Source of the DNA: Chrysomallon squamiferum
Taxonomy: Eukaryota > Animalia > Mollusca
NCBI GenBank assembly: GCA_012295275.1
Contig: CM022676.1
Span: forward strand, 4,464,001-4,528,000
DNA: 64,000 nucleotides
Reading direction: 5' to 3'
Shown: positions 1 to 64,000 of the stretch, one piece after another
How positions within the stretch are numbered: the stretch's first letter is position 1
Layout of the letters: each line of letters begins with the position of its first letter
Notes under the pieces: model-generated
The model's database searches: none
The model's input: the letters and a program-made list of their open reading frames with translations, nothing else
Told to the model about the DNA's origin: nothing
Position numbers and translations under genes: made by a program

Positions 1-1270
1 GCTCTAGTGTCTGGTAACCTGTATCATTTTTGGTATACTTTTGAGTTCTTCATCTTTTTACACTCAATCTGCATTGAGTGGGGTTTAATTCTGTATGATG
101 ATTTTATGACGATTTCTGTAAAAGTTTGAGGAGTGCGTACGAACTGATTTTTCATATTAACTGCTTGTGTAGTATTTAAAACGTACGAATACATGGGATT
201 AACGTGAAGAACTGTTCAACCCGTGGAATTCCATTGTTGATACTTCGTTTCCAGGACAACGGATGACACGGCAAAGCAATATAGCCAGATGACGAGAGGA
301 ATATTGCCAGGAAGGTTCTGACGTCATGACATTTCTATTATTTCTCAGTAACCACCGCTTTGAAACACAATGGCTTTTGCTAACAAAAAAATCTCTCGAT
401 GATTTAAATAACAAAATTTCAGCTACAGTGTACTGTAAGCAGCGGTATCAAAAAAATAAAAAATAAAAAATAAATCATAATCTGCAGAAATGGATCATAT
501 ATGATATACTGCATAGCTACTTGTTGACCAGAAAAATAAATAAATAAATAAAAATAATAAAATCCACATACAATATTTTCACTGTTCATGTGTTTCTCTG
601 TTGTAATGAATCGACTTGTGACTGACATTCTGATGTAGAATTACTGTTGTACGCCTTCAGTATTTTTTGCAAACTTCATTTATAACAAAGAAAAGGAACT
701 GAAGAACTGGGTTAGAGAGAAATTCAAATTAACTGGTGTAATCACTAATATCCGTACACTTTTACATCTCTGAATACAGATGTATTACTAAAATATTGCT
801 TTGAATTAATTAGGAAACTTATCTCTGTTGTCCTGTTTAATTTGTTTTTTTTCTTTCTTTTACCCTCTTTTCAAACTTCTAGAACTGTACTAGCAGATGT
901 AAATAGTTGATTTTACTTGTTATCCAGACTTAAAAGGAACTCGGGAAGAAGAATCATTATAGAAAAAAGAAGGAAAAATGAAGATTGCATATTGCTGCTT
1001 GTGTAACAATGACTGAAATGATAGAAAATTTGTTAAAGAATTTGTGAGCAAGCAGTTGGAACGGGAAATATGATAAGGGAAGTAATGGAGGGAACTAGTG
1101 TGTACTATTTTTCTGTTCATTATATTATCTTTTTTTATATTAGCAGGTTTCTTTCTGTGTTCGTGATCACAACGATTTTTTCGTTGACATAATAAATACA
1201 TTTTCCAGTTCTCTGCTATATTTTATTCTTTCCCTTCGTACACAATAAGTAAACTAATGTTTCTCTTTGT
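1..1270. repeat. Inverted copy of about 19810-21110 (3' flank of gene C)
   Basis: Bases 1-50 are the near reverse complement of 21061-21110; mirror ORFs 199-414/20697-20912 and 920-1201/19878-20123. Confidence 0.92.
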
Positions 1271-2953
1271 TTTTCAAATGTGTTCATCTCTTTGTGTGTC
1301 TTTGTTTATAACAAGCTTTCTCCATCGATTTTTTATTTCAACTGTTCTGATTATACACACCTCTCTTTTCTTTTCTATTATTCTCAATTTATCTGTTTAT
1401 CTGTCTGATTGTTCTTTCTTTCTTTACTCACACACAATAGAAAGAGTATGCTACTCAATGACTTGACAGAAAGAGTGTCATGTGCTTTAGGTTATATCGT
1501 TAGTTCGTCTTTTTTTCATGCGTCACTGGTTTTAAACAGAGTGGTAGGCTCAGAACATACAACAATAACACTGACCACGTGATGTCATGACGTATATATA
1601 TATACATATATTTAAATATTACATATACCAAAATAAAACTGACGAATGTTTAAATATATATATATAGATAGATATATATGCGTCATAACGTGACTTGGTC
1701 AGTTTTATTTTGGGATGTTGTAACTCTACACTCTATTTATGTGTGTGTGAGTGTGTGTGTTTGTGAGTTATGTATATATGTATATATATATGTATATGTA
1801 AACACAAACATATACCCACATACATACATATATACATATAGAGATATATACATACATCTAGACATACTGTATATACATATATGTATAAATGCAAATATGG
1901 AAATACATACACCTGTATGGTAAAATATCTTCACACATACTTATAAACGTACATAAATACACTCGGACATGAATAAAAATAAAAGCAATAAAAAAAAGAA
2001 AAATAAATAACAGAACGTATGTCTAACGAAATGACAGAACAACGGTTAAACGAATTTTGAGCAAGGAGTTAGAACAGGAAAACAGTCAAGGGAGATAATT
2101 ATACATAGGTAGATAGATAGATACGTATATACATACATAGGTATATTATACATACACACACATACATAAAAGCATACACTGATACCCGAACATATACCAC
2201 CTACTATGTGTGTGTGTGTGTGTGTATATATATGCCTATATGTATCTCTATTTGTTATATTTAAACATTTCATATATATATCTCTCTATATATGTGTGTG
2301 TGTCTGTGCGCGTGCATGTTTGTTTATATATGTATATATATATATATATGTATGTATGAATGTATGTGTGGAAACACATATACAAACACACATACATATA
2401 TACATATACAGATATTTACATACATATATACTTAACTACATATCTATATAAATGTGTATAAATGCAGATATGGAAATATATACACCTGTTTGGTAAAATA
2501 TCTTCACACATACTTATAAACGTACATAAATACACTCGGACATCAGTACTAAAAAAAACAACTAATAAACAATTAAAAAAACCAACTAATAAATAAATAA
2601 ATATATAAAAAAAAGTAAAATAGAATAAAATAAAAGGAAAACGAAGAAGAAGAAAAAACATTCTAAGCAGAATTAACTATTGAAAATACAACTCTGCATG
2701 TTATATCTCAGGTTGCATTTTGTATTTTTCTGATTCAGTCGAGTGGATTTAGTTTATTAATAAATAAGCAGACCCAGTGACACTTGTGTTCATATTGTGT
2801 ATGAAACAGGAAATAAAACCTTTACCAGAATAAAGTACAACAAGAAGGCGTCGAAAACAGTTTTAACATTAACAGCAGTAAAAACGAGAAAGCAGTGAAG
2901 AAAAGAAAGTAACTATATTTTTATTAACGGCAGTTAAAACTAAAACACTGGAA

Positions 2954-3422
2954 ATGAGTGCTAAGTTATTCTGTGTGTTCGTGTTACTGGGATCTCTAAG
3001 TTACGTACAAGGTATGTATTTTATATTCCTGCCAAAAGGCAGACGTGTCATAAACTATAGTATAGCATAAATTATGGAATATTCTGATACAATTAAATAC
3101 AGAACACAGAACAAAATTATATTAAATTATATTAATTAATAGATTTATTTGTAGATTTATTAATTACATTTACCATATTATAATTAGGCTCTTGCTGTTG
3201 TTTGTATGTTCCCGAGTGATACATATTTACAAACTGTGAAATCTAAATTGAGTCGAAATTATGTTTCGTTGACTAAGGTAAAAAACTATATGCATGATTG
3301 TGTGATTTGAAGTTTTGAAATATCTGTATTAAAGCATTAGGCAATAACATAACATTCCATGACATAAGATAACGTTAGGATATGAGAGTCGATAATGTAA
3401 CATAATGTAATAAAATTTAAAG

Positions 3423-3461
<39 letters not shown>

Positions 3462-4154
3462 AATAAATTAATTAATTAATAAATAAATAAATAAATTAAT
3501 AAAAATAACACAAAATGTGAATGTAATTATAAAATATGTATTTAATTTACTTTTGAATTTTGTTTGATTATTATTATTTTAAACAGAAGTTTGGTTTTTC
3601 GTAATAACAACATCAGACAGGAATGTAATTGTAGGATCACCTTTTACTTTTACCTGTCGAGGATATCCTGTTTCTATAATTTCCTGGTTTGAGAATAACA
3701 CAAAATACAGGATGGATATAGGAAGACATGGTCAATGTCTTTATCATAGTAATCCTCCAAAAGAATACACTTTTAAGTGTTCAGATGACCTAAACACTCT
3801 CACAATAAAATCAGTGAAACTCAGTCAACATGGAACAGTGTGGAGATGTGGTGACTTTCTACCACGCAGCAATGAAATAAAACTGGAAGTGAGACGTAAA
3901 ATTAACTTATTTATTATTAATGTTATTACTGTACCTATTAGATGTTAAAAAAAAAGAAGGAAATAAAACTGGAAGTAAGAGGTAAAATTAAATTGTTTAT
4001 TTTAAATGTTATTACTGTACCTATTTTACGTTAAATTTTTATGTTTCGGAATTTTTTCCACACACTCACAAGTTTTATAGAAACGAAAATTTCATTGCAT
4101 ATTTCAGATAATCAGACTGCGCCAGCGGCTGTACAACAACATACAGAGATGTGA
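2954..4154 (+). CDS. IgSF gene A: signal peptide + single V-like Ig domain + short tail, no TM (predicted secreted, 137 aa)
   Basis: Exons 2954-3011 (MSAKLFCVFVLLGSLSYVQ, donor GTATGT), 3587-3895 (EVWFF...FTFTC...SWFENN...GTVWRC...EIKLEVR) and 4108-4154 (HNQTAPAAVQQHTEM*). All junctions are phase 1 and in frame; exons are paralogous to genes B and C. Confidence 0.75.
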
Positions 4155-5120
4155 TAAAGTTTGAAAATAAATGAAACTGTTGTCATGAATGTTAAAGAAG
4201 GAAACAAGTTCTATTTGTTAATCATGTACTTCTTGAAACTGTTTTATGAATACTAACAGGATATTAAATTGTTAAAAGTTTTTTTTTACTAATATACAAG
4301 GCCTTCAGTTTCCACAATGACACAAGATTTGAACTGTGTAAACAGGTACCTATTTAAATATTGACACACGGATAGATTAACAAAAAGAAGCATTTGATCA
4401 ATCTCAGTAACACTGGTCTCATTCGCACATGTTTCATCTTTTAATTTCTTATATTTCCTTCAGATGTAAGATCCTTCACGTCATGAAAGTCTCTATTTTC
4501 TTGTATAACAGTAACATGAGAAATGAAATTCCTGGATCACAATGGCAGATTAAATCTATATTTACAAGTGTTTGTTTTTTTTGTGTTTTTTTTTATACTA
4601 AGAAGAGTTTCCTTTTCACGGCTTCGTATACCATATCTATCCAAGGTGTTCCGTTTTTTGGTGAAATTTCTGAATTTTTCATATTTTTATTCTCTATTTA
4701 CATTGAGTGAAGCATAATTCTATCTTATGATTTTGTAAAAGATGGACGAGGGTTCGGGCGTACGAATCGATTTTTATTTCAATTTTAAAAAAAAAAAAAT
4801 TATATATTATAATAAACGGCTTGGACTGGATTTAATTTTTTCGTTTTTTGTTTTTTTACACAATGTTTCTCCGTCTGCATGTTTCCTGTTAAATGTCTTT
4901 CTCTGTTCTGTTAGATTTTATTGCGAATTTTTGCTCATGTAACAAAGACCGAAATGATAGAAAATGGGTTAAAGGAACTTTCAGCAAGCATTTGGAACGG
5001 GAGACAGGACAAGGGACGTAATGAAGGGAACTGCTGTAAGAACTAAACTAGTGTGTACTATTTCTCTGCTAATTATGTTGTCTTTTTACATCATATACCA
5101 GGTTTCTTTCTGTGTTTATA
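4060..5120 (+). repeat. Direct copy of the terminal exon and 3' flank of gene B (about 18660-19790)
   Basis: Shared strings such as GAAACGAAAATTTCATTGCAT, CATTTGATCAATCTCAGTAACACTGGTC and GGACGAGGGTTCGGGCGTACGAA at both places. Confidence 0.9.
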
Positions 5121-5549
5121 ACAAGCTTTCTCAGTCGATTTTTGTACTTGAACCATTCTGATTTTACACACCTCTCTTTTCTTTTCTATTATTCTCTATT
5201 TACCTGTTACTCTATCTGATTGTTCTTTCTTTCTTTACTTCACTGTATCCACACATCCATCCATCTGTCTACCCAATCACTGTCTCTGAATATATAATTA
5301 CACATGTAAGAACGTAAGTCCAACGAAATGACAGAACGTGGGTTAAAGAAATTGTGAGCAAGGAGTTAGAACAGGAAAACAGACAAGGGACATAATAAAG
5401 GGAAGTTACGTAACTACTAAACGTATGTGTGTGTGAGTGTGTGTATATATGTATATATAGATATACGTAGACACATACAGAGGTATAGTATACATACACA
5501 CAGATATATACACACACACACACAGATACATACGTACGTACATATATAT

Positions 5550-5677
5550 ATCATTATATGACAGTGCACTACTCAGCGTAACGTAACGCAATGTAACATA
5601 ATGTAACACGTTATATAAATATCCAATAAAGCAAGCATAATAATAATAGCAAAAACAACAACAATATTAACACACAC

Positions 5678-5717
<40 letters not shown>

Positions 5718-6145
5718 TTCAGTATAAACCGAACACAATAGAAAGAGTATGTTACACTATGGCGTGACAAAATAAAGAATATCATGTATTTTGAGATTAA
5801 TTTGTGGTCGTCTTTTTCCATCCATGACTGGTTTTAAACTGAGTGGAGTTAGATTATACAAAAAAATAAAACTGACGAACTCATGTCATGACGTAAGTAA
5901 CAAAACTTGGCAAACATCCATGTTGTCTAGTCACGCGACAATTCAAAATGGCCGCCCTTTTTCAATGCAGCAAAGATTTGTAATTATTAAAAATGCACAC
6001 GCACACTTACTTTCACGCACGCGCGGACACACACACACACACGCTATATTTATATATATATGCGTATATATGTGTGTGTGTGTGTGCGTGTATGTTTGTT
6101 TTTATATGTATATATATATATATGTATGTAAACACACATATATAC

Positions 6146-6205
<60 letters not shown>

Positions 6206-6300
6206 TTAACTACATGTCTATATATATATCTGTATAAATGCAAATTTGGAAATACATACACCTGTAAGGTAAAATACACTCGGATGTCAATAATAAAAAA
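5550..6300 (+). repeat. Orphan copy of the upstream (promoter-side) module of the Ig genes
   Basis: ACACAATAGAAAGAGTATG and ATACACTCGGA strings recur at about 1430-1970, 5730-6290, 8775-9450 and inverted at about 27105-27815. Confidence 0.8.
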
Positions 6301-8173
6301 AAAAAAAAAAAAAAAAATCGTGACTTATAGATATAATCTATTTATCGGATTTCTTATACATTATTATATATATCAGTTAGCTGAACGGCATAGATTAAAA
6401 TGCATTCAACTTTTGAATGTGGAAATTATTGTTTGCTGGTTAATATTTCAAGACGGTCGACATAGTGGAAAAAGTAGGTTTTGCGCATGATCGGAGATGA
6501 CGTAATTTGTCAGTGTATTGCTTCTTGTGTATTCGACTGTTTACAGTGATTCTGTAAAAAGAAAAGAAGAAAGAAAGAAACATTTTAGTACATCCAACAT
6601 GTTCTTTCTCTTCTTCTTTATTATTATTATTATTATTATTATTATTGCTATTTTTTTTATTATTATCTCTCCGTTGCTAATTTCTTTCAGCTAATTCCCA
6701 ATCTAACCATTTGATTTGTGCTCCCAGTACTTTAATGGTTTTATCTCTTTTTATTTTTTTAAATTTATTTAAAGAGACATAGACGCAATATAGAGATAAT
6801 CAGGAGAACAAAATAATAAGAATAATAAGAATAAGAATAAGATTAGGAATAATAATAAGAATAATAGTAGTAGTAGTAGTAATAAAATTAATAATAAAGA
6901 AATAAACAAAGAAAAGAAAAAGTGAAAATAAATTATTAATTGTTTTCTTATTAAGATTATTCGAATCGTTTTCCTGAGAACAAAATCTATTACTATTAAT
7001 ATTGTTTTATTTAGATTTTGTATGTTCGCTTCTCCACATATTTGAGTTAATCACATCAGTATTTATTATAATCTAAAATTGTTTTCAGTTGTCTGCACAT
7101 CAGGATTATTTGTATGAAAAAGAAAAAAAGAATTTTTTTTTTTTTTAAATATCGATATTAAGTTTGAAAGAGGCCCAGTTAAGGTTCACATGTTATCGAG
7201 AAACAAAATATTCTGAGTTTACGCAACATATTTCTTTAGATTTTCTTTTCATAAACAAACATTTTTAACTTCTCTCCTTCAAGAGTGAAGAATACAGGAC
7301 AGATTCTACGCTTTTTCAGTTTGTTATGTGACGAATGCATTTACTATGGTTTATCAAACAACTTTATCGGTGTAAGTAATCTTTCATCTGGTTCTGTTTC
7401 ATATCGTCATGAATTACACCTGCAAATCTCGTGTGAGAAACGGATGCAGTGATGTTTACAGAGGGTGGTGGTATAATTAGTTATTATAAAAAAAAAATTA
7501 AACAAAAAGAAAAACAAAAAATAAAAAAAATTAGTAATAATAAAGTAAATAAATAAAAAAATAATTTAAAAAAACGAACAAAATAAACCATATCTTCCTA
7601 CTTTTCATAAACATATACGCCAGTATCTGCACTCATTCGTACGAATTCGTCTAAACTAGTCATAAAAAACTGAGGCCCGCGTGGCTTTCTGAGTGGCCCG
7701 TCTAATTTCACAAGGAAAATAACCTAAGTTCAAATTTTATAACATGAGTCTATTTTGCCATCTACTAATATACTAAAACACGTGTCACTTTTTTATATTA
7801 TTATAACAGTTCCTGAAGTAAATGAAAATGAAAAATATCTTAAATTAATTCTACGTAAAAACACAATATCGCCTAAATTAGTAACATCAGCTCGACTGAG
7901 GATGAGCCATATCTCATGTGGCCAGCTTCTTGAAAAAAGCTTGCCCATTCCTGAACTAAAACATTGTCAGTAATTCATAGCATTATTACATAAATGTATG
8001 CTAATACCACTAACGTTAAATAATAATAATATAAAAACTCAAAGTATAATCAGTTTCGTGTAGACTGTCTTTTCGTAGACCGCAGAAGTCAGTCGACTGA
8101 ATCCAGTCTATTACAGATTACAGTCTATTACAGTCTAGTTTACAAAGAATGATAAAAAGGGTGTTTTACTTAC

Positions 8174-8212
8174 GAAACAGAAAGTAAACGTGGTGACTCA
8201 TCAACAGGAAAG
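8174..8212 (+). promoter_or_regulatory. Putative ISRE + AP-1 + ETS cluster upstream of the distal leader
   Basis: GAAACAGAAAGT, TGACTCA and CAGGAA within 40 bp; the gene C copy reads GAAACCGAAAG / TGACGCA / CAGGAA on the minus strand (about 28334-28370). Motif match only. Confidence 0.4.
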
Positions 8213-8297
8213 AAAACAAGGAAGAATTTAAAACAGAAAAACATAGCTAAGACAGTATATATTTTCATTAACGACAGTGAAAACTAAAATACTGGAA

Positions 8298-8346
8298 ATG
8301 AGTTCTAAGTTATTCGTGTTACTGGGATGTGTATTGTACGTACAAG
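8298..8346 (+). CDS. Distal alternative signal-peptide exon of gene B
   Basis: MSSKLFVLLGCVLYVQ(G) followed by a phase-1 GTATGT donor; paralogue of the leader at 9835-9892, mirrored at 28198-28246. Confidence 0.6.
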
Positions 8347-8641
8347 GTATGTATTTTATATTCAAATTATTTATCTCTATCTGAGTTAGTCTCGTTTCAT
8401 TTACCAAATGTGGAGTCGACGTCATTTGTGGATGACTAATGGTAATAACTGTGCAACATGAAGTCTTGAAATATATTTATCAAAATATGAAACCATAACA
8501 TAACAGAAGATAGGATAACATAATGTATCGTAATATGACAGTACATTACACAGAATAACGTAACGCAATGTAACATAATGTAATACAATATAAAAATATG
8601 TAATAAAGTAAGCATAATAATAATAACAAAACAACAACAAT

Positions 8642-8759
<118 letters not shown>

Positions 8760-9033
8760 TCCAGTATAAACCGAACACAATAGAAAGAGTATGCTACTCA
8801 ATGACTTGACAGAAAGAGTATTAGGTGTTTTGGGTTACATTTTTTGTTCGTCTTTTTCCATGCATGACTGGTTTTAAACTGAGTGGTAGAGTTACAACAT
8901 ACAACAACAAAACTGACCAAGTCATGTCATGACGTAAGAAACAAAACTTGACAAAAATCGATGTTCCCTAGGTTACGCCACAATTCTGCAGCAAAGATTT
9001 CTAATTATTAAAAATGCAGACGCACACTTACTT

Positions 9034-9065
<32 letters not shown>

Positions 9066-9132
9066 GTATGCATAAACTGACACCCGAAAATATACAACAT
9101 ACATACATATATACAACCTATCTGCATATATA

Positions 9133-9181
<49 letters not shown>

Positions 9182-9834
9182 CTATATATATTTTAAACAT
9201 TACATATATATATGGGTCTGTGTGCCTGTATGTTTGTTTATATATGTTTATATGTATGTAAACACACATATATACACACATATATATAGATACATATATA
9301 TATATATAGATATATACATACATACATATATATCTTAACTGCATGTCTATATATATATATATATACATCAAGAAATAAACGTAAACAAAAAGATAGAAAA
9401 TCACCTTCACACATATCTATAAACGTACATAAATACACTCGGACATCAATAATAAAAAACGAATTAAAAAAAAAGTAATAAAAAAAAAAAAAATAAAAAA
9501 ATCAAATCAAAAGAAAACGAAGAAGAAGAAAAAACATTCTAAGCAGAATTAACTTTTCAAAATACAACTCTGTATGCTTTATCTCAGGTTGCATTTTGTA
9601 TTTTTCTGATTCAGTCGAGTGGATTTAGTTTATTAATAAATATGCAGAGCCAATGAGACTAGTGTTCATATTGTGTATGAAACAGGAAGTAAACCTCATA
9701 CGTTAAACGAATAAAATACAAGAAGAAGGCGTCGAAAACTGCTTTTACATTAACAGCAGTAAAATCGAGAAAGCAGTGAAGAAAAGACAGTAACTATATT
9801 TTTATTAACGGCAATTAAAACTAAAACACTGGAA

Positions 9835-18800
<8,966 letters not shown>

Positions 18801-21648
18801 AACAAGTTCTATTTATTAATCATACACTTCTTAAAACTGTTTCAATGAAACCTACAGAATATTAATTTGTTCAAAGTTTTGTATACTAAAATACAAAGGC
18901 TTCACTTTCTACAGTGACACCACATTTGAACTGTGTAAATAGCTACCTGTGAGAAAGGTTATAAATATTTTAATGAGTGGCTTATCGCGAATTTTTGATC
19001 ATTCATTACCATTGTCTGAGATGTGACTCTAACTATGTGAAAACTTCGGGAGATTTATCATGTAAAATTAAAATATTTACCCACGTATATATTAACAAAA
19101 AGAAACATTTGATCAATCTCAGTAACACTGGTCTTTTTCGCACATGTTTCATCTTTTAATTTTTTATATTTGCTCTGATATAAGATCCTTGACGTTATGA
19201 AAGTCTTTACTTTCTTGTATAACGATAACATGAGAAATGGCAGAATAAGACTATATTTTCAGGGTTTTTTTTATACTAACAAGCGTTTCCTTTCCGCGGC
19301 TTCGTAAACTTCATCTGTCAAAGCTGTTCACTGTTTTGGTGGTACTTGTGAGTTTTTCATATTTTTATTCGCTATTTTCATTGAGTAAAGCATAATTCTA
19401 TCTGATAATTTTGCCACAGTTGGACGAGGGTTCGGGCGTACGAACCGATTTTGTTTGTTTTTTGTTGTTTTTTTATGTTGAAATAAACGGCTTGGATTGG
19501 ATTTAAAATGCTTTTTGTTTTTTTAAACAATGTTTCTGTGTGTGCATGTTTCCTGTTAAATGTCTTTCTCTGTACTGTTATATTTTATTAGGAATTGTTG
19601 CTTATGTAACAAAGATCGAAATGATAGAAAATGGGTTAAAGGAATTGTGAGCAAGCAGTTATAATGGGAATTAGGACAAGGGACATAATGAAGGGAACTG
19701 ATGTAACTACTAAACTAGTGTGTACTATTTTTCTGCTCATTATGTTATGTTTCTTTTTCATATAGCAGGTTTCTTTCTGTGTTCGTGATCACAAAGCGTT
19801 TTTGAAAGACAAACACAAACATTAGTTTACTTATTGTGCACGAAGGGAAAGAATAAAATATAGCAGAGAACTGGAAAATGAATTTATTATGTCAACGAAA
19901 AAATCGTTCTGATCACGAACACAGAAAGAAACCTGCTAATATAAAGAAAGATAACATAATGAGCAGAGAAATAGTATACACTAGTTCCCTCCATTACGTT
20001 CCTTATCCTATTTCCCGTTCTAACTGCTTGCTCACAAATTCTTTAACCCATTTTCTATCATTTCAATCATTGTTACACAAGCAACAATATGCAATCTTCT
20101 TTTTTCCTTCTTTTTTTTTGTAATGATTCCTCTTCCTGAGTTCATTTTAAGTCTGGATAACAAGTAAAATCAACGATTTACATCTGTTAGTACAGTTCTA
20201 GAAGTTTGAAAAGAGGGTAAAAGAAAGAAAAAAACAATTAAACTCTTCAGGACAACAGAGATAAGTTTCCTAATTTATTCAAAGCAATATTTTAGTAATA
20301 CGTCTGTATTCAGAGATGTAAAAGTGTACGGATATTAGTGATTAAATCAGTTAATTTGAATTTTTCTCTATCCTAGTTCTTCCGTTCCTTTTCTTTGTTA
20401 TAAATGAAGTGTGCAAAAAATACTAAAGGTGTACAACAGTAATTCTGCATCTGAATGTCAGTCACAAGTCGATTCATTACAACAGAGAAACACATGAACA
20501 GTGAAAATATTGTATGGGGATTTTATTATCTTTATTTATTTATTTATTTTTCTGGTCAACAAGTAGTATGCAGTATATCATATATCATCCATTTATGAAG
20601 ATTATGATTTATTTTTTATTTTTTATTTTTTTTTTATTTATTTATTTATTTATTTATTTTGGATACCTCTGTTTACAGTAAACTGTAGCTGAAATTTTGT
20701 TATTTAAATCATCGAGATATTTTTTTGTTGGCAAAAGCCATTGTGTTTCAAAGCGGTTGTTGCTGGTAAATAATAGAAATGTCATGCGTCAGAACCTTCC
20801 TGGCAGTATTCTTTTTGTCATCTGGCTTTATTGCTTTGCCGTGTCATCCGTTGTCCTGGAAACGAAGTATCAACAAATGGAATTCCAAGGGTTGAAAAGT
20901 TTTTCACGTTAATTCCATGTATTCTTCCGTTTTAAATACTACCCAAGCCGCTAATATGAAAAACCAGTTCGTACGTACACCTCAAACTTTTACACAATCA
21001 TCACAAAATCATCATACAGAATTAAACCCCACTCAATGTAGACTGAGTGTAAAAAGATGAAGAACTCAAAAGTATCACCAAAAATGATACGGGTTACCAG
21101 ACACTAGCGCGGGTACTCTTGTTAGTACAGAAAACTGTAAATATAGTGTTATTCTGTCATTGTCAGGCATAAATTTCATTTTTCATGTCACCGATATACA
21201 GGAAGAAAAAGAAATTAAATAAAATAAAAATAGAAACTTTGCGAATTTGAACGAAGTTTCATTTCTTGGATATCATCGCGGGAAGCCATTACTGAAATTG
21301 ATAAAACTTTTTTTTTTTAATTTATGTTTTTATGTGTATCTATTTAATACTTAATTTTACATGATAGATATCAAGAGATTTTAACATAGTTACATTCACA
21401 ATTCACACGATGTTAATGAATGGTAGAAATTCGCGATTGGCAACTCATTATTAAAATGTTCATAACTTTTCTCACAGGTAGCTCTTTACACAATTCAAAT
21501 CTGGTGTCACTGCAGAAACTGAAGTCTCCCTATTTTAATAAAAATATTTAACAAATTAATATTCTTCAAGTTTTCGTGAAAGTGCCTTAAAAAGTGAATG
21601 ATTGACAAACAGTACTTGTTTCCTTCTTTATCATTCATGAACAGGATC

Positions 21649-22474
21649 TCATTTGTTTTCAAACTTGATGACGTCATATGGGACGTCATTTCGTCTTTCC
21701 TCTAGAGAAGAATATGGACTCCCTGTGTCTTGATGTTGTCCTGCTGCTGCAGTCTGATTATCTGAAACATGGAATGAAATTATCTTTTGGCTTATATAAT
21801 CATTGATAGCGCGTTCGTGTATGTATTGAGTGTATTAATATACATGTAAGAATCTTTGTAAGTAGGTAGGTACATAGACATGTCTGAGTGTATCCATATA
21901 TGTATATACGTGATTGTGTTTGTGTGTCTGTATATATGTTTGTATGTGTATGTATGTATGTATGTGTGTATGTATGTTTGTATGTATGTATGTACGTATG
22001 TCTTTATCTATGTATGTATATATGTATATATATGTATGAATGTATACATGTCAACTTACCAGAAATCTGACCAACATTATAGTACACAGGTTGATTGGAG
22101 CTCATTCTGAAATTTCAAAAGTAAATAAAATATATTAGATATTCATTGATGTAATAATTTGAATACAAAGAAAGAAATGCAAACACACATACATATCATA
22201 CACTCATACGAATATATATATATACATTTATAATTTTTCATACATCCATATACATAAAACATGAATATAAACACATCAAACATACACAGATATATACAAC
22301 AACACATGAATATATTTGAATACAGACATATAAAGATCAATTTTTTAGAGATAGAAACAAAAGTAGTACAAATATATAAATTAAAATACCTTTCTGGATT
22401 AGAAGCTGCCTTCTTCCTTCCTGTAATAATAATAATAATAAGAAGAAGAAGAATAATAATAATAATAATAAGTA

Positions 22475-22527
<53 letters not shown>

Positions 22528-24016
22528 CATCATCACCATCATGCATCATACCAATAAACCTAGTAGGAGTTGTAGTAGTAGTAGTAGTAGTAGCAGTAGT
22601 TGTTGAGGTGGTGGTGGTGTTGGTCGTGGTGGCAGTGATATAGTACTGGTTATTATTATGTATACAATATACCCCTCTCTTCAAATCATGCTACGTAGTT
22701 CCAGACCTCATTAATGGGAATATTACCGATCGTGAAATATTTTTAGTATGATGTCTGTATAAAATAAATCCATGATAAAACTTGTTCTGCTTGGACATCA
22801 TTTTTCTTTATCAGGTGTGTAAAACGCCCAGTTGCTCACGAAAACAGGTTTGGTTACTCTGTTCAGGGTAATTGTTTAAATTTAACTAGATTTATCTCCC
22901 TTGTACTAATACGTAAAATTGAGTAAAATACATAAAAAACAAACATAAAGATACAAAACATAAACAAACAACAGCATGAATGAATGAATAAATGGATGAA
23001 TAAATAAACGAAGCAACAAACAAACGAATGAATGAATAAATAAATAGTAGAAAGTAAAATAAAAACAAACAAATAAGTAAACAAAGAAGTAAAAAAGAAA
23101 GAAAGAAAGAAACTAAGAAACAAACAAACAAATAAATAAGTAAACACATAAATAAATAAATAAATAAATAAGTAAATAAATAAATAAATAAATAAATAAA
23201 CAAACAAACAAACAAACAAAGAAATACTTCTTTTGTTTCGGACGTAGAGAACAACGACAATGACAATGATAACAGACAGAACGAGGAAAGTTCCAAAACC
23301 GCTGCCAAATCCTTTTCCAAACTGACTGCTGTCTTCTGCAGGGCCTGAAAATTCATTAACACAAATAAAAATATGTCACTGAATTAATATATTGTTTATA
23401 TATCTTCAATAATTAGTTAATTAGAATATTTGATATTATCAAATATCTTCACAGATTAGTTAATTATTTATTTCCTGGTGCTAAATTATCTTCATTTAAA
23501 ACGTAACTTCATTGATATTAATTGTATTTTCTGTAAGAAACATGCATATACGCATATTACACAAACACATAATGCATAAGCACTGAAACAGAGTCGCAAC
23601 CAGACACTTACATATGTACATACAGACAAACATACACATATATTTTCATAAACATACACACATATGGACCTAGGTATGAAGAATCAAGATAACGTACAAA
23701 GAAGAAACGATTCCAAAGATTTTCTGACTGCTGTTTTCACTTTGTTTTCCGCCTCACAATAAAATCCTTCCCAGTCTGAACAAGATGTCACTATCCAACT
23801 GTACTCCAATGTCGTGGCGTTCTGAACTTGGTGCAGCAGTTGTCTCCCTTTCAGTATTTTAATGGCGGAATTCGGATTACTGTCCACGTTACATACAAAC
23901 GTTGCATTTAGTTTATTCTCCCTTGCCTTGTTAATTACATGTTCAGTGAACACTTTCGTCTTAATGGACGGTTGGTCTGGAGTGAAAAAAGTAGACTTTA
24001 ATATTTCTCCATCATT

Positions 24017-24088
<72 letters not shown>

Positions 24089-24555
24089 CTATCTGAATAG
24101 TTTTTGTATAACTATTTCATTATCTGTATTCAAAAGTAAACGAAAAATCAAATGAAGTAAAACTCACACATAACGTTAATAACAATTTTGCTATCTGATG
24201 TTTGGTTCGTATCAGGGTTAGAAGCAATGCAGGTGTAGACGCCATCTTGAAATTTCGTGATATTAGTCAGTGCCAGTAATTCGTTGTTACTGACAATCTG
24301 ATTGGTCAGTTCCCATCTGTAAACGCATTTGATAAAACAATCGGCTTTGCATGATAATGTGACGTCACTTCCTTCCTCTACAGTGATGTCAGATGAAGAA
24401 TTGACTCGAACTGAACTATCGGGACCGTCTGTAAAAAAAAATTAAATTGAAATAAAATAAAATAATAATAATAATTAATAAATAAATAAATACATCAATG
24501 GTATTGGTTTGTTTCTATTTTATCAACATGATCGTCATCATCATAATCATCAGTA

Positions 24556-24617
<62 letters not shown>

Positions 24618-25266
24618 GTAATTGCTATTCTTATTGTTATAGTTATTCTTATTGTTATAGTTATTCTTGTTATTGTTGTTGGTATTGTTGTTGTTGTTTG
24701 GCAGACTATAAGAAAACTGCATAATGTTTAAATGGTACAAGCTTACCCTATTTTTACTATAATTAGTTTCTTACTTACAATGTACAGTCAAATGAAGTGT
24801 TTTTTTAGCAGTTTGGTTCGTATCTGGATTTTCAGCCGTACACACATAGAGACCTGTCTGTGATCTATTAATATCAGCCAATGACAGAATGCTTGTGTTA
24901 CTTATGATGTTATCTGCGATCTTCCATTGATAATTACACGTGATGAAACACGTCGCCGAACAAGACACTGTGACGTCACTTCCTTCCACAGCAGTCAGAA
25001 CAGTCGAAGTATTCAGTTTGAGTGATGTTCCAGGACCATCTGACAAAAAAAAACAAAAAAAAAAAGACATTATCAACATCATCACCATCATTATCGGCAG
25101 CTTCATCATCATTTTATTCATATTTTCGTTTTATTCCTACTCATGGTAGAAATTATAGGTTACTCGTATTGTTAGTTATGGATGTTGTCGTCGAAGTGAT
25201 GGTGATAGTGTAGTGTCTGAGTTGTTGCTGTTGGTACTATAATTATTACTAATGTCACAACTATTT

Positions 25267-25311
<45 letters not shown>

Positions 25312-26724
25312 TATATATTTATTTATTTTCCTAATATTTTTGCTGATATATTTAGTTTATTGTTTTGTCATCATTAACAGTACATATTTCATAATAATAA
25401 ATAAAACTCATTTTCTCTCTCACATCCAGTTTTATTTCATTGCTTTATTTATCATCCATTAGGACCGGTAATAATATTAAGAATAAACAAGTTAATTTTA
25501 CCTCTCACTCCCAGTTATATTTCATAGTTTTTAATCATGTTACAGGTACAGTAATAATATTAATAATAAAAAAGTTAATTTTACCTCTCACTTCCAGTTT
25601 TATTTCATTGCTTCCTGAAGAAAAACCACCACATCTCCATACTGTTCCATGTTGACTGAGTTTCACTGATTTTATTGTCAGAGTGTGAATATCAGCTGAA
25701 CAGGTAAAAGTGTATTCTTCTGGATGTTTACTAAGAAAATGACATTGACCGTATCTTCCTGCTTCATTCATCATGTATTCTGTGTTATTCTCAAACCAGA
25801 AAATTACAGGAGCAGGAGCTCCTCGACAGGTAAAAGTAAAAGATGATCCAACAACTGCGTATTTGTCTGATGTTGTTAAACTGCGATACTGACCTTAAAT
25901 TTAAAATAATAAAAAAAAAAATTCAAATAATATTAAATGCATTTTATATAATAACATTCTTGATAAGTTTTATGTTATTTTTATTTATTTATTTATTTAT
26001 ATACTATTATTATTAGTATGATTATTATTAGTATTATACTTTACGTTTAATTACTTTATATTACATTAATACGATACGCCATATTATGGACTCTCATATC
26101 CTAATGTTATGTTATGTTATCTTATGTTATTGTCTCATGTTTTAATACAGATAAGTTTCAAAAATTCAAATCACGCTATTACGCATATATTTTATACATT
26201 AGTCAACGAAACATAACTTCGACTCAGTCAAGATTTCACAGTTCCTAAATGAAATGGACTCAGGCACAGAAAAATGGCTCCCTCTCAAAAGACAGACAGA
26301 CAGCCCATAATACGGACACGCCATTTGACAGACAAAACTCTTTATTGGGTCATATATCCTGTACACCCCTGACTGATTTGATGGTATGCTCCATTCTGTT
26401 CATACAAGCAAGAGGGAGAGCCTAATTATAATCTGGTAAATGTAATTAATAAATCTACAAATAAATCTGTGAATAAATCTAATTTTATATAAGTTTGTTC
26501 TATTTTCTGTATTTAGTTGTATCAGACTATTCCATAATTTATTACATGTAATATTCAAGGTAAACGGCAGGTCATTAGTAAATGCACTCAACCGTGTCTT
26601 CTGTTGTTTATGCTAGACTATTCTATATGAGAAGCCTGTCTTTTGGGAGGAATATAAAATACATACCTTGTACGTAAATTACACATCCCAGTAACACGAA
26701 CACACAGAATAACTTACAACTCAT
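21649..26724 (-). CDS. IgSF receptor gene C: leader, V-like Ig, two C2-like Ig, membrane-proximal Ig, TM, tail with Tyr motifs (491 aa, intact)
   Basis: Exons 26724-26667, 25893-25585, 25039-24779, 24428-24168, 23976-23698, 23344-23228, 22420-22390, 22106-22060, 21761-21649 sum to 1476 nt, open throughout, with GT-AG sites. CEACAM-like DGP/YGPD domain starts. Tail reads ...PVYYNV...SPYSSLEERRNDVPYDVIKFENK*. Confidence 0.88.
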
Positions 26725-27242
26725 TTCCAGTGTTTTAGTTTTAACTGAAGTTAATAAAAATATTGTTACTTTTTTTTCTTCACTGCTTTCTCGATTTTAC
26801 TGCTGTTAATGTAAAAGCAGTTTTCGGCGCCTTCTTGTTGAACTTTATTCTGGTAACTTATGAAGTTTTATTTCCTGTTTCATACACAATATGAACACTA
26901 GTCTCATTGGCTCTGCATATTTATTAATAAACTAAATCCACTCGACTGAATCAGAAAAATACATAATGCAACCTGAGATATAATACACAGCGTTGTATTT
27001 TGAATAGTTAATTCTGCTTAGAATGTTTTTTCTTCTTCTTCGTTTTCTTTTTCTTTTCTTTTCTTTTATTTTATTTTCTTACTAGTTTTTTTATTATTAT
27101 TATTGATGTCCGAGTGTATTTATGTACGTTTATAAGTATGTGTGAAGGAGTTTTATCTTACAGGTGTATGTAATTCCATATTTGCATTTATATAGATATA
27201 TACATAGACATGTAGTTAAGTATATATGTACGTATGTATATA

Positions 27243-27297
<55 letters not shown>

Positions 27298-27423
27298 GTA
27301 TGTGTGTATATGTGTGTGTTTACATACATATAAACATATATAAACAAACATACACGCAGGCACACACACACACACGTGTATGTAATATTTAAATATATAT
27401 ATAGAGAGAGATATATATGTAGC

Positions 27424-27455
<32 letters not shown>

Positions 27456-27837
27456 GCAGGTAGGTTGTATATGTGTATGTATGTATGTTGCTTGTGTGTG
27501 TATATACATACATATATACATACATATACATATGTGTGTGTGTGCGTGTGTTTGTAAGTAAGTGTGCGTCTGCATTTTTAATAATTAGAAATCTTGGTCA
27601 TTTTGAATTGTGGCGTAACCTAGGCAACATGGATGTTTGCCAAGTTTTGTTTCTTACGTCATGACATGACTTTGTCAGTTTTATTTTGGTATGTTGTAAC
27701 TCTACCGCTCTGTTCAAAACCAGCCATGCATGGAAAAAGACGAACAAAAAATGTAACCCAAAAACCTAATACTCTTTCTGTCAAGTCACTGAGTAGCATA
27801 CTCTTTCTATTGTGTTCGGTTTATACTGGAATATGTG

Positions 27838-27891
<54 letters not shown>

Positions 27892-28197
27892 TGTGTGTTA
27901 TTATTGTTGTTGTTTTGTTATTATTATTATGCTTACTTTATTACATATTTTTATATTGTATTACATTATGTTACGTTGCGTTACGTTATTCTGTGTAATG
28001 TACTGTCATATTACGATACATTATGTTATCCTATCTTGTTTTTTGTTATGGTTTCATATTTTGATAAATATATTTCAAGACTTCATGTTGCACAGTTATT
28101 ACCATTAGTCATCCACAAATGACGTCGACTCCACATTTGGTAAATGAAACGACACTAACTCAGATAGAGATAAATAATTTGAATATAAAATACATAC

Positions 28198-28246
28198 CTT
28201 GTACGTACAATACACATCCCAGTAACACGAATAACTTACAACTCAT
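28198..28246 (-). CDS. Distal alternative signal-peptide exon of gene C
   Basis: MSCKLFVLLGCVLYVQ(G) with a phase-1 GTATGT donor; inverted copy of 8298-8346. Confidence 0.6.
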
Positions 28247-29626
28247 TTCCAGTATTTTAGTTTTCACTGTCGTTAATGAAAATATATACTGTCTTAGCTA
28301 CGTTTTTCTGTTTTAAATTCTTCCTTGTTTTCTTTCCTGTTGATGCGTCACCACGTTTGCTTTCGGTTTCGTAAGTAAAACACCCTTTATATTCTTTGTA
28401 AAATAGACTGTAATGGACTGTAATCTGTAATAGAGTGGATTCAATCGAAGGACTTCTGCAGTCTAAGAAAAGAAAGTCTACACGAAACTGATTATACTTT
28501 GAGATTTTATATTATTATTATTTAACGTTAGTGGTATTAGCATACATTTATTTAATAATGGTATGAATTATTGACAATGTTTTAGACCAGGCATGGGCAA
28601 GCTTTTTTCAAGAAGCTGGCCACATGAGACATGGCTCATCCTCAGTTGGGCTGCTGTTACTAATTTAGGCGATTTTGTGTTTTTACGTAGAGTTAATTTA
28701 TTACATTCTTCATTTTCATTTACTTCAGGAACTGTTATAATAATATAAAAAAGTGACACGTGTTTTAGTATATTAGTAGATGGCAAAATAGACTCATGTT
28801 ATAAAATTTGAACTTAGGTTATTTTCCTTGTGAAATTAGGCGGGCCACTCAGAAAGCGGCGCGTGCCGCAGTTTTTTATGACTGGTTTAGACGAATTCGT
28901 ACGAACGAGTGGACATACTGACGTATATGTTTATGAAAAGTAGGAAGATATGGTTTATTTTGTTCGTTTTTTTTATTATTATTTTTTTATTATTTTTTTT
29001 TTTTTTTCGTTTTTCTTTTTTTTTTTTATTATTAAAACACGCGCAATAACGCCTACATTTGTTTGTTCAGATAAAATAACTGATTATACCACCACCCTCT
29101 GTAAACATCACTGCATCCGTTTGTCACACGAGATTTGCAGGTGTAATTCATGACGATATGAAACAGAACCATGTGAAAGATTACTTACACCGATAATGTT
29201 GTTTGTAAATGCATTCGTCACATAACAAACTGAAAAAGCGTAGAATCTGTCGTGTATTCTTCAGTGTTAAAGGAGAGAAGTTAAAAATGTTTGTTTATGA
29301 AAAGAAAATCTAAAGAAATATGTTGCGTAAAGTCAGAATATTTTGTTTCTCGATAATATGTCAACCTTAACTGGGCCTCTTTCAAACGGCATATCCGCAG
29401 TCGACATTTTGAAAAAAAATAAAATAAAATAAAAATATTTTATAGAAATAATCCTGATGTGCAGACAACCCGAAACCATTTTAGATTATAATAAATAGTC
29501 ATCTGCTTGATTCAAATATTTGGAAAAGCGAGGATATAATTAGTAATAATGTTTATTCTCAGGAAAACGATGCGAATAATCTTAATAAGAAAAATAATTT
29601 CTATGTTTCTTTTCTTTATTTATTTC

Positions 29627-29674
<48 letters not shown>

Positions 29675-30203
29675 TTTTGCGTCCTCCTGATTATGTGTAT
29701 ATTGAGTGTCTGTGTCTTTAAATTAAAAATTAAAAATAGATAAAACCGTTAAAGTACTGGGAACACAAATCAACTGGTTAGATTGGGAATTAGCTTAAAG
29801 AGATTAGCAACGGAGTGATAATAATAATCATAATAATAATAAGAAGAAGAAGAAGAAGAAGAAGAAAGAACACGTTGGATATACTAAAATGTTTCTTTTT
29901 TTTCTTCTTTTCTTTTTACAGAATAACTGTAAACAGTCGAATACACAACAAACAATACACTGACAAATTACGTCATCTCCGATCATGCGTAAAACCTTCG
30001 AAAATGTTGTCTTTTTCTACTATGTCGACCGTCTTGAAATATTAACCAGCAAAAAATAATTTCCACCTTCAAAAGTTGAATGCATTTTAATCTATGCCGT
30101 TCCGATAATTGATATATATATATATAACAATTTATAAGAAATCCGCTAAATAGATTATATCTATAAGTCACGAACTTTTTTTTTTTTTTTTTTTTAATCT
30201 CTC

Positions 30204-31104
30204 TCAGTGTGGAATGTGTCCTGTGCGAATGAACTTCATCATTCTCATTGTTTCTATTCCTGTAAATTTAAATTCTTCTTTCAGGATCTGTTCATTGAAA
30301 TCAGCGAGAAGGCAACCGTCAACGAATTCTTTTTTAAACGTGTCAGTATGTCTCTCCAACCCTAAAGTTTTCATCACTTCTCCAACCTCAGATATTGATA
30401 AACCCGTCAATCTTCTCTCTCCACCTTCGCCTTCCGTCATTTTCGTAAAAACAGCCTTTCCTCTGACGTAATCATCTTCACTGTTGCTGGTGACGTAATC
30501 TTCTTTGCTGGTGATTTTCACGTCACTCTCACTGCTATCTTCGGCGACGCAACCATCACTAGTATCTCTAGTGACGTAGTCAGCACTGTTAGCTGCGTTG
30601 ACGTAATCATCTTCTCCACCTCCAGTGTAATCCTCGTTACCTCTTCTGACGTAACTAGTCTTCTTTACGTAATCATAGTCGCTAGTTCTATTTTCGGACG
30701 TGGATGACGCGTCTTCACGTGACAGGACAGAGTGGCGAGGTGGTAAGGGAGGGGGGATGTCATCAGTACTCTCATTACCGGGTGGCTCTATGGGTGGTGT
30801 CAGGGGCTTTTTTCTATAAATAGGTTTCTCAGATACAGCAGTCGGGACGATTTCCTTTTTCGCAGACTGAGTTATCTCTCTTGATTGGAAATGCGAAGAG
30901 TCGGACAAGTTCACGTACTCTTGTTGATCTTTCGCAAATCTGAAAAATCTGTCAGGTTCTAGTGTCTCGTAAATATTGTCTCCTTGAGTCGGGTCCACAT
31001 CCATTTGTTTGTACAGAGCAATATCTGGAGAAAAAAATTAATAATAATGATAACACAGAATACAAACACACACACATACATACATACATACATACATACA
31101 TACA

Positions 31105-31137
<33 letters not shown>

Positions 31138-31614
31138 TACAGATTCCTGCATGTATACATACCACTGGTGCTACTCTTACTATTGCTTCAAATACTACTA
31201 CTAGTACTTAAACGAATAATAATAATAATAATAATTATAATTATAATAATAATATTTATTTAAATCAACTAAAAATAAATAAGAACTGTAGAAATAAACA
31301 AAGAAAGAAAGAAAGAAATAATATGACAGTCGAAAAAATCCTAAATAAATTAATAAAAATTTCTATAAGAACTAACACATTTTTTTTTTTTCATCGAGTT
31401 ACTTTACTTACCTTCGTTTCCTATTTTCTCATCGAAAATTATATCCTTGGCGGCTGTTTCGATATCCTCAAGAAACTGCTGAAAATGTTCTTGCGTCATA
31501 TCTTTTATTCCTGTTACTAGAGACACCAGAACGTTCTGAAGATAGAGTGGAATCAGAATCGTGTGAGTTTCCAGAATTCCTGAAAATAAGATGTGATACA
31601 ATAATTAGATATCA

Positions 31615-31709
<95 letters not shown>

Positions 31710-33235
31710 CATAGACAGACAAAAGACAGACAGAAAGAGACAGATAGACAAGGTTATCAAAGCATACCTTCACAAATGCAGTTTGCTATGCAGTACGATT
31801 CATCGTACATCCCAGAAACTGTTATTTTTCCAAATGATTTTACTCTGGTTTCAGTGTTACCCACATCAAATCTGCATTCATCTGACACAGCGAACTCAAC
31901 CTGTACTGGCAGCGAGTGACTGGACAAAATGTCTGACAATAACTGATCCTGTCTGCCTGTCAAATTAATAAAGATGATAATTAAAACAATAGCATATATG
32001 GTAAAATAATAATATAGTAAAGTCATCATATAGTAAATACTCATATGGGGTAAAATTATTATTATTATTTTTAGTACAAATATCTTTAGTGATTAAATTG
32101 CATCATACTATACTTCATAATAATTATTACATCCTATTGCATTACATTACATTATGTTATAATACATTATTAGTATTGTGTTATGATGTTATATTATATA
32201 ATATAGTCCATTATATGGCATAATAATAATATAGTAAAGGATAATATTAGTATAGTATAATATGTCGGTAAAATAATACAGAATGGTCTAATATACTATT
32301 GTAGTTGTCTAATGCAGTATAGTGTAATGTAGTGATGTGATAATAGCATAGCATTGTTTGTTATATATTATATTGTATAGTTACAGAGCATGGGTAAATG
32401 AAGTGTTTTAGTGTTCAGTAATATAGTATTGTGTAGCATAGTATAGTGGTATAATGTAGTTTAGTGCAGTATAATACAGAATGGTCAATATAATCTAGAG
32501 TAGTGTTGTTTAATGCAGTGTTGTATAATATAGCATAGTATAATGTACTGCATTGTTTGTTATAATATAGTATAATTACAGTATGTTTAGTGCAGTGTAT
32601 TGTAGTGTTTAGTCATATAGGATAGTATAGTATAGTGCGGTATAGTATAGTAATAGTAGTTTAGTATAGTATAGTATAGTATAGTATAGTATAGTATAGT
32701 ATAAAAAATATAATCTAGTGTCGGTGTGGTCTGATATAGTGTAGTTTAGTTTACTGTATGGATGTGCAGTGTACAGTATAGTATAGTATAGTATAGTACA
32801 GTATAGTATAGTATAGAATAATATAGTTTAGTACAGTGTACACTAGTACAGTATAGTATTGTATAGTATAATATAGTATAGTATAGTTTAATATGGTACA
32901 ATAAAGTATATTATATTATAATAATATAGTATAGTACAGAGTAATATAGTACAAAACAGTGTATTATATAGTATAGTTTAATAGTATAGTACAGTTTAAT
33001 GTATAATAATATTGTAATGTAATGTAGTGTATCTAACACTATAGTGGTACAATAGCGGTATACTCACGTTTGTTTTTGGTGGTACAGACATGGAAGGGTA
33101 AAGGGTAGTTTAAGGGTATCGTGATGTTACGTCCAGAGCTATCTTTAGCGATCACTCTTGTCTGTTTGCAAACAGAGTCTATTCTCATCATCTGAGTATA
33201 ACAGAGAGACAATTATATATATATATATATATATA

Positions 33236-33279
<44 letters not shown>

Positions 33280-34588
33280 ATATGCAATGATCATGGTGAT
33301 ATAAAAATAAATATTCTATATACACAGATACGGACACAAATAAATTAATTAATTAAATATAACAAACGAAACAGAAAGACCTTAGTAACTTCTGGATCTC
33401 CATTCATAACAAACACAGACGTATTTCTTTGTTACTTATATTCTGAAATTTCTGCCACTGCGTTTTAACGTACCTGTCCCATCGCTATCGTATCCAGATC
33501 CACGCCCCCGTCGTATCCTTGCGTTGCTATGATGATTTTGGGTAAATCGTCCTTGTACGCGTCATGAAAATCTCTCAGTGTAAAATTTTCTCCGCCATGT
33601 TGGAAAATGGCGTTCTGAATCTGAATATGGAATGAAAAATGAGTAATTTGAGTTATATATGTATATGAATATGGGGGACTGTGAATGTGAAGAAGATGAT
33701 GAAGATGATGGAAATGATAATGCAGTGATCATGGTCGTGATGAGAACAAAAATAATAAAAGCCAAAATACCAATAAATATATATAAAAATATATATATAT
33801 ATATAAAAATTATCTTTATGGTTATGATTACGACGAGAACAATAATAAGTATAATGATGTTGTTGATGACAGTAGTAAAAACCACAGTAATAACAACGAC
33901 AGCCGCTAGTTGGCGCAACGAACAACGTAACATCCGGCCAGCATCCCGCGTCTCACTTGTTTACTTCATGTGGTTACCTCGCCGCGGAAGCGTCTCTGTT
34001 GTGTTGTGCTCGCGTTTTGTGCCGTATTTTGCCGAATTTCCACGATCCTAACAAAGTGAATGCAAAGGACAGTGCTGAGAACAAGAAGCGGATGATCTCC
34101 ATTAAATTAAAACTTGAATTCATAGAAAAACATGAGCGTGGTGTGCATGTAGTCGATTTGGCTAGGCAATACAAGCGTAGTGCTTCTACGATACATACCA
34201 TGCTGAAGCTGAAGGTGTCTATAAGGCTGTAACTCCAGCCAAAGGCGTTAAAATAATTTGTCTTATCTCCAAGATAAATACACTTTACAAAACCAGTTTA
34301 TTTCTTTCCATTCTCTTTTATTTTGTTTTTATACAATATTTGTCATTTATAAATACATTTTTCTTATTTAAAAATACGTTACAGAAAAATAGTAAATAAT
34401 AAATAAATTAAAATTAAAAAAAAAATAAAGACATTGGGTGGATTTTCGGCGGATGGAACGGATTAATGTTATTTCAATTAAATTAGGAGCAAACTGAGAT
34501 ACGAGCTCGGTCACAGAACGAATTAAACTCGTAAGTCAAGGTACCACTGTATATTAATTCTTTAAGTGATGGTTTCAAGGCAATACTG

Positions 34589-34637
<49 letters not shown>

Positions 34638-35362
34638 TATATATATATCCACCCTAACCACCCTATTTTTTTAATTTATTTTTATTTTTATTTTATTATT
34701 TACTATTTTTCTGTAACGTGTTTTTAAATAAGAAAAATATTGTATACAAAAAAAATAAAAGAGAATGTAAAGAAATAAACTGGTTTTGTAAAGTATATTT
34801 ATCTTGGAGATCAGACAAATTATTTTAACGCCTTTGGCTGGAGTTACAGCCTTTATAGACTCGTTCAGCTTTGGCATGGTACATATCGTAGAAGCACTAT
34901 GATCATAAAGCCTAGCCAAATCGACTATATATATAATAAAATAAAATATAAATTAAGAAAAAAAGAAAGAAAAAAAAAATTACCCTATTCTGTTTTTTCC
35001 CTTCTGTATCCTGAAATGGGTTAAAAGTAGACATAGTTAGAGACAGACAGAGACATATGAGGTAGAAACATACATACATACATACATACATACATACATA
35101 CATAAAGTCATTGATATATATATTTGTGTGTACATACGTACGTACATCGAAATAAATTGATGCATATGTAGAGAGACTAACAGACAGAGAGACAGATAAA
35201 CAATCTGAGAAAAGATAGATACTGAAAGGTGTAGAAGGAAAATAAAGAGTTTTTGTTATTTATGTTATAGTTTCAGAGTAAGTCTAAAAGTACGTATTTA
35301 GAACTGTTTTTCTCACTTTTAACTGCGGGATTCTGCGCCATTTTCCACGATAAAACTGCCAT
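30204..35362 (-). CDS. GAREM/THEMIS-like adaptor: CABIT domain, Tyr/Pro-rich linker, C-terminal SAM domain
   Basis: Exons (35362 or 35341)-35294 (start uncertain), 33620-33474 (FTLRDFHDAYKDDLPKIIIATQGY), 33191-33068 (ITIPLNYPLPF), 31956-31768 (LSDILSSHSLPVQVEF), 31579-31412 (ILIPLYL), 31024-30204. Ends LSISEVGEVMKTLGL...VDGCLL...ILKEEF...MMKFIRTGHIPH, resembling the GAREM SAM domain. Probable 5'UTR exon donor at 35985. Confidence 0.8.
32100..33060. repeat. Degenerate (TAGTA)n pentanucleotide satellite in an intron
   Basis: Long ATAGTATAGT runs with TAATA/CAGTA variants. Confidence 0.85.
33900..34551 (+). mobile_element. Tigger/pogo-like transposon relic
   Basis: CENP-B/psq-type HTH fragment KDSAENKKRMISIKLKLEFIEKHERGVHVVDLARQYKRSASTI; right TIR CTCGTAAGTCAAGGTACCACTG followed by TA (34528-34551). 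Left end approximate. Confidence 0.8.
34670..34930 (-). mobile_element. Inverted partial copy of the same Tigger-like element
   Basis: ORF 34671-34919 (ARLYDHSASTICTMPKLNESIKAVTPAKGVKII) is the reverse-strand paralogue of about 34150-34415. Confidence 0.8.
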
Positions 35363-35421
35363 TCGGTTCCCATCTTCGGAAATAAAAATAATGAATAATG
35401 AAACATGCGTTTGATATAAAC

Positions 35422-35538
<117 letters not shown>

Positions 35539-37051
35539 GGGATTAATAATAACAACAAAAACAACAATAATAATAATAACCAATAATAACAATAATAATA
35601 ATAATAGTAACAGTAATTGATAATAATAATAATAATGATAATGATAATAATATTCAATAATAATAATAGTAATAACAACAACAATAACAACAACAACAAC
35701 AACAATAATATGGACGACAAATGGTTTTATTTAAGACAGGACTATATTTTTCTCATGACTCTCACAGTCCCCGCCCTCTAATTCAGATACTGACGTACAT
35801 TCAGATATATTAAAGTGATATACTTTAAGTCAAAGATAAACTGTGTCCTCTGTTTATCTATATATATAGTTTTAAAACAAAATATAAATATATATATATA
35901 TATAAAGTTTTTAAACAAAATAAAACGTAAATATGAAAGAGCATAGACAATATAATTACCAACCAACAAACAGAACTGACTTACCTTCAAAGAAAACTAG
36001 AAAGAAGAGTGTTTAACTCTTCGCTTCGTTGTTTTGTTTTACATTTAACGAACAGAAATCTATCTGCAAGGAAGTTCGACTGAATCCAAAGTACGCAATG
36101 TTTTATCAGTCTTTATCGTTTGTTCATAGCATCTGTTCGTGGCCTCACATGAAAAATTAAAAATATACATTACGATATTAACCCATATATTATTTTCGTT
36201 TTAGGGCGCAAATGCAGCAGTTTCGAGGCACACATTTCGTTATTGTTTACAACAAGTATTGTAATACGTCTGTCATTCTTTAAATCAAGAAATAAAACTA
36301 GGTCGTAGGAAAATTAAAGGGAGAGCATAATTATAAAATGAGACAAATGATAAAAATGAAACTAAAAAAAATAAAATAAAAAAATAAAAATGAGAACAAC
36401 TCCCACAATGACAAATGAAACTGTACAGGTGATGAAAAAAATAATAATAAAAAAAAAAACTGGTCGCTTACGAAGTTTGAATTTTACCTCGCGCTACTTG
36501 CTAAGTGGAAATTTATTTTATAAATTATTTATGGGATTACCGCTGTAGTCGAAATCGAGGCTCATGTCGAGGACGACGTACGAGGCTTCTCTGTATTATT
36601 ATTATTATTATTAAATGTGTCTTATACCCACGTTTTCTGTTGTTTAATGAAAGTAGTAACAGCTGTCGTATTAGTAGTATAAGTAATAGCAGTAGTAATA
36701 GTATTAGGTATTCAGTAGTGATTCTAGTGTTAAATAAATATGACTATCGATCAACCTAGATCTGCCTCTAATCTGTTAAGGTTTTGCTGACAGAAAAATA
36801 TTTGTATAATACTAAATAACTTTATTTTATCACTCTTCTCCTCTCACTGCGTTTATGTAATTACTATCAAGACTTCTCTCAGTTTACTAAACTCTAATTT
36901 CCAGTTCTAACCAGTGCTCATTTACAAAGATATTTTGTTTTTGTATTTATGTGAACAGGTGTATAAAAGACTTCATGCTGAAAGATGTGTGTGTGTGTGT
37001 GTTATTCTTTGAAGTTGAATTCCACAATTGAAAACTACACCTCAATTAAGA

Positions 37052-37109
<58 letters not shown>

Positions 37110-37314
37110 ACCAAACTCTGTTGTTAACTGATCTGGCTACATTCGTTTAGTTCACTGATATTATTAACGCCTTTAAATCCTGTCCGTGTTTTGAGTCTGG
37201 TCAGACCTCGGTATTCAGCGAAGGGACGTGACTCTGCAGATATCATCTCAAATCACGATTCCTACAGAATAGCAGTATATTTCGTAAAGTTTGTCTTGAT
37301 TTTCTGTTTACAAA

Positions 37315-39017
37315 ATGTTGCGTTTTAAAATTGGACCGCGACACAGAAAAATGGCATCGTTAGAAGGCTTAGGCAGCGGGCCGGAAGGAAGGATTAAACG
37401 ATTACGTAAAATGGTGACAGGTTTGATTCGATACGAAAGAATCGAAACAGCTCAAAGTCACGGCGATGAAGCAAGGGGTTACGCAGAACGTGTAAGTGTC
37501 GTTAATAGGCAGACGTCAAAACTTATTATTAGACATCAGAAATATGTTTTTGTATGGAACAGGAACCATGCCATCACAGACTAGTCTTTTACAGTAACCA
37601 GCAGTAATTCGAATATCGAGATACGCACCTTAAGTTCGTAACTCAGGTTTTCCCATTTGTTATTTCTACATTTGTTTCTTTTACTTTCTCAGAATCATTA
37701 AAATGCCCATCTGCATGCACAATGTAACATGACAGGTCAGAAAGCACTTACAATAGGTTTTAAAAAACCCAGTCCTAGTCACTGTGCGCTTAAAAGATAA
37801 GTGGGTATATTAATAAATAATTGGTAATAATGTGTGTATTGATTTAATTTGATTTAATTTTAATATTTACTTTTTTTGCATTTTTTTCCTTCAGTGGTTG
37901 ATAGACGTGATTATGGTTAAATAATTGTAATTAAATTGTAAATTAATAGTTAATTACAAAAATTTTATGTATTTATTTTTTATTATTATTATTTTATATT
38001 ATTTTTTTATTTATTTTTTGTTGTTGTTGTTCTTTTTGTTTTGTTTTGCTGTATTTGTTTTGTACTCAGTGGTTTATAGACATGTTTGTGATAAAGAGTG
38101 AATAATAAGTTACTTACAGATGAACTAAAATGTAAACTGTTTGTCTCATTATTATTCAATTTATTGTTATTTATTTATGTATTTATCCTTGCAGCTGATT
38201 CAGTTGGCAATTAAAAATGGAGATAAGCACAAAGAAACAATGGAAATGGCAGACTTCTGGCTGTTGGTATGTCTTACTATTTTTTCTTTCAATTCTTTCA
38301 TCAATTATATGTTACTTTAATTTTTATTACAATTTAATGTGACTGTTATGCATTCCAAAAAAATATTAAAATTACTCAGTGTTATAATTATTATCAAATA
38401 CTGAATCAAATAATATTTTTCTCTCTTGCAGGAAAAAGATTTAGTTCACAAACTTTTCAAAGTGCTTGTTCCCCGCTATCAAAATTACACAACATCTTAC
38501 ACAAAAATGTGGAACCTGCCAATAAAATACCCAGGATTTGGACATCAGAGTAGTGTTTTGGAATTAAAAGGTAAATAAATTTATTTATTTTCAAAAACCT
38601 GATCTTTATATGTACCAGTTACAGACTTATGCCTACGTGTACGATATTTTTAAAGAAAAGAACAGCATTATTACAATTATGTTTAAATTCAGCCTGATTA
38701 TTAGACACTAATGCATATCTTAGAGCATTTTCAGTTTATTTATTTAACTAATGATAGTTGTGTGAAACAGATGTGGCAGTATGTGAGATACATGGTAGGA
38801 TACGGTTTGTATGTTGAGGAATTAAAATCTCTTGAAGTCTGGGTTGTTGTAATCTGCACAAACAGCACTAAACATGTTGAGTTCAAAATAATAATAATGA
38901 TAATGATGAAAATAATATAAGGAGAAAAAGTTGAGATTACAATAAAAACATGAGATTACATGGAATTTGTTATTATATAAAGAAAATGATTTTGTTCTGC
39001 AACAAAATACGAGGAGT

Positions 39018-39057
<40 letters not shown>

Positions 39058-39364
39058 GTCTGTCTGTCTGTCTGTCTTTGTCTGTCTGTCTGTCTTCTAT
39101 TTTCAGTTAATAAGTTATGCATTTTATTTTCCAAAAAAAGGTAACCCCTGGCCTCCAGTAAAACCAGAACAGAGAGAAACGAAATATCTTCTATCAAACA
39201 TTCTACTGCAAGCTGCCAGAAACGAATATGTCGAAAACCTCGCCAAGCAAGACACTGTCAATAGAGAATCAACAAACGAGAGGGTTGATGATGTCAGTGA
39301 CAGCGACACGAAAAATACAACACAACAAATGGATGACATGAATTTGAAAGAGAAACAGACATGA
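37315..39364 (+). CDS. MRPL17: Mitochondrial ribosomal protein L17 (bL17m)
   Basis: Exons 37315-37491 (RLRKMVTGLIRYERIET...EARGYAER), 38195-38266 (LIQLAIKNGD...MADFWLL), 38432-38570 (EKDLVHKLFKVLVPRY...VLELK), 39141-39364 (GNPWPP...). Confidence 0.95.
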
Positions 39365-42078
39365 TGATGAATAATTATTATTATTATTTTTTATTAAATT
39401 CTGTTTATGCTGATAATACGTCAAATGTTTATACTGCATGGCTCGTGACTTTGGGATTTACAAATGCAGTGACAGCAGTAATAAAAATATAACAAGAAGA
39501 AATCAGACATTCATATGGTTTCCTAATTATAATCCTATCTTGTACTAATGTCTGCAACTGTGTGTAGTAAAGTCTTCATATATGATGAAACAAAATTGTT
39601 TATTTTCTTTCTATCAAATATTTTGTACTGTTATAATATTATTATTATTGTTATTATTATTGTTATTCTTATTATTATTATTATTATTACTATTATTATA
39701 TATTTATTTATTTTTATTTTTTGTTCTAACAATTTATTTACAGTTAAGGACCATGTTGATATGTCGCCAGAAAGAATGCTGCAGCTACTGTAAATTTCTG
39801 GGGGGTTTTCAATTAGCTGACAAGTAATTTTAACTGTACCTTCCCTGGGCAGTACAGTGCATACCACTGCCTTTTATAAACCTGTCAAAGTGCATAAAAT
39901 TGTCTGAATGATTAATAAGAGGTGCATGTGATGCCTGATTGAAGCCACAGGCTCGTGTGGTAAAATAAGAGTGAAATTTGTTCTTCTCTGTTGTTTTAAT
40001 AGAAGCACATAACCGAGTATATGCTAAAACGGGAAATAAGGTGTTTTTTAATGAGAAGGGGCAATTCTGTAAAACTGTTAAAGGCCTGTAATTGTATTTG
40101 TACTCCACAATAACAAACAAAATTCTAAAAATTCCTTTCTATTCAGTATTCATCGAGTTTTAACATTGTTGTATAATTATTTATCTGCACGTAGATTTTT
40201 CAAAAATTTGAAAAAATGGAGAATATACTTAGTATTGATAAATAATTATTTCTCACGATGCGCCAATGTACATAACTATTTTTTACTCAAAATGTGCCAG
40301 TGTAACTGAACTAGCTACAGATCACTTTCTTATGTACTAAACATCATGTCTTTTTGGATGGATTTTGTCATCTAGGAAAGAACTGGAAAAGAATTAGTAT
40401 GTTAGACAAAATTTCACGTCTAAATAAATTATCAACAGCCTTTAGGCCTGTGGACTAAATGTAATCGAGATGGGGTTTTTTTTTGGGGGGGGGTTCTTAA
40501 ATGAATTCTAAGATGACAACAATATATATATATATATATATATTTTATTTTATTTTATTTTATTTTATTTTTTACTTTTTATTTGTTTTAAGTACTATAA
40601 ATTAATAAATATTAGCGAATTGCTCTTTTGCATTATATATTATCCGCTGTTGAAGATATTGTGCACATTTTTCTCCAAGCAATAATGTGGAAACAAGATG
40701 TCTCAAGCTAATTTTTTCAGCAACTATCTTTCATTTATTTTCATTGATCCTGAAGAAATGAAAATGTTCAAGCTTTTTGTTATTATTATCATTAGTATCA
40801 CCATCTTTAGTACCATCATTGTCATTATCCATATTTTTAGTAAGATCCAAACATTGATTCCGGTTCGGTTTTTATCCTTTGTTATTAAAACTAGGCATTT
40901 CGTTCGTTTCTATTATAGAATTAATTTGAAAATATCGGCTGTCATTATATTAAAAAATAATAATAAATATAATCAAAAACCCCAAAATATTTCAAGCATG
41001 CAGAAAGCAACCAAAACAAAAATAATTTAAAATTCCTCATTTCAGGAAATATTGTTTTTGACCTTTATTATTGTGTAATTTCTTCCTTTATTCTGGACAG
41101 ATACAGCGCTAAATAATTAATATTAATTTTGGTAATCATCAAGATGTGGTGCGTTTACATTAGCCGCCAGTTACTGAATTAAAAATGGGATCTTAACTAT
41201 AGAGTTTAAAATCACCGTAGTGAATAAAAATATGTGTTATTTATAAATCTAAATTGTAAAATCGGCACTATTTAACAAATAAGAAAATATTTGCGTATTT
41301 TATTTAATGCGTAAAGAGTTAGCATGTATATAATATAAATGAAAAGGGTCAACTCAAAGATGTATTTATTTACTTGTATACTTATTTACTGACTTAGTTA
41401 CTTACCGACTTACTTACTTATTTACTTTGCCATTTCTGTGCACGTACACCGTTTCACAAGGAGGAATTTACTTCACTATCAATTGTGTCAAGGTAAACAG
41501 TTATGATAATCGGTTTATATTTTGAATAATATGTTTAAATATGAATACAATTATTTATTTAATTAGACATTCTTACTCTGAATTATATGTATAGAACGAA
41601 AAATTTATACACTGATAAAATTAATTACGATTTTATTACAAATGCTGGCAACTTTAAATCAATAAATGATATGCTTTGGTCTATTATCGATGGTTGCCTA
41701 TATCATAGAAAAAGTTGCTCTCGCAAACAAATTATCTGTTTTCTTTCTTTTTTCTTAAAAGTTATTAGAAAGATTAAAAATCGATCGTAAAAAAAAATAA
41801 TAATAATAATAATAATAAACAACCGTAAAGTGAAAACAGAAATACCAAATAAGTAAATAAATAAAATTATTATCGAAATATGTCTTAAACATACATACAG
41901 ATCTAACAATAAATCGTATACTGCTACTAATATTAACTGTATTTTTATTTATATTTATAGTTTTGAAAATTTCTTCGACCTTATTTTTATTGTTGTTGTT
42001 GGTCATGTAACAGCAACAGTAGTAGTTCTATTAACAGAAAGAGTGGCAGTGGTAATGGTGGTGACACTAATGGCGATG

Positions 42079-42117
<39 letters not shown>

Positions 42118-42569
42118 ACAAAACATTTCCACATTTCAGGTAAAACAACAACGAGAAGCTTTTAGGACTATCATGAAATGGCCTGAACAAAAAACATTGA
42201 CAAGTCACTGGGTATGCTATTCGTCTTCATATACAAATTTCATGGTACAGAAATTGTAACAACAAAAAAGAAGTGTTAATAATTATATTTGCATGTGTTA
42301 TAGTAACATCTTAAACACATTAATTCTATGTTCATTATTTTTTATTCTCAACCAAGAATTAGAAAACTGAGTGTGAGGCATTGCAGGAGATTTAAACAAG
42401 TCCTGTAATTCTGTTTTTCCTATATCTAATTATTAAATTTGTTTATTTTGAGGAGTTCACTCTTTCGTTTTATTCATCATATAAAATAAAGAATATATCC
42501 AAAAATTTAATTACTTAACGTTAAGTATAGTTTGATTGCTAAATCAAAGCGGCAAATTTGTTTAATAAA

Positions 42570-42606
<37 letters not shown>

Positions 42607-42817
42607 TATATTTTTGCCAGACGTATGGATTTATATTTTCTGTGATGAATTTGAATCTTTGGCATTAAGATGTCATTCCAGCCTGTGGCAACGAAGATTA
42701 TAATTCTTTCAAAAGATGATAATGATTTTAACACTATGTCATACTTGATTACTTTATTTTATTGGACCGTCAAAGACAAGTAAAAAAAAAATTAAAAATA
42801 AAAATAAAAGAATAAAA

Positions 42818-43676
42818 ATGCCTAAAAATCATTTTGAAGTCCTGGGTGTTAAACCGACTGCAACGGAAGAGGAAATTAAAAAAGCTTACAGAACGCTAGC
42901 TAAAAAATGGCATCCGGATAAAAACAGAGCCAGTGGTGCGGAAGATAAATTCAAAGAAATTTCCGCAGCTTACGATTTCCTTCAGAGCAAGGATAGGAGA
43001 GAAATACTGGCCAGAGATCTCTCTAAACCAAAAGACGAAAAATTACACAAAACCGAAACAAGGGAAAAACACTCGTACAAATTCTACGACACCAAAACCG
43101 GCGAAAAGAAAGGCAAATCCCATTGGAGTACATTTTTTGGTAAAGACAAGAAGAAAACAAAAGCCGAAGAAACGCCAGGTTTTTCATTTGCTCGTTCCAA
43201 ACCCACCGAAGATGAGACATTTCCGGAAGCAACAACATCAAAATCGAGTTCAGGATCCAGCAACAAAAGGACGCCGAACAAAAAATACTCGCACGCTTTC
43301 CGTTCTTTTGTCGATCAGTTGGAAAATGACTTCGACAGCTTTTTCGGTAAAAGGGACTCGTTTTCGGTGTTCTTTGATGGACCGGATCCTTTTGCTACAT
43401 TTTTCGGACCAGACGCGTTCCCCACAGCAACGTCCCCGAAAACGAAACCCAAAAGTAAAACGACTCCAAGAAATGTTGCCCCTGAAACAGGACAGGTGGA
43501 CGGACTTGATGAGGAGTATTTGTTCTCACCTAGAAGTCAACAGAAACATTCTAAGCATACTTTTAACATCTCTGACGATGAAGGTGTACCTGGTAGGTAG
43601 CATATTGGAGTGTTGTGGATTTGGGGCTTAATTAAATTATTACTATTAGTAGTAGTAGTAACAGTAATAGCAGTAT

Positions 43677-43719
<43 letters not shown>

Positions 43720-43999
43720 TTGAATTATAAATTATAAATAATAAGTCCTAAAGAAATGTAATTCAAAGAAAAGAAACTAATAATGAATTCTTATTAGTAT
43801 GTTATTACTATCATTATCATTATTTTTATTTTTTTGCAGTAATAGAAGTAGTAGTAGTAATTAATATTATTATCACTATCATCATCATCATCATCATTAT
43901 TATAAACATTATTTACTAAACTTTACAGGTCCCAAAGAAAAGTGTATCTATTGTGGAAAGAAATTTCTTCTCTACAGACTGGTAAGTTAGTAATATACT

Positions 44000-44069
<70 letters not shown>

Positions 44070-46307
44070 CAAACACACACACATGCATACATACAGACTC
44101 ACACACTCATTTACTGTAATATTTATAAGCTATATATACTCGCACATACATAAACACACATACATATAAATTCACTTTGAGAGTATTTGATTATAAGACA
44201 GTCAACACAATATAATTTTTTTTTTGACATTTTTTATTATTTTACAGCGAGCACACGAAGAAGTATGTGGGAAAATAAAAGGAAGTTCGAGCGAAGAAGA
44301 CGAATTTTCATCCGATGAAAGTTACCAAATTCCTCGACAGTTTAGTGACTGGCGATCGACTCATGAAGATTTACTAAACAAAATACGCAGAGACAAGGAA
44401 GCTGGCAGAAGAAGGGCGTCAGAGGCTAAAAACTTGTAATATTTTAAAATATATACTGAACACAAAAAGTTAGGGATTGTTACCGTTTTTGTTTAATTAT
44501 CTTGTTTTATGTAAATAAGATTGTCGCAGTCACTCTGTTGTCACAATTTATTACTGAGAGTACGTTTTTTGTTTACTGAATTAATCTGATTTTCATATTT
44601 AGTGGGCTTTTATGTTGTTATTTCGTAAATGAAAATATGTAATGATCTGACAATTTTTATATTTTCGTTCAGGATAATTCGTTTTCATCGTCGAATGAGG
44701 TGTATTTGATAAGGAAATTAATTACTGAAATATTATTAGCAATCAATTTGTCATTTTAAAGATTTTTGTTTTTCTTATGAACTTTCAAGCTCCAGAAATG
44801 TCAAAAAGTTTGTTTCACTGTCCCTTATGTTAGTTCATTTCTCTCCTTTTGAAACTATCTAAAATACTCTTACTTTCTCACAATTTTTTATTTTGTTTTT
44901 TAATTTTTTAAATTTTTTATTCTTAATACTTTTTTTTTGGAGGGAAGCTTTATTACACTTTTCTTTCTTTCTTTCTTTCTTTCTATCTCTTACTTCTCTC
45001 TCTCTCTCTTACTCACTCTCCCTCCCTCATCCGTTTTCCCCTCTTCCCATCTTCCTTTCTGCATCCTCTCCCCACTCTTCTCTCTTATTCACATTTGTAT
45101 CTTGCTACTGCCCACAGCTGTGATAAACTGTCCAACATGTGGGAAAAGTTTTACTCTGCTGGCCGCAGAGCATCACATACCATTCTGTTACGAGCGTGCA
45201 AAAATGAAGGGGACTGCCTGGAAATCGTGGAATGCAGCAGGCCATTCAACGAAAGATCAGATGGTCTGTAGATAATCAAATTCTTAAAACTGATATAGAT
45301 TTACTAGGGTTTTATTGGAATTCAGTATTCTTATGATTTCACAGTGGTAGATATGCTATAAGACATTATTACTGAAAATTTATCAAAGTAGTTGCTGAAG
45401 AGATATGTAAATAATAGGCTAAATTTCTGTTAAAGAATTTTTGAAATAAAAAAATTAATAATAATAATACCACTGCTGCTACTTCTAGAAACATCTATTA
45501 TCAGAATTGTTACCGCTACTACTACTACTACTACTATCACTACTAATACCACTATCATTATAATCATCCTCAAGATCAGTATTACCTTCAGCAGCAGCAT
45601 CATCATCGTTATCCTCATCATCATTATTATTATGTTCTTATTTTTAATTCTTAGTTGTAGTAGTAGCACTATTTTTATTACTATTATTTTTATCGTTGTT
45701 GTTGTTATCATCATTATCATCATTATCATTATTATTATCATTATATTTAACTGTTATCAGGGTGACAGAAAAGCATCAGAAAAGACATGGAAATATTCTG
45801 CGAATGCTGCAGGCACCAGCACACAGTCTGCTAATTTCAACATGGACCAAACTCGACCTTCCAAAGGTGAGATTATTCTTCCACACTCTGCTGTCACTCC
45901 CCCATCAAAGGAGCACTGAGATGTTTTTCCCAATCCTGTCAGCTATCTGATACTTAGAGAATTTAACACATTCAAGCAGTCACGACAGTTTGTTTTAGGA
46001 ACTGGTGTACACTGAATTTCAGGTTTCGAACAATAGGTCAAATTTTCTTTATCATTTATTTCACCAGTGATCTGGAGACACCTTTAGTTTCTCATTTTCA
46101 CAGGCTGCACCATTATGATATTTACAAATATCTGACAGTAAAATATTCTTCTCACTTTTATTGTTGCTTAGATAAAACTAAAAAATAAAATGCCTCTGAT
46201 TCCATACTGGTATAGAAACTGAACACAAATTAAAAGCAGGTTGAGGAATGATATTACTTTGAATACCACCCGACTCTCCACATCCATCACTGAAATATTT
46301 TGTAGTC

Positions 46308-46349
<42 letters not shown>

Positions 46350-46701
46350 CATGTTATGAGAGTTATATCACAGGGTCAAACAAAAGTTGTGGAGCATTTT
46401 GTTTTTTCCAGTTCCACCCCTCCTGTTGAATTAGTATACTTTAACAACTTACGTGTACGTTTTAACAAAAAAATTCATTATAACAGAGTGATTATCAATA
46501 AGAAATTGTAGGTAACTGTGATCAGTTTTGATTAGTAGATGAACAGACTGCATTTCCCGTTCCAACCAAGGCTCTGTGACTGTATAATTGATAAAAGATA
46601 AATCATAACAAAGTGTGTTACGAGAAGTTTGTCTCTCTCAATCAATATTTATTAGTCAATTATTGATGTTCACAAATATCTAACAGTAGATACATACATA
46701 T

Positions 46702-46744
<43 letters not shown>

Positions 46745-47545
46745 TATGTTTGTTTGTTTATTTGTTTATTTTTTTTTATGTTTATTTATTTCTTACTTCA
46801 TTCATTAATTTATTTAACTTAATAATTTATTTATATATACTAATATGTTTCATATATATATTTATTTATTTATTTATTTATTTATTTACCTACTTACTTA
46901 CTTAGTTAATCACTTTCTTGTATATTATTCAGAATCGGGGAGTCAGGAAAAATCACCATCATATAAAAAACCTTCACCAAAATCCACAGAGAAACCAAGG
47001 TAAAAATAATGTCTGATTGTATTACAGTGGTTATTAATATGTCAATATTTATTTGTATGCCTTTATTTAGTATTTATTTGGGCTCGTAATTGTGTTATTG
47101 TTATTGTTATTTAATTTTATTGTGATTGTTATTGTTATCATTATAACTATTATTGATTGATTGTCTTATTGTTGTTATTATTATTATTATTATTTAATTT
47201 TTCATTTTCATTACTGTTATTACTGTTAACTATTATTATTATTATTATATTATTATTATTATCATTATTATAATATTATTATCATCATAATCATCCTATC
47301 ATCATCATGATTATTATTATTATTATTATTATTATTATTGTTATTGTTATTGTTATTGTTATTGTTATTGTTATTGTTATTGTTATTACAGTACTAGCAA
47401 ACAAACAGATGATGATATTTCTTTCGGGGTTCACGGTTCTGGAATAAAAACGAGCACAGTTGGTTCAGGATGTCCCACATGTCGCAGAAAATTCGGTAAA
47501 AACGCCAAATTCACTTGCAGCTGTGGCACAAAAAAGTCGATGTGA
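42818..47545 (+). CDS. J-domain (DnaJ) protein fused to ZC2HC1/FAM164-like C2HC zinc fingers and a C-terminal zinc ribbon
   Basis: Exon 42818-43592 has a J domain ([14 protein letters not shown]...[11 protein letters not shown]). 43929-43981 plus 44248-about 44435 give [20 protein letters not shown] and [16 protein letters not shown]. 45118-45263 gives [20 protein letters not shown]. Then 45761-45866, 46933-46999 and 47392-47545 ([19 protein letters not shown]). The 44435-45118 junction is unresolved (possible small exon near 44673-44701). Confidence 0.8.
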
Positions 47546-48204
47546 ACAACGATCTCGGAACATCTCCAAATTTTTTGTTTACTTTAACTGCCAAAAAAAA
47601 AAATGGACGAAAACAAGGACAAAGACCCCAAAACCTGGACTCAGTTAACAAAATATATAAAAATCATCAGAAATTTTGCCCGAAAAAAATGGATCATGAA
47701 AAATTATTAGGAGTGAAAAGAAGATGATGAAGATGATTTTGACGATGATGATGATGAGGATGATGTGATGATGATAATGATGATGAATGTAACGTAAGAA
47801 CAAAACTAGACATTAGCTGCTATGATTATGAATATAAATACTCATGTATATTCAGAAGATTTTGATGATGATGAAGAAGAACACTTAATATATAATAATA
47901 TAACGAGGAAAGAAAAGTATATTTACAATGATGATGATGATGTGATTACTAGGTTGCAACTGAGACAATGATATTTACAGTCAATAATAAACATGGTGTC
48001 AAAATAAAAATAAAAATAATAACAATTTAATTTTCAAATGCAAAACATAGTATAGTCATTTTTAAGTAATTTATTTTTTATGGTGCCTGTTTCGTTTCAA
48101 GCCTAATTCATTATTTTAATTATTTTGTTGTTATAGCACATATACATTCTGTTTACATTTGTCTTATTTGTTATTGTTTTTTTTTTTTTTTTTTACTTTT
48201 GTTA

Positions 48205-48247
<43 letters not shown>

Positions 48248-48975
48248 ACATTTCAAAAGCTTTAAAAACACCAAATAAAGAAATATATTTTTCTATGATA
48301 CGATAAAAATGTATTTTATTTTTGTGATATTTTAACTTAATTATTTTGTGATATTTTAACTTAATTATTCTGTGATATTTTCATATACATTTTAATTTCT
48401 CATATTATGTGGATTACTTTACATCTTGTGTTCATTTATGAAGACACAAGATTAGTGATTAGGTACTGCTTTATTTTGTTGTTGTTTTTTGTGTTTTTTT
48501 ACCTGTACAGGTATTATTAATTTAATCTCTATTTAATAACAAATGAAGGCATAAGATAATGTTGCTATACAAAAGAATAAAACTCATTATAAATGTAATG
48601 TGATTTGCTTGTCATTATGGTGAAATTCAGATTATGTATTTTATATGGTGTGTGTGTGACTGTGTGTGTGTGTGTGTCTGTGTGTGTGGGTGTATGTGTT
48701 AATGAGTGTGTGTTTGTATGAGTTGTGTATCCCTACATTGTGTTGACACCTCTGTATGTTTATGTATTCATTTTAAAAGGAGCATATGTTACAATAACAA
48801 AATAAAAAATGTCATTATTTACTTCTTTTTTTTAATTTATTTATAATAATAGTCTGTATTGTTTTTTTCTCTCAAATACACACCATTTGTTGCAATAATT
48901 TTATATATATGTTTATTTTTGTTTATTGTTGTTATATTGAAAAGTGTGTAGTCTGACACATAAATCTTGGCATTT

Positions 48976-49023
<48 letters not shown>

Positions 49024-49199
49024 TAATAAATAAATAAATAAATAAGTAAAATTGATATTTGATTTTAATTTCTGAATGAAATGTACAAAGGAATGGTACA
49101 TGAAAATAAATAAACAAACAAACAAATTAGTTAATAAGTGAAAAAATAAAAATAAAACACTCGCGGTCAAAAGCTGTGAAATAAAAAATTTCAGTAAAC

Positions 49200-49234
<35 letters not shown>

Positions 49235-49436
49235 TTGGTTTTTTAAATGAAAAATCTATCGGAAGTAAAGTTAGCAGGTATGAAAAATTAATTCTAAACA
49301 AGAAAAAAAGAAAGAAAAAAGAACAAAACAAAACTAAACAAAGGATTTTATACAAATGAAACGGAAATACACGATGTAATTCTTATAATCACCAGCCGTT
49401 TCCTATACCGCACCTGTTAAGAATTCCCCTTCACTG

Positions 49437-49505
49437 TGACGTCAAAGGTATTCCCCTGTTTTCAAGAAGAGGCTCATGGATATGCATGAAAAGGAAAATG
49501 GCGGC
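49437..49505 (+). promoter_or_regulatory. CRE (TGACGTCA) and YY1 (AAAATGGCGGC) motifs upstream of USF3
   Basis: Perfect CRE at 49437-49444 and YY1 consensus at 49495-49505, 55-120 bp before the ATG. Confidence 0.5.
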
Positions 49506-49558
49506 TTCCAAAGCAAAGAATCTTTTTGGTCCGCCAAATACTTGATTTTAGCATAACC

Positions 49559-64000
<14,442 letters not shown>

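What the first reader, a model, noticed from the sequence alone, without database searches (positions are those of the whole stretch)
21649..22106. Gene C tail reads as both a double ITIM and an ITAM
Seen: SPYSSL-EERRND-VPYDVI. Each tyrosine fits the ITIM consensus (S/I/V/L-x-Y-x-x-I/L/V), and together they give YxxL-x8-YxxI, the ITAM spacing. An upstream YYNV fits the Grb2 SH2 YxN motif. Inference: it may recruit SHP-type phosphatases or Syk/Shark-type kinases, or switch between them.
Basis: partly seen in the sequence, partly recalled or inferred. Interest (0 to 1): 0.7.

Follow-up and report, generated by a model that had tools for sequence, protein, structure and literature searches.

The report
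Snail Ig receptor with conserved ITAM
This stretch ends a snail gene for a cell-surface receptor with four antibody-like domains, and its two evenly spaced tyrosines are kept in related genes while the extra 'inhibitory' letters are not, so it likely switches cells on through a Syk-type kinase, as a known oyster receptor does, rather than being a special on/off hybrid.

Summary
The motifs are real. They lie in the last two exons of a nine-exon, 491-aa gene (leader, four Ig domains, one membrane helix, 67-aa tail) from a gastropod close to Gigantopelta aegis. The Y-x-x-L/I pair with an 8-9 residue spacer is present in 4 of 4 G. aegis loci with a tail and in 2 of 4 duplicated tail exons of neighbouring gene B, though the spacer is unconserved. 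A double ITIM is present in 0 of these 6 pairs. YxN is kept in 3 of 4 G. aegis loci. The G. aegis relatives carry a third, distal tyrosine motif (an ITIM in 3 of 4) that gene C lacks. So gene C is best read as an ITAM-like activating receptor, and the double ITIM as a chance overlap of loose consensuses. Ig receptors with an ITAM are known in oyster and Hydractinia. The less ordinary part is the family: gene B multiplies the motif by exon duplication and gene A looks secreted. No binding or function was tested.

The parts
26667..26724 (-). Gene C exon 1, leader peptide (a second, orphan leader copy starts at 28246)
25585..25893 (-). Gene C exon 2, N-terminal Ig domain, V-like fold, four cysteines
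   Evidence: Pfam Ig; model pLDDT 90, best matches antibody and TCR V domains; cysteines
24779..25039 (-). Gene C exon 3, Ig domain 2
24168..24428 (-). Gene C exon 4, Ig domain 3
   Evidence: RNA contig skips the intron before it
23698..23976 (-). Gene C exon 5, Ig domain 4
   Evidence: weak Pfam Ig_3, E 0.004; Ig look-alikes
23228..23344 (-). Gene C exon 6, membrane helix with no charged residue
22390..22420 (-). Gene C exon 7, 31-nt basic juxtamembrane exon
   Evidence: 35-letter gap in an RNA contig
22060..22106 (-). Gene C exon 8, holds YYNV (YxN) at 22084-22073
21649..21761 (-). Gene C last exon: tyrosine pair (codons 21714-21712 and 21678-21676), stop at 21651-21649
15314..15399 (+). Gene B tail module 1, both tyrosines lost (H and D)
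15991..16089 (+). Gene B tail module 2, first tyrosine deleted
17115..17219 (+). Gene B tail module 3, intact Y-x-x-L, 8 residues, Y-x-x-L
18196..18300 (+). Gene B tail module 4, intact Y-x-x-L, 8 residues, Y-x-x-L
18708..18752 (+). Gene B last exon, tyrosine pair removed by a deletion that shifts the frame
9835..14289 (+). Gene B outer part (leader, three Ig exons, membrane exon); the Ig exon near 11604-11863 is frameshifted as assembled
2954..4152 (+). Gene A: leader, one Ig exon and a decayed last exon, no membrane exon found; predicted secreted

Best explanation
Gene C encodes a single-pass receptor with four Ig domains whose tail carries one conserved pair of tyrosine motifs, and that pair likely works as an ITAM that recruits a Syk- or Shark-type kinase to switch the cell on. 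Shown: the gene anatomy, the motif pair, its conservation in relatives, and the lack of conservation of the ITIM-defining residue. Inferred steps: the variable outer V-like domain binds a ligand; clustering lets a Src-family kinase phosphorylate both tyrosines; the tandem SH2 domains of Syk or Shark dock on them; the upstream YxN adds Grb2. Gene C lacks the distal ITIM of its G. aegis relatives, so it is predicted to lean more to activation than they do. A role in haemocyte or symbiont recognition is a guess from analogy.
For: Pair present in 4 of 4 G. aegis loci with a tail (spacers 8, 8, 8, 9) while 0-1 of 8 spacer residues and only 23-32% of other tail residues match gene C; chance that three anchors stay identical at that rate is 0.013-0.032 per comparison. 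Pair intact in 2 of 4 duplicated exons of gene B. Acidic residue three before the second tyrosine in 6 of 7 pairs. YxN at the aligned position in 3 of 4 G. aegis loci; YxN plus ITAM is also the layout of marsupial and Xenopus activating CEACAMs (PMC2832619; PMC5112662). The oyster receptor CgIgR has an ITAM with the same 8-residue spacer and was reported to bind CgSyk (PMC6994640). G. aegis annotation lists two SYK-like genes and one Shark. No charged residue in the membrane helix, so no sign of a separate signalling chain.
Against: No binding or phosphorylation test. The acidic residue three before the first tyrosine, part of the strict ITAM consensus, is missing in 7 of 7 pairs; eutherian CEACAM ITAM-like motifs also lack it. 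Three of the 4 G. aegis tails are near-identical, so they count as about two independent types. All 4 have T two before the first tyrosine, close to the ITSM pattern though ending in L. Within the window the module diverges as fast as its flanks (75-79% against 66-75%) and anchor survival alone is not significant (0.07-0.09); 2 of 4 B modules lost the pair. Of 5 distant molluscan hits with a predicted membrane helix and a known species (P0021, P0030, P0034, P0036, P0038), only 1 has such a pair. Syk and Shark were not checked in this species, as no genome was held.
Confidence: 0.6

Rival explanations
1. The tail is mainly inhibitory: its tyrosines recruit SHP2/Corkscrew or SHIP, one at a time, across two receptor molecules, or by pairing the YYNV tyrosine with the first motif.
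For: Both halves fit ITIM in gene C. S or T stands two before the first tyrosine in 5 of 7 pairs. The YYNV tyrosines are 23-24 residues before the first motif, near the 25 of PD-1. SHP2 can bridge two PD-1 molecules (PMC7078208). One modelling preprint argues that all tandem SH2 proteins are tuned to similar spacings (PMC12132298). Oyster two-ITIM Ig receptors exist (CgNCAM1, PMC11841013). G. aegis has a PTPN11/csw gene.
Against: Double ITIM in 0 of 6 homologous pairs, single fit at 2 of 12 tyrosines. The spacer length, which an ITIM does not need, is what is kept. Shortening the linker cut SHP2 activation. The relatives' clear ITIM is the distal one that gene C lacks.
Confidence: 0.13
2. The pair is a switch: Syk when both tyrosines are phosphorylated, a phosphatase when one is.
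For: Mammalian ITAMs give inhibitory ITAMi signals through SHP-1 at low avidity and with single phosphorylation (PMC5557797). Gene C fits both consensuses.
Against: Nothing here tests it. ITAMi needs no ITIM flank, and the flank is not conserved in this family, so the double ITIM is not evidence for a special switch.
Confidence: 0.12
3. The tyrosine motifs are sorting signals (Y-x-x-hydrophobic) for uptake or recycling of an adhesion or scavenging receptor, not kinase docking sites.
For: Both halves fit the endocytic pattern YxxL/M/V/I/F named in PMC5112662. Database labels for the relatives are 'CEACAM-like' adhesion molecules.
Against: A sorting signal does not need a partner at fixed distance, an acidic residue upstream, a YxN motif, or repeated copies of the whole pair.
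Confidence: 0.11
4. The motifs are a chance pattern, or gene C is a decaying copy.
For: Neighbours A and B carry decayed or frameshifted exons; the family evolves fast.
Against: Gene C is open across nine exons; the pair is shared with G. aegis at about 25-30% tail identity; shuffle odds 6e-4; an RNA-library contig matches the motif exactly.
Confidence: 0.04

Closest known systems
Gigantopelta aegis 'CEACAM1/5-like' proteins (XP_041372832.1, XP_041346676.1, XP_041379697-700.1, XP_041373955/6.1, XP_041346725.1, XP_041372833.1)
   Same: Same family: about 50% identity in the outer domains, 37% over the whole length for XP_041346676.1, alignable membrane helix and tail with YxN and the tyrosine pair. 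Three of the six loci list the same longest contig length as G. aegis MRPL17, which neighbours the cluster in this window.
   Different: Their tails run on to a third tyrosine motif 13-14 residues further (ITIM in 3 of 4); gene C stops before it. None has a double ITIM. The labels are automatic; the tails are not discussed in the passages of PMC7895826 that I read.
Oyster CgIgR (PMC6994640, passages read)
   Same: Mollusc receptor with Ig domains, one membrane helix and an ITAM with an 8-residue spacer; reported to bind CgSyk and drive ERK and phagocytosis.
   Different: Five Ig domains; acidic residue before the first tyrosine present. Homology to gene C was not tested: no hit or 65 was identified as CgIgR, and many hits were not named.
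Hydractinia Alr family (PMC9546547, passages read)
   Same: Tandem invertebrate Ig-receptor family with V-set outer domain, divergent tails, ITAMs in some members and ITIMs in others, pseudogenes among them.
   Different: Alr proteins have an Fn3-like spacer and a genetically mapped role in allorecognition; nothing of that kind is shown here.
Vertebrate paired CEACAMs (CEACAM1/CEACAM3; PMC2832619, PMC5112662, PMC4079198, passages read)
   Same: Works like them in outline: clustered, fast-evolving N domain, activating tail with YxN plus an ITAM-like pair lacking the first acidic residue, possible secreted members.
   Different: The CEACAM N domain uses an Arg-Asp salt bridge in place of the disulfide, whereas this N domain has four cysteines; vertebrate ITAMs are split by a phase-0 intron, whereas this pair lies in one exon. 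Likely convergent.

Membership tests
ITAM | Y-x-x-L/I, 6-8 (or 6-9) residues, Y-x-x-L/I in a cytoplasmic tail | tested here: met
   Spacer 8, after the only membrane helix; definitions
ITAM | D/E three residues before the first tyrosine (strict consensus) | tested here: not met
   G in gene C; 0 of 7 pairs acidic there, 6 of 7 acidic before the second tyrosine. Hence 'ITAM-like'.
ITAM | Pair and spacing conserved in homologues | tested here: met
   4 of 4 G. aegis loci with a tail; 2 of 4 gene B modules
ITAM | Dual phosphorylation and binding of Syk/Shark tandem SH2 | not testable with these tools
   Needs peptides and proteins; G. aegis has the kinases
Vertebrate ITAM gene layout | Motif split by a phase-0 intron | tested here: not met
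   Both tyrosines lie in exon 21761-21649; feature from PMC5112662
Double ITIM | [S/I/V/L]-x-Y-x-x-[I/L/V] at both tyrosines of gene C | tested here: met
   the second fails the narrower L/V version
Double ITIM | Both flanks conserved in homologues | tested here: not met
   0 of 6 pairs; 2 of 12 single tyrosines
Double ITIM | Spacing that lets one SHP2 engage both sites (about 40 A linker) | tested here: inconclusive
   6 residues between the hexamers, about 21 A if fully extended (my arithmetic); argues spacing matters less
ITSM | T-x-Y-x-x-V/I | tested here: not met
   Absent in gene C and gene B; G. aegis has T-x-Y-x-x-L at the first tyrosine in 4 of 4
Grb2 SH2 site | Y-x-N, conserved | tested here: met
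   Gene C and 3 of 4 G. aegis loci; F replaces the Y in the fourth; exon absent in gene B; chance alone 0.36
CEACAM | N-terminal IgV-like domain | tested here: met
   Best fold matches are antibody and TCR V domains, TM-score about 0.6-0.7
CEACAM | N domain stabilised by Arg-Asp salt bridge instead of the cysteine pair | tested here: not met
   Four cysteines, nearly invariant in 16 aligned domains; feature from PMC4079198
CEACAM | Jawed-vertebrate distribution and orthology | tested here: inconclusive
   No tree built. PMC4079198 found no homologues in insects, amphioxus or ascidians; PDB hits of P0067 are MAG, FCRL5 and CD22 ahead of CEA, all weak

The most novel reading that the evidence does not exclude
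This is one locus of a large, fast-evolving immune-receptor family of vent snails that sets signal strength by gene surgery on one tail exon: the ancestral tail has YxN, an ITAM and a distal ITIM; gene C dropped the ITIM; gene B turned the last exon into a repeatable internal exon through a splice donor one codon before the old stop and stacked ITAM copies; gene A is a secreted decoy. Such graded activating, mixed and soluble receptors would read the snail's bacterial symbionts or pathogens, converging on vertebrate paired CEACAMs.
Probability: 0.2. Interest if true: 0.65.

Novelty: new member of a known kind. Interest (0 to 1): 0.35.

Why it matters
What it adds is a signalling hypothesis for a family known only by an automatic 'CEACAM-like' label. 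An orthogroup with that label has 130 genes in G. aegis and 101 in another vent snail, and 4 genes so labelled are high in the symbiont-bearing gland; whether gene C belongs to that orthogroup is not shown. If the tails work as predicted, the family offers a natural series (one ITAM, stacked ITAMs, ITAM plus ITIM, none) for testing how invertebrates tune tyrosine-motif signalling.

Tried and rejected
No genome was held, so family size and Syk/SHP2 genes in this species are unchecked. A word-based protein search with the Ig1 exon found nothing among 26 candidates; the profile search found 37 hits. The last exon has no match in the PDB (2 hits, E 1.7 and 2.1). Other reading frames were rejected: they hit stops in all 5 modules. 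Positive selection is not established: Ig1 dN/dS is 0.9-1.4 against 0.35-0.47 for Ig3, Ig4 and the membrane exon, but not significantly above 1; the tail module gives 2.4 and 6.6 for C against B3 and B4 on only 1-3 synonymous changes. Depth was not used as copy number or expression; the runs hold only 0.03-0.23 of the words and RNA libraries can hold DNA. Two G. aegis models (P0010, P0012) end before the membrane helix and were left out of the tail counts; of the four isoforms at one locus, X2 has a different tail without the pair and X3 lacks the stretch before the membrane helix. A relic of the distal motif just past the gene C stop is suggestive only. No complex was predicted: no Syk or SHP2 sequence was held and phosphotyrosine cannot be modelled there. 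My first guess of a cephalopod was dropped. Literature searches that found no account of this family's tails: 0 papers; 1 unrelated; 2; 10; the library lacks most subscription papers, including the oyster IgIT papers, seen only as reference entries. Look-ups of earlier scan notes by place, by sequence and by one word set were empty.

Full report
Observation. Nine exons between 26724 and 21649, each bounded by AG and GT, give one open frame of 491 residues: leader, four Ig domains, one uncharged membrane helix and a 67-residue tail. The fourth Ig domain is weak in Pfam (E 0.004) but has Ig look-alikes. The N-terminal domain folds with pLDDT 90 and matches antibody and T-cell receptor V domains best. 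The tail is spread over three exons; YYNV is in the second and both paired tyrosines are in the last.

Frame and expression. Only the motif frame stays open through the exon in gene C and in the 4 homologous exons of gene B. Four runs were laid on the gene from its first Ig exon to its end. A contig of RNA-library run X1 matches 21670-21736 with 0 differences. A contig of run X4, from a near copy, joins the membrane exon to the YYNV exon with 35 letters between, as predicted. An X1 contig skips 366 bases with 16 other letters between at the Ig2-Ig3 junction, which fits the 350-base intron. These are contigs, mostly of near copies, and RNA libraries can hold DNA; the join into the last exon is not shown.

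Chance. In 200,000 shuffles of the tail, the ITAM spacing arose at 6.1e-4, the double reading at 4.5e-5 and YxN at 0.36; of shuffles with an ITAM, 7% also fit ITIM twice, and 9% under a generic composition (background frequencies recalled). So the pair is unlikely by chance in this tail, YxN alone means little, and an ITAM that also reads as two ITIMs is not rare.

Source. A neighbouring MRPL17 exon is 86% identical to Gigantopelta aegis and 75% to abalone, so the window is from a gastropod close to that vent snail; the species was not determined.

Paralogues in the window. Genes A and B (plus strand) are relatives; the front halves of B and C are inverted duplicates at 85%. Gene B has a 160-residue tail in frame across seven exons, with four copies of the exon that ends gene C. 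Modules 3 and 4 keep Y-x-x-L, 8 residues, Y-x-x-L; module 1 lost both tyrosines and module 2 the first. Neither intact module is a double ITIM: 1 of their 4 tyrosines fits. Modules 2-4 are 99-105 bases, phase 1 at both ends; the donor lies one codon before a stop that aligns with the gene C stop, and the following intron is 66-75% like the gene C 3' untranslated region. I infer that a duplicated last exon became an internal, repeatable exon. An X1 contig holds at least two such modules 297 bases apart, in frame, so tandem modules occur in a related transcript or gene. Gene B has a frameshifted Ig exon as assembled; the unrelated gene D also has a 1-base shift, so assembly error is possible. 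Gene A joins leader, one Ig exon and a decayed last exon in frame with no membrane exon.

Homologues elsewhere. A profile of the three Ig1 exons found 37 proteins; the closest are six G. aegis loci labelled CEACAM-like or uncharacterised. Four have a membrane helix and tail. All 4 carry the pair (spacers 8, 8, 8, 9), although 0-1 of 8 spacer residues and 14 of 60 to 20 of 63 other tail residues match gene C. Three of the four are near-identical to each other. The residue two before the first tyrosine is T in all 4; before the second it is A, S, A, P. With gene B, a double ITIM is in 0 of 6 pairs and a single fit at 2 of 12 tyrosines. An acidic residue stands three before the second tyrosine in 6 of 7 pairs and before the first in 0 of 7. 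YxN aligns in 3 of 4. All 4 have a third tyrosine motif at the end, an ITIM in 3 of 4, 26 residues from the first paired tyrosine; gene C stops short of it. Distant molluscan hits have unrelated tyrosine-rich tails, with an ITAM-spaced pair in 1 of 5.

Mechanism. What selection has kept is two Y-x-x-L/I at a fixed short distance, which is what Syk-family tandem SH2 domains read (established for ZAP70 and SYK; PMC12132298). SHP2 is reported to need a linker near 40 A for two-site activation and to lose activity as it shortens (PMC10231330; PMC7078208); the 6 residues between the hexamers here give about half that. Against this, PMC12132298 argues that tandem SH2 proteins are tuned alike, and SHP2 can bridge two receptor molecules. 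G. aegis has Syk-like, Shark and PTPN11 genes, so either route has its parts in a close relative. I put the ITAM-like activating reading at 0.6, inhibitory at 0.13, a switch at 0.12, sorting signal at 0.11 and chance at 0.04. Ligand, cell type and outcome are untested.

Comparison. It works like oyster CgIgR (ITAM with the same 8-residue spacer, binds CgSyk), like ITAM-bearing Hydractinia Alr proteins, and in outline like activating vertebrate CEACAMs, which also pair YxN with an ITAM or lack the first acidic residue. It is not filed as a CEACAM: the N domain has four cysteines, not the salt bridge, and the motif is not split by an intron. It meets the spacing definition of an ITAM but not the strict consensus. 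ITAMs that also inhibit are known in mammals, as are tails mixing ITAM-like and ITIM motifs (FCRL).

Papers seen. Passages by term search: PMC9546547, PMC6994640, PMC11841013, PMC11999971, PMC7078208, PMC10231330, PMC12132298, PMC11871041, PMC4079198, PMC5112662, PMC2832619, PMC2413239, PMC5557797. PMC7895826: passages, section 8 whole, and term searches in its supplements. Supplements of the other papers, such as the Alr and CEACAM tail alignments, were not opened and could hold examples of overlapping ITAM/ITIM. The names GAREM and THEMIS are recalled, not from a call.

Verdict. Observation confirmed; interpretation half right. A new member of a known kind, with a modest point of interest in how the family varies its tail. 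Interest 0.35.

Noticed in passing
window 33596-30204, minus strand: Gene next to the cluster with CABIT-like first exons (Pfam CABIT weak, E 0.067), a proline-rich part, many tyrosine motifs and a C-terminal SAM domain; resembles GAREM/THEMIS adaptors (recalled), which link to Grb2 and SHP phosphatases. Its first exon has a 1-base frameshift as assembled.
   Followed up: partly
window 15314-18300, plus strand: In gene B modules 2-4 the splice donor sits one codon before an in-frame stop, so each could act as an internal exon or as an alternative end, giving tails with different numbers of motifs.
   Followed up: partly
window 2954-4152, plus strand: Gene A reads as a secreted one-Ig protein, a possible decoy or a truncated copy.
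   Followed up: partly
window 8298 (plus) and 28246 (minus): Orphan copies of the leader exon about 1.5 kb upstream of genes B and C.
   Followed up: no
window 21300-25900, run X3: 789 contigs laid at 90% or more (121 at 99+, 257 at 95-99, 411 at 90-95), and loose ends after the second tyrosine that look like the gene B type of donor; suggests many related copies.
   Followed up: no
window 25585-25893: The N-terminal Ig domain is 64-66% identical among A, B and C against 87-92% for inner exons of B and C, with an extra cysteine pair shared by many molluscan Ig domains.
   Followed up: partly
window 1-1278 and 19801-21110; 19594-20088: A 1.3-kb inverted duplicate at 91% and an imperfect palindrome between the converging ends of genes B and C.
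   Followed up: no
window 37300-37584, 42749-43600, 55665-63332: Unrelated neighbours: MRPL17 exon, a DnaJ-domain exon, and long low-complexity Q/S/P-rich exons of an unidentified gene.
   Followed up: no
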